Shown: positions 1 to 64,000 of the stretch, one piece after another
Layout: the number at the start of each line of letters is the position of its first letter
Position numbering within the stretch: the stretch's first letter is position 1
Source: Dehalococcoidia bacterium
GTDB taxonomy: Bacteria > Chloroflexota > Dehalococcoidia > UBA2979
Direction of reading: 5' to 3'
Assembly (NCBI GenBank): GCA_965262725.1
Contig: OZ253555.1
Location: 1,888,001-1,952,000, forward strand
Length of the DNA: 64,000 nt
Notes under the pieces: generated by a model
The model's database searches: none
Told to the model about the DNA's origin: nothing
What the model saw: the letters and a program-made list of their open reading frames with translations, nothing else
Position numbers and translations under genes: made by a program

Positions 1-958
1 GCTGCTCGAGCCCCGGCGCCGCTCAGAGCGCGCCTTGCTAGCCGTCGTCCAGCAAGCGTACGTGGAGGGCGTCTCCACTCGCCGCGTCGACGACCTCGTG
101 CGCTCGCTCGGCTGCGAGGGCATCTCCAAGAGCCAGGTCTCGCGTATCTGCTCGGAGCTCGACACGGTCGTCACAAGTTTCCTCGGCCGGCCCCTGGACT
201 CCGGCCCCTACCGATACCTCTGGCTCGACGCGCTCACCCAGCGGGTGCGCGAGGAGGGCCGCATCGCCCAGGTGAGCGTCGTCGTCGCCACCGCGGTCAA
301 CGTGGAGGGGAAGCGCGAGGTGCTGGGCATCGACGTCGGTACCAGCGAGGACGGGGCCTTCTGGCTGGCATTTCTCCGCGGCCTCGTAGCACGAGGGCTC
401 TCCGGCGTGGAGCTGGTGACCTCCGACGCCCACCAGGGCCTGAGGGGAGCGATCGCGACCGTCTTCGGCGGCGCCTCCTGGCAGCGCTGCCGTACCCACT
501 TCATGCGGAACCTGCTCACACGCGTGCCGAAGAGCGCCGAGGCGCTGGTGGCGACGACCGTGCGCACCATCTACCAGCAGCCCTCGGCCTCCGAGGTGCA
601 CGCCCAGCACACGCGGGTCGTGGAGCAGCTCGGTGCGCGCTTCCCGCAGGCCGCGGCAATGCTCGCCGACGCCGCGGAGGAGATCCTGGCGTTCACGGCC
701 TTCCCGGTGGCGCACTGGCGGCAGATCTGGTCGAACAACCCCCAGGAGCGGCTCAACAAGGAGATCCGCCGGCGCACCAACGTGGTCGGCATCTTCCCCA
801 ACCGCTCAGCGGTCATCCGGCTCATCGGTGCGGTGCTCTCCGAGCAGCACGACGAGTGGGCCGTGGGGCGGCGCTACATGACGATGATGACGCTGCTCTC
901 CCCGCCGGGGAGTGAGCTCACGTCAGGCAAGGAGGTGCTGCTGCAGGCTGCCGGCTAA
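1..958 (+). CDS. IS256-family (mutator-type) DDE transposase, 5'-truncated by window edge
   Basis: Motifs YVEGVSTRRV, YLWLDA, VTSDAHQGL, WQRCRTHF, SNNPQERLNKEIRRRT; frame is open from base 2; IS256-like right end ACACCACTTGCCGGGACGTGACC at ~984-1006. Confidence 0.93.
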   Translation, partial: LLEPRRRSERALLAVVQQAYVEGVSTRRVDDLVRSLGCEGISKSQVSRICSELDTVVTSFLGRPLDSGPYRYLWLDALTQRVREEGRIAQVSVVVATAVNVEGKREVLGIDVGTSEDGAFWLAFLRGLVARGLSGVELVTSDAHQGLRGAIATVFGGASWQRCRTHFMRNLLTRVPKSAEALVATTVRTIYQQPSASEVHAQHTRVVEQLGARFPQAAAMLADAAEEILAFTAFPVAHWRQIWSNNPQERLNKEIRRRTNVVGIFPNRSAVIRLIGAVLSEQHDEWAVGRRYMTMMTLLSPPGSELTSGKEVLLQAAG

Positions 959-1102
959 CAAATGATAAGGATGATGCGCAGTGACACCACTTGCCGGGAC
1001 GTGACCGACACCACTCGTATCGGTACCAACAACCACAACAGGGGCTGCGGATGGGAGGCGCGATTGGTAGACGGCGCAGAGGGGCCGAGGTCCCCGTGCT
1101 CG

Positions 1103-2266
1103 TCACTTCGCAATCAGATGGTCGAGCGCAGCCGCCGCCGCGCTCTGCTGGCCACTCAGGAGATGCCCGTACACATCCATGGTGAACGCCGCGGAGCCGT
1201 GGCCGAGCCGCCGTGAGACCGTCAGCAGGTCGACGCCGGCCTTGATCCACTGACTCGCCGCCGTGTGGCGCAGCGAGTGAAAGTTGACCGTACCGGGATC
1301 GTCGATCCCGCTCGAACGGAGCAGGCGGCGAAAGCCGGTATAGAAGGCCTGCCGGTACTGGAACCGGCCGGATCCGTCGGGGAACACGAGATCGTGATCC
1401 TGCCAGGCGGCACCCAGCCGAAGCCGCACGGCGTTCTGTTCGGCGCGATGCTGACGCAGCAGGGCGACGGTTGCTCCCGAGAGTTCGATGGTGCGACGGG
1501 AATTGCGCGTCTTCGGGGGCAGCAAGCGGAACTCACCGCCGACGCTCTGGAGTGTCTGCCGCACGAGAAAGCTCGCGCGTTCCAGGTCGATCGATGCCCA
1601 CCTCGCACCGAGCAACTCCGCCTGCCGCGCGCCGGTGGCGAGCGCGAAGCGTAGCGGGACGTCGTAGTCCGTGTCCTGGACGGCCCCGAGCAGCTTCGCG
1701 ATCTCGCTCTCATCCAGCGCGCGGCGTTCGCGCATTTTCCCCGCCAGCGACGGGCTCGGTACAGCGGAGGCCGGGTTGCGGACAAGCAGCTGCCCGGCGA
1801 CGGCGGCCCCGAGAGCCTGGCGGAGCAGACCCAGTATCTTCCTGACTGTCGCGGGCGCTCGTGACTTCGACAGGCCATCCTTCAGGTCGAGAATGTGGTC
1901 GGGACGGAGTTCCTGGAGGCGCAGGCTTCCGATTGCGGGAGCGAGGTGGAGCCTGACGATCGTGCGGTAGTTCTCGGCAACGCGCGGGCCGATCGCCTGA
2001 TCGACCGTGCGCCGTTCGAGCCACAGCGCCAGCCACTCGCCGACCGTGATCTGGCTCGGGTCCACGCCGCCGTGATCGCGCTCGCCCAGCGCCTCTCGGA
2101 GTGCGCGCTGCGCGTCGCGCTTGGTGCCCTCGACCGAAAACCGGCGGCGCCGTCGCCTGCCGGTGCCAGCATCGCGCGGCAGCTCGACGGTGACCCGCCA
2201 GCTGCCCCTGGAGCGCTGCTCAATCGACCCGAGCCGTAGTCGCGCCTGGCCATCAGTCGCCTCCAC
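1103..2266 (-). CDS. int: Tyrosine recombinase/integrase of an ICE
   Basis: Catalytic set TGARQAE (R), PKT (K), HSLRH (HxxR), LGH, DVYGH (Y); N-terminal arm-binding-like segment GSIEQRSRGSWRV. Confidence 0.95.
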   Translation of the reverse strand: MEATDGQARLRLGSIEQRSRGSWRVTVELPRDAGTGRRRRRRFSVEGTKRDAQRALREALGERDHGGVDPSQITVGEWLALWLERRTVDQAIGPRVAENYRTIVRLHLAPAIGSLRLQELRPDHILDLKDGLSKSRAPATVRKILGLLRQALGAAVAGQLLVRNPASAVPSPSLAGKMRERRALDESEIAKLLGAVQDTDYDVPLRFALATGARQAELLGARWASIDLERASFLVRQTLQSVGGEFRLLPPKTRNSRRTIELSGATVALLRQHRAEQNAVRLRLGAAWQDHDLVFPDGSGRFQYRQAFYTGFRRLLRSSGIDDPGTVNFHSLRHTAASQWIKAGVDLLTVSRRLGHGSAAFTMDVYGHLLSGQQSAAAAALDHLIAK

Positions 2267-2344
2267 GGTCTCGCGTTCGGGCGCTCCCGCGACTTGACGC
2301 GGCCTCTCCGCCCCGACTGCTCCCGGCCGTCCGGATTCATCCTA

Positions 2345-2554
2345 TCAGAACTGTTGTGCTGTTACGGGTCGCTCGGGCTTCGCGGCCGACTTCTCCAGCC
2401 AGTCGTCGAGCTCCCTCCTCGGTATCCGGATCACCCTGCCGAGCCTCACGGCCGGCAGCTCTCCGCGCGCCACCAGCTCGTAGGCGAGATTGCGCGAGAT
2501 TCGGAGCAGCCTCGCGGTCTCGGGGACGGTCAGCAGCATTGGGCTATCGTTCAT
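2345..2554 (-). CDS. xis: Excisionase / HTH_17-type DNA-binding protein
   Basis: 69 aa LLTVPETARLLRISRNLAYELVARGELPAVRLGRVIRIP, directly upstream of the integrase. Confidence 0.88.
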   Translation of the reverse strand: MNDSPMLLTVPETARLLRISRNLAYELVARGELPAVRLGRVIRIPRRELDDWLEKSAAKPERPVTAQQF

Positions 2555-2627
2555 CCGTCACCTCCGGCGAGCGATCCCGCGCGGTGCGCGGAACCGATCT
2601 GGGCCATCCGGCCTTCCCTGAATTGGT

Positions 2628-4580
2628 TCACGCGCCGGCCCCATCGCGAGACCCGCCGGTGAACCGCCACGTAGGGGACCTGAAAGTGTCTTGTTCGCCT
2701 TGCAGATCGACCCCCCTTCTGTCCGCTGAGTCCGTCACAGTCACTGGTCGCCGCGTCCGACTGATCGCCAGCCCCGGCGATCGCCTGCGCCGCTCTGGTG
2801 CGTTGGCCGGCCGCGCCGACCGAGCACCCATGTGTCGTCCCTGGCACTCGGTTCGCCATTCCGTGGTCGTGAGCACGCCGGCCTGCCCCGCCCACTCTCT
2901 CGCGGCCCGCCCGACCCGTGCCTCGGCGTGGTGGTCGCTGCAGACGAAGAGCAACGCGGGCTCGCTCGGGAAGTGGTCTTCCCACGCCGCGGCGGCGTAG
3001 TAGCGCCGGTACCCCTCGAACTTCGCGCGGTAGTCGCCCGAGTCGAGCGTCCCGCGGTCGTACTCGAGGAGGAACGGCCGCGACTCCGCGCCGCGCACGA
3101 GCACGCCGGACGCATCCGGACGGATCCAGGCGATCCGCCCGTCCTCCGCCACGAAGCGATGCGTCGACTCCGCCTCGTTTCGCCATTCCGCGAGGCGCCA
3201 GCCCGCGGCCCTGGCATCGAGGGCCAGGCGAGCGGCGAAGCGGTTCACGCCGAGCGTGTGCTCGCGGTGCCGGACCACCCGCGCGCGGTCTGGCTGCTGC
3301 GCGGAGACGAAGGTCACTCCCCCGTGCCGCGCGTAGATGGCCGGAGGGACGCCGGCCCGAGCGGCGATCGACCGCATCCCCAGTTCCGTCAGCAGGTAGC
3401 GGGGCTCGTCGACGCCGCTTTTCTGGCGGGCTTCTGCTCTCCCCGGCGGTTCGGCGTCGGCATCGATCGCGCCGCAGCGCGTGATCCACTCCAAGCGGCG
3501 CCCGATCAGTCCTCCCGGTTCGCCCGTGAGGGCCGCGAGCTCGGCGGCGCTCAGTAGCGGGTGCCGCGCCACCCATTCGATCAGGATCTTCTCGGCCGCG
3601 CTTGTCGCGAGCGCGAGGCCGGCAAGACGTTGCCGGTCCGGCCCCACCCTCCCGCTCGTCGCCTGATCGAACGCACGCCTGCCATACGATGTTCCGGCGC
3701 GGCGGGTCGGCGGCCGGCAGTCGTCGAGCGCCCGCGCGATCCAGACCGCGTCCACGACCGGCGCCTCCCCCCACCCGAGCTGCTCGACGAGCGGCGCCGG
3801 CGCGCGGCCCGGTCGCCACCACCGCGCTTCGTCCGCGGCGGCCGCGTGCAGCTCCTCGCGGGTGGTGAAGAGCAGGTCCGGAGACCCGGGCCCTACGCCG
3901 TCCCGCTTCGCCAGCGCGTCCTCCCACACCCGCCACTCCCGGGCGGAGGGGCAGATCACGAGCACGGGCGGGAGTCCTTCGGTACCCCAGAGCCGGTCGA
4001 CACGGGCGCTCTCCGCGAACCACCCGGCCAGCCTCCTGCGGCGATGGACGTCCGGCGCCGCCGCGCGGTCCCACGCCACGAGGAACGGCGCGTGGATCGG
4101 ACCCGAGCGGAGGCAGCCGTAGCCCTCCGTGTCCGGGAGCCACCAGCGCTCGGCCGGAGGCAGGGCGAGCGGGAGCGACCGCGCGTCGGCGAGCTCGGCG
4201 ATACCGGAGCTCTCGAGATCGTCGGCGAGGTCGGCCAGGAAGCGATTTACGCAGGCGGTGATCTCCAGGCGGGCCACGCGCCTCGAGAGATCGCGCGGGC
4301 GGACCGGGACGGCGCCGGCGAGCGAGGCGAGATCCCGTCCGCACGCGGCCGCCAGGGCCGGCACCGCCTCGTCCCGCAGGACGGCGAGTCGCCGCGGTTC
4401 CAGCTCCGGCGAGGCGGCCGCGACGGTCTCGACCCACCCCTGCGCGGAGAGCAGGTGGATGAGCCGGCGGGCGTCGGACTCGTCCACGCCGAGCAGCCCG
4501 GCCAGTTCCGGCTCGCCGCAGAGGGGGAGCCGTGCGATCCACTCCAGGGACCGCGCGAGACGCGCCGCTTCATCGCGCAT
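2628..4580 (-). CDS. Replication-relaxation (Replic_Relax-like) protein with internal duplication; putative relaxase
   Basis: Likely start ATG 4580 (MRDEAARL) overlapping the upstream stop; C-half HREHTLGVNRF...IRPDASG...FLLEYDRGT...KFEGY; N-half is a degenerate copy (ITACVNRF...GYGCL...FLVAWDRA). Confidence 0.75.
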   Translation of the reverse strand: MRDEAARLARSLEWIARLPLCGEPELAGLLGVDESDARRLIHLLSAQGWVETVAAASPELEPRRLAVLRDEAVPALAAACGRDLASLAGAVPVRPRDLSRRVARLEITACVNRFLADLADDLESSGIAELADARSLPLALPPAERWWLPDTEGYGCLRSGPIHAPFLVAWDRAAAPDVHRRRRLAGWFAESARVDRLWGTEGLPPVLVICPSAREWRVWEDALAKRDGVGPGSPDLLFTTREELHAAAADEARWWRPGRAPAPLVEQLGWGEAPVVDAVWIARALDDCRPPTRRAGTSYGRRAFDQATSGRVGPDRQRLAGLALATSAAEKILIEWVARHPLLSAAELAALTGEPGGLIGRRLEWITRCGAIDADAEPPGRAEARQKSGVDEPRYLLTELGMRSIAARAGVPPAIYARHGGVTFVSAQQPDRARVVRHREHTLGVNRFAARLALDARAAGWRLAEWRNEAESTHRFVAEDGRIAWIRPDASGVLVRGAESRPFLLEYDRGTLDSGDYRAKFEGYRRYYAAAAWEDHFPSEPALLFVCSDHHAEARVGRAAREWAGQAGVLTTTEWRTECQGRHMGARSARPANAPERRRRSPGLAISRTRRPVTVTDSADRRGVDLQGEQDTFRSPTWRFTGGSRDGAGA

Positions 4581-7110
4581 GGTGGCCTCGGTGACCGTTG
4601 CCGCGGCTCGGCGGCCTCGCGGCCCTCCGACTCTCGGGCCGCTCCGCTCCGCTCGCCGACTTCGCGTCGGCGCCGCTCGTCCCGGCGGCACTCCCCGGCC
4701 CTGCCCCGGCCACCTCCTCCTGGGACTTCCGCTCCCGGCGGCCCGCTGCCTGTGACGGCGAGCGCTCCCAGAGCGCCCGCGTGATCTCCTCGACCACCTG
4801 CTCGCGCGGCCGGCCGACGCGCTCGGCGGAGCGTGCCGCGATCGCCCGGGCCCGGCCCGGGACGGTCGGTGGCGGCGGGTCGACCCGGAACGAGAAGGCA
4901 GGCGGGCGGGCGCGGCCGTCCCACCAGCGCGCATAGCAGGTGAAGTCGTCGAGCGAGACGAGGTCGGGGACCTCGATCCCGCCGCCCAGCTCCGGCGTCA
5001 GCCGGCGGGCGTCTTCGGCGCTGACCCCGAAGACGGTGAGGCCGTCGGAGTTGGCGAAGATCGTCGGGGCGAGGTTGCGGTCGATGGCGTCGAGCTTGGC
5101 GAGCGACTGCGTCACCAGCACGAAGCTCGCGCCGTACTTGCCGAGCTCGGAGAGCATGCGCGTGTAGTCGACGGCGCCGAGCGTGCTCGACTCGTCGATG
5201 AGCCCGATCACCTTCCGCCGGCGCTCAGGCGGCAGCGCCACCTGCTCCTCGATCAGGAGGCCGAGCAGGTTGAGCAGCGTCGCGCCGACGAGCGAGGCGG
5301 CGCCCTCGCCGAGCGCGCCGACGGCGGTGTTCACGACGAGCACGCCGCCGTCGCGCACGATCCCGCGCGGATCGAAGGTGGAGCGCGCCTGCCCGAAGAC
5401 CAGGCGCGAGGCCTCGGTGACGGTGAAACGGCCGATCTTCGAGGTGACGGGGTTCGCGGTCTGCTGCTGCAGCACGCGACCCGCGCGGTCGTAGTTGTCG
5501 CGCCACCAGGCGCGCACCGCCGGGTCCTGCACCTGGTCGAGCACGCGCTCGCGCAGCTCCCGGTCGGTGAGCATCGGCGCGACGTCGAGCAGCGTGAACT
5601 GCGCCTCGCGCTCGTAGTGGCGGTTCGCGTCGAGCAGCGCCAGCAACGAGGCCCGCAGGGCGCCCTCCATGCGCGGCCCCCAGTTCGCCGGCCAGAGGCG
5701 GTTCATCATCGTGACGATGTGCTCGGTCGTCCGGTCGCGGTCGGGGAAGAGCGCGGCGTCGAGCAGGTTGAGGCCGACCGGCCGCTCCAGGTTCGCGAAG
5801 TCGAGGTAGGTCGTGCGGTCCTCGAGGCCCGGCGGCACGGCGTCCAGCACCGCCTCGGCGAGGTCCTGGTGGGGGTCGACCACCACCAGCGCCGTCCCGT
5901 CCGATCCCCCGGCTGCCCCCTCCATCACCCGGGCGGCGAGGTGCCTGAGCAGCGTCGACTTGCCGCGCCGCGTCTTCGCGACGATGAGCTGGTTCCGGTG
6001 CAGGAGCGGCGCGGGCAGGTGGACGGGAGCGCCCGTGCCCTCCGCATCGGAGGCGCCGACGCGCGCGCCGCGCGCCGCGTGACCGGGCGCCGGCGGAAGC
6101 CGCTGCGCCGTGGTGCGGCGGATCCCGGCCGGGCCCCCCGCCTGGTCGGGCAAGTGCCAGAGCCCGGCGAGCTCGGCGGTGTTCAGGAGCAGCGGCAGCT
6201 TCCGGTCCGGCGTGCGGCGAGGCGGGCGCGGAGCCGCGGGGCGCAGGCCCCCGCCCGCTGAGTCGTAGGCGCCGTAGGCCCCCGCGGTCTCGGTCGCGAG
6301 CAGGCGCAGGCGATCGGGATCCGAGCCCCGCCCGCCGATCGCGTGGACCTCGAGCCGCGCCGCGACCAGGGGGGAGGCCAGCTTCTGCTCCACCACCCTC
6401 GGCGGCAGCGGTTCGGGGGAGCGCAGCATGCGCATGGCGATCGCCCCGGCGAGTGGCAGGCCGACGAAGACGCAGGCACCGCCGGCGACCAGCAGCGGCC
6501 ACTCCCCATCGAGGTACCACTGCCGTCCCTGCAGGCCCGCCGCGGCAATCGCGAGCGCCCCGACGAGCGGGACCGGGCTCGGGCCCGGGTCGCCGGCGGG
6601 CTCGCGCCGCGGCGCTCCGGCGGGCGCCGCGCGGCGGTGGAGGCGGCCGGCCGCCCCGGCCGGCGCGGGACCGAGCGTGAGCCGGCAGACGACCCGCTCG
6701 TCGCCCCGCGGCGCCGCCCGGGCCAGCACGCCGGTCAGCGGGGAGGGCTCGTTCCGCCAGTCGCTGCGGAGCGAGAGGATGTCCCCGCTGGACGGCCGCA
6801 GCCCGACCACGACGGCCTGCTCCGGCCCGAGCACCCGGACCGGGTCGAGATCGTCTCGATCCGGCGGGATCAGCTCGGCCCGGGCCTGCGGGTAGGCCGC
6901 GCGCAGCTGCGCGAGCGCCCGCTCGAGGCCCGTTTCGGTGGCGGAGCGCACGTACCAGCGCGGGCCGGTGTGGCCCGTCGTGATCTCGAGCGAGATCGAC
7001 TCGCCGGCCAGCGCGCCGAACATGCCGCGCGCTGAGGCGATGCTCGCCTCGAGATCCCGGGGCGCGACGACCTCTGCCAGGTACGAGAGTTCAGTACGTG
7101 ATCGCGACAT
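4570..7110 (-). CDS. VirD4/TraD-like type IV coupling ATPase
   Basis: Two TM helices, Walker A AKTRRGKST, VVVDPHQDL, Walker B LIDES, GKYGASFVLVTQSLAKL. Confidence 0.85.
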   Translation of the reverse strand: MSRSRTELSYLAEVVAPRDLEASIASARGMFGALAGESISLEITTGHTGPRWYVRSATETGLERALAQLRAAYPQARAELIPPDRDDLDPVRVLGPEQAVVVGLRPSSGDILSLRSDWRNEPSPLTGVLARAAPRGDERVVCRLTLGPAPAGAAGRLHRRAAPAGAPRREPAGDPGPSPVPLVGALAIAAAGLQGRQWYLDGEWPLLVAGGACVFVGLPLAGAIAMRMLRSPEPLPPRVVEQKLASPLVAARLEVHAIGGRGSDPDRLRLLATETAGAYGAYDSAGGGLRPAAPRPPRRTPDRKLPLLLNTAELAGLWHLPDQAGGPAGIRRTTAQRLPPAPGHAARGARVGASDAEGTGAPVHLPAPLLHRNQLIVAKTRRGKSTLLRHLAARVMEGAAGGSDGTALVVVDPHQDLAEAVLDAVPPGLEDRTTYLDFANLERPVGLNLLDAALFPDRDRTTEHIVTMMNRLWPANWGPRMEGALRASLLALLDANRHYEREAQFTLLDVAPMLTDRELRERVLDQVQDPAVRAWWRDNYDRAGRVLQQQTANPVTSKIGRFTVTEASRLVFGQARSTFDPRGIVRDGGVLVVNTAVGALGEGAASLVGATLLNLLGLLIEEQVALPPERRRKVIGLIDESSTLGAVDYTRMLSELGKYGASFVLVTQSLAKLDAIDRNLAPTIFANSDGLTVFGVSAEDARRLTPELGGGIEVPDLVSLDDFTCYARWWDGRARPPAFSFRVDPPPPTVPGRARAIAARSAERVGRPREQVVEEITRALWERSPSQAAGRRERKSQEEVAGAGPGSAAGTSGADAKSASGAERPESRRAARPPSRGNGHRGHHAR

Positions 7111-8179
7111 CCGCTTCCCTCCTCCCTGCATCGAGCAGCCGGAAGAAGGCGTCGCGCCCTCCCGGCCGTGCGCCCAGCTCGCTCACGTCCTTGACGCCCG
7201 CGGGCAGCTCGAGGACCTCCGCTCGCCCTCCGAGCTCGGCGGCGAGCCGCTGCGCGGCGTCGCGACCGGCCTCGTCTGAGTCCATCACGAGCACGACCGA
7301 GCGCGCGCGTTCGAGCAGCCGCAGCACGCCGCGGCCGGGCTGCGTCCCGAGCAGCGCGCACGCCGGCAGCCCCCAGCCCGTGAGCGTCAGCCAGTCGAAC
7401 GGCCCCTCGGTGAGGAAGAGGCGTCGCCTGCCGCGCTCGTAGCCGAGCAAGGGCTTCGGGAGCGAGAGCCCGCGGTACTTCGGACCTCCGCCGCCGTCCG
7501 GCGCGCGGCCGACCATCCAGCCGCAGTGGGCGCCTCGCAGCTCCGGGATCACGATGCGGCCGCTCATCGCCTCGTCGCCGGAGGCGAACAGCAGGCCGAG
7601 CTCCCCGGCGCGCTTCAGGCTGAGCCGGCGGCGCTTCAGGTAGGGCACGAGCCTCTTGCCGTCGCTGGTGCCGAGCCGGCAGCGCTTCGCGACCCAGGGC
7701 TGAACCCCCCGCTCATCCAGGTAGCGCAGCGCCGCGGGCGTCTCGAGCAGCGTCTCGTGGTAGAGCTCGCAGGCCGCCGTGAGGATCAGCCGGTCGTCGA
7801 GCGACAGCACCGGGGCCTGCTCGGTCTTCTCCGGCACGCGGGCCCGCACCGGGGGCGGTGGCGCGTGGGCGGCGGTCCCGATCGAACTGCCACCGGAACC
7901 GCCGCCAACGGCTCCGCCTCCGAGCCGCAGAACGGCCTCGCGGAAGCCCAGGCCCTCGGTGCGGCGGATGAAGTCGATCACGTCGCCCGAGGCGCCGCAG
8001 CCGAAGCAGTGGAAGGACTCCGTCTCGGGATAGACGCAGAGGCTCGGGGTCCGGTCCTCGTGGAACGGGCAGCGCCCCGTCAGTCGCCTCCCCTGCCCGC
8101 GCAGCTCGACCCCGTGGCGCCGGACGATGTCGGCGAGCGGGTTGCGGCGCTTCAGCTGATCGATGTCGATGTGGCTCAT
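7091..8179 (-). CDS. DnaG-type DNA primase (CHC2 zinc finger + TOPRIM)
   Basis: Start ATG 8179 (MSHIDIDQLK); CPFHEDRTPS...FHCFGCG zinc finger; TOPRIM LTEGPFD and MDSDEAG. Confidence 0.92.
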   Translation of the reverse strand: MSHIDIDQLKRRNPLADIVRRHGVELRGQGRRLTGRCPFHEDRTPSLCVYPETESFHCFGCGASGDVIDFIRRTEGLGFREAVLRLGGGAVGGGSGGSSIGTAAHAPPPPVRARVPEKTEQAPVLSLDDRLILTAACELYHETLLETPAALRYLDERGVQPWVAKRCRLGTSDGKRLVPYLKRRRLSLKRAGELGLLFASGDEAMSGRIVIPELRGAHCGWMVGRAPDGGGGPKYRGLSLPKPLLGYERGRRRLFLTEGPFDWLTLTGWGLPACALLGTQPGRGVLRLLERARSVVLVMDSDEAGRDAAQRLAAELGGRAEVLELPAGVKDVSELGARPGGRDAFFRLLDAGRREADVAITY

Positions 8180-10002
8180 GGCTGCACCTCCGTCCTGTCG
8201 GCAGCGCGTTCCGCGGGGTCTGTCGTCGCCAGCGCGTGCTCGAGCGGGCTCGCCTCGACGCGCAGCGCGATGTGGTTGCCGCGGGCCAGGAAGAGGCCCT
8301 CGCCCCTGCGGCAGGCGAGCAGGAACTCCCGCTCCGCGGCCGAGAGCCCGAAGGTCTCCGCGACGAGCCCGGCCGTGGAGCTGTCCTGCCGCATCAGGAG
8401 CTGCACCGAGCTGTTGGCGAGCACGGTGTGACCCTCCGGCGAGGCCAGGAAGTCCCCCACGTCCTGCGTGACCGTGGTGAGGCCGAGCCAGCGCTTGCGC
8501 GCCCGGCGCGCGAGCTGCGCCAGGAAGCGAGCCCCCTCCGGGTAGCGCATCAACGACCACGCCTCGTCGATGAGGAGCACGCGGGGTTTCGGGTCGTGCT
8601 TCACCCGCGCCCAGATGTGATCCGCGATGAGGTAGGTGGCGAGCGGGCGCAGCTCCTCCTCGAGGCCCTCCACGTTGAAGACCACGAAGGGACGGTCGAG
8701 CGAGGCCGTCGTGCGCTCCGAGAAGACGCGGCCGAGGCTGCCCGAGACGTAGCGCTCGAGGCGCCCCGCGAGCCCGTGCTCATCGCCTGAGCCCTCCAGC
8801 ACCCGGACCAGGTCGCGCAGCACCGGCGCGGGGCGGTCGTGCGTCGCCGGGTCGGCGGTGATGCCGGCCCGCCGGTAGCTCTCGTAGAGCGCCCGGTCGA
8901 GCACGCCCCGCTCGTGCTGGCCGAGCGATTGGCCGGGCCCTGCCAGCATCAGCGCGAGCAGACCCTGCAGCGCCAGCACGCGCTCCGCGAGCGGGTCGCG
9001 CGCATCGGGATCCGCTCCGGCCGGCTCCGGCCCGCCCGGCGGCAGGTCGAAGGGGTTGATGCGGACGGGCGAGCCGCCGGAGAGGCGGACCATCTGCCCG
9101 CCGACCGCCTCGCAGATCCGGCCGTACTCGTCCTCGGGGTCGATGACGTAGTACTCGACCCCGAGCAGCAGCGCCCGCAGCGCCTCGACCTTGCAGGCGT
9201 ACGACTTGCCGGCCCCGCTCTTGGCGAAGACGACCTTGTTGGCGTTCTCCTGGTCCGCACCGAAGGGGTCGAAGACCACCAGCGAGCTGTTGTGGACGCT
9301 CTCGCCGTAGAGCAGCCCGCGGCCGGTGGCGAGCGCGCTCGAGGTGAAGGGGATCATCGTCGCCACGCTCGAGGTGTCGAGGTTGCGGCGCCGGCCCAGG
9401 TGGTCCTGCCCGGCCGGGAGGCACGAGAGCAGCCCCGGCATCATCTCGTAGAGAGCCGGCCGCGCCTTCGCCATCATCCCGCCGAGCGTCCCCTCGACGC
9501 GCGCCGCGGCCCGGTCGAGCTCCCGGGCCGAGCGGCCGTGCACCCTGAGGTAGAGGCCTCCCGAGAAGACTCGCTCGTCGCCGCGCTCCAGCGCGTCCCG
9601 CAGCCGCTCGGCATCCTCGTAGGCGACCTCGCGCTCGGCGGAGGCGATGCGCCCGCCCCTGGCGTCGAGCAGGCGCGATGACTGGAGCTCCACCAGGCGG
9701 TGTGTCAGGCCGCGCACCGCGTCCCCCGAGTCCAGCGGCTCGAGGTGCAGGCTGAGGTCGAGCGGCTCGCCCTGGTCGATGAGCCGCCCGAGCCAGTTCG
9801 GGGCGACGTGGCGCGGGTAGTCCGTGAGCGCCAGCACCCGCGTGAGTTGCCCGTCGATGTCGAGGTGGTCTCGCGTCTCCTCCATCGCCGTGGGCGCGAT
9901 CAGGTCGGCGGTGGAGCGCTCGCCGGCGGCGAAGCGGTGCGCGCCCGCCGGGCTGCCTGCGCCGCGATCCCGACGCCGAAGGAGTGCCGCGGGGCTAGGC
10001 AC
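8176..10002 (-). CDS. VirB4-like conjugation ATPase
   Basis: Walker A AKSGAGKS, VIDPEDEY, Walker B LIDEAW, RRARKRWLGLTTVTQ; probable GTG start at 10002 after AGGAGG (ORF track extends to 10074). Confidence 0.9.
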   Translation of the reverse strand: MPSPAALLRRRDRGAGSPAGAHRFAAGERSTADLIAPTAMEETRDHLDIDGQLTRVLALTDYPRHVAPNWLGRLIDQGEPLDLSLHLEPLDSGDAVRGLTHRLVELQSSRLLDARGGRIASAEREVAYEDAERLRDALERGDERVFSGGLYLRVHGRSARELDRAAARVEGTLGGMMAKARPALYEMMPGLLSCLPAGQDHLGRRRNLDTSSVATMIPFTSSALATGRGLLYGESVHNSSLVVFDPFGADQENANKVVFAKSGAGKSYACKVEALRALLLGVEYYVIDPEDEYGRICEAVGGQMVRLSGGSPVRINPFDLPPGGPEPAGADPDARDPLAERVLALQGLLALMLAGPGQSLGQHERGVLDRALYESYRRAGITADPATHDRPAPVLRDLVRVLEGSGDEHGLAGRLERYVSGSLGRVFSERTTASLDRPFVVFNVEGLEEELRPLATYLIADHIWARVKHDPKPRVLLIDEAWSLMRYPEGARFLAQLARRARKRWLGLTTVTQDVGDFLASPEGHTVLANSSVQLLMRQDSSTAGLVAETFGLSAAEREFLLACRRGEGLFLARGNHIALRVEASPLEHALATTDPAERAADRTEVQP

Positions 10003-10705
10003 GGGAGGCCTCCTGACGGTGCCCGGAGAAGACGACGGGTGATGTGACGACGGGAGTGGCGACCGGAGGCCCATAGCCGGCGCCGCCGCCGAGCACGGCG
10101 CGCCAGAGCGCCGCCAGCTCGCCCGCGTCGAGCCGCCGCGTGCGCACCCCGAATGAGCCGAGGCCCTGCGCCACCTCGCCGCAGCGCAAGGAGAGCGTGC
10201 GCCGCGCCCGGGCGAGGTCGCTCTGCTGCCGCGGGGACCGCGCTCCCAGTCGCAGCAGCCGGCCCAGGCCCGGCCAGCCCGGCGTGGCCCGCCCGGGGGC
10301 GCCGTCCACGTCCGCCGGCAGGACGACGTAGAAGCGGCGGTCGAGCAGCGTCCGCTCGCGGGCGATACGACGCACGAACGCCTCGTGGTCGAGCGCGAGC
10401 CGCCGCAGCGTCTCCGTGCCCCGCAGGGCGCCCCCGAGACCGGCGAGGTAGCCCTCGACGTCGGCCGGGACCAGGCGAACCAGCACCTGCAGCGGGTAGG
10501 TGAGCCCGTTCAGGAAGCGCCGGTACCCGGCGAGGATCGCCTCCTGCTCGGGCTCCGACTTCAGCGCGAAGTGGACGCCCTGGGCCTCGAGCACGCAGCG
10601 GTAGTCGCCGCCGCGCAGGCTCACGACGTCGCCTGCGATCTCCTCCAGCGGCAGGATCTCCTGCACGCTCGCGAGGCGCCGCCTCCTGCTACCGCGTGAC
10701 CACAT
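9995..10705 (-). CDS. Conjugation protein resembling a VirB4/TraE N-terminal accessory domain
   Basis: GDYRCVLEAQGVHFALKSEPEQEAILAGYRRFLNGLTYPLQV...RRFYVVLP; translationally coupled between PrgI and VirB4. Confidence 0.7.
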   Translation of the reverse strand: MWSRGSRRRRLASVQEILPLEEIAGDVVSLRGGDYRCVLEAQGVHFALKSEPEQEAILAGYRRFLNGLTYPLQVLVRLVPADVEGYLAGLGGALRGTETLRRLALDHEAFVRRIARERTLLDRRFYVVLPADVDGAPGRATPGWPGLGRLLRLGARSPRQQSDLARARRTLSLRCGEVAQGLGSFGVRTRRLDAGELAALWRAVLGGGAGYGPPVATPVVTSPVVFSGHRQEASRA

Positions 10706-11084
10706 GTGCCACTCCCTTCCTCGTCACCGGGTGGACGGGCGGCGCCGCGAGCGGGCGCAGCACCACCTCGCGAGCCGCGCGCGGAGGCACGGAGCGCTCG
10801 CGCGGCCTCCAGACGGCGGCGCGGGGCACGGCCCAGTAGCGCAGCAGCACGAACACCCACTCCTCGAGCGGGCGTCCGGCGGGCCGCCAGAAGACGAGCG
10901 GCAGCACCGCGGCCAGCACGAGCGCGGCCGCGCACAGGCGAAGCGGGAGCGGCAGCGGCAGGTCGCCCGCGGCGCCGTAGGCCAGCGAGAGGCCGGCGGC
11001 GGCCGACAGCAACTGACGCATCGTCAGGCCCAGGACCGCCCTGTCGGCGACGCCGAGGTGGGTCGGGATCTCGTGGCGCCCCAT
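10689..11084 (-). CDS. PrgI-family (VirB3-like) membrane protein
   Basis: HEIPTHLGVADRAVLGLTMRQLL, two TM helices, then RPAGRPLEEW, which is the PrgI pattern. Confidence 0.8.
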   Translation of the reverse strand: MGRHEIPTHLGVADRAVLGLTMRQLLSAAAGLSLAYGAAGDLPLPLPLRLCAAALVLAAVLPLVFWRPAGRPLEEWVFVLLRYWAVPRAAVWRPRERSVPPRAAREVVLRPLAAPPVHPVTRKGVAHVVTR

Positions 11085-11314
11085 CACGCCATCGCCCCCT
11101 GCACGATGCCGGCGATCGCGCGCGCGAGCAGCACGATCGCGAACCCCGCGAGCGCGTTGAGGATCGCCGTCTTGCCCGCCTCCATCTGGCGCGGCGATCC
11201 GGACGCCGACATGTAGAGGAATGCCCCCCACATCACGAAGAACGCCGAGACCGCCGCCGCCACACCGATGCCGATGTCGAGCAGGTTCCCGAACAGCACG
11301 TTGATCTCTTCCAT
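11084..11314 (-). CDS. VirB2/TrbC-like pilin
   Basis: 76 aa, two hydrophobic helices around WGAFLYMSASGSPRQMEAGKTAILNALAG. Confidence 0.75.
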   Translation of the reverse strand: MEEINVLFGNLLDIGIGVAAAVSAFFVMWGAFLYMSASGSPRQMEAGKTAILNALAGFAIVLLARAIAGIVQGAMA

Positions 11315-11328
11315 CCCCGGCTCCCTTC

Positions 11329-11871
11329 TCAGCCGGCGCCCCGTGCGCCGGCCGGCTCCTCGCTCATCACAAGCACCTCCGTCACCAGCCAGCGGCCGCC
11401 CTCGCGGACGAGCCGCAGGCGGACGTGCTGGGTGACCTCTTCCCGGGCGGCGCGTCCGGACGCCGGGTCCAGCCAGCTCCGCTCGTGCAGCGAGCGGACC
11501 GTCGCCTCCGCGACAGCGGCGGTGAGCGCGGCGACCGAGACCGACTGGACGGCAGCGCGGCTCCGGCGGTCCCCGGCGATGGCGGCCGGATCGACCGCCG
11601 CTCCCGCGAGCGCTGCGCGGAGTTCGCCTGAGGTGAGCGCGGCGCGGCGCGCCATATAGCTGTCTGCGTCGCGGTAGTCGAAGCCGCCGTAGGCGACGAC
11701 GAACGCGGACGCCGCGGCCTCCACGGAGGCGGCATCGGCCGCCCGGCGCGCGGCGCCGTCCTCACCGCGCCCGGCGAGGCGCGAGGCCCCGCTCCAGGCG
11801 GAGGCGACGGCGACCGCCAAGAGCAGCGCGGCGAGCGCGAGCAGCGCGTAGCCCGGTCCGCGCCCGGTCAC
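11329..11871 (-). CDS. Membrane-anchored VirB8/NTF2-like conjugation protein
   Basis: N-terminal TM; AASAFVVAYGGFDYRD; C-terminal LRLVREGGRWLV; position in the operon. Confidence 0.55.
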   Translation of the reverse strand: MTGRGPGYALLALAALLLAVAVASAWSGASRLAGRGEDGAARRAADAASVEAAASAFVVAYGGFDYRDADSYMARRAALTSGELRAALAGAAVDPAAIAGDRRSRAAVQSVSVAALTAAVAEATVRSLHERSWLDPASGRAAREEVTQHVRLRLVREGGRWLVTEVLVMSEEPAGARGAG

Positions 11872-12281
11872 GACGCCGCCCCGGCAGACGCGGCCGGCAC
11901 GGGCGGCGGTGCCGTCATGAGCTCGGCGGCGGCATAGCTCTCGCGGGCGGGCGCCGGCGCCACGGCGGCCGCTGGCGCCTTGGTGCGGGCGCCGACGCCG
12001 CCTCGCATCGGGGCGATCGCCGCTGCCGGCAGCTCCGCGGGCACGCCGTGCGCAGCGCCGTCTCTGGAGATGGCGGTGGCGTGTTCGGGCGGAGGCGGAG
12101 GCGGTTCGGGACCGCCGACGCCGGGAAGTGCCGCGAGCAGCGTCGCCGCCAGCGCCGCCACGGCGATCACCACCACGAGCACGGAGGCGAGGACGAGCAG
12201 CAGGAGCGCGCCGGCGGTGCGGAGCGCCTCGCGCGGGAGGTCGCCGAGCAGCGAGCTGACGATGAGCGCGGCCTGGAGCAC
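11868..12281 (-). CDS. Hypothetical membrane protein (possibly an internally deleted gene)
   Basis: Long hydrophobic N-terminus then a Pro/Ala-rich tail; coupled to neighbouring genes. Confidence 0.45.
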   Translation of the reverse strand: MLQAALIVSSLLGDLPREALRTAGALLLLVLASVLVVVIAVAALAATLLAALPGVGGPEPPPPPPEHATAISRDGAAHGVPAELPAAAIAPMRGGVGARTKAPAAAVAPAPARESYAAAELMTAPPPVPAASAGAAS

Positions 12282-12284
12282 GGG

Positions 12285-13469
12285 CTACCTCCCGACCGCG
12301 CCGGCGGCGGCGCTACCGCGCCCGGCGACGCCGGCGGCGACGCGGCCGGCCACGACGAGCGCGACGGCCGCCCCGGTGCCCGATTGCTGGACCTGGCCGT
12401 GGAGGAGCGAGGGCACCCGGAGCGTCAGGGCGGCGATGGCGATGCCGAGGAGCAGGGTCAGCAGCGCGTCCGCGGCGCCGCCGGGCACGAGCTCGACCAT
12501 CAGCGCCGCGCCGAGGCGCAGCACGACGAGCTGGACCGCCTGCTGGAAGACCACGATCGGGAAGAGGTGCGCCCACCAGCGCGTCCAGCCCTGCGTCTGC
12601 GGCAGCACCCAGCAGAGCACCATCAGCGGCGACAGCACGATCAGCACGTCCAGGAGCGCGAGCCGCATCAGCATCTGGAAGACCAGCAGGAGCGCCATCA
12701 CGGCGTACGCGATCGCCACGAAGACGAGAGCGATCCCCTCCTGCGCGACGTTCGCCTGCTCGTAGCCGGGCAGGCCGACCTGGCCGACGGCTGAGGCGAA
12801 GGCGTTGTTGACCTCGATGAGGAGGCCCGCGAACTCGAGCGTGAGGTTCACGGCGAGGGCGGCGAGGATGACGCGGGGCAAGAGCTCCATCGCCCCGTGG
12901 TAGGGGCTGCCGATGTGCCGCCGGACGATGACGTTGAAGCCGCCCCACATCACCACCACGGCGAGGCCGGCGTTGGCGATGGCGCGCGAGAAGTCCCAGA
13001 GGGAGCGCACGGTCGGGCTCTCGTAGGAGCCCTGAGCCGGCGTGCGCGTGACGAAGTTGAGCGAGGAGCCCCCGAAGCCGAGCGCCCAGTCGATGAAGCT
13101 GCGCATCGCCCCGAGCAGCTCCCGCCCGAGCGCGCTCACGACGCCGTCGAGGATCGAGGCCGCCCACTCGCGCGGGTCGAGGCCGCTCAGCAGGTCGGAG
13201 GGGCTCGGGAGCCCGGGAATGCCGATCGCGGGGGCGGTGCCCGGCGCCGGTGCGACCGGGGCCGCCGCGGCGGCCGCCATCGGCCTCGCCGGTGCGGTGG
13301 GGCCGGCGGATGTGGGCGCGGCGGCGACGAGAGGTGCGCCGGCCCGGGTGAGGGCCGCGAGCGGATCCGCCGCCTGCTCCGCGTGGGCGGGCACGGCCAG
13401 CAGCAGCCAGCAGACGAGCGCAGCGGCAACGGCGAGCAGCGAACCCCGCACGGCCAGCCCCTTCCGCAT
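12285..13469 (-). CDS. VirB6/TrbL-like polytopic membrane protein
   Basis: Signal peptide (VPAHA), several TM helices, RLALLDVLIVLSPLMVLCWVLPQTQGW; first gene of the conjugation operon. Confidence 0.8.
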   Translation of the reverse strand: MRKGLAVRGSLLAVAAALVCWLLLAVPAHAEQAADPLAALTRAGAPLVAAAPTSAGPTAPARPMAAAAAAPVAPAPGTAPAIGIPGLPSPSDLLSGLDPREWAASILDGVVSALGRELLGAMRSFIDWALGFGGSSLNFVTRTPAQGSYESPTVRSLWDFSRAIANAGLAVVVMWGGFNVIVRRHIGSPYHGAMELLPRVILAALAVNLTLEFAGLLIEVNNAFASAVGQVGLPGYEQANVAQEGIALVFVAIAYAVMALLLVFQMLMRLALLDVLIVLSPLMVLCWVLPQTQGWTRWWAHLFPIVVFQQAVQLVVLRLGAALMVELVPGGAADALLTLLLGIAIAALTLRVPSLLHGQVQQSGTGAAVALVVAGRVAAGVAGRGSAAAGAVGR

Positions 13470-13529
13470 CGCCGCGCGCTCGCCCCGGTGGGCGGGGTGC
13501 GGCGATGCAGGGCTAGGGTGCGATCAGGC

Positions 13530-13604
13530 GTTCACAGAAAGTTCCGGCTACGTTCCATGAGAGTTCAAAACGTTCCGGATTTGTTCCGGATTTGTTCCGG
13601 GAGG
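13530..13604. promoter_or_regulatory. Phased GTTC direct-repeat array upstream of the conjugation operon
   Basis: GTTC at 13530, 13541, 13552, 13563, 13572, 13583, 13594 (spacings 11,11,11,9,11,11) in a locally AT-richer patch. Confidence 0.55.
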
Positions 13605-13948
13605 CCAGAAATGGCTCAACGCGGGTCCGGGTGGCGTTTCCGCATGCTGCGGACACATGGGGCGACGCCCACATGCCCACATGAACTCCGCCCAGGAGAA
13701 CAGAGACCGCTGCCGGCCCGGGGCCCGGGCGAAGACCGACTCGACCGAGGCGGCGTCCTCCCCGCCGGCGACGATCTTCCCGGCGAGCGCCAGCATCAGG
13801 TCGTCGCCCTCGTCCCCGTAGGCGGTGGGCCTGCGCGTGCTCGGCGTGCGCTAGGCCGCGGCGCTCTGGCACCCGCCGGGGGCGAAGGACGAGACGCCGC
13901 TCGTCGCGCGGTCCGGGGCGAGAGTGCTCGTCCCCCAGGCGAGGGGAC

Positions 13949-15436
13949 GTGAGCGGCGGGGCGCTCGTCGGGCAGACGACGGCGGGTGCGCCGCGGGAGA
14001 TCCGCTTCCCCGAGGACCTGCTGCGCCGCCACCACCTCTACGTGGCGCGCACGCGCATGGGCAAGTCCACGCTCATGCAGCACCTCGTCGCGCACAGGCT
14101 GCGCGAGAAGGCGGCGGGCCGCGACGGCGACGCGATCGTCGTCGTCGACCCCCACGCCGACCTCGTCGCCGACATCCTCCAGCAGGTCCCCGAGTCCCTG
14201 GCGGGGCAGGTACGCCTGCTCGACCTCGCGGGCGAGAGCGGCTACCCCGGCATCAACCTGCTCGACGCGCGCGTCTTCAGCGACCGCGACCGCACCGCCG
14301 ACTCGGTCGTGCGCGTGGCGAAGGGGATCTGGGAGCAGTGGGGGCCGCGCATGCAGTCGATCCTCGAGCAGGTCGTGAAGACCCTGCACGAGCACAACGC
14401 CCACCCCGCCACCGCCGCCGAGGAGCAGTACACGATCCTCGACGGGCTGCGCCTGCTCTCCGACGAGCGCTTCCGCACGCTGGTGCTGAAGCGCGTGAGC
14501 GACGAGTTCCTGCTGGACTGGTGGGAGCGCGACTTCCGGGGCTGGCGCCGCGAGTACCGCGCCGACGCGCTCGCGCCCGTGCAGACGCGGCTCTCCTACT
14601 ACGCCTCCTCGAAGCGGGCGCGCGCCATCCTCGGTCAGCCCCGCTCCACGATCGACCTGCGGCGCACGATCCTCGATGGCGGCGTGCTGCTCGTCTCCAC
14701 CGCGCAGGGCGCGGCCGGCAAGGACGTCGCCGCGCTCGTCGGGGCCTCCGTCCTCAACCTCACGGACGCCGTCATCCGCGAGCAGGGCGAGCTGCCCCAG
14801 GCGCAACGGCGCGGCGCGCTCGTGGTCGTCGACGAGATGCAGTCGATGCCGGGCGTCGACTACGAGTCGATGCTCTCCGAGCTGGGCAAGTACGGCGCGA
14901 GCTTCGTGCTCGCCACGCAGAGCCTCGACAAGCTCGACGACCTCTCCCCCACGCTGCGCAGCACGCTGCTCGCCAACGTCGGCTGCCTCGCCGTCTTCCA
15001 GGTGGCGGGCTCGGACGCGCGCCAGCTCGTCTGGGAGCTCGACCGCGAGCGCGTCTCCGAGGAGGACGTCGTCTCCCTGCCCGTGCACCACGCCTACGTG
15101 CGCGCGACGGTGGGCACGGAGCGCGCGCCCGCCTTCTCGATGGAGGTGCGCAAGCCGGACGACGGGAACCCGGAGACGGCCGCGCGCATCCGCGAGGAGG
15201 CGTCCGCCTACCTGCTCACCGAGGAGGAGATCGCGGCCCAGCGCGCCGAGGGCCGCAGGCGCGTCGATCTGTGGCTTGAGCAGATGGCGGAGGAGGACGA
15301 CGGCAAGGCGGAGTCCGGACCGGAGCAGCGGGACCAGTCGCGCGACGGCGCCTCCGGGGACGGCTCCCGCGGGAAGGGACCGCGCAGCAAGCGCACCCGG
15401 CCGCCAGGCGCTTCCTCCGGGGATGACGCCGCGTGA
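13949..15436 (+). CDS. Second VirD4-like ATPase, N-terminally truncated
   Basis: ARTRMGKST, VVVDPHADL, WGPRM, VVDEMQ, MLSELGKYGASFVLATQSL: a clear paralogue of 4570-7110. The upstream remnant (ALWHPPG at 13861) is out of frame and preceded by an in-frame TAG at 13852. Confidence 0.8.
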   Translation: MSGGALVGQTTAGAPREIRFPEDLLRRHHLYVARTRMGKSTLMQHLVAHRLREKAAGRDGDAIVVVDPHADLVADILQQVPESLAGQVRLLDLAGESGYPGINLLDARVFSDRDRTADSVVRVAKGIWEQWGPRMQSILEQVVKTLHEHNAHPATAAEEQYTILDGLRLLSDERFRTLVLKRVSDEFLLDWWERDFRGWRREYRADALAPVQTRLSYYASSKRARAILGQPRSTIDLRRTILDGGVLLVSTAQGAAGKDVAALVGASVLNLTDAVIREQGELPQAQRRGALVVVDEMQSMPGVDYESMLSELGKYGASFVLATQSLDKLDDLSPTLRSTLLANVGCLAVFQVAGSDARQLVWELDRERVSEEDVVSLPVHHAYVRATVGTERAPAFSMEVRKPDDGNPETAARIREEASAYLLTEEEIAAQRAEGRRRVDLWLEQMAEEDDGKAESGPEQRDQSRDGASGDGSRGKGPRSKRTRPPGASSGDDAA

Positions 15437-17205
15437 CGGTCGAACGCGACCTGCTGCGGCTGCTCGGGGAGATGCCCTTCCTCGACCGGCTGGAGGCGGC
15501 CGCCCTCTCCGGCTGGTCGCGGGGGGCGGTCTACGCGGCCTGCGCGGCGCTGGAGGAGGCGGGGCTGGTCGCCCCGCTCCCCCACGCCCATGCCTCGGAG
15601 CTGCTCGCGTCCACGCAGCGCTACCAGCTCACGCTGGCCGGGCTGCGCCGGCTCGCCGCCGAGGAGGGCGTCGACCTGGGCGAGCTGCTGCGCTCGCTCC
15701 CGCTCACGGCGCACTGGCGGCGGCTCCTGCTGGAGCGCCTCGACGGCGTGGCCTCCATCTACCGGCTCGCCTCCGCGATCTCGGACGCCGTCTGGCCGCT
15801 GCGCTTCCGCTGGTACCGGGCGATGCCGATGGACGCCGCGCTCGCACTCCCCGACGGGCGCAGGCTGTTCGTGGTCAGGGAGGGGCAGACCGCCGACCGC
15901 ACCTCCTTCGCCAAGCGCCTCTGGCGGCTGCGCGAGGGGCCGCGCCCGGGCGCCTGCCTGTTGCTCGTCCCCGACGCGGTGCGGCTGCGCCACACGGCGC
16001 GGCTGATGGCCCAGGCGTCCGTACCCGCCTTCCTCGCCCTGGAACGCGACGCGGCCTCTTCCGGTCTGGATGCGCGCGTCTGGCGCACCGCGGCCGGGTC
16101 GCCCTGGCTCTCGCTCCGGGAAGTCCTCGCGCACGTCGCGCGGCGGGGCGCGTGGCCGGAGGAGGAGCCGCTTGCCCGTGCGACCGTCCCGCGCGACCTC
16201 GGCCCGCGCGACCTGCGCGCGGACTGGATGCTCCCCGCCACGCTCGGCGCGGCCCGGAAGCGAGCCCTTGGCCTCGTCGCCGACTGGCCGTGGCTGGCGC
16301 CCGCCGACCTGGGGGCGCTGCTGGGCGTCTCCGCCCGGCAGGTCTCGCAGCTCCTGCATCCGCTCCGGGAGGCGTCGCTCGTGGCTCGCGTGCGGGGCCG
16401 GCTCGTCCTGCGGGACCGCGCGCTGGCGTTGCTTGCGCGCCGCGACCGCTCCGCCGCCAACCTCGCCCTCAGGCGCTGGAGCGCCCGGCCGCTGGACCCG
16501 GAGGCGCCGCTCAGCTGGCGCAACGTCGCCGGCAGGCGCAGCCGTCAGCTCCTGCGCACCATCGACCACACCGCCGCCGTGCACGGCTTCGTGGCGGCGC
16601 TGGCCCGGCAGGCGCGCGACGAGGGCTGGGAGGTGGCGCAGCTCGACCCACCCCACCGCGCGTCACGCTACTTCCGCCACGGCGGCGTCCTGCACTCCGT
16701 CCACCCCGACGCCTTCGGCGTGCTGATCCGCGAGGGGAAGCCGTGGGCGTTCTTCCTCGAGTGGGAGCGCCGCGCCGTGCGGCCCTCCACGATGGCCGCA
16801 CGCCTCGCCCCCTACCTGCGCTACTACGCCTCGCACCGCCCCACCGACGACCACGGTGTGCGCCCGGCCGTGCTCGTCGTCTTCGAGGATGAGATCGCGG
16901 CGGACCACTTCCTGCGCGTCGCGCGCAAGGAGATCGCCCGCGCCCGCATCGAGCTGCCCCTGCGGGTCTCGCACCGCGCCCTCATCGAACGGGAGGGGCC
17001 GCTCGGGCACGCCTGGCGCGCTCCCGCAGGCGGCCCCCCCGGCTCGCCCGTTCGGTTGAAGTGGGTCTTTCCCTACGTCAGCCCGCCCATCGTGTCCCAC
17101 GCGCTGCGTGCGACAGTCGTGTGGTCCGAAGCAGATTACAGCGTCTACACGATGCGGCAGGCGTCCCGCCGCTCGTGGCGCATCGGCCAGAGCGAGCCCG
17201 TGTAA
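15433..17205 (+). CDS. Second Replic_Relax-like protein; C-terminus runs into a helicase fragment
   Basis: IDHTAAVHGF...VHPDAFG...FFLEWERRA...YLRYY; duplicated architecture; last ~45 aa (YTMRQASRRSWRIGQ) look like SF2 helicase motif VI. Confidence 0.72.
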   Translation: MTVERDLLRLLGEMPFLDRLEAAALSGWSRGAVYAACAALEEAGLVAPLPHAHASELLASTQRYQLTLAGLRRLAAEEGVDLGELLRSLPLTAHWRRLLLERLDGVASIYRLASAISDAVWPLRFRWYRAMPMDAALALPDGRRLFVVREGQTADRTSFAKRLWRLREGPRPGACLLLVPDAVRLRHTARLMAQASVPAFLALERDAASSGLDARVWRTAAGSPWLSLREVLAHVARRGAWPEEEPLARATVPRDLGPRDLRADWMLPATLGAARKRALGLVADWPWLAPADLGALLGVSARQVSQLLHPLREASLVARVRGRLVLRDRALALLARRDRSAANLALRRWSARPLDPEAPLSWRNVAGRRSRQLLRTIDHTAAVHGFVAALARQARDEGWEVAQLDPPHRASRYFRHGGVLHSVHPDAFGVLIREGKPWAFFLEWERRAVRPSTMAARLAPYLRYYASHRPTDDHGVRPAVLVVFEDEIAADHFLRVARKEIARARIELPLRVSHRALIEREGPLGHAWRAPAGGPPGSPVRLKWVFPYVSPPIVSHALRATVVWSEADYSVYTMRQASRRSWRIGQSEPV

Positions 17206-17297
17206 GTCGTCTTCATGGCCTACCGGAACACGCTCCAGGCCGACGCCCTCGAGCTCGTGGCGCAGAAGCTCCAGTCGTCGCTGGCCGTCGAGGGCGT
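17075..17297 (+). pseudogene. SNF2/SF2 helicase C-terminal fragment
   Basis: TVVWSEADYSVYTMRQASRRSWRIGQSEPV*VVFMAYRNTLQADALELVAQKLQSSLAVEG, with an internal stop at 17203. Confidence 0.65.
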
Positions 17298-17519
17298 CTG
17301 GAGAAGCTGACGTGTACCGGCTCTCCGCATGCGTGCGTGCAAGGCTCCGGTCCGTTCTGCAATTCTGGAGGCAGAGGCAGGATGTTGAACGCCGGTACGC
17401 GCCTGCCCTTGCGCTCCTTGACTTCACCCGCCTCCCGTCGCTTTCGTACTCCCCGCCGTAGCTTGGCGCGAGTCATAGCCCGTGATCCACGCTATTGTTT
17501 GGCCCCACATTCTGAGGAA

Positions 17520-19154
17520 GCATGACCTCCTGTTGGCGTCACCGCCCTCGGGGGCATGCTTCCCTACCTCGACCTGCTGGCAGTCTCGGGTCTGCGCCAG
17601 TTGGCTGGAGCGTCACGCTCCCACGGCCCGCGCGCAGGGCTGGAGCGAGAGCCAGCTCTCCGTCGCCCTCGTGCTCCTCAACCTCGCCGGCGGCGAGTCG
17701 GTCGACGACATCGCCATGCTCGAGCAGGACCAGGGCCTGGGGCAGGTCGTGCGCGCGGCCGAGCTCCAGGGCGTGCGCCGCCGCAGCCTGCCCTCCCCCT
17801 CCGCCCTGCGTCGCTACCTGGAGTCGTTCCAAGGAGGAGCGGCGGGAGCGTGGACGGGCCTTCATCCCCGCGCCCGGCGCCGCCCTGCGCGGCCTGGGAA
17901 AGGTCAACGCCGAGCTCATGCGCTTCCTGCAGCGCCGGGCGCCGCAGACGCAGGCCACGCTCGACATGGACGCCACTGTGGTGGAGACGCAGAAGCGGAC
18001 GGCGCTCTACAGCTACGCGGGGACGCGCGCCTACCAGCCGCTCACGACCTACTGGGCGGAGGCCGGCCTGGTCGTCCACTCCGAGTTCCGCGACGGCAAC
18101 GTGCCCGCCGGCCACGAGCAGCGGCGCGTGCTCGAGGAGGCGCTTCAGCACCTGCCCGCGGGGGTGGAGCGGGTGCTGAAGCGCTCGGACACGGCCGGGT
18201 ACCAGTGGGAGCTGCTGCGCTCCTGCGCCGAGGGGCGCAACGAGCGCTTCGGGGTGATCGAGTTCGCCGTGGGTGCGGACGTGAGCACGGCCTTCAAGAC
18301 GGCTGTGGCGGAGGTGGACGAGGCGGAGTGGCGCGCGCTCTCAGGCGCCGGCGGCGAGGAGACGGGGCAGCAGTACGCCGAGGTGTGCTTCGTGCCGAAG
18401 GGGCTCGGGTACTCGCGCAAGGGGCCGGACTACCTCTTCCTCGCGATCCGCGAGCCGCTGCGCAATCCGCCCTTGCCGGGGATGGAGGAGGGACTGCCCG
18501 CCGTCGAGCTGGGAGGCGCGGGCTGGTACCGCATCCGCGGGGTCGTCAGCAACCGCCACGGCCTGCCCGGCGATGAGCTCATCCGCTGGTACCGGGCGCG
18601 CTGTGGCAAGGGCGAGGAGGTCCACGGCGTGATGAAGACGGACCTGGCGGGCGGGCGCCTGCCCGCGGGCCTGTTCGGGGCGAACGCGGCCTGGTGGGCG
18701 CACGTGCTGCTGGCCTTCAACCTGCACGCGGCGCTGAAGACGCTGGGGCTGGGGCCGGCGTGGGCGGGCAAGCGCATGAAGGCCGTGCGCTTCGCGCTGC
18801 TCGGGCTCCCCGGCCGCGTGGTCCGCCACGCGCGGAGGCTCATCATCCAACTGAGCGCCGGCCACCCCTCCTACGGGCTGCTGCTGTCTGCCCGTCGCAA
18901 CATCCTGGCGCTCGCCCACGTACCGCCCTGACCCAGGCGCGGCCTCCCGCACGGACCTCACTCGGGCGACCGGACGCAGTCGGCCTGGCGGTCGCATCCC
19001 CTCATCCCTGTCTCACCATCGCCGCCTCACCGCCCCCGAGCGTTGCCAGCCGCCCGGCAGCGCTCTGGCGCTCCCGCAGCTTCCCGAGAGCCCCTGCGGA
19101 GCGCGAATCACGCCCCCCACCGCCCCCTCGATGCACTCGGGTGGCGGATATGGG
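17520..19154 (+). mobile_element. IS1380-family element (second lineage), transposase frameshifted at the 5' end
   Basis: LNLAGGESVDD (one frame), then TLDMDATV, YQPL, EFRDGNVPAG, RSDTAGY, YRARCGKGEE, FGANAAW (ORF ends 18931); end GGTGGCGGATATGGG at ~19154. Confidence 0.82.
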
Positions 19155-19218
19155 CTGGTCTAGAACCTCTACTCAGGTTATACGATACCGGCAGCAAAGC
19201 GCTTAGGAGAGGATCGGT

Positions 19219-22200
19219 GTGGGGCTGATGTCAGATATCCCACGGGAACCGGCGGTCAGAGACGAGCGTGAGCAGCGCGCGGTCCCACCCGATCGTTCCG
19301 CCAGTGCCGCGACGTCAGCCGGGGCGGGCGCTCCGAGCCGCTGGTTCGTCGCCCTGCTGATCTTCGTCCTGATCGGCGCTGTCTGGGCGCTCGGCATGAC
19401 GCCTGTCGTGGACGCCAACGACAGCGACGGGCTCGCTCGAGATGGCGCATTGCAGGCGCCCATGACCGTCGATGCCGTCGTCGGGTGGGGGGTTTCTGTC
19501 TTCGAAGTGAGAGTGCCCGAGGGCGGCAGCCAGACTTACACTATGAAGCTGACCAAGCAGCCCACCGCCAGCGTGGTGATTAACTTGACCAGCACCGGCA
19601 GCGCCGACGTGACGGTGTCTCCGGCCTCCCTGACATTTTCCACGAGCAACTGGGCCACGAGGCAGACAGTGACGGTGCGGGCCGCCCAGGACGCTGACGC
19701 GAGGCCGGACAGTGCCTTCATCAACCATGCAGTTGCCTCCAGTAGCGCCAGTGAGTACGTCACCTACTGGAACAGCTTGACCAACTCTCGGCTTGGCGTG
19801 GTCGTCGACGACGACGAAGCCCCCGGGTTGACGCTGTCCACGTCCACGCTGACAGTGCCCGAGGGCGGCACGGCCACATACACGGTGAAGCTGGACGTGC
19901 TGCCCACCTCCAACGTCGTGATCGCCGTGAAGAGGAAGACGGGCAGTAGCGACGTGACGGTCTCGCCGGCCAACCTGACCTTCACGCCGAGCAACTGGGA
20001 CACGGCGCAGACGGTGACGGTGGCCGCCGCCCAGGACGACGACGGCGTTCCCGACAGGGCCACCATCGCCCACGCGGTGGTGGCCGCCGAGAGCGCCGAC
20101 GAGTACGACACTGTGACGATCCGCTCGGTGCCGGTGACCGTCTTCGATAACGACATCTCCTACAGGGTGCACGTGTCCGATGAGCGGGTGGTGGCGCGCG
20201 AGGAGCGCTTGTACATCAACCTCTATCATTTGGGCCTCAGTGTGCGGCCCACCTCCAACGTGGTGATCACCGTGAGCAGCAGCAACACGGGAGCCGTGCT
20301 CGTTCGGAACTCTCCGCTGATCTTCACCCCGACCAAGTGGAAACGAATCGATGTCCTCGTGAACCTCGTCCTCGACGACAATGCGGTTGATGAACAGGTC
20401 ACGCTCAGCCACAGGGTGGACAACGCCCGCAGCGCCGACGAGTACGACAATGTGAACATCGGAGCGGTGGTGGTGACGGTCGACGATTGGCACCAGGCCG
20501 GGGTCAGGGTGTCTACGTCTGCGCTATGGGTTTCTGAGGGCGGCAGCGGTTACTACGGGGTGGGCCTGAGCTCGGAGCCTTCCTCCGACGTGGTGATCCG
20601 CGTGACCAAGAGCGGCAGCTCCGACGTGACGCTGGACACCGACACGGGGACATCCGGCAACCAGGACAGGCTGACCTTCACGCCGAGCAACTGGAAAACG
20701 GCGCAGATCGTGATGGTGGCCGCAGCCCAGGACGGCGACGCCGATCCCGACACGGCCACCATCAGCCACATGGTGGTGGACGCCAGCAGCGCCAGGGAGT
20801 ACGCCCCGGTGACCGACGTCGCGCTCCCGGTGACCGTGGTCGAAGACGATGTTGCTGGTTTTACGTTGTCCGCGTCCAAGCTGGTATTGTCCGAGGGCCA
20901 CAGCAAAACCTACACCGTGAAGCTGGACGCACAGCCCTCCTCCGACGTGGTGATCACGCTCAGAAGAAGCAACGCGGAAGTGAAGTCGTCGCCTAGCCGG
21001 CTGACCTTCACCCCATCGAACTGGAACGTGGCGCAGAGGGTGACGGTGCGGTCGTTCAGGGATCCGAACACGGCGAATGAAACGGCAACGATTGGGCACG
21101 CCGTGGAAGATGAAAGCAGCGCCGATGAGTACGATGACGTGAACCACCGCTGGCTGGCAGTGACCGTCATCGACTACCACCCCCCCGCCGATGTGAACCC
21201 GCCCCCCAGCGGCGGCCCCAGCGCCGCCAACGCACCCAGCGGCGGCGGCGGCGGCCCCAGCGGCGCCAGCGGCCCCAGCGGCGCCAGCGGCCCCAGCGGC
21301 GCCAGCGGCCCCAGCGGCGCCAGCGGCGCCAGCCCAAGTGAGGCCGACTTCGAGTGGACTGTCGAGCGGGACATCGAGGAGTTGGACAGCGGTCACGACA
21401 CGCCCACAGGGCTGTGGTCTGACGGGGCCATCCTCTGGATCGCCCAGAACGGCGATGGCGCCGACGACGCCATCTACGCCTACGGCCTCAGGACCGGTGA
21501 GCGTGTCGAAGACCGTGCACTCAGGCTCGACGAGCGCAACAGCACCCCGCGCGGGGTCTGGTCCGATGGGACGACCATGTGGATCGCGGACAGTGGCCAG
21601 GGCAAGCTCTTCGCCTATGGCCTCGAGACCAGTGACCGACTCCCCGACGCGGACATTGGAACGGCGACTCGCAATCGCGACCCCCGCGGGATCTGGTCCG
21701 GGGGCGTCACCGTCTGGGTTCTCGACGGCAGCGCCGGCGCACTCTTCGCCTACGACATCGAGAGCGGCGACCTGCTCGCCGAGTACGCTCTCCACTCCGC
21801 CAACGACAGTCCCAACGGCATCTGGTCCGACGGCGTCACCGTCTGGGTCTCCAACGACGACCCGAAGAGCCTCTTCGCCTACCGCCTCCCCGCGCTGCCG
21901 GATGAAGCGGTCGAGTCTGGCGAGGAGGAGGCCAGGGAACTCGAGCGCGTCCGCGACGAGGAGTTCGGGCGACTGAGCGGGGCCGGCAACAACAGCCCCC
22001 GCGGCATCTGGTCCGACGGCGAGGTCATGTACGTCGCCGACGAGAACGACAACAAGGTCTACACCTACAACATGCCTGACGCCATCGATGCGCGGCTCGC
22101 TTCCCTCTCTCTGAGCGGCATCGACATCGGCGAATTCGATCCTGGCCGGACGGAATACCAGGGCACGTTTGGCGAAGGGCTAACGGAGACGGTCGTGTCG

Positions 22201-22977
22201 GCCGAGGCAATCGAGCCCGCTACCACCGTCGCGATCGAGCCGCCAGATACTGAGGGGGATGTGGAGGGATACCAGGTCGCCGTGGAGGGCCATGACTACA
22301 TCACCATCACCGTGACATCGGCCGATGGCAGCCGCTCGCGGGTCTACCGCGTGCGGCTCGCCGAGCCGGCGTGGGATCCGGTTCGCGATCTCTGGCCACA
22401 CTGCCTGAGCGGCGCCGTCGTCCAGGGCTTCAGCCTCGTCGTCTACGAGGGGGGCAGCATTGAGGAACTGGTCGAGTGCGCCGAGAGCCGGGGCATCGCG
22501 GCCTTCCACATCCTGCATGAGGGCGTCTACGTCTCCTACATCCTCGGGGCGCCGGACTTCGTGAACCGCGAGTTCAGGGAGCTATTCCCCGACGGGCTCG
22601 CAGCCATGGCGCCGCTGGTCGCCGGGAGTAACGGACCACCCTCGGCGGACCCGTTCGGGGATGACCTTGACCACGAGAGGCAGCAGCCGTGGCCGGAGTG
22701 CCTGCGCGGCACCGTCGTCGAGGGCTTCAGCCTCGTCGTTTACGAGGGGGGCAGCGTTCAGGAGTTGGGCGGGTGCGCGGCGAGCCGGCACGTGACTGCC
22801 CTCTACGCCCTGCAAGAAGGCGAGTTCGTTCCGTACGTCCCTGGAGCGCCGGACTTCGTAAACAGGGCCTTCCACGAACTGTACGCTGACGGTCTGGCCC
22901 CCATGGCGCCATTGGTCGCCAAGAGCACCGGGCCGCCCGTGGCCGGCGCAGGTGGGGGCGCCGCCGCTGAGAACTAG
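19219..22977 (+). CDS. Secreted/surface protein: 5 Ig/Calx-like ~110-aa repeats, Gly/Ser/Pro linker, WSDG beta-propeller, cadherin-like beta-sandwich, twin C-terminal modules
   Basis: N-terminal TM; repeats EGGxxTYTVKL...LTFTPSNWxTAQTVTV; repeated PRGxWSDG blades; DARLASLSLSG...ITVTSADGS; two CLxG..FSLVVYEGGS...YILGAPDFVN modules. Confidence 0.88.
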   Translation: MGLMSDIPREPAVRDEREQRAVPPDRSASAATSAGAGAPSRWFVALLIFVLIGAVWALGMTPVVDANDSDGLARDGALQAPMTVDAVVGWGVSVFEVRVPEGGSQTYTMKLTKQPTASVVINLTSTGSADVTVSPASLTFSTSNWATRQTVTVRAAQDADARPDSAFINHAVASSSASEYVTYWNSLTNSRLGVVVDDDEAPGLTLSTSTLTVPEGGTATYTVKLDVLPTSNVVIAVKRKTGSSDVTVSPANLTFTPSNWDTAQTVTVAAAQDDDGVPDRATIAHAVVAAESADEYDTVTIRSVPVTVFDNDISYRVHVSDERVVAREERLYINLYHLGLSVRPTSNVVITVSSSNTGAVLVRNSPLIFTPTKWKRIDVLVNLVLDDNAVDEQVTLSHRVDNARSADEYDNVNIGAVVVTVDDWHQAGVRVSTSALWVSEGGSGYYGVGLSSEPSSDVVIRVTKSGSSDVTLDTDTGTSGNQDRLTFTPSNWKTAQIVMVAAAQDGDADPDTATISHMVVDASSAREYAPVTDVALPVTVVEDDVAGFTLSASKLVLSEGHSKTYTVKLDAQPSSDVVITLRRSNAEVKSSPSRLTFTPSNWNVAQRVTVRSFRDPNTANETATIGHAVEDESSADEYDDVNHRWLAVTVIDYHPPADVNPPPSGGPSAANAPSGGGGGPSGASGPSGASGPSGASGPSGASGASPSEADFEWTVERDIEELDSGHDTPTGLWSDGAILWIAQNGDGADDAIYAYGLRTGERVEDRALRLDERNSTPRGVWSDGTTMWIADSGQGKLFAYGLETSDRLPDADIGTATRNRDPRGIWSGGVTVWVLDGSAGALFAYDIESGDLLAEYALHSANDSPNGIWSDGVTVWVSNDDPKSLFAYRLPALPDEAVESGEEEARELERVRDEEFGRLSGAGNNSPRGIWSDGEVMYVADENDNKVYTYNMPDAIDARLASLSLSGIDIGEFDPGRTEYQGTFGEGLTETVVSAEAIEPATTVAIEPPDTEGDVEGYQVAVEGHDYITITVTSADGSRSRVYRVRLAEPAWDPVRDLWPHCLSGAVVQGFSLVVYEGGSIEELVECAESRGIAAFHILHEGVYVSYILGAPDFVNREFRELFPDGLAAMAPLVAGSNGPPSADPFGDDLDHERQQPWPECLRGTVVEGFSLVVYEGGSVQELGGCAASRHVTALYALQEGEFVPYVPGAPDFVNRAFHELYADGLAPMAPLVAKSTGPPVAGAGGGAAAEN
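21253..21333 (+). repeat. 18-bp tandem repeat (GGCCCCAGCGGCGCCAGC x4 plus a half unit) encoding a GPSGAS linker
   Basis: Read directly from the sequence. Confidence 0.9.
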
Positions 22978-23466
22978 CAGGGTCGCCTCATGGGTTGCGT
23001 GGTCATCAGCAAGTTCAGGGGCCAGGAGACCGTATGCACTGAGCGCACGGACTCACATGACCGGAGCCACCATCAGCTCCGTGCAGTGGATCCCGACCGC
23101 TCGAAGCCGCGAGGCGCGGGATGAGTCGGGCACAGCGACTGGTACAGGATCGGGGGCAAGTCCACCGCAGTTCGCAGTGCAGATGAGGATGCTACAGCGC
23201 GGCCTGCGCGGGGCGTGCTCGACCCGATGACGCTCTTCGCCGTGGGCGCGCCCGAGGGTGCTCCCTTCAGCGAGCGGCTGCGGGCGGCGAGGCGCGGTCA
23301 TCGCCGCCGCGGGCGCATCGTCAGTCAACTGATCGCGCGCGCTGCATACGTCGTCTGGTTCGAGACGGCGCACCCGGGCCTGCGGGTCCGTCGCCTCGGC
23401 TGCTCCGGCTCCTCGGCCATAAACTCCGCCCAGGAGAACAGCGACCATTGCCCCTCCGGAGCCTAG

Positions 23467-23616
23467 CATGCTGCTGAAAACCCCTGATCCTGAGCCGCAG
23501 GGTCTCGCTGGCCATTCGGTGGGCTGGCGTAGAGCCCAGAAACATTGGGTTTCTTGATGTCGCGGTCAGCGCGATTTCAGCCCAAAACCGCCGCGGCAGA
23601 CTTTTTCATCATCCTG
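23467..23616. mobile_element. 150-bp MITE related to the neighbouring IS5-family element
   Basis: CTAG on both sides (23463-66, 23617-20); ends CATGCTGCTGAAAACCCC / GACTTTTTCATCATCCTG resemble the IRs of the element at 24419-25716. Confidence 0.8.
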
Positions 23617-23703
23617 CTAGTGTCCTGAGTCGCAATAGCGACATATAACGGGTATGGTGCGGCACAGCGGGGTTTTGCCCCATGGGGCAGACTCTGGAGT
23701 GTC

Positions 23704-24400
23704 ATGAGCACCCGAATCGGACGGCCGACGGTCGCGATCGTCCTGAGCGACGAGGAGCGTGAGACGCTGGAGCGGTGGGCGCGCCGGCCGACATCGGCCC
23801 AGGCGCTGGCGCATCGTCCTTGCAGCAGCCGAGGGGACATCGAATAGGGCGATCGGCGCGGCGCTCGATTGCCATCCGGTCACCGTCGGCAAGTGGCGCC
23901 GACGCTTTGCGCAGTGGCGGCTCGATGGGCTACAGGATGAGCGGCGCCCTGGGGCGCCGCGCACGATCACTGATGCACAAGTGGAAGCGGTGATCGTCAA
24001 AACGCTGGAGGAGCAGCCTTCCGACGCGACGCACTGGTCGACCAGATCGATGGCAGCCGCGCTCGGGATGTCGCAGTCGGCGATCGTCAGGATCTGGCGC
24101 GCCTTCGGCCTGAAGCCGCACCTCGTGGAGACCTTCAAGCTGTCGCCCGGCCCGCAGTTCATCGACAAGGTGCGCGACGTGGCCGGACTCTATCTCAACC
24201 CGCCCGACGCGGCCGTTGTGCTGTGTGTGGACGAGAAGACCCAGGTCCAGGCACTCGACCGCACCGCTCCGATGTTGCCGATGATGCCCAACGTCCCCAC
24301 CCGCCAGACGCACGACTACATCCGTCACGGCACGACGAACCTCTACGCAGCGATCGATGTCGCCTCGGGACACGTGATCACGGAGATGACCCCCCTGTTG
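23704..24400 (+). pseudogene. IS630-family transposase, frameshifted (~23800) and 3'-truncated
   Basis: HTH region TVGKWRRRF...RPGAPRTI, THWSTRSMA, VLCVDEKTQVQALDR, HDYIRHGT; second half of the DDE domain is missing. Confidence 0.85.
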
Positions 24401-24418
24401 CGATCGGTCTCGATCTAG

Positions 24419-25716
24419 CAGGGTGATGAAAAACCCCTGATCGTCTGGCAAGATGGAGTTGGCGGCGGGGGCGTAGCCTGGAGGCTGCCCCATGCGAGGC
24501 GACGCCGAGCGTCAGACGAACATGCTGCTGGCGGTGACGCCGGACTCCTTCATCCCGGACGACCACCCGATTCGCCGCATCAAGCCGATCGTCGATGCCG
24601 CGCTGCGGCGGCTCTCGCCGCTGTTCGACACGATGTACTCAACGGAGGGGCGGCCCTCGATCCCGCCCGAGCATCTGCTCAAGGCGAGCCTGCTGATCGC
24701 GCTCTACTCGATCCGCAGCGAGCGCCAGTTCTGCGAGCGGCTGCGCTACGACCTGCTGTTCAAGTGGTTCCTGGACCTCAACATCTCAGACGAGCCCTTC
24801 AACGCCACCACGTTCTCCAAGAACCGCGAGCGCCTGCTCGCGGCCAGCGTCGCACGCGCTTTCTTCGCCGAGGTGGTGGCCGAGGCGAGGCGGCGCAGGC
24901 TGCTCTCGGCCGAGCACTTCACCGTCGACGGGACGCTGCTCGAGGCGTGGGCGTCACTGAAGAGCTACCGCCCGCGCGACGACCAGGACCCGCCGTCCGG
25001 GGGCGGGCGCAACCCGGAGGTCGATTTCCGGGGGCAGCAGCGGCGCAGCGACACCCACGCCAGCAGCACGGACCCCGAAGCGCGGCTCTACCGCAAGGGG
25101 CGGGGGCAGAAAGCGGCGCTCAGCTACATGGGTCACCTGTTGACGGAGAACCGGCACGGCCTGGTGGTGGACGTCGAACTCACCGAAGCGCACGGACGCG
25201 CCGAGCGCGAGGCGGCAGTCGCGATGGTGGAGCGCAGCACCACAGGCCGCGCCACGCTGGGAGCAGACCGCGGCTACGACACGCGTGACTTCGTGGCGCA
25301 GCTGCGCTCGCGCGGGGTGACCCCGCACGTGGCGGTCAACGACCACCGCTGGGGTCACGGGGCAATCGACGGGCGCACGACGCGGCACGACGGCTACGCG
25401 CTGAGTCAGCGCCGGCGCAAGCGCGTCGAAGAGGTCTTCGGCTGGATCAAGACCGTGGGCGGAGGCCGCAAGCTCCGCTACGTGGGAGCCGCCGCCAACC
25501 GCTTCTGGCTGGAGCTCAACGCATCGGCCTACAACCTGGTCCGCATCGCCAAACTCGAACTCGACCCGGCGTAGGCGCAGTGCGCCCTCCTGCCTGTCTG
25601 CAGCCCCTGCAGACAGCCGCAGGGCAGCTCAGGAGCAACGACCGCACCGCCGCGGGGCGGCTTCAGCGCCGCCCGACGCCTCTCGCCACCACCGCAGCGG
25701 CTTTTTCAGCAGCCTG
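24419..25716 (+). mobile_element. Complete IS5-family element with CTAG target duplication
   Basis: IRs CAGGGTGATGAAAAACCC / GGCTTTTTCAGCAGCCTG; CTAG at 24415-18 and 25717-20. Confidence 0.9.
24492..25574 (+). CDS. IS5-family transposase
   Basis: GRPSIPPEHLLKA, FTVDGTLLEAWAS, TDPEARLYRK, LGADRGYD, RKRVEEVFGWIK. Confidence 0.93.
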   Translation: MRGDAERQTNMLLAVTPDSFIPDDHPIRRIKPIVDAALRRLSPLFDTMYSTEGRPSIPPEHLLKASLLIALYSIRSERQFCERLRYDLLFKWFLDLNISDEPFNATTFSKNRERLLAASVARAFFAEVVAEARRRRLLSAEHFTVDGTLLEAWASLKSYRPRDDQDPPSGGGRNPEVDFRGQQRRSDTHASSTDPEARLYRKGRGQKAALSYMGHLLTENRHGLVVDVELTEAHGRAEREAAVAMVERSTTGRATLGADRGYDTRDFVAQLRSRGVTPHVAVNDHRWGHGAIDGRTTRHDGYALSQRRRKRVEEVFGWIKTVGGGRKLRYVGAAANRFWLELNASAYNLVRIAKLELDPA

Positions 25717-25749
25717 CTAGACCAAGTGATCGGTCTAAAACCCGGCACC

Positions 25750-25876
25750 GGGCGCGGCGTGACCGGCGGCAGACCCTCGCGGAACTGCTGCACGAAGGCG
25801 TCGTTGACAAACTCCGGCGCTCCGAAGATGTAGGGCAGCCACTCGCCCGCCGCGAGCGCGTAGGCAGCCGTCACGA
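25750..25876 (-). pseudogene. Orphan fragment of the shared C-terminal surface-protein module
   Basis: YALAAGEWLPYIFGAPEFVNDAFVQQFREGLPPVTP matches the C-terminal modules of the 1252-aa and 7300-aa proteins. Confidence 0.75.
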
Positions 25877-26880
25877 GCGGTCGGCTCCCTCGAGCAGCGC
25901 GTTCAGCCCCGCGGCGGGCGGTGCGGTTTCTGCTCGGGAGACTGGGCGCCGTTTCCGCCCCTCCGCTCAGGACTGCCCGGTCTGTCGGCTCTCCATCTCC
26001 GGGAGGCCCGGCCGAGACGCTGCCGGCAGTCTCCGATGCCGGCCCCTTATCTCAAATCCACCGATCGAAGCGTGACAGGGCGGGATTCCGGGCTGCCGGA
26101 GAGTTCGGCAGGCGTGCCGGCGTTCGCCGGGCGGCGCCGGGGGCGGGCCGGCGCTGTGAGCGGGCGTCAGGCGGGGAGCGGAAGCGCCCGTAACCGCGCC
26201 AGGGCGGCTGTCCACTGGCCGGCCCAGGGCCAGCGCTTCGGGAGGTGCAGGGTCCAGCGCCGGGCAGAATGGGTGAGCCGTCCGGCGAGAGCGAAGAAGC
26301 GCCGCCTGAGCGTCCTGGTCGTCACGATTCCCTCGCCGAGCCCGAGGCGCGCCGTCCAGCGGGCGAGGTTGTGCGCGATCACCTGCACCGCGAGCCACGC
26401 CGCGTTCGCGGCGAAGCGGCCCGAGGGGAGATGGTTCAGCCCGACGCCGTACTTGAGGTCGCGGATCGCGTTCTCGATCTCGGCGTGACGGCGATGGTCG
26501 GCCTCCAGCTCCATCATCTCCCCGGCGCGATCGGTGATGAAGGCGTGGTAGACACCCCATGTCCGTAACGCGCAAGGGGCGCCCCCACCCGGGCAGCGAA
26601 TCGGGGTGTCGGGTGCGCGATGCGCAAGGAGATCGTGAGCAGTCGGAGCGCCGTGTTAGAGCCGTGCGCGCGGCGGTGTTCCGAGGTCGACGCCGCCGGA
26701 GAGAATGGTCTTGGCCGGCGTGAGATGGGTGTCGGCTTCTGCGGACATGCGGTGGCTGGCCGACCGCTGCCGGTCGCCCGTGACGCGGGGTGCGCAGGTA
26801 CTCGCCTCGCCGAGTTGCGCCCTCAACGAGCTCCAGACCCTGGATGAGTCGCGGCCCGCCGAGGCGCTCCGCGACCTCCG

Positions 26881-28107
26881 TCAGGCGGCGAGCTCAGCGT
26901 CCTCGGTGCCCAGGCCGCCCCAGGCAGTCTCCTCGTCGTAGAGCCGGCGCTTGTGCAGGCAGCCGTGCAGGAACGCGACCAGGCGGTTGGCGAGGGCGCG
27001 CAGCGCCTGGTTGTGCCCGTCGCCGAGCGCCCGCCGCTGCTGGTAGTACGCCCGGCACCCGGGACTCGCCTGGAGCGAGCAGAACGCCCACATGTGTATC
27101 GCGTCGTAGAGGCGCCGGTTCCGCACGTGGCGCGCGGTGACCGCCCGCTTCCGCCCCGATGATATGGTGAGCGGCGACGTGCCCGCGTAGTTCCTGCGGG
27201 ACTTCGCGGACACGAAGCGTTCGGGGTCATCCCCGAACTCGCCCAGCACCCGGGCGCCGAGCACGGGCCCCAGGCCCGGCATCGACAGGTAAATCGCGGC
27301 GTCCGGGTGCTCCTCAAGAGACGCGGCCAGCTTCGACTCCAGTACCTCGAGTTGCCGGTTGATCTCCTGGAGCTGGGCAACCTGGGCGAGCACGCTGTCG
27401 GCGAACGCCTCGCTGAGCGCGGGCGCGACCGGGAGCGTGCGGAGCCGGAGTACCTCGCGTATCTCTTCCGCCCGCGTGTCCAGGTTGCGCTTGCGGCCTC
27501 CGCGCCTGAGCGCCGCGCGGAGCTGCGTCCGCGTCAGCTTCGCCGCCGCGAGCGGCTCCGGGGCGACGGCCAGCACCGAGAGCGCATCGGGATGCGTGAG
27601 GTCGGGGAAGGCCTGGAGTGCGGCCGGGAAGTACTGCAGCAGCGCGCTGCGCAGCCGGTTGCTCTCGCGGGTGCGATTCCAGACCAGCTGCTGCTGGGCG
27701 CGGGCGCGCACCTGCACGGCGGAGGCGAGGGCGCTGTCGCCCGCGACCGGCCGGTGGTTGTGGCTGTCGGTGCGGACGAGGTTCGCGAGCATGCGCGCAT
27801 CGCCCCGGTCCGACTTCCCGCCGCCGACCTGGTGTCGCTCGCGGTAGAGGGCCGCCACCCGCGGATTGATGGCGTAGACCCGGTAGCCCGCGCCGATGAG
27901 CGCTGCGACCCACGGGCCGCGGTCGGTCTCGATGCCGACCACGACCTGGCCGGCCTCCTGTGCATGCTCGGCGAGCAGCGCATGGAGCGCGGTCATGCCC
28001 TCCGCTCCCTCGGGGAGTCGCTTCGCCGCGAGGCTCTCGCCCTCCTCGTTCATGAGATGGACATCGTGATGGTCCTCGGCCCAGTCGTCCCCCACGTACA
28101 CCGTCAA
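26881..28107 (-). CDS. IS110 DEDD recombinase/transposase
   Basis: VYVGDDWAEDHHD, GIET, KSDRGDA, MPGLGPVLGARVLGEFGD, YAGTSPLTISSG. Confidence 0.95.
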   Translation of the reverse strand: MTVYVGDDWAEDHHDVHLMNEEGESLAAKRLPEGAEGMTALHALLAEHAQEAGQVVVGIETDRGPWVAALIGAGYRVYAINPRVAALYRERHQVGGGKSDRGDARMLANLVRTDSHNHRPVAGDSALASAVQVRARAQQQLVWNRTRESNRLRSALLQYFPAALQAFPDLTHPDALSVLAVAPEPLAAAKLTRTQLRAALRRGGRKRNLDTRAEEIREVLRLRTLPVAPALSEAFADSVLAQVAQLQEINRQLEVLESKLAASLEEHPDAAIYLSMPGLGPVLGARVLGEFGDDPERFVSAKSRRNYAGTSPLTISSGRKRAVTARHVRNRRLYDAIHMWAFCSLQASPGCRAYYQQRRALGDGHNQALRALANRLVAFLHGCLHKRRLYDEETAWGGLGTEDAELAA

Positions 28108-28159
28108 CCCGTGCTCCCTTCCGTCCCACCTGTCCGTCCCACCTGGCTGGCTAGACCCA

Positions 28160-28320
28160 CGGGGCTGCTCCGCAACGAGCTAATGGCACGGTGCTCTACC
28201 GGCACGACACCCCATCAGTGCATCGCAGGCCCGAACGAACCAGCCGGGGCACGGTCTACCACTGGAGGTCGCAATCGCCTCAGCTATTACTAGTGCTCTC
28301 CGGCTGGCGGGTCCGGAACC
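28160..28320 (-). ncRNA. Bridge RNA of the IS110 element (target loop then donor loop); boundaries approximate
   Basis: Guide segments match both the insertion site and the element's end junction; closing stem 28240-52/28293-307 (see findings). Confidence 0.8.
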
Positions 28321-28964
28321 AGTCTCCCGGATCGCTCTGGTCCTCTGGTTCGGCTCCCATTAGCTGTAGCTGGTGAAGAGCGCGAGCTGGGAGCCGGGCG
28401 CCGGCTTCACGCGCCGCACGATAAGCCGCACCGGGGCAGCGTCCTCCCTGTGCCGGAACGGGGTGTAGGTCGTCTCGGCGACAGCGGCGCCGTCATCCAG
28501 CCAGTACGGGATCGGCGTCCAGTCCTCTTCCGGGATCGCCTCGATCAGCGCGCGCACGTTCGGCTGCTGGCGGATCGTGACCGAGAAGCGGACATCCAGC
28601 GCGCGGCAGGCGGCGACGACGGCGTGGGTGTAGAAGCCGCTGTCGGCGCGCATCGTCAGCTGCCCGCTCGCTCCGGCGCCGCGCACCCGCGCCACCGTCT
28701 CACGCAGGAAGTGGGCGGCGCCGCGGCCGCTGCTCGCGCGGCCCTCGCGCAGCCGCGCCATCAGCACCTCGCCTGAGCCGGCCGCCACCGCGAGCAGCGG
28801 GTGATAGCCGCGCGCGCCGCTGTAGCCGGGCTGCCGGGCGCCCTCCTTCGCCAGGCCGTAGGTCTCGCAGAGCGTCGAATCGAGGTCGATCGTGAACGGC
28901 TGGGAATGACAACTCCATTTGGCCCCACCTTGATCCTTGAAACTGGCCCCACCCCCGGGTGTGG

Positions 28965-29747
28965 TCAGCTGGTTGGTGCACCTCCCTTCGTGGCGGCGGT
29001 GACCCGCAGGCGATAGGAGTCGCTGCCGGTCTCGATGATGTGGGCGCGGAAGGTGAGGCGGTCGACGACCGCGGCGGCGAGGCGCGCGTCGGTGAAGGTG
29101 CGGCCCCACTCCGAGAACGGCGCATTGGAGGCGACCGCCACCGAGGCCCGCTCCTCGCGCTCGGTCAGGATCTGGAAGAGCAACTCGGCGCCGCGCGGGT
29201 CGAGGTGGACGTAGCCGAACTCGTCGAGGCACAGCAGGTCGAGCCGCCCGTAGCGGGCGACCAGGCGCGAGAGCGTGCGCTCGTCGGCCGCCTCGGCCAG
29301 TTCGTTCACGAGCTGTGCCGCCGTCGTGTAGCGCACCCGCAGCCCGCGCTGGCAGGCGGCCATGCCGAGGCCGATCAGCAGATGCGACTTGCCGGTACCG
29401 CTGTCGCCGAGCAGCACGACGGGCTCGCCCTGGGCGATCCACTCGCCGCGTTCGAGTGTGGCGAGCAGCGCCGGGTCGACGCTGGGCGCCGCCGCCAGGT
29501 CGAAGTCGGCGAGGTACTTGAGGCGTGGGAAGCGCGCCTCGCGGATGCGGCGCTCGCGGCGGCGCTCGTCGCGGTCGTCGAGTTCGGCCTGGAGCACCTC
29601 GGCGAGGTAGCCGAGATGGCTGAGCCGCTCGCGCAGCGCGGCCTCGGCGAGCGCAGCGGCCTGCTGGCGCACAGTCGGGAGGTGCAGCTCCCGGCTGGTC
29701 GCCTCGACCGTCAGCGCCGCCGCCTGCTCGGTCACGGGCGCGCTCAT
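28965..29747 (-). CDS. istB: IS21 helper ATPase IstB
   Basis: GDSGTGKSH Walker A, LLCLDEFGY Walker B, SNAPFSEW, AAVVDRL. Confidence 0.95.
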   Translation of the reverse strand: MSAPVTEQAAALTVEATSRELHLPTVRQQAAALAEAALRERLSHLGYLAEVLQAELDDRDERRRERRIREARFPRLKYLADFDLAAAPSVDPALLATLERGEWIAQGEPVVLLGDSGTGKSHLLIGLGMAACQRGLRVRYTTAAQLVNELAEAADERTLSRLVARYGRLDLLCLDEFGYVHLDPRGAELLFQILTEREERASVAVASNAPFSEWGRTFTDARLAAAVVDRLTFRAHIIETGSDSYRLRVTAATKGGAPTS

Positions 29748-31273
29748 CGGGCGCTCCCGGCGAGCAGCGCGTCGTAGCCGGCCAGGGCCGGGGCCGGGCG
29801 GTCGAAGCGCCGCAGCGCCGGCCGCTCCACGACGGCGCGCTCGCGGCGGCCGTCGGCGATGCGGCGCGCCTCGATAGCCACCAGCGCCGGGTTCACCGAG
29901 CCCACGCGCTCCACCGCATCGAGCGCGGCGTGCACGGCCACGAAGGGCAGGTGGCGGTGCAGCAGCAGCACCTCGATCAGCGTCCGCGTCCCCTCGCGGT
30001 CACCGAGCTTGCGGCGGGTGCGCTTCCAGAAGCGTTCGTGCACGGCGGTGAAGCTCCCCGAGGCGCGCGCCTGCTCGAGCGCGACCGCGCCGGGCAGCGC
30101 GCCGGGCTTGCGTGATAGCACCTCGAGGAAGTGGTCGAGCACGAGGATCTCGGCCCCCCGGTGCGCGCTGCGCTCGTGGCGGGCGACCACCCGGCCCTCG
30201 GCGAGGGCGGTGACGGTCCCGCCGCCGAGGCGCACCTCCACCGTGCGGCCCGCGTAGGCCGCGGGCACCGAGTAGCGCGAGCCGCGCACCGCGATGCGCG
30301 CCTTGCGGTCGGCCTTCGCGCGCAGCGGGACCGTGGAGTCGAAGGCTTCGGCGGGAAGGGGCCGCAACATCGCACGCTCGGCCTCCGCCGCCTGCCCGAC
30401 GGTGGCGAGCCTGCCGGCGATGTGGCGCGCGTCGTCTGAGCGGTCGGCGGCCTCGAGCAGCGCATTCAACTCGGCCAGGCTCTCCACGCGCGGGACCGGC
30501 ACGAGGTGGCGGCGGCGGAAGCGGCCGACCTCGCCCTCCACGCCGCCCTTCTCATGCGCGCCCGCGCTGCCGGGCTCGCAGAAGAAGCTGTCGAAGCCGA
30601 AGTGCGAGCGCAGCGCGGCGAAGCGGTCGCTCTCGACGCGGTCGCGCCCGGCGAGGACGCGCACCACCGCCGCCTTGAGGTTGTCGTAGCGGACCCGCCG
30701 CGGCACGCCGCCGAGGCGCCCGAAGGCGAGCGTGTGGCCCTCGAGGAACGCCTCCTGGCCCTCGCCCGCGAAGCACACGTGGACCGCCCGCCCCGAGTGC
30801 GAGAGCCGCATCACGAACATCGGCAGCACGGTCTCGACGCCCGCCAGCCACACGCTGACCTCGCCGAAGTCCACCTCCGCCTCCTCGCCCGGGGGATGCA
30901 GCTGGGGGATCGTCACGACCTGGCGGCCGGACTCGAGCTCGCGCCGCAGGCGGGCGACGCAGGCGCGGACCGTCGCCTCGGCGACCGTCGCGCCGTACTC
31001 ATCGACGAGGCGCTCCCAGACCCGCCGCGCCGTGTGCCGCTGCTTGCGGGGCGCGCTCAGGTCGGCGACGAGCCACTCCCGGATGATCTCCACGTACGGA
31101 CCGAGCTTCGGCGCCGCTCGGGACGCCTGCTTGCGCTGCGGCGGCAGCGCCGACTGCAGCGCCTGCCGTACCGTGCGCCGATGCACGTGCTGGCGGCGCG
31201 CCAGCTCGCGTATGGCCAGCCCCTCCTCTCGCCGTGCCCGTCGGATATGCTCGAACAACTCCACCCTCGACAC
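29744..31273 (-). CDS. istA: IS21 transposase IstA
   Basis: KQRHTARR, PGEEAEVDFG, VRYDNLKAAV, HEKGGVEGEVG. Confidence 0.95.
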   Translation of the reverse strand: MSRVELFEHIRRARREEGLAIRELARRQHVHRRTVRQALQSALPPQRKQASRAAPKLGPYVEIIREWLVADLSAPRKQRHTARRVWERLVDEYGATVAEATVRACVARLRRELESGRQVVTIPQLHPPGEEAEVDFGEVSVWLAGVETVLPMFVMRLSHSGRAVHVCFAGEGQEAFLEGHTLAFGRLGGVPRRVRYDNLKAAVVRVLAGRDRVESDRFAALRSHFGFDSFFCEPGSAGAHEKGGVEGEVGRFRRRHLVPVPRVESLAELNALLEAADRSDDARHIAGRLATVGQAAEAERAMLRPLPAEAFDSTVPLRAKADRKARIAVRGSRYSVPAAYAGRTVEVRLGGGTVTALAEGRVVARHERSAHRGAEILVLDHFLEVLSRKPGALPGAVALEQARASGSFTAVHERFWKRTRRKLGDREGTRTLIEVLLLHRHLPFVAVHAALDAVERVGSVNPALVAIEARRIADGRRERAVVERPALRRFDRPAPALAGYDALLAGSAR

Positions 31274-31672
31274 ACTCCTCTTCTTTCGCTCGGGGGAGGT
31301 TTCAGTCGCCCGAGCGTAGCTGCTGGATGGGTCGGGGGTGGGGCCACTTCAGAGGATCAAAACGGCTCCAGGTGGGGCCAAATCAGAGTAGCGTTCCCAA
31401 ACGGCGCCGCGCCGGGTCCCGCGGTCAAGTCCAAGGTCCGCAGCCGGAAGCCAAAGCCCGCAGCCGCGTCCCTGTTCGATTGGGCGCTCGCCCTTGAGCA
31501 GGATCGGGAGGCGGAGCCGGTCGGCGGGGCGCTAGCCCCCCTGCACGTCCATGTGTGCGGCCCTTTTCTGTTGCCCATTTTCCGGTGGGGCATTGATTCC
31601 TCTTCTTCGTTCGCCCTCTTCTTCGTTCGCCCTCTTCTGCGTCAGATGGTCCCATCTGGGGAAGCGGCGGGC

Positions 31673-31810
31673 ATGGAAGCCAATAAGAGGAGACTCACTC
31701 TGGACCTGGCCTCCACCTTTCAACGTTGGCTGAAGGTCTGGCGGTCAAGGGCGTCAGCATGCGCCGGAGCGGTCAAACCGCCGTCGACCGGGAGGCCGAC
31801 GAAGGGAGAG
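31673..31810 (+). pseudogene. Possible degraded ribbon-helix-helix (antitoxin-like) gene
   Basis: MEANKRRLTLDLASTFQRWLKV, then out-of-frame AVKGVSMR; weak similarity judged by eye only. Confidence 0.3.
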
Positions 31811-31909
31811 GCTGATACCCCGTTGCTCGGCAGTGCCAACACGCGCCGGGAGCGCCTCCAAGACGATATGGACGATATGCCGTCCGCCCCCGGCTGAGGG
31901 CGCGTGGCT

Positions 31910-32494
31910 TTAGCAGAAGGGCATGTAGCCACTGCCAACCACAGACGAGGTCAACTGGTCTTCCAGGCTGCTTGGCGCGCACCCGCTCAACAAGTTTTCG
32001 CTGAGGTCCAGCACTTTTAGGTTGGAGAGGCTGCCCAGCTCCGCCGGTATCTCCCCGCTCAAGCTGTTCCAGCCGAGGTCCAACTCTACCAGGTTGGAGA
32101 GGCCGCCCAGCTCCGCCGGTATCTCCCCGCTCAAGTCGTTGCTCTTGAGGTCCAGCTCTGTCAGGCTAGAGAGGCTGCCCAGCTCCGGCGGTATCTCTCC
32201 GCTCAAGTCGTTGCTCTTGAGGTCCAGTATCTCCAGGTTGGAGAGGTTGCCCAGCTCCGCCGGTATCTCCCCGCTCAAGTCGTTGTCGCGGAGGTACAGT
32301 CCCTCCAGGTTGGAGAGGCTGCCCAGCTCCGGCGGTATCTCCCCGCTCAAGTCGTTGTCGCTGAGGCTCAGGCTCTTCAGGTTGGAGAGGCTGCCCAGCT
32401 CCGCCGGTATCTCCCCGCTCAAGTCGTTGTAGCTGAGGCTCAGGCTCTTCAGGTTGGAGAGGCTGCCCAGCTCCGCCGGTATCTCCCCGCTCAA
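31910..32494 (-). pseudogene. 3' part of a plant-type leucine-rich-repeat protein gene (7 x 24 aa), fused to an IS1380 remnant
   Basis: LSGEIP(A/P)ELGxLSNLxxLxLxxNx repeated 7 times (72-bp units), ending LSGCAPSSL...PFC. Confidence 0.88.
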
Positions 32495-33190
32495 AGCGGA
32501 CATCCAGCGCGCGGCAGGCGGCGACGACGGCGTGGGTGTAGAAGCCGCTGTCGGCGCGCATCGTGAGCTGCCCCGACGCCCTCGGCGGAGTCGCACCCGC
32601 GCCACCGTCTCACGCAGGAAGTGGGCGGCGCCGCGGCCGCTGTGCGCGCGGCCCTCGCGCAGCCGCGCCATCAGCACGTCGCCTGAGCCGGCCGCCACCA
32701 CGAGCAACGGGTGATAGCCGCGCGCGCCGCTGTAGCCGGGCTGGCGGGCGCCCTCCTTGGCGAGGCCGTAGGTCTCGCAGAGCGTCGAGTCGAGGTCGAT
32801 TGTGAGCGGCGCGTCGCCGGGTCCCGCTCCGGCCGCCCAGGCGCGGTCGAGCTGGCGGACGTGGCCCCAGCGGAAGCTGCGCAGGAAGGTCCCGAGGGTG
32901 GACGGCGCCTTCACGGTGCAGCCGAGCACGCGCCCGGCGCCGCCGGCGCGCAACGCATCGGCGTCGTCGATGCAGTCGCCGCCCGCGAGCGCCGAGGCGA
33001 CCAGGGTCAGCAGCTTGTCGCCGGCGTTCGCGCGCCCCGCCGCGTCACCGAGGTCGAGATGGCGCTCGGCGAGCTCGCGGAGGCCGAACCGGCCGGCGAG
33101 GGTGGCGGGGAGCAGCAGGCCCGCGTGGTCCACGAGGTGGTCGTCGTCGAAGGCGATGTCTATCCGGTCGGGGTCGCTCGTTGGTAGCAT
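32495..33190 (-). pseudogene. IS1380 transposase 5' half (frameshift ~32590, 3'-deleted)
   Basis: MLPTSDPDRIDIAFDDD..., LTIDLDSTLCETYG, GYHPLL; paralogue of 62403-63728. Confidence 0.9.
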
Positions 33191-33572
33191 CGAATGGGGT
33201 GCGCCAGGCTAACTGGTGCTTGGGCAGGAGGTGCAAGTCCTCTACGGCGAAGGAGCAAGCCACTCCACGCGGTTCCGCGAGCCGTGCGCGACTCGTCGCG
33301 AGGCGAGCCGTGAAGCGTCGGCAGCGGGGTAGGCGGGCGGAGCTATTGAGCATCGAAAGATGCATAATCCGGAGTGCCGAGGCTTTCCCATTGGTCGAAG
33401 GCAACACCGGCAACGGCGCTTCTGGCGAGCCGTCGTCGGGCTCTGCGGTGTCAAAGAACTCACGCACGTCTGCACGTCCAGCACCGGGACCTCATATGGA
33501 TGCCTCGGTTGTCAAGCCCCGTCCAGCGGTACTTGAACGTCCGGTCTGCTGCGGCGGCGGTCGCGCGAGGAT

Positions 33573-33819
33573 GACGACTCCGGGGTGGCGAAGGAGGGAT
33601 GAGCGGGAATTGTTCGACGTCTTGTCACTCTCATATTCGCGGGTTGCCAGTGGCAGAGCCGCATGACCCTTCTTCGTCAGGAGCAGGCGCATTCTGATAT
33701 CGCGGGTTGGCGACGCGAAGCGTCGTTGCCGCATGGTTCCGTCGCGCAGTCTCCGAAACGTAGTCCCGCTTATCCGTCCTTCACCGCCCCCGGAGTCGAG
33801 GTCCCCGCCCTCCGCGGCC
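33573..33819 (-). ncRNA. Bridge/seek-RNA-like module, distal copy
   Basis: 247 bp closed by a ~33-bp imperfect stem; donor-loop segments CTCATAT and GACCCT match the element's end junction AGGGTCTCATAT. Confidence 0.75.
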
Positions 33820-33950
33820 AGCTCCGCTGCATGCTCCTCACTCGCGGCGATGCCTGAGAGCCCCTGCTCCGTCGGGCGGATGTGCTCATCCGTCATCTCG
33901 ACCCTCTGCAGGTAGCTGCCGAAGGCCGCCTGGGCGCCCTTCTCCTGGAA

Positions 33951-34197
33951 GACGACTCCGGGGTGGCGAAGGAGGGATGAGCGGGAATCACTCGACGTTG
34001 TGTCACTCTTATAGTCGCGGGTTGCCAGTGGCAGAGCCGCATGACCTTTCTTCGTCGGGAGGGGGCGCCGTCTGGGAACGCGGGTTGGCGACGCTTCGCG
34101 TCGTTGCCGCATGGTCCCGTCGCGCGATCTCCAGAATGTGGTCCCGTTCATCCGTCCTTCACCGCCCCCGGAGTCGACGTCTCCGCCCTCCGCGGCC
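33951..34197 (-). ncRNA. Bridge/seek-RNA-like module, proximal copy
   Basis: 247-bp paralogue of 33573-33819; target-loop segments CTGGGA and GGTCCCG match the insertion site CGGGACCTGGGA. Confidence 0.75.
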
Positions 34198-34242
34198 GGT
34201 CTGTCCTCCTCTCCGTCCGCTCGCTGTTCGTGGCCAGCCGGC

Positions 34243-35355
34243 TCAGGCGGCCTGCTGCCGCTCTTCAGCGTGGGTGCGCAGCACCGCCCAGATGGCGGCG
34301 AGCAGCTCCCGCGCCACGGCCACGACGGCGACCTGCGACGGCTTGCCTCGCTCCTTGAGATGCCGGTAGCGCCGGGACATCCGGGAACCGGTCTTGTCGG
34401 CCATCGCGACCGCCCAGCCCGGCTGGCCCTGCCGCCGTCTGCGCAGCGGCGCCCCGACGCGGTACGGGCGGATGCTGTGCCAGCCCGCCTCGACCAGCAC
34501 GCGCCGGACGTGCTCGTTCCCCGTCTTGGTGATGCCGCCGCGCCGCGTCCTCGGGCCTGAGCTGTGCTCGCTCGCCACCAGCCCCACGTACGCTGCCAGC
34601 TGGTCGGGGCTTCCGAATCGCGTGATATCGCCGAGCTCGCCCAGGATCGTCATGGCGGTGACCGTGTCGATGCCGCGGAAGCAGCGGAGGAGTCCCGCCT
34701 CCGGCGCATACTCCTCACTCGCGACGATGTCTGAGAGCCTCTGCTCCATCAGGCGGATGTGTTCATCCGCCATCTCCACGCGCTGCAGGTAGCCGTCGAA
34801 TGCCGCCTGGTCGCCCAGCTCCTCGAAGGAGAGCGAGCGCAGCCAGCACCGGTGCTCTCGGGTCCACGTAGACTTACCATAATGGTGGCCCGAGCGCAGC
34901 AGGAACCCCGACAGTTGCACCTGGGCCGTCTTGCGGGCCGCAACGGCGTCCTCGCGCCCACGGGTGAGGTTGCGCACAGATTCCTGCCGCTCAGTCGGCT
35001 GGTGCACCTCGGTGAGCAGTCCCGCGCGCAAGAGATGCGCCAGGTTCCGCGCGTCGCGGCGGTCCGTCTTGACGCGGTCTCCCGGCTTTGTGGGGATCAG
35101 CGCCGGCGCGATGACGCGGCAGTCGATCCCCTTCGCATCGAGAGTGCGCTTCAGCCCGAACCCGGTCGGGCCCGCCTCGTAGCAACAGACCACGGAATCC
35201 CCGGCCTCGCGGCGCAGTCGCCGCGCCAGCGCCGCCACGGACGTCGGCTCGTTGGCGAGCTGCCACTCTTCGGGCTTCTTCTCCCCGTGCAGAACGGAGA
35301 CGTTGATCGTCCGCGCGTGCACGTCGAGGCCCACGTATAGCTTCGTCTGGTCCAT
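34243..35355 (-). CDS. IS110/IS1111 DEDD recombinase
   Basis: YVGLDVH, CYEAGPTG, VKTDRRDA, FRGIDTVTAM, YVGLVASEHSSG, GITKTGN. Confidence 0.95.
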   Translation of the reverse strand: MDQTKLYVGLDVHARTINVSVLHGEKKPEEWQLANEPTSVAALARRLRREAGDSVVCCYEAGPTGFGLKRTLDAKGIDCRVIAPALIPTKPGDRVKTDRRDARNLAHLLRAGLLTEVHQPTERQESVRNLTRGREDAVAARKTAQVQLSGFLLRSGHHYGKSTWTREHRCWLRSLSFEELGDQAAFDGYLQRVEMADEHIRLMEQRLSDIVASEEYAPEAGLLRCFRGIDTVTAMTILGELGDITRFGSPDQLAAYVGLVASEHSSGPRTRRGGITKTGNEHVRRVLVEAGWHSIRPYRVGAPLRRRRQGQPGWAVAMADKTGSRMSRRYRHLKERGKPSQVAVVAVARELLAAIWAVLRTHAEERQQAA

Positions 35356-35915
35356 CTGGTCTGCCCCCTACCCCTTCCATGTTCCGGTCCGGTTCCGCTC
35401 CGATGTTGCACTCGGAACAGAAACCGACACCGGTTCTCAAGGTGTCGAGGCATCCATAGGGTCTGGGAGGGCTCGGCCTTGTCCCTGCGTGTTGCCACGC
35501 CGGGACCGCAACGGAAAGGGCGATTCCGTAATCCGTTGACGCACGAGGTCGAGCAATCAGATCCGGCCATAGTAGTGATGAGGGCGGCGAACAAAGAGGA
35601 GTAGACACCCTCGGCGGAGTCGACGGAGCGAAGGGCCGGACCGGAGGGGAAGCTGGCGAAGCCCGGCACTGGCGGGACACTGCGCCCGCGTTTGGTGTCA
35701 CTCGGGCCACCCGGCTACGGCACCTCTTGGGTGCCGTCTGACCTGACGGAGGAGCCGTATGCGTTAACGCGCACGTACGGATCTGTCCGGGGGGCGGCCG
35801 GCAACGGCCGTCCCTACCGGAATTGCTCCCTGTGGCTGTGACGTGATTCGTTCAAAAACCATTGTCCCAGCTACAGCGGAGCACCCAACCGCAGACGCTC
35901 GCGCACTCTTCTTCG

Positions 35916-37833
35916 GTTCGCGGTAGGGATGCCGGTTGCCCGGCACCCCCCGCACAGATCCGGACGTGCCCTCTCGGGCATCCGGCTCCTACCTCAAGTG
36001 CGTGACGGCAAATCGCTCCGCAGGCCACGGGTGAAGGATGGAGATTCGGGGCCAGTGTTTCTGGCACAGGGCAAGGATGCGCTCCCACGTGAAACGGTCG
36101 CGCTGCGACCGCCGTCGGAGAACGCGCAGCCAGAGCCGCTTCACGAAACGAACAAACCGCGTGAGCGCCGGCGAGCTGGTCGGCACCGCGTAGTAGCCAA
36201 GCCACCCACGCAGTACCCGCCCCAGCCACTGCCCCGTCGTCACGGGGTTGTCGTGCATGCGCCGCCACAACTCGGCCTTGATGACCTTCAGCGTCCGGCG
36301 CATCCGCTTCGCAACGGGCTTGCGCCCCAGCCCGAATCTCCCGTCGCGTCGGGTCCGGCAGTAGTGCGTCATGCCGAGAAAGTCGAACGTTTCCGGTCGG
36401 CCCTCCCCGCGCTTCCGCCTGTTCGCCAGCGCGAACCTGCCGAACTCAAGTAGACGGGTCTTCTCCGGGTGCAGCTCCAGCCCGTAGGCCGCGAACCGCT
36501 CCCGGAGTGCCTCCATGAACCGCACCGCATCGCTGCGGTGCTGGAAACCCAGGACGAAGTCATCGGCATACCGCACGATGTACGCCTCGCCCCGGACCTC
36601 CCGCGGTCGCCACTCGCGCGCAAACCAGTCGTCGAGCACGTTGTGCAGGTACACGTTCGCAAGCAGCGGCGATATCGGCGCCCCCTGCGGCATCCCCCGC
36701 ACGAAATCGACTTCCGGCTCCGCGTCCATGACGCCGACGCTCAGCCACTTTCGTATCAGGCGCAACACCCGCTGGTCCCCGATGCGCATCTCCAGAAACG
36801 ACATCAGCCGCCCCCGGTCGATGCTGCCGAAGAACTCCCGGATGTCCACCTCGACAATCCAGCTGACCTTGCGCCGTTCGACCGCGTAGGCCAGTGCGTC
36901 CAGCGCGTCATGCGCCGAACGCCCCGGCCTGAAGCCATGCGAGAAGCCGTAGTAGCCCGACTCGTAAATCGGGTTCAAAAGATTGTCCACCACCGCCCGC
37001 TGAACGATCTTGTCCTCCAGCGAGACGATACCGAGCGGCCGTATTCCCCCGTCCGGCTTGGGTATCTCTACCCGCCTGACGGGCTTCGCCCGGTACGCTC
37101 CACGGTGTACGCGGCCATGCAGGTCGAGCAATCGCTCGTCCAGCCCGTCCCCGTATTCTCGCCACCTCACCCCGTCCACGCCCGGAGCCGCATCCCGCTT
37201 CAACGCGAGATACGCCTCCCGCAGCGCCTCCGGCGTGATGTGGTGCAAGAGCGCGGTGAGTTTCTCTCCCGGCTTCCGTTCCACGAACTGCCGTATCCTC
37301 TCCGCTCCGGGTGACACCGCACCCCGACTCTGCGTCCGGACCGTGCCGGTGCTTTGAGGATTCCTCTCGGTTGGGGCCCTTTGCTCCAGCGACTCCGCCG
37401 GGGCTCGCGCCCCCTTGTTCGCCGCCTTCATCGCTCGTACGGCCCCATCAGACTGCTGCGCATCGTTCATCATCGGCTACGGTTTACGTCCCTTCCCGAC
37501 GCGGTCCCGGCGTACGACTCGTCGGGACAACGCGCAGCTCTCCCAAGTCCCGGCGATAGACGTGTGTGCGTGCATGGGGTCTTCGACACCGTGGGGCCCG
37601 ACCACGACTCGCCAGTAGCGCCGTCGCCGGTATTGCCTTCGACCAATCCAAGAGCCTCGGCACCCCAAATGGCCCTTTCGATGCTCATTAGCCCCGCCCG
37701 CACACCCCGCTGCCGACGCTTCACAAGCCGCCTCGCGACGACCCGCGCACGGCTCGCGGAATGACATGAGTGGCTAGCTCTTTGCCATAGAGGACTTCCA
37801 CCTCCTGCCTACTCGCCAGTTAGCCTGGCGCTC
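35916..37833 (-). mobile_element. Complete group II intron A (1918 nt, bacterial class E-like) encoding an RT/maturase
   Basis: 5' end GAGCGCCAGG; domain V GAGCCGGATGCC...GGCACGTCCGGATC directly after the stop codon; domain VI ending CCCTACCGCGAAC; EBS1 TGGATT vs IBS1 GATCCA. Confidence 0.92.
35989..37473 (-). CDS. ltrA: Group II intron reverse transcriptase/maturase (no endonuclease domain)
   Basis: APGVDG, IPKPDGGIRPLGI, GFRPGRSAHDAL, GMPQGAPISPLLANVYL, YADD, FDFLG, X domain GWLGYYAVP. Confidence 0.95.
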   Translation of the reverse strand: MMNDAQQSDGAVRAMKAANKGARAPAESLEQRAPTERNPQSTGTVRTQSRGAVSPGAERIRQFVERKPGEKLTALLHHITPEALREAYLALKRDAAPGVDGVRWREYGDGLDERLLDLHGRVHRGAYRAKPVRRVEIPKPDGGIRPLGIVSLEDKIVQRAVVDNLLNPIYESGYYGFSHGFRPGRSAHDALDALAYAVERRKVSWIVEVDIREFFGSIDRGRLMSFLEMRIGDQRVLRLIRKWLSVGVMDAEPEVDFVRGMPQGAPISPLLANVYLHNVLDDWFAREWRPREVRGEAYIVRYADDFVLGFQHRSDAVRFMEALRERFAAYGLELHPEKTRLLEFGRFALANRRKRGEGRPETFDFLGMTHYCRTRRDGRFGLGRKPVAKRMRRTLKVIKAELWRRMHDNPVTTGQWLGRVLRGWLGYYAVPTSSPALTRFVRFVKRLWLRVLRRRSQRDRFTWERILALCQKHWPRISILHPWPAERFAVTHLR

Positions 37834-37844
37834 TGGATCAGGGC

Positions 37845-40800
37845 TTATTGACCTTCTCCGCTACTGCCGGGTGTCCCCTCGCCGGCACGCTCCCCGAGAG
37901 GCGGCTCGTGCTTGGCGATCAGTGGCGTAAGCGGGCGCACGCCGTCGGTGAACAGCTCGCGGAAGGGCGCATTGACGAAGGGCGGCGCCCCGAGGATGTA
38001 GGGGGTGAACTCGCTGTCGTGCAACGTGTAGAGAGCCGACACATGCTGGCTCTGCATACACGCCGCGAGTTCCCCGACGCTCCCCCCTTCATAGACGACG
38101 AGGTTGAAGCCCTCCACCATGGCGCCGTGCAAGCAGCCTGGCCAGGTCTCCGGTTCGCTGCCCGTCGGCGAGTGGATCTCGCCGGGTACGAGTCTCCCCT
38201 CTTGAGATTCGTTGCTTACGGCGACGAGTGGCGTGAGTGGGGCAAGGGCCTCGGCAAACAGCTCGCGGAACGGCTGATTCACAAACCTCGGCGCTCCCAG
38301 GATGTACGGAACGTATGCCCCATCGGCCAGGGCGTAGAGGGCCACGACCCCTCGGCTGAGCGCGCAAGCCTCCAGTTCTTCCACACTGCCGCCTGCATAG
38401 AGGACGAAGCTGAATCCGACGGCCAGTTCCCCAGACAGACAGACCGGCCGGACGCGGTAGACGGTCCTGCGGCTCCCGTCCGCCGAGATTACCGTGACTG
38501 TGATCTCGCCCTCTGGCTCGACTGCAACCTGGTGCCCATTCGCCGGGTCGGCGTCGCGGTCAGCTGGCTCTATGACGACCGTCGCGTCTTGCCGTCGAGC
38601 CTCCGCTTCGACCGTCGTCACGGTGAGGCCCGGCGTGATGAGCCCCCAGTAGTCAGTCGTGCCACGGAAGAATGCGTCGATCGACATACCGCTCAGCGAG
38701 AGTGAGGCGAGGCAGGTGTCGATGGATTTCGGCATGTCGTACCTGTAATGGCGCTCGTCCTGTGCGTCTGCGACGTACATCACGCCACAGTCCGACCAGA
38801 TGCCACGCGGGTCGCTGTTGCCCGCCCCCCGGAGCTGCGCGAAGTCCCTATCGCGGACGCGCACAAGCGCGCTCGCAGCGGGGCTACCCTGTGGGAAGGT
38901 GAGCGAGCCGGAGGCGGGGCGGTAGTCGGTCCCGGCGCGGGCGCTGCCATTGGCGGTGGTGTAGCCGACCGTGAGGTCGGCGCTGGGGATGACGCCGGTT
39001 GGTGACAGGGAGACGGGATAGGTCGCCGTAGCGCCCTCGTCCACCGAGGCGTCGCCCTCGAGGACAACGGTGATCGGATCAGAGGGCGCGATGGTGGCCG
39101 AGGCCTCGCCATTGTGCTCGTCGACGGTGACGCCGGTAGGGAGGTTGCCGCCTGCGGGGCCGAGGCTGACGGTGAGGGACTCGGCCAGCTCGGAGAGGTT
39201 GTCGTCTGCTAGGGCGAGCGTGATGGTCCGGGTGGCGCCGGCGACGGAGCCGACGGCGAAGGTCACCGGCATGGTGTTGACGACGCTGTCAGCGGACAGC
39301 ATGAACGAGCCGCTGGTGGGCCAGTAGTCGCGGCCCGCAACCGCATCTCCCGACACCGACCAGGCGACGCTCACCGCCGCCGCCACCTCAGCCGAGAGGG
39401 TGACGGTGAAGGTGACGTCGGAGCCCTCCTCGAGGTCACCTGCGGGAGCGCTGATCGCGAGCGTGGCGCGGTCGTCGTCCTCGAGGGTGATGGTGGCCTC
39501 AGTGACTGTGAGGCGGCCGCTGTGGACACCCTGCACGAGGATCGTCTCGTCACCCTCGACCACACTGTCGTCGCTGGGCGTGAGCAGGAAGCTGGTCGTG
39601 GCCGAGGGCCGGCCGGCGGCGATGGTGATGGCACCGAGGGGGGTCGCCGTGTAGTCGGCGCCGGAGCTGGCGCTGCCGCCCAGGCTGAGCCTGAGCGTGG
39701 TGTCCGTCGGCAGGGTGGCGCCTCCATGCATGGTCGCGGTCACGGTGAGGGTAGTGGCGGCGGAGCCCTCGGCGATACTGCGCTCGGAGACCGACAGGGC
39801 GATACCGCTGCGGGGTGCGTCGTCGTCGTTGATGGTGGTGGTCAACGGCGAACCGCTGACTGTCAGGGGCTCGCCCCCGCCGCCGGATGCGTCGCGGAGC
39901 TCGAGCGTGAAGGTCTCGCCGCGCTCGGCGGCGCCGTCCTCGATGGTGCTCACCTGTACGGTCTGCGCACTGCCGCCGCTCGCGGTGAAGGTGAGCGAGC
40001 CGGAGGCGGGGCGGTAGTCGGTCCCGGCGCGGGCGCTGCCATTGGCGGTGGTGTAGCCGACCGTGAGGTCGGCGCTGGGGATGACGCCGGTTGGTGACAG
40101 GGAGACGGGATAGGTCGCCGTAGCGCCCTCGTCCACCGAGGCGTCGCCCTCGAGGACAACGGTGATCGGATCAGAGGGCGCGATGGTGGCCGAGGCCTCG
40201 CCATTGTGCTCGTCGACGGTGACGCCGGTAGGGAGGTTGCCGCCTGCGGGGCCGAGGCTGACGGTGAGGGACTCGGCCAGCTCGGAGAGGTTGTCGTCTG
40301 CTAGGGCGAGCGTGATGGTCCGGGTGGCGCCGGCGACGGAGCCGACGGCGAAGGTCACCGGCATGGTGTTGACGACGCTGTCAGCGGACAGCATGAACGA
40401 GCCGCTGGTGGGCCAGTAGTCGCGGCCCGCAACCGCATCTCCCGACACCGACCAGGCGACGCTCACCGCCGCCGCCACCTCAGCCGAGAGGGTGACGGTG
40501 AAGGTGACGTCGGAGCCCTCCTCGAGGTCACCTGCGGGAGCGCTGATCGCGAGCGTGGCGCGGTCGTCGTCCTCGAGGGTGATGGTGGCCTCAGTGACTG
40601 TGAGGCGGCCGCTGTGGACACCCTGCACGAGGATCGTCTCGTCACCCTCGACCACACTGTCGTCGCTGGGCGTGAGCAGGAAGCTGGTCGTGGCCGAGGG
40701 CCGGCCGGCGGCGACGGTGATGGCACCGAGGGGGGTCGCCGTGTAGTCGGCGCCGGAGCTGGCGCTGCCGCCCAGGCTGAGCCTGAGCGTGGTGTCCGTC

Positions 40801-43800
40801 GGCAGGGTGGCGCCTCCATGCATGGTCGCGGTCACGGTGAGGGTAGTGGCGGCGGAGCCCTCGGCGATACTGCGCTCGGAGACCGACAGGGCGATACCGC
40901 TGCGGGGTGCGTCGTCGTCGTTGATGGTGGTGGTCAACGGCGAACCGCTGACTGTCAGGGGCTCGCCCCCGCCGCCGGATGCGTCGCGGAGCTCGAGCGT
41001 GAAGGTCTCGCCGCGCTCGGCGGCGCCGTCCTCGATGGTGCTCACCTCTACGGTCTGCGCGCTGCCGCCGCTCGCGGTGAAGGTGAGGAGTTCAAGCTGC
41101 CTGGGCACGGGCAGTGCGTAGGCGAAGAGCCTGTGGTCGGAGACCCAGATCGTGATGCCGTCGGACCACAGCCCGCGCGGGTCACCGTTGGCGCGGTGCA
41201 GGGAATACTTGGCGATCAGCTCGCCGCTCGATCGGATGTAGGCGAAGAGAGCGTCCTGGTTGGCGTCCAGCACCCACATGAGCTTCCCGTCGGACCAGAT
41301 ACCACGCGCAGCGCCGTTCTGGCCGACCAGTGCGAGTTCGCGGTCCTGCAGGCGCTCGCCGCTTTCGAGCTTGTAGGCGAAGAGTCGGTCCTGACCGCTG
41401 TCGGACACCCAGATCGTGACGCCGTCGGACCACAGGCCTCGCGGCGCGCGGTTGGTCTCATCGAGTTCAAACTCGCGCTCCTGGATCCGCTTGCCGCTGG
41501 CGAGGTCGTACGCATGGATGGCGTCGTCGGCACCCCGGACGTTCACGGCCTGCCACAGTATGTCGCCATCGGACCAGATGCCGGTCCAGCCGTAGCCGTC
41601 GCGCTCGACAGCTTCCGTTGAGGTCCGCTCAGGGGGGATACCCACAGGATCATCGGCGTCGGTGACGGTCACCGCCACCCCGGCGGCCTCGTCGTCGCTG
41701 ACGGTCACCGCCACCGCGGCGATGGTCGCGCCGTCGTACTCGTCGGCGCTGCGGGCGGCCACCACCGCGTGGGCGATGGACGCCGCGTCGTTCACCGCGT
41801 CGGCGTCCTCGGCGGCCCGCACCGTCACCGTCTGCGCCGTGCTCCAGTTGGCCCGGGTGAAGGTCAGCGTGGCCGGCGACGCCGTCACGTCGGCGCTGCC
41901 GCTCCTGGGCACGCTGATCACCACGTCGGAGGCGGGCTGGGCGTCCAGGACCACCGTGTAGGCGCCGCTGCCGCCCTCGGCCACCTCCAGCGTGGTTTCG
42001 GACACCGTCACCCCGGCGTCATCGTCGCTGACGGTCACCGCCACCGCGGCCACGGCGACGGCGTCGTACTCGTCGGCGCTGCGGGCGGCCACCACCGCGT
42101 GGGCGATGGACGCCGCGTCGTTCGCCGCGTCGGCGTCCTCGGCGGCCCGCACCGTCACCGTCTGCGCCGTGCTCCAGTTGGCCCGGGTGAAGGTCAGCGT
42201 GGCCGGCGACGCCGTCACGTCGGCGCTGCCGCTCCTGGTCACGCTGATCACCACGTCGGCGGCGGGCTGGGCGTCCAGGACCACCGTGTAGGCGCCGCTG
42301 CCGCCCTCGGCCACCGTCAGCGTGGTTTCGGACACCGTCACCCCGGCGGTCTCGTCGTCGCTGACGGTCACCGCCACCGCGGCCACGGCGACGGCGTCGA
42401 ACTCGTTGGCGCTGCTGGCGGCGTCGACGGCGTGGGTGATGGAGGCCGCGTCGTTCACCGCGTCGGCGTCCTCGGCGGCCCGCACCGTCACCGTCTGCGC
42501 CGTGCTCCAGTTGGCCCGGGTGAAGGTCAGCGTGGCCGGCGACGCCGTCACGTCGGCGCTGCCGCTCCTGGTCACGCTGATCACCACGTCGGCGGCGGGC
42601 TGGGCGTCCAGGACCACCGTGTAGGCGCCGCTGCCGCCCTCGGCCACCGTCAGCGTGGTTTCGGACACCGTCACCCCGGCGGTCTCGTCGCTGACGGTCA
42701 CCGCCACCGCGGCCACGGCGACGGCGTCGTACTCGTCGGCGCTGCGGGCGGCCACCACCGCGTGGGCGATGGACGCCGCGTCGTTCGCCGCGTCGGCGTC
42801 CTCGGCGGCCCGCACCGTCACCGTCTGCGCCGTGCTCCAGTTGGCCCGGGTGAAGGTCAGCGTGGCCGGCGACGCCGTCACGTCGGCGCTGCCGCTCCTG
42901 GTCACGCTGATCACCACGTCGGCGGCGGGCTGGGCGTCCAGGACCACCGTGTAGGCGCCGCTGCCGCCCTCGGCCACCGTCAGCGTGGTTTCGGACACCG
43001 TCACCCCGGCGTCATCGTCGCTGACGGTCACCGCCACCGCGGCCACGGCGACGGCGTCGTACTCGTCGGCGCTGCGGGCGGCCACCACCGCGTGGGCGAT
43101 GGACGCCGCGTCGTTCGCCGCGTCGGCGTCCTCGGCGGCCCGCACCGTCACCGTCTGCGCCGTGCTCCAGTTGGCCCGGGTGAAGGTCAGCGTGGCCGGC
43201 GACACCGTCACGTCGGCGCTGCCGCTCCTGGGCACGCTGATCACCACGTCGGAGGCGGGCTGGGCGTCCAGCTTCACCGTGTAGGCGCCGCTGCCGCCCT
43301 CGGCCACCTCCAGCGCGGTTTCGGACACCGTCACCCCGGCGTCATCGTCGCTGACGGTCACCGCCACCGCGGCGATGGTCGCGCCGTCGTACTCGTCGGC
43401 GCTGCGGGCGGCCACCACCGCGTGGGCGATGGACGCCGCGTCGTTCACCGCGTCGGCGTCCTCGGCGCCAGCCACCGTCACCGTCTGCGCCGTGCTCCAG
43501 TTGGCCCGGGTGAAGGTCAGCGTGGCCGGCGACGCCGTCACGTCGGCGCTGCCGCTCCTGCTCACGCTGATCACCACGTCGGCGGCGGGCTGGGCGTCCA
43601 GGACCACCGTGTAGGTTGCGTTGCCGCCCTCGGCCACCGTCAGCGCGGTTTCGGACACCGTCACCCCGGCGTCATCGTCGCTGACGGTCACCGCCACCGC
43701 GGCCACGGCGACGGCGTCGTACTCGTTGGCGCTGCGGGCGGCCACCACCGCGTGGGCGATGGACGCCGCGTCGTTCGCGGCGTCGGCGTCCTGGGCGGCC

Positions 43801-46800
43801 CGCACCGTCACCGTCTGCGCCGTGCTCCAGTTGCTCGGCGTGAAGGTCAGCGTGGCTGGCGACGCCGTCACGTCGGCGCTGCCGCTCCTGCTCACGCTGA
43901 TCACCACGTCGGAGGCGGGCTGGGCGTTGAGCTTCACCGTGTAGGCGCCGTTGCCGCCCTCGGCCACCGTCAGCGTGGACGCGGACACCGTCACCCCGGC
44001 GTCATCGTCGTCGGTGACGGTCACCGCCACCGCGGCCACGGCGACGGCGTCGTACTCGTTGGCGCTGCGGGCGGCCACCACCGCGTGGGCGATGGACGCC
44101 GCGTCGTTCGCGGCGTCGGCGTCCTGGGCGGCCCGCACCGTCACCGTCTGCGCCGTGCTCCAGTTGGCCCGGGTGAAGGTCAGCGTGGCCGGCGACGCTG
44201 TCACGTCGGCGCTGCCGCTCCTGGTCACGCTGATCACCACGTCGGCGGCGGGCTGGGCGTTGAGCTTCACCGTGTAGGCGCCGCTGCCGCCCTCGGCCAC
44301 CGTCAGCGTGGTTTCGGACACCGTCACCCCGGCGTCATCGTCGCTGACGGTCACCGCCACCGCGGCCACGGCGACGGCGTCGTACTCGTTGGCGCTGCGG
44401 GCGGCCACCACCGCGTGGGCGATGGACGCCGCGTCGTTCGCGGCGTCGGCGTCCTGGGCGGCCCGCACCGTCACCGTCTGCGCCGTGCTCCAGTTGGCCC
44501 GGGTGAAGGTCAGCGTGGCCGGCGACGCTGTCACGTCGGCGCTGCCGCTCCTGGTCACGCTGATCACCACGTCGGCGGCGGGCTGGGCGTTGAGCTTCAC
44601 CGTGTAGGCGCCGCTGCCGCCCTCGGCCACCGTCAGCGTGGTTTCGGACACCGTCACCCCGGCGTCATCGTCGCTGACGGTCACCGCCACCGCGGCCACG
44701 GCGACGGCGTCGTACTCGTTGGCGCTGCGGGCGGCCACCACCGCGTGGGCGATGGACGCCGCGTCGTTCGCGGCGTCGGCGTCCTGGGCGGCCCGCACCG
44801 TCACCGTCTGCGCCGTGCTCCAGTTGCTCGGCGTGAAGGTCAGCGTGGCTGGCGACGCCGTCACGTCGGCGCTGCCGCTCCTGCTCACGCTGATCACCAC
44901 GTCGGCGGCGGGCTGGGCGTTGAGCTTCACCGTGTAGGCGCCGTTGCCGCCCTCGGCCACCGTCAGCGCGGTTTCGGACACCGTCACCCCGGCGTCATCG
45001 TCGTCGCTGACGGTCACCGCCACCGCGGCCACGGCGACGGCGTCGTACTCGTTGGCGCTGCGGGCGGCCACCACCGCGTGGGCGATGGAACCCGTATCGT
45101 TCGCGGCGTCGGCGTCCTGGGCGGCCCGCACCGTCACCGTCTGCGCCGTGCTCCAGTTGCTCGGCGTGAAGGTCAGCGTGGCCGGCGACGCCGTCACGTC
45201 GGCGCTGCCGCTCCTGCTCACGCTGATCACCACGTCGGAGGCGGGCTGGGCGTTGAGCTTCACCGTGTAGGCGCCGTTGCCGCCCTCGGCCACCGTCAGC
45301 GTGGACGCGGACACCGTCACCCCGGCGTCATCGTCGTCGCTGACGGTCACCGCCACCGCGGCCACGGCGACGGCGTCGTACTCGTTGGCGCTGCGGGCGG
45401 CCACCACCGCGTGGGCGATGGAACCCGTATCGTTCACCGCGTCGGCGTCCTGGGCGGCCCGCACCGTCACCGTCTGCGCCGTGCTCCAGTTGCTCGGCGT
45501 GAAGGTCAGCGTGGCCGGCGACGCCGTCACGTCGGCGCTGCCGCTCCTGCTCACGCTGATCACCACGTCGGCGGCGGGCTGGGCGTCCAGGACCACCGTG
45601 TAGGTTGCGTTGCCGCCCTCGGCCACCGTCAGCGTGGTTTCGGACACCGTCACCCCGGCGTCATCGTCGCTGACGGTCACCGCCACCGCGGCCACGGCGA
45701 CGGCGTCGTACTCGTTGGCGCTGCGGGCGGCCACCACCGCGTGGGCGATGGAACCCGTATCGTTCACCGCGTCGGCGTCCTGGGCGGCCCGCACCGTCAC
45801 CGTCTGCGCCGTGCTCCAGTTGCTCGGCGTGAAGGTCAGCGTGGCTGGCGACGCCGTCACGTCGGCGCTGCCGCTCCTGCTCACGCTGATCACCACGTCG
45901 GAGGCGGGCTGGGCGTTGAGCTTCACCGTGTAGGCGCCGCTGCCGCCCTCGGCCACCTCCAGCGTGGTTTCGGACACCGTCACCCCGGCGTCATCGTCGT
46001 CGCTGACGGTCACCGCCACCGCGGCCACGGCGACGGCGTCGTACTCGTTGGCGCTGCGGGCGGCCACCACCGCGTGGGCGATGGACGCCGTATCGTTCAC
46101 CGCGTCGGCGTCCTGCGCGGCCCGCACCGTCACCGTCTGCGCCGTGCTCCAGTTGCTCGGCGTGAAGGTCAGCGTGGCCGGCGACGCCGTCACGTCGGCG
46201 CTGCCGCTCCTGCTCACGCTGATCACCACGTCGGAGGCGGGCTGGGCGTCCAGCTTCACCGTGTAGGTAGCGCTGCCGCCCTCGGCCACCGTCAGCGTGG
46301 TTTCGGACACCGTCACCCCGGCGTCATCGTCGCTGACGGTCACCGCCACCGCGGCCACGGCGACGGCGTCGTACTCGTTGGCGCTGCGGGCGGCCACCAC
46401 CGCGTGGGCGATGGACGCCGCGTCGTTCGCGGCGTCGGCGTCCTGGGCGGCCCGCACCGTCACCGTCTGCGCCGTGCTCCAGTTGCTCGGCGTGAAGGTC
46501 AGCGTGGCCGGCGACGCCGTCACGTCGGCGCTGCCGCTCCTGCTCACGCTGATCACCACGTCGGCGGCGGGCTGGGCGTTGAGCTTCACCGTGTAGGCGC
46601 CGTTGCCGCCCTCGGCCACCGTCAGCGTGGTTTCGGACACCGTCACCCCGGCGTCATCGTCGTCGCTGACGGTCACCGCCACCGCGGCCACGGCGACGGC
46701 GTCGTACTCGTTGGCGCTGCGGGCGGCCACCACCGCGTGGGCGATGGAACCCGTATCGTTCACCGCGTCGGCGTCCTGGGCGGCCCGCACCGTCACCGTC

Positions 46801-49800
46801 TGCGCCGTGCTCCAGTTGCTCGGCGTGAAGGTCAGCGTGGCTGGCGACGCCGTCACGTCGGCGCTGCCGCTCCTGCTCACGCTGATCACCACGTCGGAGG
46901 CGGGCTGGGCGTCCAGCTTCACCGTGTAGGTAGCGCTGCCGCCCTCGGCCACCGTCAGCGTGGTTTCGGACACCGTCACCCCGGCGTCATCGTCGCTGAC
47001 GGTCACCGCCACCGCGGCCACGGCGACGGCGTCGTACTCGTTGGCGCTGCGGGCGGCCACCACCGCGTGGGCGATGGACGCCGCGTCGTTCGCGGCGTCG
47101 GCGTCCTGGGCGGCCCGCACCGTCACCGTCTGCGCCGTGCTCCAGTTGCTCGGCGTGAAGGTCAGCGTGGCCGGCGACGCCGTCACGTCGGCGCTGCCGC
47201 TCCTGCTCACGCTGATCACCACGTCGGCGGCGGGCTGGGCGTTGAGCTTCACCGTGTAGGCGCCGTTGCCGCCCTCGGCCACCGTCAGCGTGGTTTCGGA
47301 CACCGTCACCCCGGCGTCATCGTCGTCGCTGACGGTCACCGCCACCGCGGCCACGGCGACGGCGTCGTACTCGTTGGCGCTGCGGGCGGCCACCACCGCG
47401 TGGGCGATGGAACCCGTATCGTTCACCGCGTCGGCGTCCTGGGCGGCCCGCACCGTCACCGTCTGCGCCGTGCTCCAGTTGCTCGGCGTGAAGGTCAGCG
47501 TGGCTGGCGACGCCGTCACGTCGGCGCTGCCGCTCCTGCTCACGCTGATCACCACGTCGGAGGCGGGCTGGGCGTTGAGCTTCACCGTGTAGGCGCCGCT
47601 GCCGCCCTCGGCCACCTCCAGCGTGGTTTCGGACACCGTCACCCCGGCGTCATCGTCGTCGCTGACGGTCACCGCCACCGCGGCCACGGCGACGGCGTCG
47701 TACTCGTTGGCGCTGCGGGCGGCCACCACCGCGTGGGCGATGGACGCCGTATCGTTCACCGCGTCGGCGTCCTGCGCGGCCCGCACCGTCACCGTCTGCG
47801 CCGTGCTCCAGTTGCTCGGCGTGAAGGTCAGCGTGGCCGGCGACGCCGTCACGTCGGCGCTGCCGCTCCTGCTCACGCTGATCACCACGTCGGAGGCGGG
47901 CTGGGCGTCCAGCTTCACCGTGTAGGTAGCGCTGCCGCCCTCGGCCACCGTCAGCGCGGTTTCGGACACCGTCACCCCGGCGTCATCGTCGTCGCTGACG
48001 GTCACCGCCACCGCGGCCACGGCGACGGCGTCGTACTCGTTGGCGCTGCGGGCGGCCACCACCGCGTGGGCGATGGACGCCGTATCGTTCGCGGCGTCGG
48101 CGTCCTGGGCGGCCCGCACCGTCACCGTCTGCGCCGTGCTCCAGTTGCTCGGCGTGAAGGTCAGCGTGGCCGGCGACGCCGTCACGTCGGCGCTGCCGCT
48201 CCTGCTCACGCTGATCACCACGTCGGCGGCGGGCTGGGCGTTGAGCTTCACCGTGTAGGCGCCGTTGCCGCCCTCGGCCACCGTCAGCGTGGTTTCGGAC
48301 ACCGTCACCCCGGCGTCATCGTCGTCGCTGACGGTCACCGCCACCGCGGCCACGGCGACGGCGTCGTACTCGTTGGCGCTGCGGGCGGCCACCACCGCGT
48401 GGGCGATGGAACCCGTATCGTTCACCGCGTCGGCGTCCTGGGCGGCCCGCACCGTCACCGTCTGCGCCGTGCTCCAGTTGCTCGGCGTGAAGGTCAGCGT
48501 GGCTGGCGACGCCGTCACGTCGGCGCTGCCGCTCCTGCTCACGCTGATCACCACGTCGGCGGCGGGCTGGGCGTTGAGCTTCACCGTGTAGGCGCCGTTG
48601 CCGCCCTCGGCCACCGTCAGCGTGGTTTCGGACACCGTCACCCCGGCGTCATCGTCGTCGCTGACGGTCACCGCCACCGCGGCCACGGCGACGGCGTCGT
48701 ACTCGTTGGCGCTGCGGGCGGCCACCACCGCGTGGGCGATGGAACCCGTATCGTTCACCGCGTCGGCGTCCTGGGCGGCCCGCACCGTCACCGTCTGCGC
48801 CGTGCTCCAGTTGCTCGGCGTGAAGGTCAGCGTGGCCGGCGACGCCGTCACGTCGGCGCTGCCGCTCCTGCTCACGCTGATCACCACGTCGGCGGCGGGC
48901 TGGGCGTTGAGCTTCACCGTGTAGGTTGCGTTGCCGCCCTCGGCCACCGTCAGCGTGGTTTCGGACACCGTCACCCCGGCGTCATCGTCGCTGACGGTCA
49001 CCGCCACCGCGGCCACGGCGACGGCGTCGTACTCGTCGGCGCTGCGGGCGGCCACCACCGCGTGGGCGATGGACGCCGTATCGTTCACCGCGTCGGCGTC
49101 CTGGGCGGCCCGCACCGTCACCGTCTGCGCCGTGCTCCAGTTGCTCGGCGTGAAGGTCAGCGTGGCTGGCGACGCCGTCACGTCGGCGCTGCCGCTCCTG
49201 CTCACGCTGATCACCACGTCGGCGGCGGGCTGGGCGTTGAGCTTCACCGTGTAGGCGCCGCTGCCGCCCTCGGCCACCTCCAGCGTGGTTTCGGACACCG
49301 TCACCCCGGCGTCATCGTCGCTGACGGTCACCGCCACTGCGGCCACGGCGACGGCGTCGTACTCGTCGGCGCTGCGGGCGGCGTCGACGGCGTGGGTGAT
49401 GGAGGCCGCGTCGTTCACCGCGTCGGGGTCCTGGGCGGCAGCCACCGTCACCGTCTGCGCCGTGCTCCAGTTGGACGTGGAGAAGGTCAGGGTGGCCGGC
49501 GACACCGTCACGTCGGGGCTGCCGCTCTTGGTGACGCTGATCACCACGTCGGAGGCGGGCTGGGCGTCCAGCTTCACGGTGTAGGTTGCGCTGCCGCCCT
49601 CGTCCACCTCCAGCGTGGTTTCGGACACCGTCGCCCCGGCGGTCTCGTCGTCGGTGACGGTCACGGCCACCCCGGCGATGGTCGCGGCGTCGAACTCGTT
49701 GGCGCTGCCGGCGGCGTTGACCGCGTGGGTGATGGACGCCGCGTCGTTCACCGCGTCGGCGTCCTGGGCGGCGGACACCGTTACCGTCTTCGCCGTGTCC

Positions 49801-52800
49801 CAGTTGGACGAGGAGAAGGTCAGGGTCGCCGGAGACACCGTCACGTCGCTGCTGCCGGTCTTGGTGACGCCGATCACCACGTTGGAGGTGGGCTGCACGT
49901 CCAGGACCACCGTGTAGGTGGCGCTGCCGCCCTCGGCCACCGTCAGCGTGGTCTCGGACACCGTCGCCCCGGCAGTGTCGTCGTCGTCGACGGTCACGCG
50001 CCGCACGGCGTCGGGCGCGGCGTCGAACTCGTCGGCGCTCTCGGCGTCCACGACGCTATGGGTGATGGAGGCCTCGTCGTCCACCGCGTCGGCGTCCTCG
50101 GCGGCCCGGACCCTCACGAGCTGCCCTGTGTCCCAATTGCCATTCGTGAAGGTCAGCGTATCCTGGTCGCCGTCTGTACTGCCGTCGGTGTCCACCGCCA
50201 CGTCGCTGCTGCCGCTCACGGTTACGCGCACCACCACGTTGCTCGTGGGTTGGGCGCTCAGTCGCACAGTGTAGCCACCGGATCTGATGCCCTCCGATAT
50301 CATAATTGCGTCGCCAGGCACGACCAGCGTGGCGTCATCATCGTCGGTGACGGTCACCGCCACCCCGGCGATGGTCACGGCGTCGTACTCTTTGGCGCTG
50401 CTGGCGGCGTTGACCGCGTGGGTGATGGACGCCGCGTCGTTCACCGCGTCGGCGTCCTGGGCCCCCCGCACCGTCACCGTCTGCGCCGTGCTCCAGTTGG
50501 CCGTGGTGAAGGTGAGCTTCGCCGGCGTCGCCGTCACGTCGCCGCTGCGGGTCACCGTGATCACCACGTCGGAGTCGGGCAGGGCGTCCAGGACCACCGT
50601 GTAGGTGGCGCTGCCGCCCTCGGCCACCGTCAGCGCGGTTTCGGACACCGTCACCCCGGCGTCGTCGTCGGCCACGGTCACGGTCACCCCGGCGATGGTC
50701 ACGGCGTCGTACTCTTTGGCGCTGCTGGCGGCGGTGACCGCGTGGGCGATGGACGCCGCGTCGTTCACCGCGTCGGCGTCCTGGGCGGCGGACACCGTCA
50801 CCGTCTTCGCCGTGCTCCAGTTGGCCGGGGTGAAGGTCAGGGTGGCCGGCGACACCGTCACGTCCGAATTGTCGCTGCTCACCGTGATCACCACGTCCGC
50901 GGCGGGCAGGGCGTCCAGGACCACCGTGTAGGTGGCGCTGGTGCCCTCGTCCACCGTCAGCTTGGACGCGGACACCGTCACCCCGGCGTCGTTGTCGTCG
51001 ACGGTCACGTGCCGCACGGTGTCGGGCGCGGCGTCGAACTCGTCGGCGCTGTCGGCGTCCACGACGCTATGGGTGATGGAGGCCGCGTCGTCCACCGCGT
51101 CGGCGTCCTGGGCGGCCCGGACCCTCACAAGCTGCCCTTTGTCCCAATTGCCATTCGTGAAGGTCAGCGTATCCTGGTCGCCGTCTGTACTGCCGTCGGT
51201 GTCCACCGCCACGTCGCTGCTGCCGCTCACGGTTACGCGCACCACCACGTTACCCGTGGGCTGGCCGCCCAGCTTCACATCGTAGGCAGTGCTACTGCTG
51301 CCCTCGTCCATCTTTAACTTCTCGACATCCAAGACCAGCCTGGCGTCGTCGTCGGTGACGGTCACCGCCACCCCGGCGATGGTCACGGCGTCGAACTCGT
51401 CGGCGCTGCGGGCGGCGTCGACGGCGTGGGCGATGGCGGCCGCGTCGTTCACCGCGTCGGCGTCCTGGGCGGCAGCCACCGTCACCGTCTGCGCCGTGCT
51501 CCAGTTGGACGGGGTGAAGGTCAGGGTGGCCGGAGACACCGTCACGTCCGTATTGCCGCTGCTCACCGTGATAACCACGTCGGAGGCGGGCTGGGCGGCC
51601 AGCTTCACGGTGTAGGTGGCGCTGCCGCCCTCGGTCACCGTCAGCGTGGTTTCGGACACGCTCACCCCGGCGTCGTCGTCGGTGACGGTCACCGCCACCC
51701 CGGCGATGGTCACGGCGTCGTACTCGTCGGCGCTGCTGGCGGCCACCACCGCGTGGGTGATGGAGGCCGTGTCGTTCACCGCGTCGGCGTCCTCGGCGGC
51801 GGACACCGTTACCGTCTTCGCCGTGTCCCAGTTGGCCGTCGTGAAGGTCAGCCGCGCCGAAGACACGGTCACGTCCGTATTGCCGCTGCTCACCGTGATC
51901 ACCACGTCGGAGGCGGGCTGGGCGTCCAGGACCACCGTGTAGGTCGAACTGTTGCCCTCGGGGATGCGCAATGTAGCAGGGGACACCGTCACCCCGGCGT
52001 CGTCGTCGGCCACGGTCACGGTCACCCCGGCGATGGTCACGGCGTCGAACTCGTCGGCGCTGCTGGCGGCCACCACCGCGTGGGTGATGGACGCCGCGTC
52101 GTTCACCGCGTCGGCGTCCTGGGCCGCCCGCACCGTCACCGTCTGCGCCGTGCTCCAGTTGGCCCGGGTGAAGGTCAGCGTGGCCGGCGACACGGTCACG
52201 TCGGGGCTGCCGCTCCTGGTGACGCTGATCACCACGTTGGATGCGGGCTGGGCGTCCAGCTTCACCGTGTAGGTGGTGCTGGTGCCCTCGGCCACCGTCA
52301 CCGTGGTTTCGGACACCGTCACCCCGGCGTCGTCGTCGGTGACGGTCACCGCCAGTTCGGCGATGCTCACGGCGTCGAACTCGTCGGCGCTGCTGGCGGC
52401 CACCACCGCGTGGGTGATGGAGGCCGCGTCGTTCACCGCGTCGGCGTCCTCGGCGGCGGACACCGTTACCGTCTGCGCCGTGTCCCAGTTGGACGGGGAG
52501 AAGGTCAGGGTGGTCTGGTTGCCGGACGTCGCGCCGTCGGTGTCCGCCGTCACGTCCGAATTGTCGCTGCTCACCGTGATCACCACGTCCGCGGCGGGCT
52601 GGGCGTCCAGCTTCACGGTGTAGGTTGCGTTGCCGCCCTCGGCCACCGTCAGCGTGGTTTCGGACACCGTCGCCCCGGCGTCGTCGTCGGTGACGGTCAC
52701 CGCCACCCCGGCGATGGTCACGGCGTCGAACTCGTTGGCGCTGCGGGCGGCGTCGACGGCGTGGGCGATGGCGGCCGCGTCGTTCACCGCGTCGGCGTCC

Positions 52801-55800
52801 TGGGCGGCAGCCACCGTCACCGTCTGCGCCGTGCTCCAGTTGGACGGGGTGAAGGTGAGCTTCGCCGGCGTCGCCGTCACGTCCGAATTGTCGCTGCTCA
52901 CCGTGATCACCACGTCGGAGGTGGGCTGCACGTCCAGGACCACGGTGTAAGTGTTGTTGCCGCCCTCGGTCACCGTCAGCGTGGTCGCGGACACCGTCGC
53001 CCCGGCGGTCTCGTCATCGGTGACGGTCACCGCCACCCCGGCGCTGCTCACGTTGTCGAACTCGTTGGCGCTGCGGGAGGCGTCGACGGCGTGGGTGATG
53101 GACGCCGCGTCGTTCGCCGCGTCGGCGTCCTGGGCCGCCCGCACCGTCACCGTCTGCGCCGTGCTCCAGTTGGCCGGGGTGAAGGTCAGCGTGGTCTGGT
53201 TGCCGGACGTCGCGGCGTCGGTGTCCGCCGTCACGTCCGAATTGTCGCTGCTCACCGTGATCACCACGTCGGAGGCGGGCTGGGCGTCCAGCTTCACGGT
53301 GTAGGTTGCGCTGCCGCCCTCGGCCACCGTCAGCGCCGTTTCGGACACGCTCACCCCGGCGTCGTCGTCGGTGACGGTTACGCTCACGCGGGCGATGCGG
53401 AGGCCGTCGTACAGGTCGTCGCTGTCGGCGTCCACCACCGCGTGGGTGATGGAGGCCGCGTCGTTCACCGCGTCGGCGTCGTGGGCCGCCCGCACCGTCA
53501 CCGTCTGCGCCGTGCCCCAGTTGGCCGTGGTGAAGGTCAGGGTCGCCGGAGACACCGTCACGTCCGTGTTGTCGCTGCTCACCGATATTACCACGTCCGA
53601 CGCGGCCTCGGTGTCGAGGAGCACGGTGTAGGTCGCGCTGCCGCCCTCGGCCAGCGACCGCGCCTTGGGGGACACGGTCACCCCGGGGTCGTCGTCGTTG
53701 ACGAACACTTCCAGGGCGATGAGAGGGACACTGCGGTACTCCTCGGCGCTGCTGCCGGGGATAATGCCGTGGTAGATGGTGGCCGAGTCGTCCGCCGAGT
53801 CATCGTCGTCGGGGGCCCGCACCGTCACCGTCTGGGGGGTGTTCCAGTTGGCCGGGGTGAAGAGCAACTCCACCGCCGCCAGGGTACCCAGTCCGGGCAG
53901 ATCGAACGTGATAGGGGACCCGTCCACCGTAATGCCCCGGCTGCCGAGCACCCCTATTATTAGCGCCACGTTGGAAGTGGGCTTGGTGGTCAGGGCCACC
54001 GTGTAGGAGAAAGGTATGCCCTCCGTCATCACAATCCCGTCGGTTTGGGACACTCTCATCCCGGGGTCGTCTTCGGTGACGGTCACGCTCACGCGGGCGA
54101 TTTGGAGGCCGTCGTACAGGTCGTCGCTGCTGGCGTCCACCACCGCGTGGCTGATGGCGGCTGCGTCGTCCACCGCGTCGGCGTCCTGGGCGGCGGACAC
54201 CGTCACCGTCTGCGCCGTGTCCCAGTTGGCCGTCGTGAAGGTCAGGGTGGCCGGAGACACCGTCACGTCGGAGCTGCCGCTTTTGGTTACGTTGATCACC
54301 ACGTCGGAGGTGGGCTGCACGTCCAGTACCACGGTGTAGGTTGCGCTGCCGCCCTCCGGCGCCTTCACTGAAATGACGGACACCGTCACCCCGGCGGTCT
54401 CGTCATCGGTGACGGTCACGGCCACCCCGGCGATGGTCACGTTGTCGTACTCGTCGGCGCTGCGGGCGGCGTCGACGGCGTGGGCGATGGAGGCTGCGTC
54501 GTCCACCGCGTCGGCGTCCTGGGCGGCGGCCACCGTCACCGTCTGCGCCGTGTCCCAGTTGGCCGTCGTGAAGGTCAGGGTGGCCGGCGACACGGTCACG
54601 TCCGTATTGCCGCTGGCGGTGACGCTTATCACTACGTCGGAGGTGGGTTGAAGGTTCAGCACCACGGTGTAAGTTGCGCTGCCGCCCTCGGCCACCTCCA
54701 GCGCGGTTTCGGACACCGTCGCCCCGGCGGTGTCGTCGTCGGTGACGGTCACGGCCACCCCGGCGATGGTCACGTTGTCGTACTCGTCGGCGCTGCGGGC
54801 GGCGTCGACGGCGTGGGCGATGGACGCCGCGTCGTCCACCGCGTCGGCGTCCTGGGCCGCAGCCACCGTCACCGTCTGCGCCGTGTCCCAGTTGGCCGTC
54901 GTGAAGGTCAGGGTGGCCGGAGACACCGTCACGTCGCTGCTGCCGCTGGCGGTTACGCTTATCACCACGTTGGATGCGGGCTGCACGTCCAGGACCACGG
55001 TGTAGGTTGCGCTGCCGCCCTCGGCAACCGTCAGCGTGGTTTCGGACACCGTCGCCCCGGCGGTCTCGTCGTCGGTGACGGTCACGGCCACCCCGGCGAT
55101 GGTCACGTTGTCGTACTCGTCGGCGCTGCGGGCGGCGTCGACGGCGTGGGCGATGGCGGCTGCGTCGTTCACCGCGTCGGCGTCCTCGGCCGCGGCCACC
55201 GTCACCGTCTGCGCCGTGTCCCAGTTACTGGAAGTGAAAGTCAAAGTGGCCGGCGACACCGTCACGTCGGCGCTGCCGCTCTTGGTGACGTTGATCACCA
55301 CGTCGGAGGTGGGCTGGACGCCCAGCTTCACCGTGTAGGTTTTGCTGCCCCCCTCGTTCACCCTCAGCCTGGGCCTGGACACCGTCACCCCGGCGGTCTC
55401 GTCGTCGGTGACGGTCACCGCCACCCCGGCGATGGTCACGGCGTCGTACTCGTCGGCGCTGCGGGAGGCGTCGACGGCGTGGCTGATGGAGGCCGCGGCG
55501 TCCACCGCGTCGGCGTCCTGGGCCGCGGCCACCGTCACCGTCTGCGCCGTGCTCCAGTTGGCCGGGGTGAAGGTCAAAGTGGCCGGCGACACCGTCACAT
55601 CGGGACTGCCGCTGGCGGTTACGTTGATCACCACGCCGGAGGTGGGCTGCGCGCCCAGGACCACGGTGTAAGTGTTGTTGCCGCCTTCGGCCACCTCCAG
55701 CGCGGTTTCGGACACCGTCACCCCGGCGGTCTCGTCGTCGGTGACGGTCACCGTCACCCCGGCGATGCTCACGTTGTCGTACTCGTCGGCGCTTTCGGCG

Positions 55801-58800
55801 GCCACCACCGCGTGGGTGATGGCGGCCGTGTCGTTCGCGGCGTCGGCGTCCTGGGCCGCCCGCGCCGTCACCGTCTGCGCCGTGCCCCAGTTACTGGAAG
55901 TGAAAGTCAAAGTGGCCGGCGACACGGTCACGTCCGTATTGCCGCTGGCGGTGACGTCGATCACCACGTCAGAGGAGGGCTGTTTGTTCAGCACCACCGT
56001 GTAGTTGCTGTTGCCGCCCTCGATCACCGACACCGCTGTTTCGGACACCGTCACTCCGACCGCGTCGTCGTCGACGACGATCACCTCCACCACGTTGTCG
56101 TATCTCAAGCCGTTGTACTGGCTGCAGGTGCACCGTACAACGTAGGATACCTGGGCCCTGTCGCTCGCCTCGATGTCCTGGGAGGCGGACATCGTCACCG
56201 TCTGCGCTGTGTCCCAGTTGCTGGAAGTGAAGAACAGCGACGCCGGCGCCCGCGTCACGTTCCCGTCGGAGACGAGAAGAACGAAGACCGTCACTCCGAA
56301 GGCGCCTGGGGGTGAGGTGTTAAGCACCACGGTGTAGGTGGCGCTGCCGCCCTCGGCCACCGTCAGCCGGGACACGGAGCTTGTCACCCCGGCGGTGGGG
56401 GTTTCGTCGTCGATGACGGTCACCCGCACCCGGGCGATGGTCACGTTGTCGTACTCGTCGGCGCTTTGGGCGGCCACCACCGCGTGGGTGATGGCGGCCT
56501 TGTCGTTCGCCGCGTCGGCGTCCTGGTCCGCGGCCACCCTCACCGTCTGCGCCGTGCTCCAGTTGTTCGGGGTGAAGGTCAGCGTGTTCTGGCTGCCGGA
56601 CGTCGCCGCGTCGGTGTCCACCGTCACGTCGGAATTGTTGCTGGTCACCGCGATCACCACGTCGGAGGTGGGCTGGGCGTTCAGCGCCACGGTGTAGGTG
56701 TTGCTGCCGCCCTCGTCCATCCTCATCCTGGGCCTGGACACCGTCACCCCGGCGGTCTCGTCGTCGTCGACGGTCACCGCCACCCCGGCGATGGTCGCGG
56801 TGTCGTACTCGTCGGCGCTTTCGGCGGGCGCCACCGCGTGGGCGATGGCGGCCGAGTCGTCCGCCGCGTCGGCGTCCTGGGCGGCGGCCACCGTCACCGT
56901 CTGCGCCGTGTCCCAGTTGTCCCCGGTGAAGGTCAGGGTGGCCGGCGACACCGTCACGTCGGTACTGCCGCTCTTGGTTACGTTGATCACCACGTCGGAG
57001 GTGGGCTGCGCGTCCAGGACCACCGTGTAGGTGTTGTCGCCGCCCTCGGCCACGGTCAGCGTGGTTTCGGACACCGTCACGCCGACGGTGTCGTCGTCGG
57101 TGACGGTCACGGCCACCCCGGCGGCGGCCAAGCCGCTGTACGGGCCGGACACGTTGTCGGACGACACAGTGTAGCGCAGCTGGGCTTTGTCGTTCACCGC
57201 GTCGGCGTCGTGGGCGGCGGCCACCGTCACCGTCTGCGGTGTGTTCCAGTTGCTCGGGGTGAAGGTCAGCCTGTTCTGGATGCCTGGCTGCGTCGCGTCG
57301 GTGTCCAACGTCACGTCCGGGTTGTCGTCGGCGATGATAATCGCCACGTCGGCGGAGGGCTGGGTGTTCAGCACCACGGTGTAGGTGGCGCTGCCGCCCT
57401 CGGCCACCGCCAGCGTGGATTCGGAGTTTGTCACGCCCGCGTCGTCATCGGCGACGGTCACCGCCACCCCGGCGATGGTCGCGGTGTCGTACTCGTCGGC
57501 GCTTTCGGCGGGCACCACCGCGTGGGCGATGGCGGCCGAGTCGTTCACCGCGTCGGCGTCGTGGGCGGCCCGCACCGTCACCGTCTGGGCCGTGCTCCAG
57601 TTGCTCGAGGTGAAGGTCAGCCGCGCCGGCGCCGGCGTCACGGCCGAATTGCTGCTGGTCACCGTGATCACCACGTCGGAGGAGGGCTGGGGGTCCAGCT
57701 TCACCGTGTAGGTGTTGCTGGCGCCCTCGACCACTGTCAGCGTGGTTTCGGACACCGTCACGCCGACGGTCTCGTCGTCGATGACGGTCACGGCCACCCC
57801 GGCGGCGAGCACGCTGTTGTACGGGCCGGACCTGTCGGCCGTATAGCTTACCGCGTGGTCCAGCTGGGCTTGGTCGTCCGCGGCGTCGGCGTCCTGGGCG
57901 GCGGACACCTTCACCGTCTGCGGCGTGTTCCAGTTGCCCGGGGTGAAGAGCATGAAGGCCTGGAGGCCTGGGAAGATCGCGTCGGCGTCCACCTTCACGT
58001 CCTGGTTGTTGTTGTCAATGCGAATCAGCACGTCGGCGGCGGGCTGGGCGTTCAGCACCACGGTGTAGGTGGCGCTGGCGCCCTCGTCCAACGTCAGCGT
58101 GGTTTCGGACACCGTCACCCCGGCGGTCTCGTCGTCGGTGACGGTCACGGCCACCCCGGCGGCGAGCACGCTGTTGTACGGGCCGGACCTGTCGAACGTA
58201 TAGCTTACCGCGTGGTCCAGCTGGGCCTGGTCGTCCGCGGCGTCGGCGTCCTGGGCGGCGGACACCTTCACCGTCTGCGGCGTGCTCCAGTTGCCCGGGG
58301 TGAAGAGCAAGAAGGCCTGGGCGCGTGCCCTACCCGCATCGGCGTCCACCCCCACGTCCAGGTTGTTGTTGTCAATGCGAATCAGCACGTTGGAGGCGGG
58401 CTGGGCGTTCAGCACCACGGTGTAGGTGGCGCTGGCGCCCTCGTCCAACGTCAGCGCGGTCTCGGACACCGTCACCCCGGCGGTGTCGTCGTCGGTCACG
58501 GTCACCGACACCCCGGCGATGGCCGCGGTGTCGTACTCGTCGGCGCTCTGGGAGGCGTCGACGGCGTGGGCGATGGCGGCCGTGTCGTTCACCGCGTCGG
58601 CGTCCTGTGCCCCCCGCACCGTCACCGTCTGCGCCGTGCTCCAGTTGGCCGGGGTGAAGGTCAGGGTGGCCGGCGACACCGTCACATCGGGACTGCCGCT
58701 CCTGGTGACGCCGATCACTACGTCGGAGGTGGGCTGCCTGTTCAGCACCACGGTGTAGGTGGCGCTGCCGCCCTCGTCCAACGTCAGCGTGGTTTCGGAC

Positions 58801-59747
58801 ACCGTCACCCCGGCGGTCTCGTCGTCGCTGACGGTCACGGCCACCCCGCTCGGAGCCGCCACAACCGGGGCGTCCGTTTTCTGTTGCGCATTCTTGCCCG
58901 ATCCTTGGCTGTCGGTGTAAGCCGCCGTGGCTCGCAGGTAGCTGCCAACGTCGGCGGCAACCGGTCTGTAGGTGGACGACGTTGCGCCGGCAATAGCGGT
59001 CCACGTAGTTTGGTCCGAGGATTTACTCCAGGTCCAACCTATGATGGAAACACCCCCGTCGAGGTCGGTGATACTGGCCGTCAGGTCTATGCCAACGACG
59101 GGCGCTTGGGACGACAGGGTTATCGCGCCCGCCTCGTCCTCGTTGGTTACTGTGATGGTCAGTGTTACTTTGCTGCTCAAGTTATTGGGGTCGGTGGCGA
59201 TAACATCGACCTGGTACGAGGATTTGGTCTCGTAGTCCAGCGGCGCGTTGGCCCGCAATTCCCCGACGGTAGTATCGTTGATGTTGAAGGAGGCGGCGTC
59301 GGTCCCGCCCAGGGAGTAGGTGATCGCCTCGCCGTTCGGCTCTTCGGCCGCAACAGTGGCGACGATGGTGGTGATATCGGCGTTCTCCGGCGTATCCCAG
59401 GTGGTGTCGGTATTGGCTGGGAACCGGGGAGCCACCTGGGGAGTGACCCGCAGGATCTTGTCCGCGCCGTTGCCCTCGGAGGTGGAAACATACAGGGCGT
59501 CGGTGTCCGCGTCCGTGGCCCCGACAGGCGCGCCGATGTTTGCGCCTGCGGCGGTGTTCTCGGCCACCGATCGGGCACCGTCCTCGCTGGACGGGAACGC
59601 CGGTTGACTGTTGGTTACCTGCGCCGCAGCGCTACCCACGATTAGGAAGGCGAGGAATAAGGCGCTTACTGCGGTCGCCGACAGGATTCGCTGCCGACGG
59701 CGCGGCAGAGTGTTCACTGTGTGCGGGAACGGGGTATTCCCCATCAC
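37845..59747 (-). CDS. Giant 7300-aa repetitive surface adhesin
   Basis: Signal peptide (…GSAAAQ), cadherin-like domain (LDYETKSSY), ~50 acidic ~110-aa Ig/Calx-like repeats, WSDG beta-propeller, Calx-beta block, cadherin-like sandwich, twin C-terminal modules; open frame over 21.9 kb. Confidence 0.93.
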   Translation of the reverse strand: MMGNTPFPHTVNTLPRRRQRILSATAVSALFLAFLIVGSAAAQVTNSQPAFPSSEDGARSVAENTAAGANIGAPVGATDADTDALYVSTSEGNGADKILRVTPQVAPRFPANTDTTWDTPENADITTIVATVAAEEPNGEAITYSLGGTDAASFNINDTTVGELRANAPLDYETKSSYQVDVIATDPNNLSSKVTLTITVTNEDEAGAITLSSQAPVVGIDLTASITDLDGGVSIIGWTWSKSSDQTTWTAIAGATSSTYRPVAADVGSYLRATAAYTDSQGSGKNAQQKTDAPVVAAPSGVAVTVSDDETAGVTVSETTLTLDEGGSATYTVVLNRQPTSDVVIGVTRSGSPDVTVSPATLTFTPANWSTAQTVTVRGAQDADAVNDTAAIAHAVDASQSADEYDTAAIAGVSVTVTDDDTAGVTVSETALTLDEGASATYTVVLNAQPASNVLIRIDNNNLDVGVDADAGRARAQAFLLFTPGNWSTPQTVKVSAAQDADAADDQAQLDHAVSYTFDRSGPYNSVLAAGVAVTVTDDETAGVTVSETTLTLDEGASATYTVVLNAQPAADVLIRIDNNNQDVKVDADAIFPGLQAFMLFTPGNWNTPQTVKVSAAQDADAADDQAQLDHAVSYTADRSGPYNSVLAAGVAVTVIDDETVGVTVSETTLTVVEGASNTYTVKLDPQPSSDVVITVTSSNSAVTPAPARLTFTSSNWSTAQTVTVRAAHDADAVNDSAAIAHAVVPAESADEYDTATIAGVAVTVADDDAGVTNSESTLAVAEGGSATYTVVLNTQPSADVAIIIADDNPDVTLDTDATQPGIQNRLTFTPSNWNTPQTVTVAAAHDADAVNDKAQLRYTVSSDNVSGPYSGLAAAGVAVTVTDDDTVGVTVSETTLTVAEGGDNTYTVVLDAQPTSDVVINVTKSGSTDVTVSPATLTFTGDNWDTAQTVTVAAAQDADAADDSAAIAHAVAPAESADEYDTATIAGVAVTVDDDETAGVTVSRPRMRMDEGGSNTYTVALNAQPTSDVVIAVTSNNSDVTVDTDAATSGSQNTLTFTPNNWSTAQTVRVAADQDADAANDKAAITHAVVAAQSADEYDNVTIARVRVTVIDDETPTAGVTSSVSRLTVAEGGSATYTVVLNTSPPGAFGVTVFVLLVSDGNVTRAPASLFFTSSNWDTAQTVTMSASQDIEASDRAQVSYVVRCTCSQYNGLRYDNVVEVIVVDDDAVGVTVSETAVSVIEGGNSNYTVVLNKQPSSDVVIDVTASGNTDVTVSPATLTFTSSNWGTAQTVTARAAQDADAANDTAAITHAVVAAESADEYDNVSIAGVTVTVTDDETAGVTVSETALEVAEGGNNTYTVVLGAQPTSGVVINVTASGSPDVTVSPATLTFTPANWSTAQTVTVAAAQDADAVDAAASISHAVDASRSADEYDAVTIAGVAVTVTDDETAGVTVSRPRLRVNEGGSKTYTVKLGVQPTSDVVINVTKSGSADVTVSPATLTFTSSNWDTAQTVTVAAAEDADAVNDAAAIAHAVDAARSADEYDNVTIAGVAVTVTDDETAGATVSETTLTVAEGGSATYTVVLDVQPASNVVISVTASGSSDVTVSPATLTFTTANWDTAQTVTVAAAQDADAVDDAASIAHAVDAARSADEYDNVTIAGVAVTVTDDDTAGATVSETALEVAEGGSATYTVVLNLQPTSDVVISVTASGNTDVTVSPATLTFTTANWDTAQTVTVAAAQDADAVDDAASIAHAVDAARSADEYDNVTIAGVAVTVTDDETAGVTVSVISVKAPEGGSATYTVVLDVQPTSDVVINVTKSGSSDVTVSPATLTFTTANWDTAQTVTVSAAQDADAVDDAAAISHAVVDASSDDLYDGLQIARVSVTVTEDDPGMRVSQTDGIVMTEGIPFSYTVALTTKPTSNVALIIGVLGSRGITVDGSPITFDLPGLGTLAAVELLFTPANWNTPQTVTVRAPDDDDSADDSATIYHGIIPGSSAEEYRSVPLIALEVFVNDDDPGVTVSPKARSLAEGGSATYTVLLDTEAASDVVISVSSDNTDVTVSPATLTFTTANWGTAQTVTVRAAHDADAVNDAASITHAVVDADSDDLYDGLRIARVSVTVTDDDAGVSVSETALTVAEGGSATYTVKLDAQPASDVVITVSSDNSDVTADTDAATSGNQTTLTFTPANWSTAQTVTVRAAQDADAANDAASITHAVDASRSANEFDNVSSAGVAVTVTDDETAGATVSATTLTVTEGGNNTYTVVLDVQPTSDVVITVSSDNSDVTATPAKLTFTPSNWSTAQTVTVAAAQDADAVNDAAAIAHAVDAARSANEFDAVTIAGVAVTVTDDDAGATVSETTLTVAEGGNATYTVKLDAQPAADVVITVSSDNSDVTADTDGATSGNQTTLTFSPSNWDTAQTVTVSAAEDADAVNDAASITHAVVAASSADEFDAVSIAELAVTVTDDDAGVTVSETTVTVAEGTSTTYTVKLDAQPASNVVISVTRSGSPDVTVSPATLTFTRANWSTAQTVTVRAAQDADAVNDAASITHAVVAASSADEFDAVTIAGVTVTVADDDAGVTVSPATLRIPEGNSSTYTVVLDAQPASDVVITVSSGNTDVTVSSARLTFTTANWDTAKTVTVSAAEDADAVNDTASITHAVVAASSADEYDAVTIAGVAVTVTDDDAGVSVSETTLTVTEGGSATYTVKLAAQPASDVVITVSSGNTDVTVSPATLTFTPSNWSTAQTVTVAAAQDADAVNDAAAIAHAVDAARSADEFDAVTIAGVAVTVTDDDARLVLDVEKLKMDEGSSSTAYDVKLGGQPTGNVVVRVTVSGSSDVAVDTDGSTDGDQDTLTFTNGNWDKGQLVRVRAAQDADAVDDAASITHSVVDADSADEFDAAPDTVRHVTVDDNDAGVTVSASKLTVDEGTSATYTVVLDALPAADVVITVSSDNSDVTVSPATLTFTPANWSTAKTVTVSAAQDADAVNDAASIAHAVTAASSAKEYDAVTIAGVTVTVADDDAGVTVSETALTVAEGGSATYTVVLDALPDSDVVITVTRSGDVTATPAKLTFTTANWSTAQTVTVRGAQDADAVNDAASITHAVNAASSAKEYDAVTIAGVAVTVTDDDDATLVVPGDAIMISEGIRSGGYTVRLSAQPTSNVVVRVTVSGSSDVAVDTDGSTDGDQDTLTFTNGNWDTGQLVRVRAAEDADAVDDEASITHSVVDAESADEFDAAPDAVRRVTVDDDDTAGATVSETTLTVAEGGSATYTVVLDVQPTSNVVIGVTKTGSSDVTVSPATLTFSSSNWDTAKTVTVSAAQDADAVNDAASITHAVNAAGSANEFDAATIAGVAVTVTDDETAGATVSETTLEVDEGGSATYTVKLDAQPASDVVISVTKSGSPDVTVSPATLTFSTSNWSTAQTVTVAAAQDPDAVNDAASITHAVDAARSADEYDAVAVAAVAVTVSDDDAGVTVSETTLEVAEGGSGAYTVKLNAQPAADVVISVSRSGSADVTASPATLTFTPSNWSTAQTVTVRAAQDADAVNDTASIAHAVVAARSADEYDAVAVAAVAVTVSDDDAGVTVSETTLTVAEGGNATYTVKLNAQPAADVVISVSRSGSADVTASPATLTFTPSNWSTAQTVTVRAAQDADAVNDTGSIAHAVVAARSANEYDAVAVAAVAVTVSDDDDAGVTVSETTLTVAEGGNGAYTVKLNAQPAADVVISVSRSGSADVTASPATLTFTPSNWSTAQTVTVRAAQDADAVNDTGSIAHAVVAARSANEYDAVAVAAVAVTVSDDDDAGVTVSETTLTVAEGGNGAYTVKLNAQPAADVVISVSRSGSADVTASPATLTFTPSNWSTAQTVTVRAAQDADAANDTASIAHAVVAARSANEYDAVAVAAVAVTVSDDDDAGVTVSETALTVAEGGSATYTVKLDAQPASDVVISVSRSGSADVTASPATLTFTPSNWSTAQTVTVRAAQDADAVNDTASIAHAVVAARSANEYDAVAVAAVAVTVSDDDDAGVTVSETTLEVAEGGSGAYTVKLNAQPASDVVISVSRSGSADVTASPATLTFTPSNWSTAQTVTVRAAQDADAVNDTGSIAHAVVAARSANEYDAVAVAAVAVTVSDDDDAGVTVSETTLTVAEGGNGAYTVKLNAQPAADVVISVSRSGSADVTASPATLTFTPSNWSTAQTVTVRAAQDADAANDAASIAHAVVAARSANEYDAVAVAAVAVTVSDDDAGVTVSETTLTVAEGGSATYTVKLDAQPASDVVISVSRSGSADVTASPATLTFTPSNWSTAQTVTVRAAQDADAVNDTGSIAHAVVAARSANEYDAVAVAAVAVTVSDDDDAGVTVSETTLTVAEGGNGAYTVKLNAQPAADVVISVSRSGSADVTASPATLTFTPSNWSTAQTVTVRAAQDADAANDAASIAHAVVAARSANEYDAVAVAAVAVTVSDDDAGVTVSETTLTVAEGGSATYTVKLDAQPASDVVISVSRSGSADVTASPATLTFTPSNWSTAQTVTVRAAQDADAVNDTASIAHAVVAARSANEYDAVAVAAVAVTVSDDDDAGVTVSETTLEVAEGGSGAYTVKLNAQPASDVVISVSRSGSADVTASPATLTFTPSNWSTAQTVTVRAAQDADAVNDTGSIAHAVVAARSANEYDAVAVAAVAVTVSDDDAGVTVSETTLTVAEGGNATYTVVLDAQPAADVVISVSRSGSADVTASPATLTFTPSNWSTAQTVTVRAAQDADAVNDTGSIAHAVVAARSANEYDAVAVAAVAVTVSDDDDAGVTVSASTLTVAEGGNGAYTVKLNAQPASDVVISVSRSGSADVTASPATLTFTPSNWSTAQTVTVRAAQDADAANDTGSIAHAVVAARSANEYDAVAVAAVAVTVSDDDDAGVTVSETALTVAEGGNGAYTVKLNAQPAADVVISVSRSGSADVTASPATLTFTPSNWSTAQTVTVRAAQDADAANDAASIAHAVVAARSANEYDAVAVAAVAVTVSDDDAGVTVSETTLTVAEGGSGAYTVKLNAQPAADVVISVTRSGSADVTASPATLTFTRANWSTAQTVTVRAAQDADAANDAASIAHAVVAARSANEYDAVAVAAVAVTVSDDDAGVTVSETTLTVAEGGSGAYTVKLNAQPAADVVISVTRSGSADVTASPATLTFTRANWSTAQTVTVRAAQDADAANDAASIAHAVVAARSANEYDAVAVAAVAVTVTDDDDAGVTVSASTLTVAEGGNGAYTVKLNAQPASDVVISVSRSGSADVTASPATLTFTPSNWSTAQTVTVRAAQDADAANDAASIAHAVVAARSANEYDAVAVAAVAVTVSDDDAGVTVSETALTVAEGGNATYTVVLDAQPAADVVISVSRSGSADVTASPATLTFTRANWSTAQTVTVAGAEDADAVNDAASIAHAVVAARSADEYDGATIAAVAVTVSDDDAGVTVSETALEVAEGGSGAYTVKLDAQPASDVVISVPRSGSADVTVSPATLTFTRANWSTAQTVTVRAAEDADAANDAASIAHAVVAARSADEYDAVAVAAVAVTVSDDDAGVTVSETTLTVAEGGSGAYTVVLDAQPAADVVISVTRSGSADVTASPATLTFTRANWSTAQTVTVRAAEDADAANDAASIAHAVVAARSADEYDAVAVAAVAVTVSDETAGVTVSETTLTVAEGGSGAYTVVLDAQPAADVVISVTRSGSADVTASPATLTFTRANWSTAQTVTVRAAEDADAVNDAASITHAVDAASSANEFDAVAVAAVAVTVSDDETAGVTVSETTLTVAEGGSGAYTVVLDAQPAADVVISVTRSGSADVTASPATLTFTRANWSTAQTVTVRAAEDADAANDAASIAHAVVAARSADEYDAVAVAAVAVTVSDDDAGVTVSETTLEVAEGGSGAYTVVLDAQPASDVVISVPRSGSADVTASPATLTFTRANWSTAQTVTVRAAEDADAVNDAASIAHAVVAARSADEYDGATIAAVAVTVSDDEAAGVAVTVTDADDPVGIPPERTSTEAVERDGYGWTGIWSDGDILWQAVNVRGADDAIHAYDLASGKRIQEREFELDETNRAPRGLWSDGVTIWVSDSGQDRLFAYKLESGERLQDRELALVGQNGAARGIWSDGKLMWVLDANQDALFAYIRSSGELIAKYSLHRANGDPRGLWSDGITIWVSDHRLFAYALPVPRQLELLTFTASGGSAQTVEVSTIEDGAAERGETFTLELRDASGGGGEPLTVSGSPLTTTINDDDAPRSGIALSVSERSIAEGSAATTLTVTATMHGGATLPTDTTLRLSLGGSASSGADYTATPLGAITVAAGRPSATTSFLLTPSDDSVVEGDETILVQGVHSGRLTVTEATITLEDDDRATLAISAPAGDLEEGSDVTFTVTLSAEVAAAVSVAWSVSGDAVAGRDYWPTSGSFMLSADSVVNTMPVTFAVGSVAGATRTITLALADDNLSELAESLTVSLGPAGGNLPTGVTVDEHNGEASATIAPSDPITVVLEGDASVDEGATATYPVSLSPTGVIPSADLTVGYTTANGSARAGTDYRPASGSLTFTASGGSAQTVQVSTIEDGAAERGETFTLELRDASGGGGEPLTVSGSPLTTTINDDDAPRSGIALSVSERSIAEGSAATTLTVTATMHGGATLPTDTTLRLSLGGSASSGADYTATPLGAITIAAGRPSATTSFLLTPSDDSVVEGDETILVQGVHSGRLTVTEATITLEDDDRATLAISAPAGDLEEGSDVTFTVTLSAEVAAAVSVAWSVSGDAVAGRDYWPTSGSFMLSADSVVNTMPVTFAVGSVAGATRTITLALADDNLSELAESLTVSLGPAGGNLPTGVTVDEHNGEASATIAPSDPITVVLEGDASVDEGATATYPVSLSPTGVIPSADLTVGYTTANGSARAGTDYRPASGSLTFPQGSPAASALVRVRDRDFAQLRGAGNSDPRGIWSDCGVMYVADAQDERHYRYDMPKSIDTCLASLSLSGMSIDAFFRGTTDYWGLITPGLTVTTVEAEARRQDATVVIEPADRDADPANGHQVAVEPEGEITVTVISADGSRRTVYRVRPVCLSGELAVGFSFVLYAGGSVEELEACALSRGVVALYALADGAYVPYILGAPRFVNQPFRELFAEALAPLTPLVAVSNESQEGRLVPGEIHSPTGSEPETWPGCLHGAMVEGFNLVVYEGGSVGELAACMQSQHVSALYTLHDSEFTPYILGAPPFVNAPFRELFTDGVRPLTPLIAKHEPPLGERAGEGTPGSSGEGQ
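38894..41087 (-). repeat. 1092-bp near-perfect tandem duplication (Calx-beta block)
   Basis: Identical shadow ORFs at 39070/40162 and 39371/40463 (offset 1092). Confidence 0.93.
41690..49400 (-). repeat. ~23 near-identical 330/333-bp tandem repeats inside the giant adhesin
   Basis: Antisense shadow ORF ends recur every 330 or 333 bp; units differ by a few SNPs and one Asp codon. Confidence 0.95.
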
Positions 59748-59936
59748 CTATTCACCCCTCTGCCACCGCCGTACCTAGATCGAATGCATGTTCAACAAAA
59801 ATCCAGACTGGGAGACGATTGTACTATCGTGCACTCCCAGACCCACAACCAAGACTTCTCCCCCGTCGGCCCCGACCGCAATCGGGACGATGATGCGTGT
59901 GTCAAGCCGCAATGCATCACCAACGGCGTGCGCCAT

Positions 59937-60300
59937 CATGACACAGGGACTCCTACCCATCGAGTACGCCGAGGCGCCGCGCTCGGGGGCGGGCGTCACG
60001 GCGCTGGCAGGCCTGCTCCTCTACCTCGATCTACTGGAGGCCGCGGGGCTGCGCGGATCGTTCGCGCGTCGCGCTCCCACGGCCCGCGTGCAGGGCTGGA
60101 GCGAGAGCCAGCTCTCCGTCGCCCCTCGTGCTCCTCAACCTCGCCGGCGGGGAGTCGGTCGACGACCTGGCATGCTCGAGCAGGACGAGTGCTTGGGCGA
60201 GGTCGTGCGGCAGGCCGAGCGCCACGGCGTGCGCCGCCGCACGCGGCGGGCGCGGCGGCCCCTTCCGGTGCCGGTGACCACCCGAGCGCCATCCCGCCCG
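59937..60300 (+). pseudogene. 5' remnant of an IS1380-family transposase (same lineage as 17520)
   Basis: GVTALAGLLLYLDLL...APTARVQGWSESQLSVA; nucleotide similarity to 17560-17780; frameshifted. Confidence 0.75.
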
Positions 60301-60441
60301 TGGGAATGACAACTCCGTATGGCCCCTTACCTTCTTCAAATGAGCTCAGTAACCTCTGAGCCCGGGAAGCCCAGCGCGGCCGCCAGCCATCCCGCGAGTC
60401 CGGTAGCCTCTTGGGCCAGGGCACGCATCGCGGTAACCTAA

Positions 60442-61769
60442 GGGCACTTCGAAGAATGACTATATCGTCGGCATGGTGAATGATATACTGTAGCCATCAG
60501 TGTCATGGTTACGGGGGATGATATGGGCCAACTTGGATTCTTCAATGTGGACGACCGCTACGACGCTCTCGACGCCAAGGGCGACCCACTCGCCAAGCTC
60601 GACCAAATCATCCCGTGGGAGCAGTTCAGACCTCAGTTAGAAGCCGTCTGGGCCACGCCCGAAGAAGAGCGTAAATCACCGGCCGGACGCAAGCCATGGG
60701 ACGCAATCGTCATCTTCAAGGGATTGATACTCGGCGTACTCTACAACCTCTCCGATGAACAGATTGAGTATCAGATCCGCGACCGTCTCTCCTTCTCCCG
60801 CTTCTGCGGCACAGGCATCGAAGGCCGGGTGCCCGACGCCACCACCTTCTGGCTCTACCGCGAGCAGTTGACCAGGGCGGGCGCCATCGCCGAGTTGTTC
60901 CAGGCCTTCGACCACTATCTCGCCAGCCAGGGCTACCGCGCCAGTGGCGGACAGATCGTCGACGCCTCGATCGTCTCGGTGCCGATCCAGCGCAACAGCC
61001 GCCGGGAGAACGAGTCGCTCAAGCAGGACCTCATTCCCTCGGAGTGGGTCTTCAATCCGGCGAAGCTGGCCCAGAAAGACCTCGACGCCCGCTGGACGAA
61101 GAAGCACGGGAAGAGTCACTACGGCTACAAGAACCACATCACCATCGATCGGCGCCACAAGCTGGTGCGTTCCTACGCCGTCACCGATGCCGCGGTCCAT
61201 GACAGCCAGGTGATCGACCAGCTGCTCGACTCTCCGAACACGTCACCCGATGTGTGGGCAGACCGTGCCTATCGGTCGCGGGCGATTGAGGCAATGCTCA
61301 CGGAGAAAGGTCTGACGAGCCGCATCCATCGGAAGGCCGCTGCCAACCGGCCGTTGACGGCGGCTGAGGAGGCGGTCAACCGGGGATGGTCGCAAGTACG
61401 GGCCCGGGTTGAGCACATCTTCGGCTCGCAGACGAACGAGATGGGCGGCACGCACATCCGTACGATCGGCGTGCGGCGGGCAGTGACGCAGATCGGCTTC
61501 AAGAACCTGGCGTACAATATTCGCCGTCTGGCGCACCTCGAACACCGCCGTACGGCTGCCGCGGCCTAGCTTGCCGCCACCCGTCCACAGACCTCACACC
61601 AGCCTCTAGTTCGGTGCTTTGACAGTCCCGTTTAACTGTCAATTATCCCGCTTCACCTATGCTCTCGCGGACTCACCCACACCCCCTGGGGTCTCCTCAG
61701 CTACGCCCTCTGCCCCCTCGTGCCCTCACCGATACCTTCATCAAAAATCGCGAGTTCTTCGAGGTGCCC
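60442..61769 (+). mobile_element. Complete IS5-family (IS5 subgroup) element, CTAA target duplication
   Basis: IRs GGGCACTTCGAAGAA / TTCTTCGAGGTGCCC; CTAA at 60438-41 and 61770-73. Confidence 0.92.
60505..61569 (+). CDS. IS5-family transposase
   Basis: YNLSDEQIEYQIRDRLSF, VPDATT, IVDASIV, DARWTKK, GYKNH, WADRAY, RARVEHIFG. Confidence 0.94.
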   Translation: MVTGDDMGQLGFFNVDDRYDALDAKGDPLAKLDQIIPWEQFRPQLEAVWATPEEERKSPAGRKPWDAIVIFKGLILGVLYNLSDEQIEYQIRDRLSFSRFCGTGIEGRVPDATTFWLYREQLTRAGAIAELFQAFDHYLASQGYRASGGQIVDASIVSVPIQRNSRRENESLKQDLIPSEWVFNPAKLAQKDLDARWTKKHGKSHYGYKNHITIDRRHKLVRSYAVTDAAVHDSQVIDQLLDSPNTSPDVWADRAYRSRAIEAMLTEKGLTSRIHRKAAANRPLTAAEEAVNRGWSQVRARVEHIFGSQTNEMGGTHIRTIGVRRAVTQIGFKNLAYNIRRLAHLEHRRTAAAA

Positions 61770-61793
61770 CTAACGTGCCTTAGCCCTGATCCA

Positions 61794-62180
61794 GAGCGCC
61801 AGGCTAACTGGCGAGTAGGCAGGAGGTGGAAGTCCTCTATGGCAAAGAGCTAGCCACTCATGTCATTCCGCGAGCCGTGCGCGGGTCGTCGCGAGGCGGC
61901 TTGTGAAGCGTCGGCAGCGGGGTGTGCGGGCGGGGCTAATGAGCATCGAAAGGGCCATTTGGGGTGCCGAGGCTCTTGGATTGGTCGAAGGCAATACCGG
62001 CGACGGCGCTACTGGCGAGTCGTGGTCGGGCCCCACGGTGTCGAAGACCCCATGCACGCACACACGTCTATCGCCGGGACTTGGGAGAGCTGCGCGTTGT
62101 CCCGACGAGTCGTACGCCGGGACCGCGTCGGGAAGGGACGTAAACCGTAGCCGATGATGCACGATGCGCAGCAGTCTGAT
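61794..62180 (+). mobile_element. 5' fragment of a second copy of group II intron A, preceded by the IS1380 left tip
   Basis: Near-identical reverse complement of ~37447-37833 with the same 5' exon GCCCTGATCCA; truncated by the right end of the next IS1380. Confidence 0.92.
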
Positions 62181-62402
62181 CTCGAATCCACCGATCGAAG
62201 CTTGACGAGGCGGGGTGCCGGGCTGCCGGAGAGTTCGGCGGGCGTGCCGGCGTTCGCCGGGCGGCGCCGGGGGCGGGCCGGAGCCAGGAGCCGTCGCTGA
62301 GCGCAGCTCGGGGGCGCTGAGGGTGCGGGCGCGAGGGTGCGCGAGGCGTGCGCGGGCATGCTGGCGCGAGCCTCGGACCCGGGTCGGCGCTGTGAGCGGG
62401 CG

Positions 62403-63728
62403 TCAGGCCGGGAGCGGTATCGCCCGTAGTCGCGCGAGCGCGGCTGCCAGCTGCTCTGCCCAGGGCCAGCGCTTCGGGAGGTGCAGAGTCCACCGCCGGG
62501 CAGAGCGGGTGAGCCGTCCGGCGAGAGAGAAGTAGCGTCGCCTGAGCGTCCTGGTCGTCACGATCCCCTCGCCGAGCCCGAGGCGTGCCGTCCAGCGGGC
62601 GAGGTTGTGCGCGATCACCTGCACCGCGAGCCACGCCGCGTTCGCGGCGAAGCGGCCCGAGGGGAGATGGTTCAACCCGACGCCGTACTTGAGGTCGCGG
62701 ATCGCGTTCTCGATCTCGGCGTGACGGCGATGGTCGGCCTCCAGCTCCATCATCTCCCCCGCGCGATCGGTGATGAAGGCATGGTAACTGTAGTTCACGA
62801 AGAGTGCGAGCTGTGAGCCGGGCGTCGGCTTGACGCGCCGCACGATGAGCCGCACCGCGGTGGCGTCCCTCGTGTGCTGGAACGGCGTGTAGGTCGTCTC
62901 GGCGACAGCGGCGCCGTCGTCCTGCCAGTACGGGATCGGCGTCCAGTCCTCTTCCGGTATCGCCTCGATCAGCCGGCGTACGTTCGGCTGCTGGCGAATG
63001 GTGATGGAAAAGCGGACATCCTGCTTGCGACAGACGGCGACGACAGCGTGGTTGTAGAAGCCGCTGTCGGCGCGCACCGTGAGCTGCCCGCTCGCCCCGG
63101 CGTCGCGCACCCGCGCCACCGTCTCACGGAGAAAGTGTGCGGCCCCCCGAGCGGTGTTGGCACGGCCCCCGCGCAGCCGGGCCATCAGCACCTCACCCGT
63201 CCCGGCCGCCACCGCGAGCAGCGGGTGATAGCCGCGCACGCCCGTGTAGCCGTGGTGCCGGGCGCCCTCCTTCGCCAGGCCGTAGGTCTCGCAGAGCGTC
63301 GAGTCGAGGTCGATGGTGAACGGCGCCGCGCCGGGTCCCGCCCCGGCCGCCCAACTGCGGGCCAGCAACTCGCGGCTGACGCGGTCGAGCTGACGGACGT
63401 GGCCCCAGCGAAAGCTGCGCAGGAAGGTCCCGAGGGTGGACGGCGCCTTCACGGTGCAGCCGAGCACGCGCCCGGTGCCGCCTGAGCGCATGGCATCGGC
63501 GTCATCGATGCAGTCGCCGCCCGCGAGCGCCGAGGCGATGAGAGTCATCAGCTTGTCGCCGACGTTCGCCCGCCCCGCTGCGTCACCGAGGTCGAGGTGG
63601 GCGTCTGCCAGTTCACGGAGGCCGAGCCGGCCAGCGAGCGTGGCCGGGAGCAGCAGGCCCGCGTGGTCCACGAGGCGGTCGTCGTCGAAGGCGATGTGTA
63701 TCCGGTCGGGGCTGCTCGTTGCTAGCAT
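62403..63728 (-). CDS. IS1380-family transposase (intact ORF)
   Basis: FTIDLDST, GYHPLL, VRADSGFY, HRRHAEIENAIRDLK, PSGRFAANAAW; right end ATCTCGAATCCACCGATCGAAG at ~62179. Confidence 0.94.
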   Translation of the reverse strand: MLATSSPDRIHIAFDDDRLVDHAGLLLPATLAGRLGLRELADAHLDLGDAAGRANVGDKLMTLIASALAGGDCIDDADAMRSGGTGRVLGCTVKAPSTLGTFLRSFRWGHVRQLDRVSRELLARSWAAGAGPGAAPFTIDLDSTLCETYGLAKEGARHHGYTGVRGYHPLLAVAAGTGEVLMARLRGGRANTARGAAHFLRETVARVRDAGASGQLTVRADSGFYNHAVVAVCRKQDVRFSITIRQQPNVRRLIEAIPEEDWTPIPYWQDDGAAVAETTYTPFQHTRDATAVRLIVRRVKPTPGSQLALFVNYSYHAFITDRAGEMMELEADHRRHAEIENAIRDLKYGVGLNHLPSGRFAANAAWLAVQVIAHNLARWTARLGLGEGIVTTRTLRRRYFSLAGRLTRSARRWTLHLPKRWPWAEQLAAALARLRAIPLPA

Positions 63729-63736
63729 CGAATGGG

Positions 63737-64000
63737 GTGCGCCAGGCTAACTGGTGCTTGGGCAGGAGGTGCAAGTCCTCTACGGCGAAGGAGCAAGCCA
63801 CTCCACGCGGTTCCGCGAGCCGTGCGCGACTCGTCGCGAGGCGAGCCGTGAAGCGTCGGCAGCGGGGTAGGCGGGCGGAGCTATTGAGCATCGAAAGATG
63901 CATAATCCGGAGTGCCGAGGCTTTCCCATTGGTCGAAGGCAACACCGGCGACGGCGCTTCTGGCGAGCCGTCGTCGGGCTCTGCGGTGTCAAAGAACTCA
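63737..64000 (+). ncRNA. 5' part of a second copy of group II intron B (runs off the window)
   Basis: Near-identical to 33199-33462, inserted at the same site CATCGAATGGG|GTGCG, 8 bp upstream of the IS1380 ATG. Confidence 0.9.

What the first reader, a model, noticed from the sequence alone, without database searches (positions are those of the whole stretch)
26552..28363. IS110 with a fully legible bridge RNA programmed against the IS1380 transposase gene
Seen (- strand): the target is GCTACAG-CT-ACCAC and the donor junction is ATGGGGTGT-CT-AATGG. In the leader, LTG GTAATAGCT (28290-82) has 6/9 identities plus two U:G-compatible positions; RTG GTGGTAG (28262-56) is the exact complement of CTACCAC; LDG ATGGGGTGTC (28215-06) is a 10/10 match; RDG CCATTAG (28186-80) is the exact complement of CTAATGG. 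The target loop is closed by stem 28240-52/28293-307 with an inner GAGG/CCTC hairpin. The order LTG-RTG-LDG-RDG is that established for IS621-type bridge RNAs. The intact IS1380 copy reads GGTAACTGTAG at this site (~62783), lacking the core. This is a ready candidate for a new programmable recombinase.
Basis: partly seen in the sequence, partly recalled or inferred. Interest (0 to 1): 0.78.

Follow-up and report, generated by a model that had tools for sequence, protein, structure and literature searches.

The report
IS110 element with legible bridge RNA
This is a jumping gene of the IS110 family that carries its own guide RNA, whose guide segments match the spot it landed in inside another jumping gene. 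It is a clear but ordinary new example of a mechanism described in 2024.

Summary
An 1812-bp IS110-family element lies on the minus strand (28361-26552), with a CT core at each end. It splits an IS1380 transposase gene.

This is more than chance. None of 20,000 shuffled leaders carried the three exact words together. The four leader-bearing copies in this genome differ in the stretch up to the donor loop mainly at the two target guides, which follow each copy's flanks in three of four. A covariance model found the same RNA upstream of the transposase in all 84 sources searched. Guides matched their own flanks far better than swapped flanks (LTG 4.79 vs 2.21 of 7; RTG 4.20 vs 1.93 of 5; 0 of 10,000 permutations each).

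The protein passes NCBIfam's "IS110 family RNA-guided transposase" model and aligns to IS621. The right end holds a conserved -35 box placed for a circle-junction promoter.

Verdict: a new member of a known kind. No RNA, circle or activity evidence was obtainable.

Extras: 14 intact IS1380 copies read TT, not CT, at the core. A second IS110-family element sits only inside copies of this one. The two unbroken copies, including this one, carry a Phe-to-Leu change beside that element's core.

The parts
28362..28363 (-). Left copy of the CT core (target-derived), joining the IS1380 left target ..GCTACAG to the element
28108..28361 (-). Left end / leader (254 nt) encoding the bridge RNA; begins AATGGG
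   Evidence: R1 hit at 28316-28155, 171 bits
28316..28350 (-). 5' stem-loop ahead of the target loop (single-sequence fold only)
28293..28307 (-). 5' strand of the stem closing the target-binding loop
   Evidence: helices 2-3: 98.5-98.6% paired, 9 of 14 pairs with changes on both sides
28282..28290 (-). Left target guide (LTG) GTAATAGCT, same sense as the left target plus core
28264..28281 (-). Inner hairpin of the target loop (GAGG..CCTC)
   Evidence: helix 4: 5 of 6 pairs with changes on both sides
28256..28262 (-). Right target guide (RTG) GTGGTAG, reverse complement of CT-ACCAC
28240..28252 (-). 3' strand of the stem closing the target-binding loop
28206..28215 (-). Left donor guide (LDG) ATGGGGTGTC, identical to the last 9 nt of the right end plus the C of the core
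28191..28205 (-). Inner hairpin of the donor loop (GTGC..GCAC); almost invariant among relatives
   Evidence: helix 5: 100% paired, 3 of 4 pairs never vary
28180..28186 (-). Right donor guide (RDG) CCATTAG, reverse complement of CT-AATGG at the left end
26881..28107 (-). IS110-family RNA-guided transposase/recombinase, 408 aa, open frame
27316..27318 (-). CTT codon (Leu264) where relatives have TTT (Phe). It lies beside the core of the site where a second IS110-family element (IS-B) has broken three other copies
26552..26880 (-). Right end: non-coding (no minus-strand ORF of at least 60 aa), about 270 nt longer than in the 1.48-1.53-kb relatives; function of the extra part unknown
26570..26575 (-). 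-35-like hexamer TTGCGC, 17 nt before T-CT-AAT of the predicted circle junction. It is TTGACA in most relatives and TTGACC, TTGACG, TTGACT, TTGCCC or TTGCGA in others
   Evidence: junction promoter of IS621 from PMC13626964 and PMC11208160
26550..26551 (-). Right copy of the CT core, followed by the IS1380 right target ACCAC
28364..28900 (-). Upstream piece of the interrupted IS1380 transposase gene
26144..26549 (-). Downstream piece of the interrupted IS1380 transposase gene
62786..62787 (-). Same site in the intact IS1380 copy of the window: core reads TT (Ser codon AGT instead of AGC)

Best explanation
Window 28361-26552 (minus strand) is one copy of an IS110-group insertion sequence. I call it IS-A.

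**How it works (inferred from IS621)**
- The 254-nt left end encodes an IS621-type bridge RNA. A DEDD/Ser recombinase gene of 408 aa follows.
- The target-binding loop is a closing stem around an inner hairpin.
  - Its 5' side (LTG) has the sense of the left target plus the CT core, so it would pair with the bottom strand.
  - Its 3' side (RTG) is the reverse complement of the CT core plus the right target, so it would pair with the top strand.
- The donor-binding loop does the same for the element's own joined ends. LDG equals the end of the right end. RDG is the complement of the start of the left end.
- By analogy with IS621, the element excises as a circle. The joined right and left ends rebuild a promoter: the -35 box lies in the right end and T-CT-AAT spans the junction. 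That promoter drives the bridge RNA and the recombinase.
- The ribonucleoprotein then inserts the circle at a CT flanked by sequence matching the guides.

**This copy**
- The matching site is A(C/T)AG-CT-ACCAC. It encodes a conserved Tyr-Ser-Tyr-His stretch of the IS1380 transposase.

**Shown here**
- The anatomy.
- The exact guide matches.
- Guide-flank covariation within the genome and across relatives.
- Structural covariation.
- Protein family membership.
- Conservation of the -35 box.

**Inferred, not shown**
- Transcription of the RNA.
- Circle formation.
- Catalysis.
- Whether this copy is active.
For: **Anatomy and exact matches**
- Coordinates and strings as in the observation check.

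**Within this genome**
- In the four leader-bearing copies, the differences upstream of the donor-binding loop cluster at the LTG and RTG, with a few elsewhere. The donor guides are invariant. More differences and a 12-13-nt indel lie between the RDG and the start codon.
- The target guides follow each copy's flanks:
  - L004: CCAGTAGCT against CCAGCAGCT, and GGGGAG against CT-CCCC.
  - L003: ACAGCT against ACAGCT.

**Across relatives**
- Model R1 gave 86 matches over 84 sources, at least one per source; those in the 80 relative loci whose gene position is listed lie just upstream of the recombinase gene, except the second matches in L032 and L034.
- LTG non-core identities to own flank averaged 4.79 of 7, against 2.21 for flanks of other guide classes (47 classes). 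No permutation of 10,000 reached the observed sum.
- RTG averaged 4.20 of 5 against 1.93 (25 classes), again 0 of 10,000.
- The per-position profile resembles IS621. LTG identities at positions 3-9 from its 3' end were 59, 54, 43, 43, 33, 33 and 25 of 61. RT positions 3-7 gave 44, 45, 46, 42 and 23 of 46.
- Nine of 48 guide pairs occur at two or more different flanks with mismatches at different places. This fits the guide choosing the site rather than the site rewriting the guide.

**Structure**
- 97.5% of cells pair; 17 of 27 pairs change on both sides; 0 of 500 shuffles are as high.

**Protein**
- Pfam PF01548 at 1.3e-34 and PF02371 at 6.9e-15.
- NF033542 at 197 bits, cut-off 140.
- IS621 chain 8wt6 at E 5.4e-9 and ISCro4 chain 9t56 at 3.4e-7. 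Asp, Asp..Asp and Ser-Gly motifs align.

**Promoter**
- In the 32 distinct right ends listed, 31 have TTGNNN at the same distance from the CT core; it is TTGACA in most. The exception (L025) may reflect a mis-set end.
- The junction promoter is established for IS621 (passages read).

**IS1380 as target**
- Three CT-core IS1380 copies are hit at this site.
- Of the 17 uninterrupted copies, 14 have a TT core and 3 have a CT core.
Against: - No RNA, circle-junction or activity evidence could be obtained.
- The consensus scan finds no sigma-70-type promoter in the integrated element (0 found).
- The junction -10 (TCTAAT) lacks the usual A at position 2, and in this copy the -35 is degenerate (TTGCGC).
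- The single-sequence fold is no better than shuffles (z = -0.73).
- One copy does not fit. L002's guides match its own flanks poorly: LTG 4 of 7, RTG about 2 of 5. Its right flank fits the RTG of copy L004 better.
- The LTG of the window copy is imperfect: 6 of 9 identities.
- The LDG matches the donor only through the C of the core. The next base is G in every row listed, where the donor has T.
- The right end (329 nt) is longer than the left end. That is atypical for the IS110 group, which Durrant et al. describe as having a long left end and a short right end.
- For the relatives, the ends were located using the donor guides themselves. The donor-guide match across relatives is therefore partly circular.
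- Rfam 15 has no matching family here, so no curated model could be applied.
- Leu264 replaces a conserved Phe, with unknown effect on activity.
Confidence: 0.9

Rival explanations
1. The leader is only a structured 5' untranslated region that regulates the transposase. On this reading the matches to the flanks and ends are by-products, for example subterminal inverted repeats plus a protein-determined target preference.
For: - No RNA data exist.
- The single-sequence fold is not significant.
- RDG and the left end form an inverted repeat inside the leader. LDG and RDG can pair with each other in folds.
Against: - The guides change while the rest of the leader stays nearly constant, and they change in step with the flanks. 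This holds within one genome and across 47 and 25 guide classes, with 0 of 10,000 permutations as high.
- A protein-determined preference would not make RNA-coding positions covary with flanks among elements whose proteins are 93-100% identical.
- The IS621 mechanism is experimentally established.
Confidence: 0.03
2. The covariation runs the other way. The target-loop segments are rewritten from the target at or after each insertion, so the guide records the site rather than choosing it.
For: - Covariation alone cannot give direction.
- Near-identical copies carry very different guides. Copy L002 differs from the window copy at 39 positions, 36 of them in the first 300 nt.
Against: - Nine of 48 guide pairs sit at two or more different flanks with mismatches at varying positions, so the guides were not copied from the flanks.
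- The window guide itself differs from its target at 3 of 9 positions.
- The L002 leader shares variants outside the guides with the L004 lineage. That pattern points to exchange of a leader segment between copies, not local rewriting.
Confidence: 0.03
3. The element is a correct bridge-RNA IS110, but this copy is a fossil. It is trapped in a dead IS1380 in a region full of insertion sequences, and its recombinase is weakened by Phe264Leu.
For: - Leu264 stands against Phe in 10 of 10 relatives from other genomes and in the three broken own copies.
- The -35 box is degenerate, TTGCGC, where most relatives have TTGACA.
- No go-back (circle) joint was seen in the contigs of four runs.
- The surrounding IS1380 is also cut by an IS21-family element.
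Against: - The reading frame is intact, with both domains.
- Copy L002 shares a body that differs at only 3 positions beyond nt 300, which suggests recent spread of the Leu264 form.
- Contigs cannot show rare circles.
Confidence: 0.3

Closest known systems
IS621 (E. coli) bridge recombinase and bridge RNA (Durrant et al. 2024, PMC11208160; Hiraizumi et al. 2024, PMC11208158, seen in search listing only)
   Same: - Recombinase with a DEDD domain and a Ser-type Tnp domain.
- The RNA is encoded in the left end.
- Two internal loops in the order LTG-RTG-LDG-RDG.
- The 5' sides have the sense of the top strand; the 3' sides are its complement.
- CT core included in the guides.
- LTG of about 9 nt and RTG of 4-7 nt.
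- The target loop is variable and the donor loop is conserved.
- A -35 box in the right end placed for a junction promoter.
   Different: - Distant protein: phmmer E 5.4e-9, 408 aa against a 328-aa solved chain.
- 70.6% G+C genome. The closest relatives lie in assemblies labelled Dehalococcoidia and Actinomycetota.
- The target is a coding motif of another insertion sequence. That IS621 targets REP repeats is recalled, not seen in a call.
- The right end is 329 nt.
- Nothing has been tested experimentally.
ISCro4 / IS622 bridge recombinases used for genome rearrangement (10.1101/2025.05.14.653916, abstract in search listing; PDB 9t56)
   Same: Same family. The solved ISCro4 chain is matched at E 3.4e-7.
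   Different: Those were chosen by activity screens. This element has no activity data.
[quoted passage not shown]
   Same: An IS110-family element whose preferred site lies inside another mobile element.
   Different: - In the IS1111 group the RNA lies in the right end and the subterminal repeats are long.
- Here the RNA lies in the left end, and the target is inside a transposase coding sequence.
ISPpu9 / ISPpu10 of Pseudomonas putida (PMC12288879; 10.64898/2026.03.19.712850; abstracts in search listings)
   Same: Multi-copy IS110-family elements that insert into one repeated sequence of the host genome.
   Different: Their targets are intergenic REP-type repeats, not another insertion sequence's gene.

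Membership tests
IS110 family, IS110 group (bridge-RNA-guided recombinases) | Recombinase with an N-terminal DEDD (RuvC-like) domain and a C-terminal Tnp domain carrying the catalytic Ser | tested here: met
   - PF01548 (residues 5-161, E 1.3e-34) and PF02371 (residues 274-356, E 6.9e-15).
- NF033542 at 197.2 bits, cut-off 140.
- In the alignment to IS621 chain 8wt6, D8, the D100/D103 pair (KSDRGDA) and the S-G of ISSGRK are matched. E60 lines up with the IS621 Glu only after a one-residue shift of HMMER's gap.
- The IS621 residue numbering is recalled and was not checked.
IS110 family, IS110 group (bridge-RNA-guided recombinases) | No inverted terminal repeats or long target duplication; a 2-nt core (usually CT) at both junctions | tested here: met
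   CT lies at 28363-28362 and at 26551-26550. Joining the flanks with one CT restores the IS1380 reading frame and matches paralogous copies.
IS110 family, IS110 group (bridge-RNA-guided recombinases) | A structured non-coding RNA in the left end with two internal loops | tested here: met
   - R1 hits in all 84 sources.
- 97.5% of cells paired; 17 of 27 pairs with double changes; 0 of 500 shuffles as high.
- The outer stem of the donor loop rests on a single-sequence fold only.
IS110 family, IS110 group (bridge-RNA-guided recombinases) | Target-loop guides match the insertion site: LTG has top-strand sense, RTG is the complement, both include the core | tested here: met
   - Window copy: LTG 6 of 9 identities plus 2 wobble positions; RTG 7 of 7.
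- Covariation: 4.79 vs 2.21 of 7 and 4.20 vs 1.93 of 5, with 0 of 10,000 permutations as high.
- One own copy (L002) fits poorly.
IS110 family, IS110 group (bridge-RNA-guided recombinases) | Donor-loop guides match the element's own joined ends | tested here: met
   - LDG 10 of 10 and RDG 7 of 7. The ends were set independently, by the interrupted IS1380 gene and by copy-to-copy BLAST.
- Across relatives the test is partly circular, because the ends were located with the guides.
IS110 family, IS110 group (bridge-RNA-guided recombinases) | A promoter rebuilt across the right-left end junction of the circle | tested here: inconclusive
   - A -35 box lies at a constant distance from the CT core in 31 of 32 distinct right ends: TTGACA in most, TTGCGC here.
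- The junction hexamer TCTAAT lacks A at position 2.
- No transcription data exist.
IS110 family, IS110 group (bridge-RNA-guided recombinases) | Left end longer than the right end | tested here: not met
   - In this lineage the left end is 254 nt and the right end 329 nt.
- The 1.48-1.53-kb relatives do fit.
- This is a typical feature, not a mechanistic requirement (PMC11208160).
IS110 family, IS110 group (bridge-RNA-guided recombinases) | The RNA is expressed and bound by the recombinase; a circular intermediate forms; recombination depends on the guides | not testable with these tools
   - No RNA run is listed.
- Contigs of four DNA runs show no circle joint.
IS1111 group (RNA in the right end; seekRNA type) | Guide RNA encoded downstream of the recombinase gene; long subterminal inverted repeats | tested here: not met
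   - All four guides and the R1 model lie upstream of the gene.
- The long right end of this lineage has no counterpart in relatives and no Rfam match.

The most novel reading that the evidence does not exclude
This genome holds a three-level chain of RNA-guided parasitism between insertion sequences, with escape mutations at each level.

**Level 1: IS-A aims at IS1380.**
- IS-A's guides match a conserved coding motif of IS1380.
- All three IS1380 copies hit at this site have a CT core.
- The 14 intact TT-core copies differ by a synonymous AGC-to-AGT change in the core itself.

**Level 2: IS-B aims at IS-A.**
- IS-B is a second IS110-family element of 1713 bp.
- It has four copies, all about 100% identical, and all lie inside IS-A copies at one site. 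One of those sites holds a tandem pair.
- The site is a conserved Ser-Phe-Glu coding motif of IS-A.
- The only two unbroken IS-A copies carry a derived Phe264Leu change, at the base next to IS-B's core.

**Leader exchange.**
- Leader segments also seem to move between IS-A copies as modules. Copy L002 differs from the window copy at 36 of its 39 positions within the first 300 nt.

If real, bridge-RNA elements and their mobile targets are in an arms race in which single-base core changes give immunity.
Probability: 0.3. Interest if true: 0.55.

Novelty: new member of a known kind. Interest (0 to 1): 0.4.

Why it matters
As a bridge-RNA element it adds little. The mechanism, the loop grammar and its wide spread in IS110 elements have been in print since 2024.

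Its value is as a clean natural example:
- Near-identical copies in one genome carry different target guides that track their flanks in three of four copies.
- The clade spans assemblies labelled Dehalococcoidia and Actinomycetota.
- The target is a coding motif inside another insertion sequence.

The side observations would show how mobile targets evade RNA-guided insertion in nature, and what one core mismatch costs:
- a second IS110-family element found only inside this one;
- single-base differences at or next to the core in every unhit copy at both levels.

Both are directly testable with existing IS621-style assays.

For tool builders the clade offers many natural guide-target pairs for a high-G+C orthologue. 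The window copy itself carries an untested Phe264Leu change.

Tried and rejected
- **Rfam 15**. Seven matches at E up to 10 in 26400-28500, none a bridge-RNA family. Only Ms_AS-4 passed its gathering score (51.7 vs 50), on the strand opposite the recombinase gene. I read it as a family built on conserved IS110 coding sequence, not as part of the finding.
- **Single-sequence folding of the leader**. z = -0.73, so no evidence by itself.
- **RNAalifold on A1**. It paired LDG with RDG. I dropped those pairs from the model as a likely by-product of the similar ends.
- **Promoter and terminator scan of the integrated element**. Zero of each.
- **Expression**. No RNA holder listed.
- **Contigs of four DNA runs laid on 26000-28900**.
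  - No go-back joint of circle type.
  - One joint skips exactly 1812 bases (26548 to 28361) in run X2 only. Its shorter side is 24 letters, below the 30 that the tool advises, so it is only a weak hint of an empty site.
  - The other joints, skipping 1823-1825 bases with 11-13 letters between, are paralogous IS1380 copies.
- **Right end, 329 nt**. BLAST against the genome finds only other copies. It aligns only with L018 of the same lineage. No function assigned.
- **IS-B leader.**
  - The single-sequence fold was uninformative (z +1.46).
  - The LTG candidate is supported by relatives. The own guide and target share TCAAAAG; the 87%-identical relatives share ACGAAAG in both.
  - The RTG candidate has a mismatch next to the core and does not explain the relatives' right flanks. 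The RDG was not found convincingly.
- **Literature**. The listed papers that hold IS110 and 'bridge RNA' have no occurrence of IS1380, and none of the IS110 papers listed holds 'hyperparasit'. I found no report of an IS110 element aimed at an IS1380 gene or nested in another IS110. This covers only those four searches of the held library. Supplements, including Durrant's target tables, could not be seen and may list such cases.
- **Not used.** Structure prediction, complex prediction, protein atlas and the large protein searches. The family assignment was already clear.


Full report
**1. What is in the sequence**

On the minus strand the IS1380-type reading frame runs ..LALFTSYS up to ..GCTACAG-CT at 28363-28362. 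It resumes at 26551-26550 with CT-ACCACGCC.., encoding YHAFITD... The frame is continuous if the 1812 bases between are removed with one CT.

Both flanking pieces match Pfam DDE_Tnp_1_4. The upstream piece matches NCBIfam IS1380 below its cut-off because it is a fragment. Plasmid relatives of the downstream piece are annotated as IS1380 family transposase.

The insert has three parts:
- a 254-nt leader (28361-28108);
- an open frame of 408 aa (28107-26881);
- a 329-nt non-coding right end.

**2. Is it more than chance?**

Three lines say yes.

(a) In 20,000 shuffles of the leader, the three exact words never occurred together. These were the LDG 10-mer, RDG 7-mer and RTG 7-mer.

(b) The genome holding the window is 3.67 Mb in one contig. 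It carries further copies:
- one full copy (L002, 98% identical);
- three copies split at the same internal position (L003+L005, L004+L007, L009+L006);
- one right-end fragment (L008);
- two left-end remnants of 41 and 38 nt (L012, L014).

Aligning the four copies that keep a leader shows that, up to the donor-binding loop, most differences fall in the two target-guide segments. A few lie elsewhere. Further differences and a 12-13-nt indel lie between the RDG and the start codon. The donor guides are identical in all four. Guides and flanks compare as follows.

| Copy | LTG | Left target + core | RTG | Core + right target |
|---|---|---|---|---|
| Window | AGTAATAGCT | AGCTACAG-CT | GTGGTAG | CT-ACCAC |
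| L003 | AGTAACAGCT | TCATACAG-CT | GTGGTAG | CT-ACCAG |
| L004 | ACCAGTAGCT | GCCAGCAG-CT | GGGGAG | CT-CCCC |
| L002 | GACCAACGCT | ATCCTCCG-CT | CAGGTAG | CT-CCCCT |

L002 fits poorly. Its right flank fits the RTG of L004 better than its own.

(c) The recombinase protein found relatives in 549 of 598 candidate stretches of the genome collection, and the best 80 were kept.
- The closest (93% and 82% identity) lie in assemblies titled Dehalococcoidia.
- The rest (58-69% identity) lie mostly in assemblies titled Dehalococcoidia, Chloroflexota, Actinomycetota, Mycobacterium, Rhodococcus or Nocardia.

I built a covariance model from 16 leaders (A1 and R1). It gave 86 matches over the 84 sources searched, at least one per source. 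In the 80 relative loci whose gene position is listed, they lie just upstream of the gene, except the second matches in L032 and L034.

**3. Structure**

On the 68 distinct rows of that alignment:
- 97.5% of cells form standard pairs, against 90.5% in shuffles;
- 17 of 27 pairs show changes on both sides;
- none of 500 shuffles reaches any observed measure;
- sliding the 3' partners by 1-3 columns drops pairing to 27.8-50%.

The alignment was fitted to the model's structure, which favours it. However, the seed alignment made by MAFFT alone already showed 14 of 36 predicted pairs with compensatory changes. The single-sequence fold is not better than shuffles, so it counts for nothing.

**4. Guides against flanks across the clade**

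For each hit I took the residues aligned to the window's four guide segments. I located the left end by the reverse complement of the RDG, and the right end by the LDG with at most one mismatch.

| Measure | LTG (7 non-core positions) | RTG (5 non-core positions) |
|---|---|---|
| Guide classes, one insertion each | 47 | 25 |
| Mean identities with own flank | 4.79 | 4.20 |
| Mean identities with flanks of other classes | 2.21 | 1.93 |
| Permutations reaching the observed sum | 0 of 10,000 | 0 of 10,000 |

(All.)

By position:
- LTG identities, counted from its 3' end, fall from 59 of 61 at position 3 to 25 of 61 at position 9, then to background.
- Right-target positions 3-6 match in 42-46 of 46 pairs, and position 7 in 23 of 46.

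This is the 8-9-nt and 4-7-nt pattern that Durrant et al. state for IS621. [quoted passage not shown]

Rows without a located end were left out. Sixty-one unique LTG-flank pairs and 46 unique RTG-flank pairs were usable. They came from the 83 of 86 rows that carry both target guides.

Nine of 48 guide pairs occur at two or more different left flanks, with mismatches in different places. This argues that the guide selects the site rather than being copied from it.

**5. Protein**

- Pfam DEDD_Tnp_IS110 and Transposase_20 both match.
- NCBIfam "IS110 family RNA-guided transposase" scores 197 bits against a cut-off of 140.
- The only solved relatives are the IS621 and ISCro4 transposases.
- The Asp of YVGDDW, the two Asp of KSDRGDA and the Ser-Gly of ISSGRK are matched in the alignment to the IS621 chain. 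The Glu of GIETD lines up with the IS621 Glu only after a one-residue shift of HMMER's gap. That these are the catalytic residues is recalled knowledge.

**6. Promoter**

The integrated element has no sigma-70-type consensus match.

In the 32 distinct right ends listed, 31 have a TTGNNN hexamer at the same distance from the CT core. It is TTGACA in most and TTGACC, TTGACG, TTGACT, TTGCCC or TTGCGA in others. L025 does not show it, perhaps because its end was mis-set. The hexamer lies 17-18 nt before the T-CT-AAT that would form when the right end is joined to the left end.

In the window copy it is TTGCGC at 26575-26570. For IS621, a promoter rebuilt across this junction drives the bridge RNA. 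Integrated copies are only weakly transcribed by read-through (passages of PMC13626964, and PMC11208160).

I therefore infer the same arrangement here. The -10 is imperfect, and nothing shows transcription.

**7. Is it aimed at IS1380?**

The genome holds about 20 IS1380 copies. One search listed this site in 17 uninterrupted copies:

| Site | Copies |
|---|---|
| ..ACAG-TT-ACCA.. (includes the window's intact copy, core at 62787-62786) | 13 |
| ..ACA-TT-ACCAC (one base missing) | 1 |
| ..TATAG-CT-ACCAC | 3 |

The C-to-T change turns Ser codon AGC into AGT.

CT-core copies hit at this site are the window copy and the two remnants L012 and L014. The remnants lie in a more distant IS1380 subfamily, so these are separate events.

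Overall, 3 of 6 CT-core copies are occupied against 0 of 14 TT-core copies. The copies are paralogues, so this is not an independent sample.

Of the four free AYAGCTACCA sites left in the genome, three are in IS1380.

A sister copy (L003+L005) with the same RTG sits at CATACAG-CT-ACCAG at another locus. I did not check that locus for homology to IS1380. What the guides recognise is a motif of about 10-11 nt.

**8. What was not obtainable**

- No RNA run holds the stretch.
- Contigs of four DNA runs show no circle joint. They show only one weak exact-excision-type joint.
- Rfam has no model for this RNA class that matched here.

**9. Side findings**

(a) **A second element inside this one.** All three split copies of IS-A are broken at the same place by a 1713-bp element, IS-B.
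- IS-B encodes its own IS110-family recombinase on the opposite strand (NF033542, 255 bits).
- It has four copies in the genome, all about 100% identical and all inside IS-A. One IS-A site holds two in tandem, separated by the 2-nt core.
- The site is ..GCGT-CT-TTTGAGG.. in IS-A's orientation, encoding Ser-Phe-Glu.
- TTT is present in 10 of 10 relatives from other genomes that I checked and in the three broken copies.
- The two unbroken copies, the window copy and L002, read CTT (Leu264, 27318-27316).
- In two of four laid runs, all contigs covering 27318 read the TTT form (table 3).
- In IS-B's leader, a word sharing TCAAAAG with its left target sits where an LTG would. In 87%-identical relatives from two related genomes, both the word and the flank read ACGAAAG. 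Its other guides were not resolved.

(b) **A mosaic copy.** L002 differs from the window copy at 39 positions. Thirty-six lie in the first 300 nt, and several are shared with the L004 lineage. This looks like exchange of the leader between copies.

(c) **An orphan fragment.** An isolated donor-loop fragment of a related leader lies at C1:1492809-1492918.

(d) **A crowded region.** The interrupted IS1380 is also cut by an IS21-family element (istA/istB, 28965-31273), and an IS5-family gene lies at 24492-25574.

**10. Comparison and verdict**

Every sequence-level feature that defines an IS621-type bridge system was tested and met. The exceptions are listed here.
- The left end is not longer than the right end in this lineage.
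- The junction promoter is only plausible.
- Expression, circle formation and activity were not testable.

It is a new member of a known kind. Durrant et al. predicted bridge RNAs in 85.7% of IS110 elements, so a specialist would not be surprised.

My four literature searches did not turn up the IS-in-IS-in-IS arrangement or the single-base differences at the cores of unhit copies. These make a modestly interesting natural-history case that standard assays could test.

Noticed in passing
Genome C1:125095-126807, 3421720-3423432, 3476388-3478100, 3478103-3479815 (loci L098, L099); corresponding site in the window at 27316-27320: A second IS110-family element (IS-B) of 1713 bp encodes a roughly 450-500-aa recombinase on the strand opposite IS-A. 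It has four near-identical copies, all inside IS-A copies at one site, and one site holds a tandem pair. The two unbroken IS-A copies read CTT (Leu264) instead of the conserved TTT (Phe) next to the core.
   Followed up: partly
Genome C1:678318-680117 (L002) compared with window 26551-28362: L002 differs from the window copy at 39 positions, 36 of them in the first 300 nt and several shared with the 93% lineage (L004). This suggests exchange of the bridge-RNA leader between copies. L002's guides fit its own flanks poorly.
   Followed up: partly
window 62786-62787 and 13 other IS1380 copies in the genome: Fourteen intact IS1380 copies carry TT instead of CT at the core of the IS-A target, a synonymous AGC-to-AGT change. 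Three intact copies keep CT. All three copies hit at this site have CT.
   Followed up: partly
Genome C1:459270-459310 (L012) and C1:1610502-1610539 (L014): Left-end remnants of IS-A, 41 and 38 nt long, sit at the same site of two other IS1380 copies. Each is followed by a deletion or by unrelated sequence, as traces of earlier insertions that were later truncated.
   Followed up: partly
window 27202-27283 (+): An Rfam Ms_AS-4 (actinobacterial antisense sRNA) match of 51.7 bits (gathering score 50) lies opposite the most conserved part of the recombinase gene. The family probably reflects conserved IS110 coding sequence.
   Followed up: no
window 26552-26880 (-): The right end is about 270 nt longer than in the 1.48-1.53-kb relatives. 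The extra part is shared only with the 93% relatives L018 and L019. It has no Rfam match and no other copy in the genome. Its function is unknown.
   Followed up: partly
Genome C1:1492809-1492918 (L017:1456-1565): An orphan fragment of a related bridge-RNA leader (donor loop and downstream part, R1 57 bits) has no recombinase gene behind it.
   Followed up: partly
window 28965-31273 (-), 24492-25574 (+), 32493-33462: The region is a pile-up of insertion sequences: IS21-family istB and istA genes inside or next to the same IS1380 copy, an IS5-family transposase gene, and a further IS1380 piece.
   Followed up: partly
loci L101, L108 (G180) and L102 (G238): The 87% relatives of IS-B in two related genomes sit in another repeated sequence with homologous flanks. 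Their LTG-like word changes in step with the flank (ACGAAAG).
   Followed up: partly

Follow-up and report, generated by a model that had tools for sequence, protein, structure and literature searches.

Two group II introns, here called intron A and intron B, occupy the left end of an insertion sequence (IS) of the IS1380 family at positions 33190-37844 of the window, the whole 64,000-nucleotide stretch of DNA analysed. They lie in opposite orientations, and both sit within the 111-bp IS left end. The features of this locus and of the related copies in the window are as follows.

31910-32492, minus strand: leucine-rich-repeat coding fragment in 72-nt tandem units; context, outside the IS.
32493-33198, minus strand: diverged IS1380-family copy with a truncated body, made up of 8 nt and roughly the initial 700 nt of the transposase gene.
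33187-33198, plus strand: 5' exon of intron B, with IBS2 GCATC (33187-33191), linker G and IBS1 AATGGG (33193-33198).
33199-35823, plus strand, antisense to the transposase: intron B, 2,625 nt, GTGCG...GGAAT, between ribosome-binding site (RBS) and ATG; EBS2 at 33359-33363, EBS1 at 33387-33392.
33491-35462, minus strand: IS110-family element in intron B ('IS110-alpha'), 1,972 bp; transposase 34243-35355, 370 aa.
35824-35916, minus strand: middle of the IS left end, between the introns, 93 nt; it ends GGGAGCA, a likely RBS.
35917-37833, minus strand, same strand as the transposase: intron A, 1,917 nt, GAGCG...GCGAA, boundaries from uninterrupted IS copies and Rfam; by Rfam, D5-D6 at 35917-35990, EBS1 at 37645-37650 and EBS2 at 37672-37676.
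35989-37473, minus strand: reverse transcriptase (RT)/maturase ORF of intron A, 494 aa, YADD motif, TIGR04416 and Pfam RVT_1.
37834-37843, minus strand: 5' exon of intron A, formed by the outermost 10 nt of the left IS inverted repeat (CCCTGATCCA) and comprising IBS1 and most of IBS2.
37844-37848, minus strand: flank ATAAG, where the 5-bp target duplication would lie; the final G completes intron A's IBS2.
61784-62180, plus strand: solo IS tip (61784-61793) followed by the initial 387 nt of an intron A copy, which the right end of the next IS truncates.
62181-63736, minus strand: IS1380-family copy from right tip to intron B insertion site; transposase 62403-63728, 441 aa.
63737-64000, plus strand: another intron B copy, again at the RBS-ATG site, represented by its 5' part and running past the window end.

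The host IS is 1,659 bp long and has 5-bp target duplications; IS1380-family elements are about 1.65 kb in length with duplications of 4-5 bp. Its 441-aa transposase scores 340.2 bits against NF033539 (cut-off 180) and matches Pfam DDE_Tnp_1_4. The terminal inverted repeats, CCCTGATCCACC... on the left and CTCGAATCCACC... on the right, are imperfect, with 8 of the first 11 bases in common. Uninterrupted left ends (8 of 15 in the genome) read (flank)CCCTGATCCA|CCGAAGAAGAG...CACAGGGAGCA|CCCATTCGATG, straight through both intron sites, and set the intron boundaries used here; all eight of these IS copies are bordered by matching 5-bp duplications. A sequence-only reading of the window had reconstructed this left end, and the eight copies indeed carry it, but its intron A junction was one base off: the tip outside the intron is 10 nt rather than 11 bp, the eleventh base (G) being the last of the 5-bp target duplication, and the 3' exon starts CCGAAG in the uninterrupted copies rather than CGAAG. 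The possible promoter in the same reconstruction is unconfirmed, no sigma-70-like promoter being found in the intact left end by a scan that may not suit this organism. The 93-nt middle piece has 15 genome copies at 91-100% identity. At the present locus the truncated body is 85.6% identical to the copy at 62181-63736, and its transposase is cut at about 32493, continuing in frame into the leucine-rich repeats; the IS right end is missing there. On the opposite side, the flank ATAAG includes the TAA stop of a 7,300-aa ORF (37845-59747).

Both introns match Rfam RF02005 (group-II-D1D4-6) over its full length, intron A at 37577-37798 on the minus strand with 170 bits and intron B at 33234-33460 on the plus strand with 163 bits (gathering score 49); the model also matches two further copies, at 61829-62050 and 63772-63998, both on the plus strand. 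The D5-D6 model (RF00029) matches the 3' ends of both with 39.9 and 39.3 bits, 0.1-0.7 under its gathering score of 40. These matches and the uninterrupted copies bear out the earlier description of two sibling introns in opposite orientations at precise sites in an IS1380 left end. When A and B are compared within the Rfam alignment, their D1 sequences show large differences only in the EBS1 loop (UGGAUU in A, CCCAUU in B) and the EBS2 internal loop (AGGGC in A, GAUGC in B). The EBS/IBS pairs proposed from the letters fall in these two loops and pair as claimed, each intron's EBS1 and EBS2 being complementary to its own 5' exon, and insertion is precise. This supports the view that A and B are related introns whose EBS were retargeted to their own 5' exons.

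The ORF of intron A is a group II RT/maturase (TIGR04416, 325.6 bits, cut-off 300); its matches are to TIGR04416 and Pfam RVT_1 only, and no endonuclease domain was detected. By inspection, the RT lacks the class D C-terminal motif LX3AX3PXLF[V/A]HW quoted in PMC4615759, its C-terminus reading ...HWPRISILHPW... with no LF[V/A]HW. The genome holds 12 complete-length intron A copies, varying at 11 columns in 1,917, and the 494-aa ORF with YADD is intact in all seven uninterrupted ones. The intron ends (5' GAGCG, 3' ...GAA) depart from the canonical GUGYG...AY. Intron A is nevertheless classed as group II because the structural and protein features are all present and its copies are evidently recent, and the many near-identical copies argue that the non-canonical ends are tolerated.

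Intron B has canonical ends (GUGCG...AU), and its IBS2 overlaps the complement of the transposase ATG. The sequence-only reading called it ORF-less; it contains no RT coding sequence, but it does carry the IS110-family element with its own transposase, without which it measures 653 nt. A consensus fold of D5-D6 from seven relatives predicts 28 pairs, seven of them with compensatory changes on both sides. A 106-nt fragment of the intron B 5' end, 100% identical, lies within an unrelated repeat at GCATGAAGTGGG|T; in nine further copies of the repeat this site is empty. The compensatory pairs and this fragment suggest that intron B is a living lineage. The genome contains three copies of it, all with the same IS110 complex of ~2 kb inside the ribozyme, at IS copies whose bodies are 85-98% identical; a B-like form free of IS110, with a joint 33490->35463, is found at this IS site in contigs from runs X1, X2, X5 and X6.

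A census of left ends, which the sequence-only reading had suggested as a check, found A-type introns in 7 of the 15 tips and intron B in 3, each B-bearing IS copy also having a split left repeat. The junctions said to recur elsewhere in the window fared differently: that of B does recur at 63737, in the same RBS-ATG site, whereas 61783-94 is the solo 10-nt tip with 387 nt of intron A and not an intact left end. Genome-wide, all 14 A-type 5' junctions lie after the terminal decamer ...ATCCA and always read inward; among them are three right-repeat ends of the main IS family, which places A in the right inverted repeat of copies other than this one, together with ends of a variant family at 82% identity. 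An A-type junction is also present in another genome, labelled Dehalococcoidia. Occupancy goes with the IBS2 sequence: G is the flank base at 7/7 A-occupied left tips and at 4/8 free ones, and intron B is found in 3/6 copies with GCATC and 0/9 with ACATC. Target duplications at intron-bearing IS copies, a point the sequence-only reading had raised, match around the whole unit in four of six checkable cases, including a 10.2-kb unit at genome 2018986-2029232 (locus L021), and lack a match in the other two. Introns lacking an endonuclease are expected to favour one strand with respect to replication; over about 1.85-2.6 Mb, where many copies lie, the flat GC-skew curve gives no reading of such a bias.

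We consider it probable that these loci form a nest of site-specific mobile elements, with a retrohoming intron A, an ORF-less intron B mobilised in trans and an IS110 element inside B. Intron A would recognise the outer 10-11 nt of the IS ends through EBS1/EBS2-IBS1/IBS2 pairing, and has entered the left repeat many times over, always after base 10 and before base 11 and reading from the tip inward, with fewer insertions at the matching point of the right repeat; the likely route is retrohoming through reverse splicing. Intron B belongs to an ORF-less sister lineage of about 650 nt whose D5/D6 was kept by compensatory changes, and whose EBS loops changed to match the antisense-strand GCATC-G-AATGGG across the transposase start codon; it most likely spread with an RT given in trans by an A-type intron. 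An element with a transposase of the RNA-guided IS110 family has landed at one fixed position inside B. The analysis establishes the anatomy, sites, pairing and copy census, together with independent entry into unrelated IS copies, whereas retrohoming as a chemistry, the mobilisation of B in trans and the effect on the IS are inferred. Both insertions plausibly cripple their IS copy, since A splits the inverted repeat after base 10 and antisense B separates GGGAG from ATG; each should inactivate an IS end or the transposase gene, which would make the introns parasites of the IS rather than partners. RmInt1 has its site in a transposase gene and is oriented in the sense direction, an arrangement that lets splicing restore the mRNA; in the present case, with A inside the repeat and B antisense, splicing would be unable to repair the IS. 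The suggestion that the introns domesticate IS1380 found no backing in any evidence of host or IS benefit.

The scatter of occupied IS copies on the tree and the near-identity of the intron A copies point to repeated retrohoming into resident IS ends rather than to composite travel, the other route that had been proposed, in which IS and introns move as units through IS1380 transposase acting in trans, so that junctions recur. Such travel would fit the matching duplications around four whole units and the fact that B insertion by itself spares both inverted repeats; yet matching duplications are equally expected with an intron arriving after the IS, and all B-bearing copies have a split left repeat. 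Occupied copies form no clade (the 7 rows require 6 changes, the mean over shuffles being 5.7 and 394 of 500 shuffles giving a count as low as observed), and identical or near-identical IS bodies are found with and without an intron, copy c2471 (with A) equalling copy c2384 (without) throughout the body. Intron A is also far more uniform than its hosts, whose bodies differ at up to 65 of about 1,557 positions, and it is found in right repeats, in the variant family and at solo tips. Composite movement is, on this evidence, very unlikely. The recurrent junctions are still less plausibly assembly artefacts or one segmental duplication: the assembly is a single contig from a repeat-rich organism, and short contigs of public runs break at repeat borders, but the outer flanks differ among the 14 A-type junctions, most of which have a duplication that is matched at the other end of the IS concerned. 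Secondary insertions also vary from copy to copy, one X5 contig, from an independent study, runs across the B 5' junction, and an A-type junction occurs in a second genome. We regard this explanation as extremely improbable.

DNA recombination does shape these loci, and what it has left counts against retrohoming as the whole account. The flanks are mosaic at 33190-37844, where the 93-nt piece is 100% identical to two main-family copies and the transposase side only 71-94%; chimeric introns exist (A/D and A/ORF-less); duplications are mismatched in two of six composites; and one complex IS110 insert is common to all B copies. That homologous recombination or gene conversion between IS copies, and not reverse splicing, was the main means of spread is nonetheless unlikely. 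Where A sits in right repeats or in the 82% variant family, the sequence in common with its left-repeat site is limited to about 10-12 nt. B has also entered an unrelated repeat, at a point that resembles its IBS and again lies immediately ahead of the +1 T; the flanks on its 5' side diverge between loci from base -14 outward, and the EBS loops covary with the exons.

Introns homing into IS ends have already been described in other bacteria, the direct precedent being RmInt2 of Sinorhizobium meliloti GR4, which sits in the inverted repeats of ISRm17 (PMC4615759). As described there, RmInt2 too is an endonuclease-less intron whose natural targets are IS terminal inverted repeats, with two sites per multicopy IS on opposite strands; its copies are nearly identical, suggesting recent spread, one EBS2/IBS2 mismatch is tolerated (4-of-5 pairing), and the same genome houses a related intron with another IS target, IEP cross-complementation being reported (PMC4615759). 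The present case differs from that description in host IS family (IS1380) and bacterial class (the genome sharing the junction is labelled Dehalococcoidia), in an RT without the class D motif and intron ends GAGCG...GAA, and in having a second, ORF-less sibling directed at the opposite strand of that IS left end. RmInt1, whose homing site is reported within the multicopy ISRm2011-2, is a further group II intron homing inside a multicopy IS (PMC4615759). For intron B the closer likeness is with Thermosynechococcus elongatus, where ORF-less derivatives of RT-encoding introns, with diverged EBS, new conserved sites and good EBS/IBS pairing, are mobilised by the 'driver' IEPs of other introns and are nested in mobile DNA (PMC2882425). 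The favoured targets given in that report are other introns and intergenic sites rather than an IS end, and trans-mobilisation is experimental there, whereas for intron B we only infer it (PMC2882425).

Current concepts are unchanged by this case, which extends that of RmInt2/ISRm17 to IS1380 ends. It clearly illustrates how, in nature, a group II intron family diversifies through changes in a few EBS bases, both new sites lying in one multicopy, dispensable host, an IS end. The census, which covers tips with and without an intron, both repeats, and flank bases that strengthen or weaken IBS2, provides a test set for target rules in an intron lineage whose bacterial class has been little studied. 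If the insertions inactivate IS ends, the introns would be eroding the IS population, in which seven of 15 left tips are already split.

The freshest detail is that two IS110-family elements are found almost only inside these introns. The transposase of 'IS110-alpha' matches NF033542 with 234 bits; the element has subterminal inverted repeats and, by self-similarity, a 3' part partly duplicated internally, its empty site is visible in sibling introns, and all four copies of the type lie inside ORF-less introns. The second type (NF033542, 216.6 bits) is carried in intron A copies, four of its five copies lying inside introns. Elements of the IS110 family are described as bridge-RNA-guided (PMC11208160), and the intron-borne ones likewise encode IS110-family transposases, each at one fixed sequence, as expected for RNA-guided choice; they differ from the systems described there in landing inside group II intron DNA, and an Rfam scan of 33100-37900 gave no bridge RNA match at E<=1. 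A bolder reading, which we consider unlikely, is a four-tier chain of parasites (host gene, IS1380, group II introns, IS110), with intron DNA as a near-exclusive landing pad for two RNA-guided IS110 transposases and intron B carrying IS110 between sites as one reverse-spliced RNA. The IS110 distribution fits part of this reading and is also compatible with independent IS110 hits or DNA recombination. If true, the RNA-carried passenger of B would represent an RNA-borne route of spread for a DNA transposon; intron-specific IS110 elements would add a further layer and could supply natural bridge-RNA/target pairs. The sequence-only reading had overlooked the IS110 element in B, as well as the IS cut at about 700 bp with its leucine-rich-repeat fusion and the presence of intron A in right repeats.

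The genome under study (G000) is a single contig (C1) of 3.67 Mb with 70.6% G+C. Within the window, which spans G000:C1:1888001-1952000, Rfam model RF02005 marks four group II intron 5' regions at 163-170 bits (gathering score 49). Two of them belong to sibling introns in the left end of an IS1380-family element: intron A, which encodes a reverse transcriptase (RT), and intron B, which has no RT and lies antisense to the transposase, between its RBS and ATG.

35917-37833, minus strand: intron A, 1,917 nt, GAGCG...GCGAA, between left-repeat bases 10 and 11
35989-37473, minus strand: group II RT/maturase ORF of intron A (TIGR04416, 325.6 bits, cut-off 300)
33199-35823, plus strand: intron B, 2,625 nt, GTGCG...GGAAT, between GGGAGCA and CCCATTCGATG, opposite the transposase strand
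34243-35355, minus strand: IS110-family RNA-guided transposase ORF in intron B (NF033542, 234 bits)
62403-63728, minus strand: IS1380-family transposase ORF (NF033539, 340 bits)
37577-37798, minus strand: RF02005 match
33234-33460, plus strand: RF02005 match
61829-62050, plus strand: RF02005 match
63772-63998, plus strand: RF02005 match

Under permissive thresholds, the D5-D6 model RF00029 (gathering score 40) also matches the 3' ends of intron A (35916-35990, minus strand, 39.9 bits) and intron B (35750-35823, plus strand, 39.3 bits). The borders of intron B were obtained a second time from contigs of the public run X6, which join 33198 to 35824 ('skips 2625, GT..AT'). Group II introns usually begin with GUGYG and end in AY; the ends of intron A (minus strand, 37829-37833 and 35917-35921) read GAGCG and GCGAA, as they do in two sibling lineages, and at least 12 near-identical copies exist despite them. 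RVT_1 is the sole Pfam match in the intron A RT ORF, and a protein database search returned thousands of relatives at 63-99% identity, usually 493-499 aa long and under uninformative names. Among PDB sequences the best matches are class IIC-type RTs (7uim, 158 bits; GsI-IIC, 147), followed by LtrA (104) and the 6me0 maturase-RT chain (93), a ranking that gives no intron class, several classes having no solved RT. The class D motif, as quoted in the excerpted text of PMC4615759, does not occur in the intron A RT.

The host element was delimited by BLAST of its pieces against the whole genome, which found 14 near-full copies at ~97% identity, three copies of an 82% variant, and 15 copies of the 93-nt stretch lying between introns A and B. 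Eight of the 15 left ends are uninterrupted and read flank-CCCTGATCCA-CCGAAGAAGAG...CACAGGGAGCA-CCCATTCG-ATG; comparison of left and right flanks revealed 5-bp target duplications at all eight uninterrupted copies (for example CCAAG, ATAAG, CTAAG, CTACG, CTAAT, TGTAT, CTTAT and CTTAA). These ends and duplications set the IS length at 1,659 bp, with termini CCCTGATCCACC... and ...GGTGGATTCGAG, the right repeat reading CTCGAATCCACC inward. A promoter scan of one intact left end found 0 sites.

The uninterrupted left ends mark both insertion sites, and the central observation of the sequence-only reading, two sibling introns at precise left-end sites, is thereby confirmed with small corrections. 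Its reconstructed left end differs from these copies at a single base: the 3' exon of intron A starts CCGAAG. The IS tip, given there as 11 nt, is 10 nt long, the eleventh base (G) being duplicated flank. The A junction at 61783-94, described as recurring in another IS copy, is a solo tip followed by 387 nt of intron A, which gives way to the next IS copy at that copy's right end.

Sharp differences between introns A and B in the Rfam alignment are confined to two D1 elements, the terminal loop (CUUGGAUUG in A, UUCCCAUUG in B) and an internal loop (AAAGGGCCAUU in A, AAAGAUGCAUAAU in B). The proposal that the EBSs had been retargeted holds, since each intron's EBS1 and EBS2 pair with its own 5' exon: in intron A, UGGAUU with (G)ATCCA and AGGGC with GCCCT; in intron B, CCCAUU with AATGGG and GAUGC with GCATC. 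Both share the layout IBS2, one linker G, IBS1, and two more intron lineages in the genome show similar partial matches to their own exons. At the right repeat, four of five EBS2 pairs form, one a wobble; RmInt2 likewise tolerates four of five, and four EBS2 pairs are enough for it according to the part of PMC4615759 consulted.

Across the genome, all 14 A-type 5' junctions are preceded by a decamer ending ATCCA: nine are CCCTGATCCA (left-repeat type), three CTCGAATCCA (right-repeat type), and two are the variants CCCGAATCCA and CCCGGATCCA; a G precedes the decamer at 13 of the 14. Every A-type intron reads from the tip inward, so those at right ends lie antisense to the transposase. Seven of 15 main-family left tips are occupied, as are three of the 16 right ends seen. 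Intron A fills six of the seven left tips; the other holds a chimeric ORF-less intron whose 5' part is A-type. Intron B is present at three of 15 left ends, always together with a tip intron. The flank base completing GCCCT is G at 7/7 occupied left tips versus 4/8 free ones, and intron B sits in three of six IS copies with GCATC versus none of nine with ACATC. Occupancy follows IBS2; one-sided hypergeometric values calculated by hand are ~0.05 for the flank G and ~0.04 for GCATC, both confounded by relatedness among the IS copies. Cumulative GC skew rises from ~0.4 Mb, falls after ~2.6 Mb and is flat over ~1.85-2.6 Mb, a stretch that holds many IS and intron copies, a sign that the region around the terminus may have been heavily rearranged. 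With the terminus left unplaced by the flat skew, no replication-strand bias could be scored for the 14 A-type copies.

Had intron and IS travelled as a composite, as the sequence-only reading offered for one possibility, intron-bearing copies should share descent. When 17 IS bodies are placed in a maximum-likelihood tree, the seven intron-bearing copies are scattered: intron state requires six changes versus a shuffled mean of 5.7, and 394 of 500 shuffles need no more. Two IS copies, c2471 with intron A and c2384 with no intron, have identical bodies, and c1878 (with A) and c2029 (no intron) differ at three positions, while IS bodies overall differ at up to 65. The introns themselves are near-uniform, 12 complete-length A copies having 11 variable columns in 1,917, and the 494-aa ORF with YADD is kept in all seven uninterrupted copies. 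Scattered occupancy, uniform introns and intact ORFs together point to introns that homed repeatedly, and recently, into IS ends already in place, and this pattern is not what co-transposition would predict. Target duplications around the whole IS-plus-intron unit, present at four of six intron-bearing copies, do not discriminate, being expected under either order of events. Neither composite travel nor the other suggestion, that the introns domesticate IS1380, is supported. Recombination is nevertheless visible at these loci, in mismatched duplications at two of six composites, in a 93-nt piece at the studied locus that is 100% identical to two main-family copies while the adjoining transposase has diverged, and in an A/D chimeric intron of the related genome G008 (D-type being another intron lineage). 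Most probably, the sibling introns A and B have homed site-specifically into one IS end, and IS110 elements invaded the introns later.

Intron B is no simple relic. Where its D5 and D6 depart from those of A, the changes come in pairs, and seven relatives folded together give a D5-D6 consensus of 28 pairs, seven with changes on both sides; intron B also shares the ORF-less architecture of the chimeric tip intron (653 nt against 663 nt with inserts removed). An unrelated repeat family holds a 106-nt 5' fragment of intron B, 100% identical, with GCATGAAGTGGG in front and T behind; nine other copies of the repeat have this site empty.

G000:C1:1458203-1458309: 106-nt B fragment, cut off by another repeat; the repeat family also occurs at window 497-1006

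The site is foreign DNA that resembles the IBS, which favours reverse splicing over IS-IS recombination. The chimeric ORF-less intron (locus L020; G000:C1:1954579-1958887, minus strand) lies just outside the window, in the tip of the IS that starts at 62181; over the first 287 nt it is 98% intron A, A's EBS loops included, and from there on it follows the B-like ORF-less lineage; the changeover falls exactly at the IS110 insertion. Another sibling intron (L024; G000:C1:733700-734422), 85% identical to A and starting GTGCG, abuts a ~865-bp repeat with more than 25 genome copies and ORFs without a family match; its homologous target is conserved in G008, a genome of the same family.

Intron B, first taken as ORF-less, contains at 33491-35462 a 1,972-bp IS110-family insert, which carries the transposase, where sibling introns read unbroken CACCGGGACC/TGGGAGGGCT; the insert has subterminal inverted repeats (A/C)TATGGATGCCTCG. 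Contigs of the public runs X1, X2, X5 and X6 join 33490 to 35463, and one X5 contig carries 31 nt of 5' exon followed by both halves of a B-like intron, with eight other letters and one gap over the first 282-322 nt; at 37834 an X5 contig has a 16-letter overhang. An insert-free form of intron B therefore occurs in nature; run contigs break at repeat borders and depth mixes organisms, so no copy numbers were taken. The insertion site lies ~30 nt past the end of the Rfam D1 model; an RNAalifold D1-D4 fold of six sequences, which would place it in a named domain, was not trusted. This IS110-type element has four copies in the genome, each at one and the same position of an ORF-less intron. In three intron A copies of three haplotypes, and in the chimeric tip intron, position 418-420 is taken by a second IS110-family element (1.55 kb, NF033542, 216.6 bits); two insertions of an IS5-family element at intron A position 882-887 face opposite ways.

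Second IS110 element, outside the window (loci L019, L020):
G000:C1:337678-339228
G000:C1:3305830-3307383
G000:C1:3505958-3507511
G000:C1:1954818-1956368
IS5-family element (NF033581, 271 bits):
window 60441-61770, plus strand
G000 1876116-1877443
G000 1522773-1524100

The second IS110 element has only one further genome copy, which is broken; given several haplotypes and few copies elsewhere, independent site-specific hits are the simplest reading. At the third B-bearing locus (L021 2654-6468), IS21-family genes (transposase and IstB helper) and an IS256-family gene lie in the IS110 region and add a fifth nesting level.

Nine of 41 genomes, G000 included, have a match at E<=0.001, and besides G000 only G003 and G008 hold real intron A matches; their full intron copies sit at other, conserved targets. 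In G008, labelled a Dehalococcoidia MAG, an A-type junction reads ttag-CCCGAATCCA followed by GAGCG; the intron there (L025 989-2815) has an A-type 5' part behind an IS-like tip and a D-type 3' part and 3' exon, the product of recombination between intron copies. In JGI metagenome contigs, exact scans gave 0 matches for the A junction and 0 for the B junction, and a scan of genome contigs for the A junction gave one. According to the excerpted text of PMC4615759, all RmInt2 copies of S. meliloti GR4 lie within ISRm17 inverted repeats, so that each IS offers two sites, one on each replication strand, and related IEPs can cross-complement for splicing and sometimes mobility; the available portion of PMC2882425 describes ORF-less intron families with diverged EBS that spread by retrohoming driven by other introns' IEPs. 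Compared with what these portions describe, introns A and B unite the two themes, in a different bacterial class and with a different IS family as host; they add an example to the already known intron-in-IS-end systems. Among full-text literature matches, judged by title and abstract, none concerned group II introns with IS1380 or introns as IS110 targets.

At the studied locus the IS copy has diverged: its first 729 nt match the copy at 62181-63736 with 85.6% identity. It ends at ~32493, where in-frame 24-residue leucine-rich repeats follow, and is dead whatever the introns do. These repeats (31910-32492, minus strand) are 72-nt tandem units of plant-like type (LSGEIPAELGSLSNL...), which continue the reading frame of the truncated IS1380 transposase after its first ~200 residues. 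Beyond the other side of the element, a 7,300-aa ORF (37845-59747, minus strand) has an internal period of ~1,092 nt, judged by shadow ORF spacing, and shares one short match (45 nt, 85%) with the leucine-rich stretch. The TAA stop of this ORF falls within the five flanking bases next to the IS tip; the insertion may therefore have trimmed the end of the ORF or narrowly spared it. Elsewhere in the window, 27202-27283 (plus strand) only just passes the Rfam gathering score for the actinobacterial sRNA Ms_AS-4 (51.7 bits against 50).

Follow-up and report, generated by a model that had tools for sequence, protein, structure and literature searches.

What this locus raises is the question of whether an RNA-guided transposition system needs both of its specificities on a single RNA. 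Bridge RNA or seekRNA recombinases are modelled as one protein working with one bispecific RNA. In the window, the 64,000-nucleotide stretch of a Dehalococcoidia genome analysed here, an IS1111-type insertion sequence of 1972 bp on the minus strand (Table 1) carries, 3′ of its recombinase gene, a tandem pair of complete RNA modules with different guides, as a first-pass annotation of the same DNA had proposed, and both flank sets and match lengths bear out its view that the cognate target loop lies in the proximal module and the sole fully cognate donor loop in the distal one. We read this arrangement as a natural two-module bridge RNA with a division of labour between its modules, and give this reading, which is drawn from sequence comparison, a probability of about 0.6.

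The recombinase carries the domains PF01548 DEDD_Tnp_IS110 (2.1e-17) and PF02371 Transposase_20 (3.3e-21), both above their curated cut-offs, and matches the transposase chains of ISCro4 (2.2e-08) and IS621 (5e-07). Its residues D11, E60, D98, D101, and S266 align with identical residues in ISCro4; IS621 mutants at D11/E60/D102/D105 and S241 are named in the available text of PMC11208158, and we read the alignment as indicating that the D-E-D-D and serine residues are probably equivalent to the IS621 catalytic positions, so that domains and catalytic residues alike place the protein in the IS110 family, IS1111 group. The ends agree with this assignment, in that the element has a long noncoding right end (its 3′ noncoding region measures 750 nt), a short left end (LE), and sub-terminal inverted repeats within the 7- to 17-bp range (for these end-length and repeat criteria, see the account of IS110-family elements in the available part of PMC11208160). 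Within the 1972 nt of the element, the inverted repeat ATGGATGCCTCG has just two occurrences, at positions 8 and 1961 (7 and 3 nt away from the ends), and the order of parts is recombinase gene, module, gene fragment, module, right end. Across the element, the plus strand reads ...CCGGGAC-CT-[CATATGG...CCATAGGGT-CT]-GGGAGGG; reading flanks and ends in this way confirmed the end junction and target that had been reconstructed earlier, and the same ends recur in three further copies in this genome and in eight in the metagenome-assembled genome (MAG) of a sister species. A sigma-70 consensus scan of 33300-35700 returned 0 promoter-like sites, and by eye no −10 box was recognized across the abutted ends opposite the right-end TTGACA.

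Table 1. Features of the two-module element and its insertion site (window coordinates; guide letters are those of the plus strand)
Feature	Position	Strand	Remarks
Whole IS1111-type element	33493..35464	-	1972 bp, one CT/AG core copy counted; from flanks and ends as read
Second CT/AG core copy of element	33491-33492		
Left end (LE)	35356..35464	-	109 nt; element strand begins AG|ACCCTATGG
LE copy of 12-nt sub-terminal inverted repeat	35446-35457		
Recombinase gene	34243..35355	-	370 aa
Proximal bridge/seekRNA module	33947..34197	-	
Proximal target loop (loop 1) guides	34113-34119, 34072-34078		GGTCCCG, CTGGGAA
Proximal donor-type loop (loop 2) guides	34043-34049, 34008-34015		GACCTTT, CTTATAGT
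Recombinase pseudogene fragment between modules	33822..33951	-	85% identical to 34699-34828
Distal bridge/seekRNA module	33569..33819	-	
Distal loop 1 (target-type) guides	33735-33741, 33694-33700		GGTTCCG, CTGATAT
Distal donor loop (loop 2) guides	33665-33671, 33630-33637		GACCCTT, CTCATATT
Right-end tail	33493..33568	-	contains sub-terminal inverted repeat 33496-33507
TTGACA in right-end tail	33510-33515		plus strand TGTCAA; present in all relatives
5′ part (domains I-IV) of ORF-less group II intron	33199..33492	+	boundary from flank BLAST
3′ part of ORF-less group II intron	35465..35823	+	domain V/VI at 35750-35823

The element interrupts an ORF-less group II intron, which is matched by RF02005 at 33234-33460 (163 bits) and, in domain V/VI, by RF00029 at 39.3 bits (gathering score 40, E 1.3e-05); the left and right flanks of the element are contiguous in uninterrupted intron paralogs. 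The whole two-module element transposes as a unit. The present genome holds four copies (c1 to c4), one of which (c3) lies within a diverged intron paralog, and the sister-species MAG holds eight complete copies that do not differ over 1975 nt and have different flanks, five of them at sites whose unoccupied orthologs are contiguous in the present genome. Insertion is site specific, with only the core dinucleotide duplicated, as expected of the IS1111 group (11 flank sets, contiguous empty sites). The contigs of four of four public runs, one of which may be the source sample, join 33490 to 35463, omitting exactly 1972 nt with a 2-nt ambiguity, which is the empty site. No joint of the two element ends, as in a circle, was seen among the contig joints listed, and contigs drop rare forms. 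A joint that goes back 395, from 33951 to 33557 (X1, X2), follows from the modules being identical over their first ∼40 nt.

Looking for further copies, as the first-pass annotation had advised, showed that the pair is not a one-off, both modules being present in 4/4 copies here and in 8/8 complete copies in the sister MAG. That it might be an assembly artefact or a chimera formed once after insertion is hardly credible, given the presence of both modules in 12/12 complete copies from two MAGs that were assembled separately, and module-specific contigs in each of the four runs, which come from four studies: distal-specific loops are linked to the spacer and proximal-specific loops to the gene, although short-read contigs break in the identical module parts and therefore cannot alone span both modules. 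Beyond these two species, genome-contig and metagenome-contig scans returned no two-module element. A family- and order-level search of 99 genomes gave 10 with a protein match at E ≤ 1e-40 and 9 with a DNA match; the next relatives are at most 65% identical, those at 56 to 65% protein identity have one module each, and the best metagenome matches reach 43 to 44%.

A repeat search defined the modules as two paralogous units of 251 nt, 88% identical and spaced 378 nt apart, so that the repeat reported earlier is real, with its limits extended from 247 nt (33573-33819 and 33951-34197). In a fold based on an RNAalifold consensus of 15 modules and on the minimum free energy (MFE) fold of the 750-nt 3′ region, each module is its own folding domain with a long closing stem and two arms, and each arm has a conserved hairpin (ATGCGG...CCCGCG in the RNA) with an internal loop around it. 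The MFE fold has a z score of −6.25, with 0 of 20 shuffles equally stable. The covariation that the first-pass annotation had suggested looking for supports the consensus: 96.2% of cells pair, compared to 34 to 48% with partners slid, and 16 pairs show double-sided changes, compared to 8.5 ± 1.5 in shuffles, none of 500 of which scored as high. With two internal loops predicted to pair with target flanks and element ends around the core, the modules have the makeup of bridge/seekRNAs. With the Rfam 15 covariance models, 33493-34242 had no match, whether cut at the gathering score or at E ≤ 1, and the flanking intron is the only Rfam match over the stretch scanned. By blastn with both modules, every match in this genome falls within the four elements, and no solo module was found. 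Public sequencing runs for 33493-34300 amount to 20 rows from 10 studies with DNA, with no RNA run listed.

We calibrated the rules for reading the loops on seven single-module elements from five genomes, in which the guides change when the flanks change and co-vary with flanks and ends. Counted contiguously from the core, these relatives match the right target over 7 to 8 nt, the left target over 4 to 5, the left end over 4 to 6, and the right end over 5 to 7, which puts the single-module minima for donor (end) matches at 4 and 5 nt. By this measure, loop 1 of the proximal module matches the target over 7 contiguous nt to the right of the core and 6 to its left, and loop 2 of the distal module matches the donor over 6 and 7 nt, in all copies; the matches described earlier for these two loops hold for the present copy. 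The other two loops fare differently: distal loop 1 matches the target over merely 3 and 3 nt (c1), and proximal loop 2 matches the donor over 4 and 2 nt in c1 and the ends over 4 and 6 contiguous nt in c2, c3, and c4. In the sister MAG, the proximal donor guide has a mismatch at the right-end position adjoining the core, a position matched in 7/7 single-module relatives, and its contiguous match shrinks to the 2 core nt. One RNA with both loops cognate is thus not to be found in c1 or in the sister MAG, and in c2 to c4 the proximal module is borderline (4 and 6 nt).

The proximal donor loop is, on these comparisons, a near-cognate, drifting form of the same loop. Its position next to the core is A in c1, G in c2 to c4, and C in the sister genome, and its sequence as first quoted (...TATAG on the plus strand) is accordingly that of c1 and not of the other copies. 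The G of c2 to c4 matches the real element end and could even be a compensatory change, which would argue that the loop is used, and in these copies the proximal module alone might suffice. Because the proximal donor loop falls within the range of working relatives in three of the four copies, cooperation between the modules need not be obligatory.

Specificity for the target can be compared across 11 distinct flank sets, which have CC-AG-GTC in common: positions −2 and −1 are C in 11/11 and position +3 is C in 10/10. At −2, −1, and +3, the proximal guides have C, C, and C, and the distal guides have T at −2 and T at +3. At the donor side, the right end has a G adjoining the core, a position that is C or A in all relatives, and the matching G is present in every copy only in the distal donor guide. 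The suggestion that one recombinase might have two specificities was not borne out, since 0/11 flank sets fit the distal target loop. The site predicted for that loop has one exact match in this genome, in an unoccupied 250-nt repeat where no Rfam match was found, and in the sister MAG, where the element has been most active, 0 exact and two one-mismatch matches, compared to three for the control. Also envisaged was a sibling whose ends would form the junction that the proximal donor loop predicts; for the c1 version of that junction, this genome gave 0 matches at 0 to 1 mismatch, and for the sister-MAG version there were 0 exact and five one-mismatch matches, none at an element end.

The repeat between the modules (33822-33951), which the first-pass annotation did not mention, derives from the interior of the recombinase gene. 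In the long-form copies c3 and c4 this gene fragment measures 254 nt; its alignment to tnp nt 415-657 shows 79% identity and one frameshift. Its differences from the gene show no codon-position bias (17/18/15 of 81 each), and the fragment appears to have drifted neutrally; it is 21% diverged from the recombinase gene, and the age of the duplication is inferred from this single 244-nt fragment. Three different shortenings of the spacer are seen, each with both modules intact. The pair probably arose by a tandem duplication that ran from mid-recombinase gene to just beyond the RNA module, after which the greater part of the second gene copy was deleted. A less likely origin is that a functional sibling element inserted in tandem, since the gene fragment lacks a third-position excess and no internal left end or inverted repeat was found in the element.

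The two modules differ at 1/116 paired and 37/145 unpaired positions, or, with the structure taken from 11 single-module sequences alone, at 4/138 paired and 34/123 unpaired positions (Fisher p 7e-9), a contrast that gene conversion between the modules could inflate; 41 consecutive identical columns run across the donor hairpin. Derived changes are balanced, with 11 in the proximal and 13 in the distal module. Because the differences are almost all unpaired while the intervening gene fragment seems to have drifted neutrally, both scaffolds look selected. Of the view of this locus as a natural multi-guide array, the pairing of different guides holds, and the second specificity finds no support. 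As only two species carry the element, the argument for constraint after the duplication rests on comparison within the element. Conservation is as strong in the stems of the two loops that seem unused as in those of the used loops, which a pure model with two loops in use fails to explain.

Under the division of labour that we favour, the proximal target loop would guide the recombinase to nnCC-AG-GTCCC(G) (element strand), and the distal donor loop would recognize the abutted ends, ATATG-AG-ACCCT; recognition would thus be split between two RNA domains, in a natural parallel to the engineered split bridge RNA. The proximal donor loop would be a near-cognate spare that drifts between copies, and distal loop 1 a hybrid for which no target was observed and whose 3′ strand looks overwritten by donor-loop sequence. 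That IS622 recombines in human cells with target and donor loops supplied as separate RNAs, as described in the available text of 10.1101/2025.05.14.653916, makes such a division mechanistically plausible.

A simpler possibility, to which we would give some weight without expecting it to be right, is that the proximal module alone works and that the distal one is a redundant leftover of the tandem duplication, persisting merely through its position, with the working module on one side and the indispensable right end on the other. The 4- and 6-nt matches of the proximal donor loop in c2 to c4 are inside the single-module range, an L030-family single-module relative is likewise mismatched at left-end position +4, no target was observed for distal loop 1, and tandem units beside IS110 recombinase genes are described as common by-products of local expansion in the preprint text available to date (10.64898/2026.08.14.744561). 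The distal module, however, shows no decay (one to four paired differences and balanced changes next to a fragment that is 21% diverged). The eight identical copies in the sister MAG point to recent activity, yet the proximal donor guide there is mismatched next to the core, and the change of the right end to G is mirrored by the distal donor guide in every copy.

Use of all four loops would account for the fine-scale conservation of the "unused" arm stems, whose guides differ, but we consider it unlikely. Here, distal loop 1 would read the right junction, favouring excision or copy-out, or a second class of sites, the proximal donor-type loop would serve a second donor configuration or join distal loop 1 in tuning excision or copy-out, and selection would keep an array of differently programmed domains. 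The left half of distal loop 1 (ATATC-AG) shares 6/7 positions with the real right end and core, the right half (GTTCCG) shares 6/7 with the real right flank, and, in the alignment, 4/5 of its differences from the proximal loop on the left-half strand are changes to donor-loop sequence. Binding across both loops is less efficient for excision than for insertion substrates (PMC13626964), extra loop RNAs can cooperate with a full bridge RNA (10.1101/2025.10.25.684509), and one IS110 locus has several donor-binding loops with different circle junctions (10.64898/2026.08.14.744561), each according to the available portions of these sources. Against the present right junction, however, distal loop 1 has two mismatches. 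One of them adjoins the core, at a position that stayed as it was when the right end went from C to G, although the distal donor loop changed along with that end. Moreover, a complementary left-junction loop is missing, proximal loop 2 being the ancestral donor loop, and no copy occupies the predicted second site, which no flank set fits and which occurs exactly once in the present genome, unoccupied, and not at all in the sister MAG.

The division of labour that we propose sets the element apart from described systems with which it otherwise shares much. As far as the available parts of Siddiquee et al. 2024 (PMC11187229) and Durrant et al. 2024 (PMC11208160) describe them, IS1111-group elements such as ISEc11 have in common with it a DEDD recombinase with PF01548 and PF02371, a long right end that holds a noncoding RNA 3′ of the gene, sub-terminal inverted repeats, site-specific insertion without duplication past the shared dinucleotide, and internal-loop guides that pair with flanks and ends; here, in contrast, there are two tandem RNA modules with different guides and a pseudogene fragment between them, and the cognate target and donor loops appear to lie on different modules. 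The word "tandem" has 0 occurrences in the main text of the seekRNA paper (PMC11187229) as available. In the engineered split bridge RNA of IS622/ISCro4, described in the accessible text of Perry et al. (10.1101/2025.05.14.653916), the loops also lie on separate RNA domains, but that is a laboratory design in the IS110 group that supported recombination, whereas the present modules are natural, full two-loop domains, presumably co-transcribed, in the IS1111 group, with a function suggested by their guides.

Expanded IS110 loci, as presented in the available text of Hu et al. (10.64898/2026.08.14.744561), likewise have tandem noncoding units beside the recombinase gene, including one locus with several predicted donor loops, for which flexible guide usage is put forward. 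Their arrays, however, consist of adjacent same-strand units of at least 50 bp and at least 95% identity, with locus growth progressively decoupled from whole-unit mobility, while the present pair, at 88% identity, is old (12% diverged), structure conserving, compact (∼2 kb), and mobile as a unit. CazIS110-1 resembles it in having more than one guide RNA species per element in transposition, but there the second RNA is, in the text available from Sun et al. (10.1101/2025.10.25.684509), a truncated product of a single bridge RNA and here a further module that the element itself encodes, with guides of its own. ISPpu9 (PMC12288879, available part), likewise of the IS110 family, has a modular small-RNA gene, ssr9, downstream of its recombinase gene; ssr9 is dispensable for transposition, self-circularizing, and also present as solo copies, and the modules in this genome have no solo copies. 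We found no natural two-module arrangement in the available literature, including the accessible text of 10.64898/2026.10.21.760802, although Figures S8-S10 of 10.64898/2026.08.14.744561 may show a closer case.

What the element suggests is that an evidently active natural insertion sequence can keep two diverged modules in which the target loop and the best donor loop are apparently separate. If both modules are needed, the split guide that engineers have found workable is already in use in nature, and guide modules can duplicate and be reprogrammed separately, allowing target or ends to change without loss of function. At ∼2 kb, the element offers a test case for the number of loops sampled by the recombinase tetramer, for the co-evolution of donor guide and element end (here a right-end C that became G, with the same change in one module), and for a possible role of the hybrid loop in excision. 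If the distal module is instead dispensable, the pair would still be a dated example of RNA duplication and drift.

The element sits in a host genome that is assembled as one contig of 3.67 Mb (G000) and occupies positions 33493-35464 of the window, on the minus strand. Among named genomes, Dehalococcoidia MAGs are the closest to G000. Alignment places D11, E60, D98, D101 and S266 of its recombinase on identical residues in the solved ISCro4 transposase. Between the 3' end of the recombinase gene and the element end lie 750 nt of noncoding DNA, in which a repeat search identified two direct copies of a bridge/seekRNA module, 88% identical and spaced 378 nt apart, as well as 85% identity between the 130 nt separating the modules and an internal segment of the recombinase gene. 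The ends carry a 12-nt subterminal inverted repeat, and both flanks show the same dinucleotide, CT on the plus strand and AG on the element strand (the core). Contigs from four of four public runs, one of which may be the source sample of the genome, join position 33490 to 35463 and skip exactly 1972 nt, so the element boundaries are exact.

Coordinates of the recombinase gene, the two modules and the group II intron parts in the window
Feature	Position	Strand	Description
Recombinase gene	35355..34243	-	370 aa; PF01548 + PF02371, the two IS110-family recombinase domains
Proximal module	33947-34197	-	251-nt direct copy (repeat search)
Distal module	33569-33819	-	251-nt direct copy (repeat search)
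ORF-less group II intron parts flanking the IS	33199-33492 and 35465-35823	+	RF02005, 163 bits; RF00029, 39.3 bits (gathering score 40, just missed)
Two further 5' parts of group II introns, toward the end of the window	61829-62050 and 63772-63998	+	

That the two-module element is not a one-off is borne out by its copies, which move as a unit. G000 holds four (c1, the window copy, and c2 to c4), all with both modules, and blastn with both modules found no module matches in G000 outside these elements. In G083, a MAG of a sister species, we found eight complete copies and one copy with the left end alone; the complete copies are identical across 1975 nt with flanks that all differ, and five insertion sites correspond to an empty orthologous locus in G000 with contiguous flanks. 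Three of these identical copies (L029, L049 and L051) have flanks in cyclically permuted order when compared with G000 (G000:C1:3010948, ~2070040 and intron sites), which suggests rearrangement by recombination between identical IS copies. Copies c3 and c4 are 2095 bp long, with an inter-module gene fragment of 254 nt compared to ~130 nt, and the distal module of c2 is interrupted by a ~4-kb insert with a 9-bp duplication. This insert (G000:C1:2020977-2025007; L111) cuts the distal donor loop and carries IS21-type istA/istB-like ORFs and a Mutator-family transposase ORF. Among 99 genomes from the same family or order, 10, G083 included, encode a related recombinase (E <= 1e-40), and scans of genome and metagenome contigs returned no two-module element beyond G000 and G083.

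In G000 the target falls within domain IV of a group II intron that lacks an ORF; the G083 sites are mostly ordinary chromosomal sequence. In the window, an RT-encoding group II intron (35916-37798, minus strand) lies tail to tail with the ORF-less one, and the ~90 nt between them are part of a sequence repeated ~14 times in the genome, with contiguous flanks there. Copy c4 begins 31 nt beyond the window end, after the last intron part in the table, repeating the arrangement seen at 33234-33493. On the other side of the element, a 426-aa ORF (31910-33190, minus strand) has an N-terminal DDE transposase match (PF13701), with leucine-rich repeats (LRR_1, LRR_8 and others) continuing the same reading frame. 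It has the appearance of a chimera, or of a transposase gene that broke and now reads through into an LRR gene.

Five other genomes supply the rules for reading the loops: the relatives they carry (56-65% identical at the protein level) measure ~1.5-1.6 kb and contain a single module each. The consensus fold, from an alignment of 15 modules, is a ~20-pair closing stem enclosing two arms, each an internal loop surrounding a conserved hairpin. Covariation supports this fold: 96.2% of cells pair, compared to 34-48% with partners slid, and 16 pairs are changed on both sides, 11 of them in the closing stem, compared to 8.5 +/- 1.5 in shuffles, none of 500 reaching 16. Comparison of loop strands with their own flanks and ends in seven single-module elements showed how each strand is read. 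In loop 1 (target type), the 5' strand reverse-complements the core and right flank over 7-8 contiguous nt, and the 3' strand equals the left flank plus core (4-5 nt). In loop 2 (donor type), the 5' strand reverse-complements the core G and left end (4-6 nt), and the 3' strand equals the right end plus core (5-7 nt). The guides co-vary with the flanks, with CTGTA, GTGTA, GGTGAG, CAGGCT, AGGTC and TGTCCT each mirrored in their own guide, which is the bridge/seekRNA logic of IS110/IS1111 elements as outlined in PMC11208160 and PMC11187229.

Single-module elements in two other genomes (G076 and G077) are themselves interrupted. A second IS110-family element of ~1.5 kb, whose oppositely oriented 419-aa ORF contains PF01548 and PF02371, lies at L110:288-1794 (G077:C4) within a donor loop, between GGCAACCCG and CGAATATCAG; the same break occurs in L020, L038 and L056 (G077) and in L040 and L080 (G076), which puts this element at an identical position in four different single-module variants. 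This looks like an IS targeting the conserved bridge-RNA scaffold of another IS.

Read by these rules, proximal loop 1 and distal loop 2 are the cognate loops. The flanks of 11 distinct sets give the target consensus nnCC-AG-GTCCC(G), with C at -2 and -1 in 11/11 and at +3 in 10/10, and these are the positions that separate distal from proximal loop 1. On the donor side, the core-adjacent right-end position is matched by the element's own guide in 7/7 relatives; it is G here, compared to C or A in relatives, and the distal donor guide has the matching core-adjacent G in every copy. At the core-adjacent position of proximal loop 2 (window 34010 on the plus strand; element position 1455), c1 has A, c2 to c4 have G and G083 has C; three alleles are unusual at one position, as the copies otherwise differ at ~2% of sites. 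The division first proposed, with the target loop proximal and the donor loop distal, thus holds for c1 and G083; in c2 to c4, however, the relatives' minima for loop 2 (4 and 5) make the proximal module borderline self-sufficient.

Matches of the four loops to target and ends (contiguous nt counted from the core, right half then left half)
Loop	Compared with	Match	Reading
Proximal loop 1	target	7 and 6, every copy	cognate
Distal loop 1	target	3 and 3	outside relatives' 7-8 and 4-5
Distal loop 2	ends	6 and 7, every copy	equals best single-module relatives
Proximal loop 2	ends	4 and 2 (c1); 4 and 6 (c2, c3, c4); 6 and 2 (G083)	copy-dependent

The sole exact genomic match to the site predicted from distal loop 1 lies in one copy of a ~250-nt repeat (G000:C1:2410755-2411354, 3384791-3385032, 328868-329118 and 1509059-1509271), all four copies of which are unoccupied; the one copy scanned has no Rfam match.

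The two modules have diverged in a structure-conserving manner, differing at 1 of 116 paired columns (C-G to U-G) compared to 37 of 145 unpaired ones. With the structure rederived from 11 single-module sequences alone, to avoid circularity, the differences are 4/138 and 34/123 (Fisher p 7e-9). Polarized by the relatives, 11 changes are proximal-derived, 13 distal-derived and 14 undecided. When the 750-nt region is folded (-355.7 kcal/mol, z -6.25), each module forms a separate closed domain. The loop-1 arm shows short diverged stretches (2-5 nt) interspersed with stems of 3-6 pairs that have not changed, a pattern that tracts of gene conversion would not yield. The long-form inter-module fragment aligns with gene nt 415-657 at 79%, with a frameshift, and its differences are spread over the codon positions (17/18/15, of 81 each), with 30 nonsynonymous and 8 synonymous codon changes; it has drifted as noncoding DNA for the greater part of its divergence. 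One long and three different shortened forms of the spacer occur (the latter in c1, c2 and G083), and both modules are intact in all copies but c2, whose distal module is split by the unrelated insert. We conclude from these comparisons that both scaffolds have probably been constrained while in tandem, in two carrier species only and with some long identical tracts that may reflect conversion.

The long form runs from a module end with a ~10-nt tail through gene nt 415-657 into the second module. This order would result from tandem duplication of the segment from gene nt ~415 to just beyond the module, followed by a single ~500-nt deletion. We rank tandem insertion of a sibling element followed by two deletions lower, because nothing in the fragment points to former coding function and an internal left end is lacking. 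The 3' strand of distal loop 1 (ATATCAGAATG) departs from the proximal target loop (TTCCCAGACGG) at five positions, four of which shift toward the relatives' donor loop (ATATCAGAGTG); the loop is therefore a hybrid, with right-end-like and right-flank-like halves. It agrees at 6/7 positions with the real right end and core and at 6/7 with the right flank, but retains the ancestral C where the right end now has G.

Published or preprinted work describes single-module IS1111 bridge/seekRNAs (PMC11187229, PMC11208160), engineered split bridge RNAs (10.1101/2025.05.14.653916), and tandem repeat units adjoining IS110 genes, including one locus with several donor loops (10.64898/2026.08.14.744561). 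In this literature, supplements aside, we found no account of a mobile unit with an old, structure-conserving module pair of differing guides whose cognate loops are split between the modules.

How the pair works can be read in several ways. All four loops could be functional, as stem conservation in the "unused" arms and the hybrid nature of distal loop 1 might indicate, and this would tie in with recent reports on excision geometry (PMC13626964), half-match recombination (10.64898/2026.08.31.748434) and cooperating loop RNAs (10.1101/2025.10.25.684509). However, mismatches adjoin the core, and no insertion is found at the predicted second site, which is itself absent from G083; we consider this reading improbable. 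That the arrangement is a redundant relic seems possible but unlikely. We favor, with a probability of about 0.6, insertion guided jointly by the proximal target loop and the distal donor loop. Such joint guidance is plausible because the target and donor loops of IS622 are reported to work when expressed separately (10.1101/2025.05.14.653916) and because, in the solved complexes described in PMC13626964, each loop is held by its own recombinase dimer.
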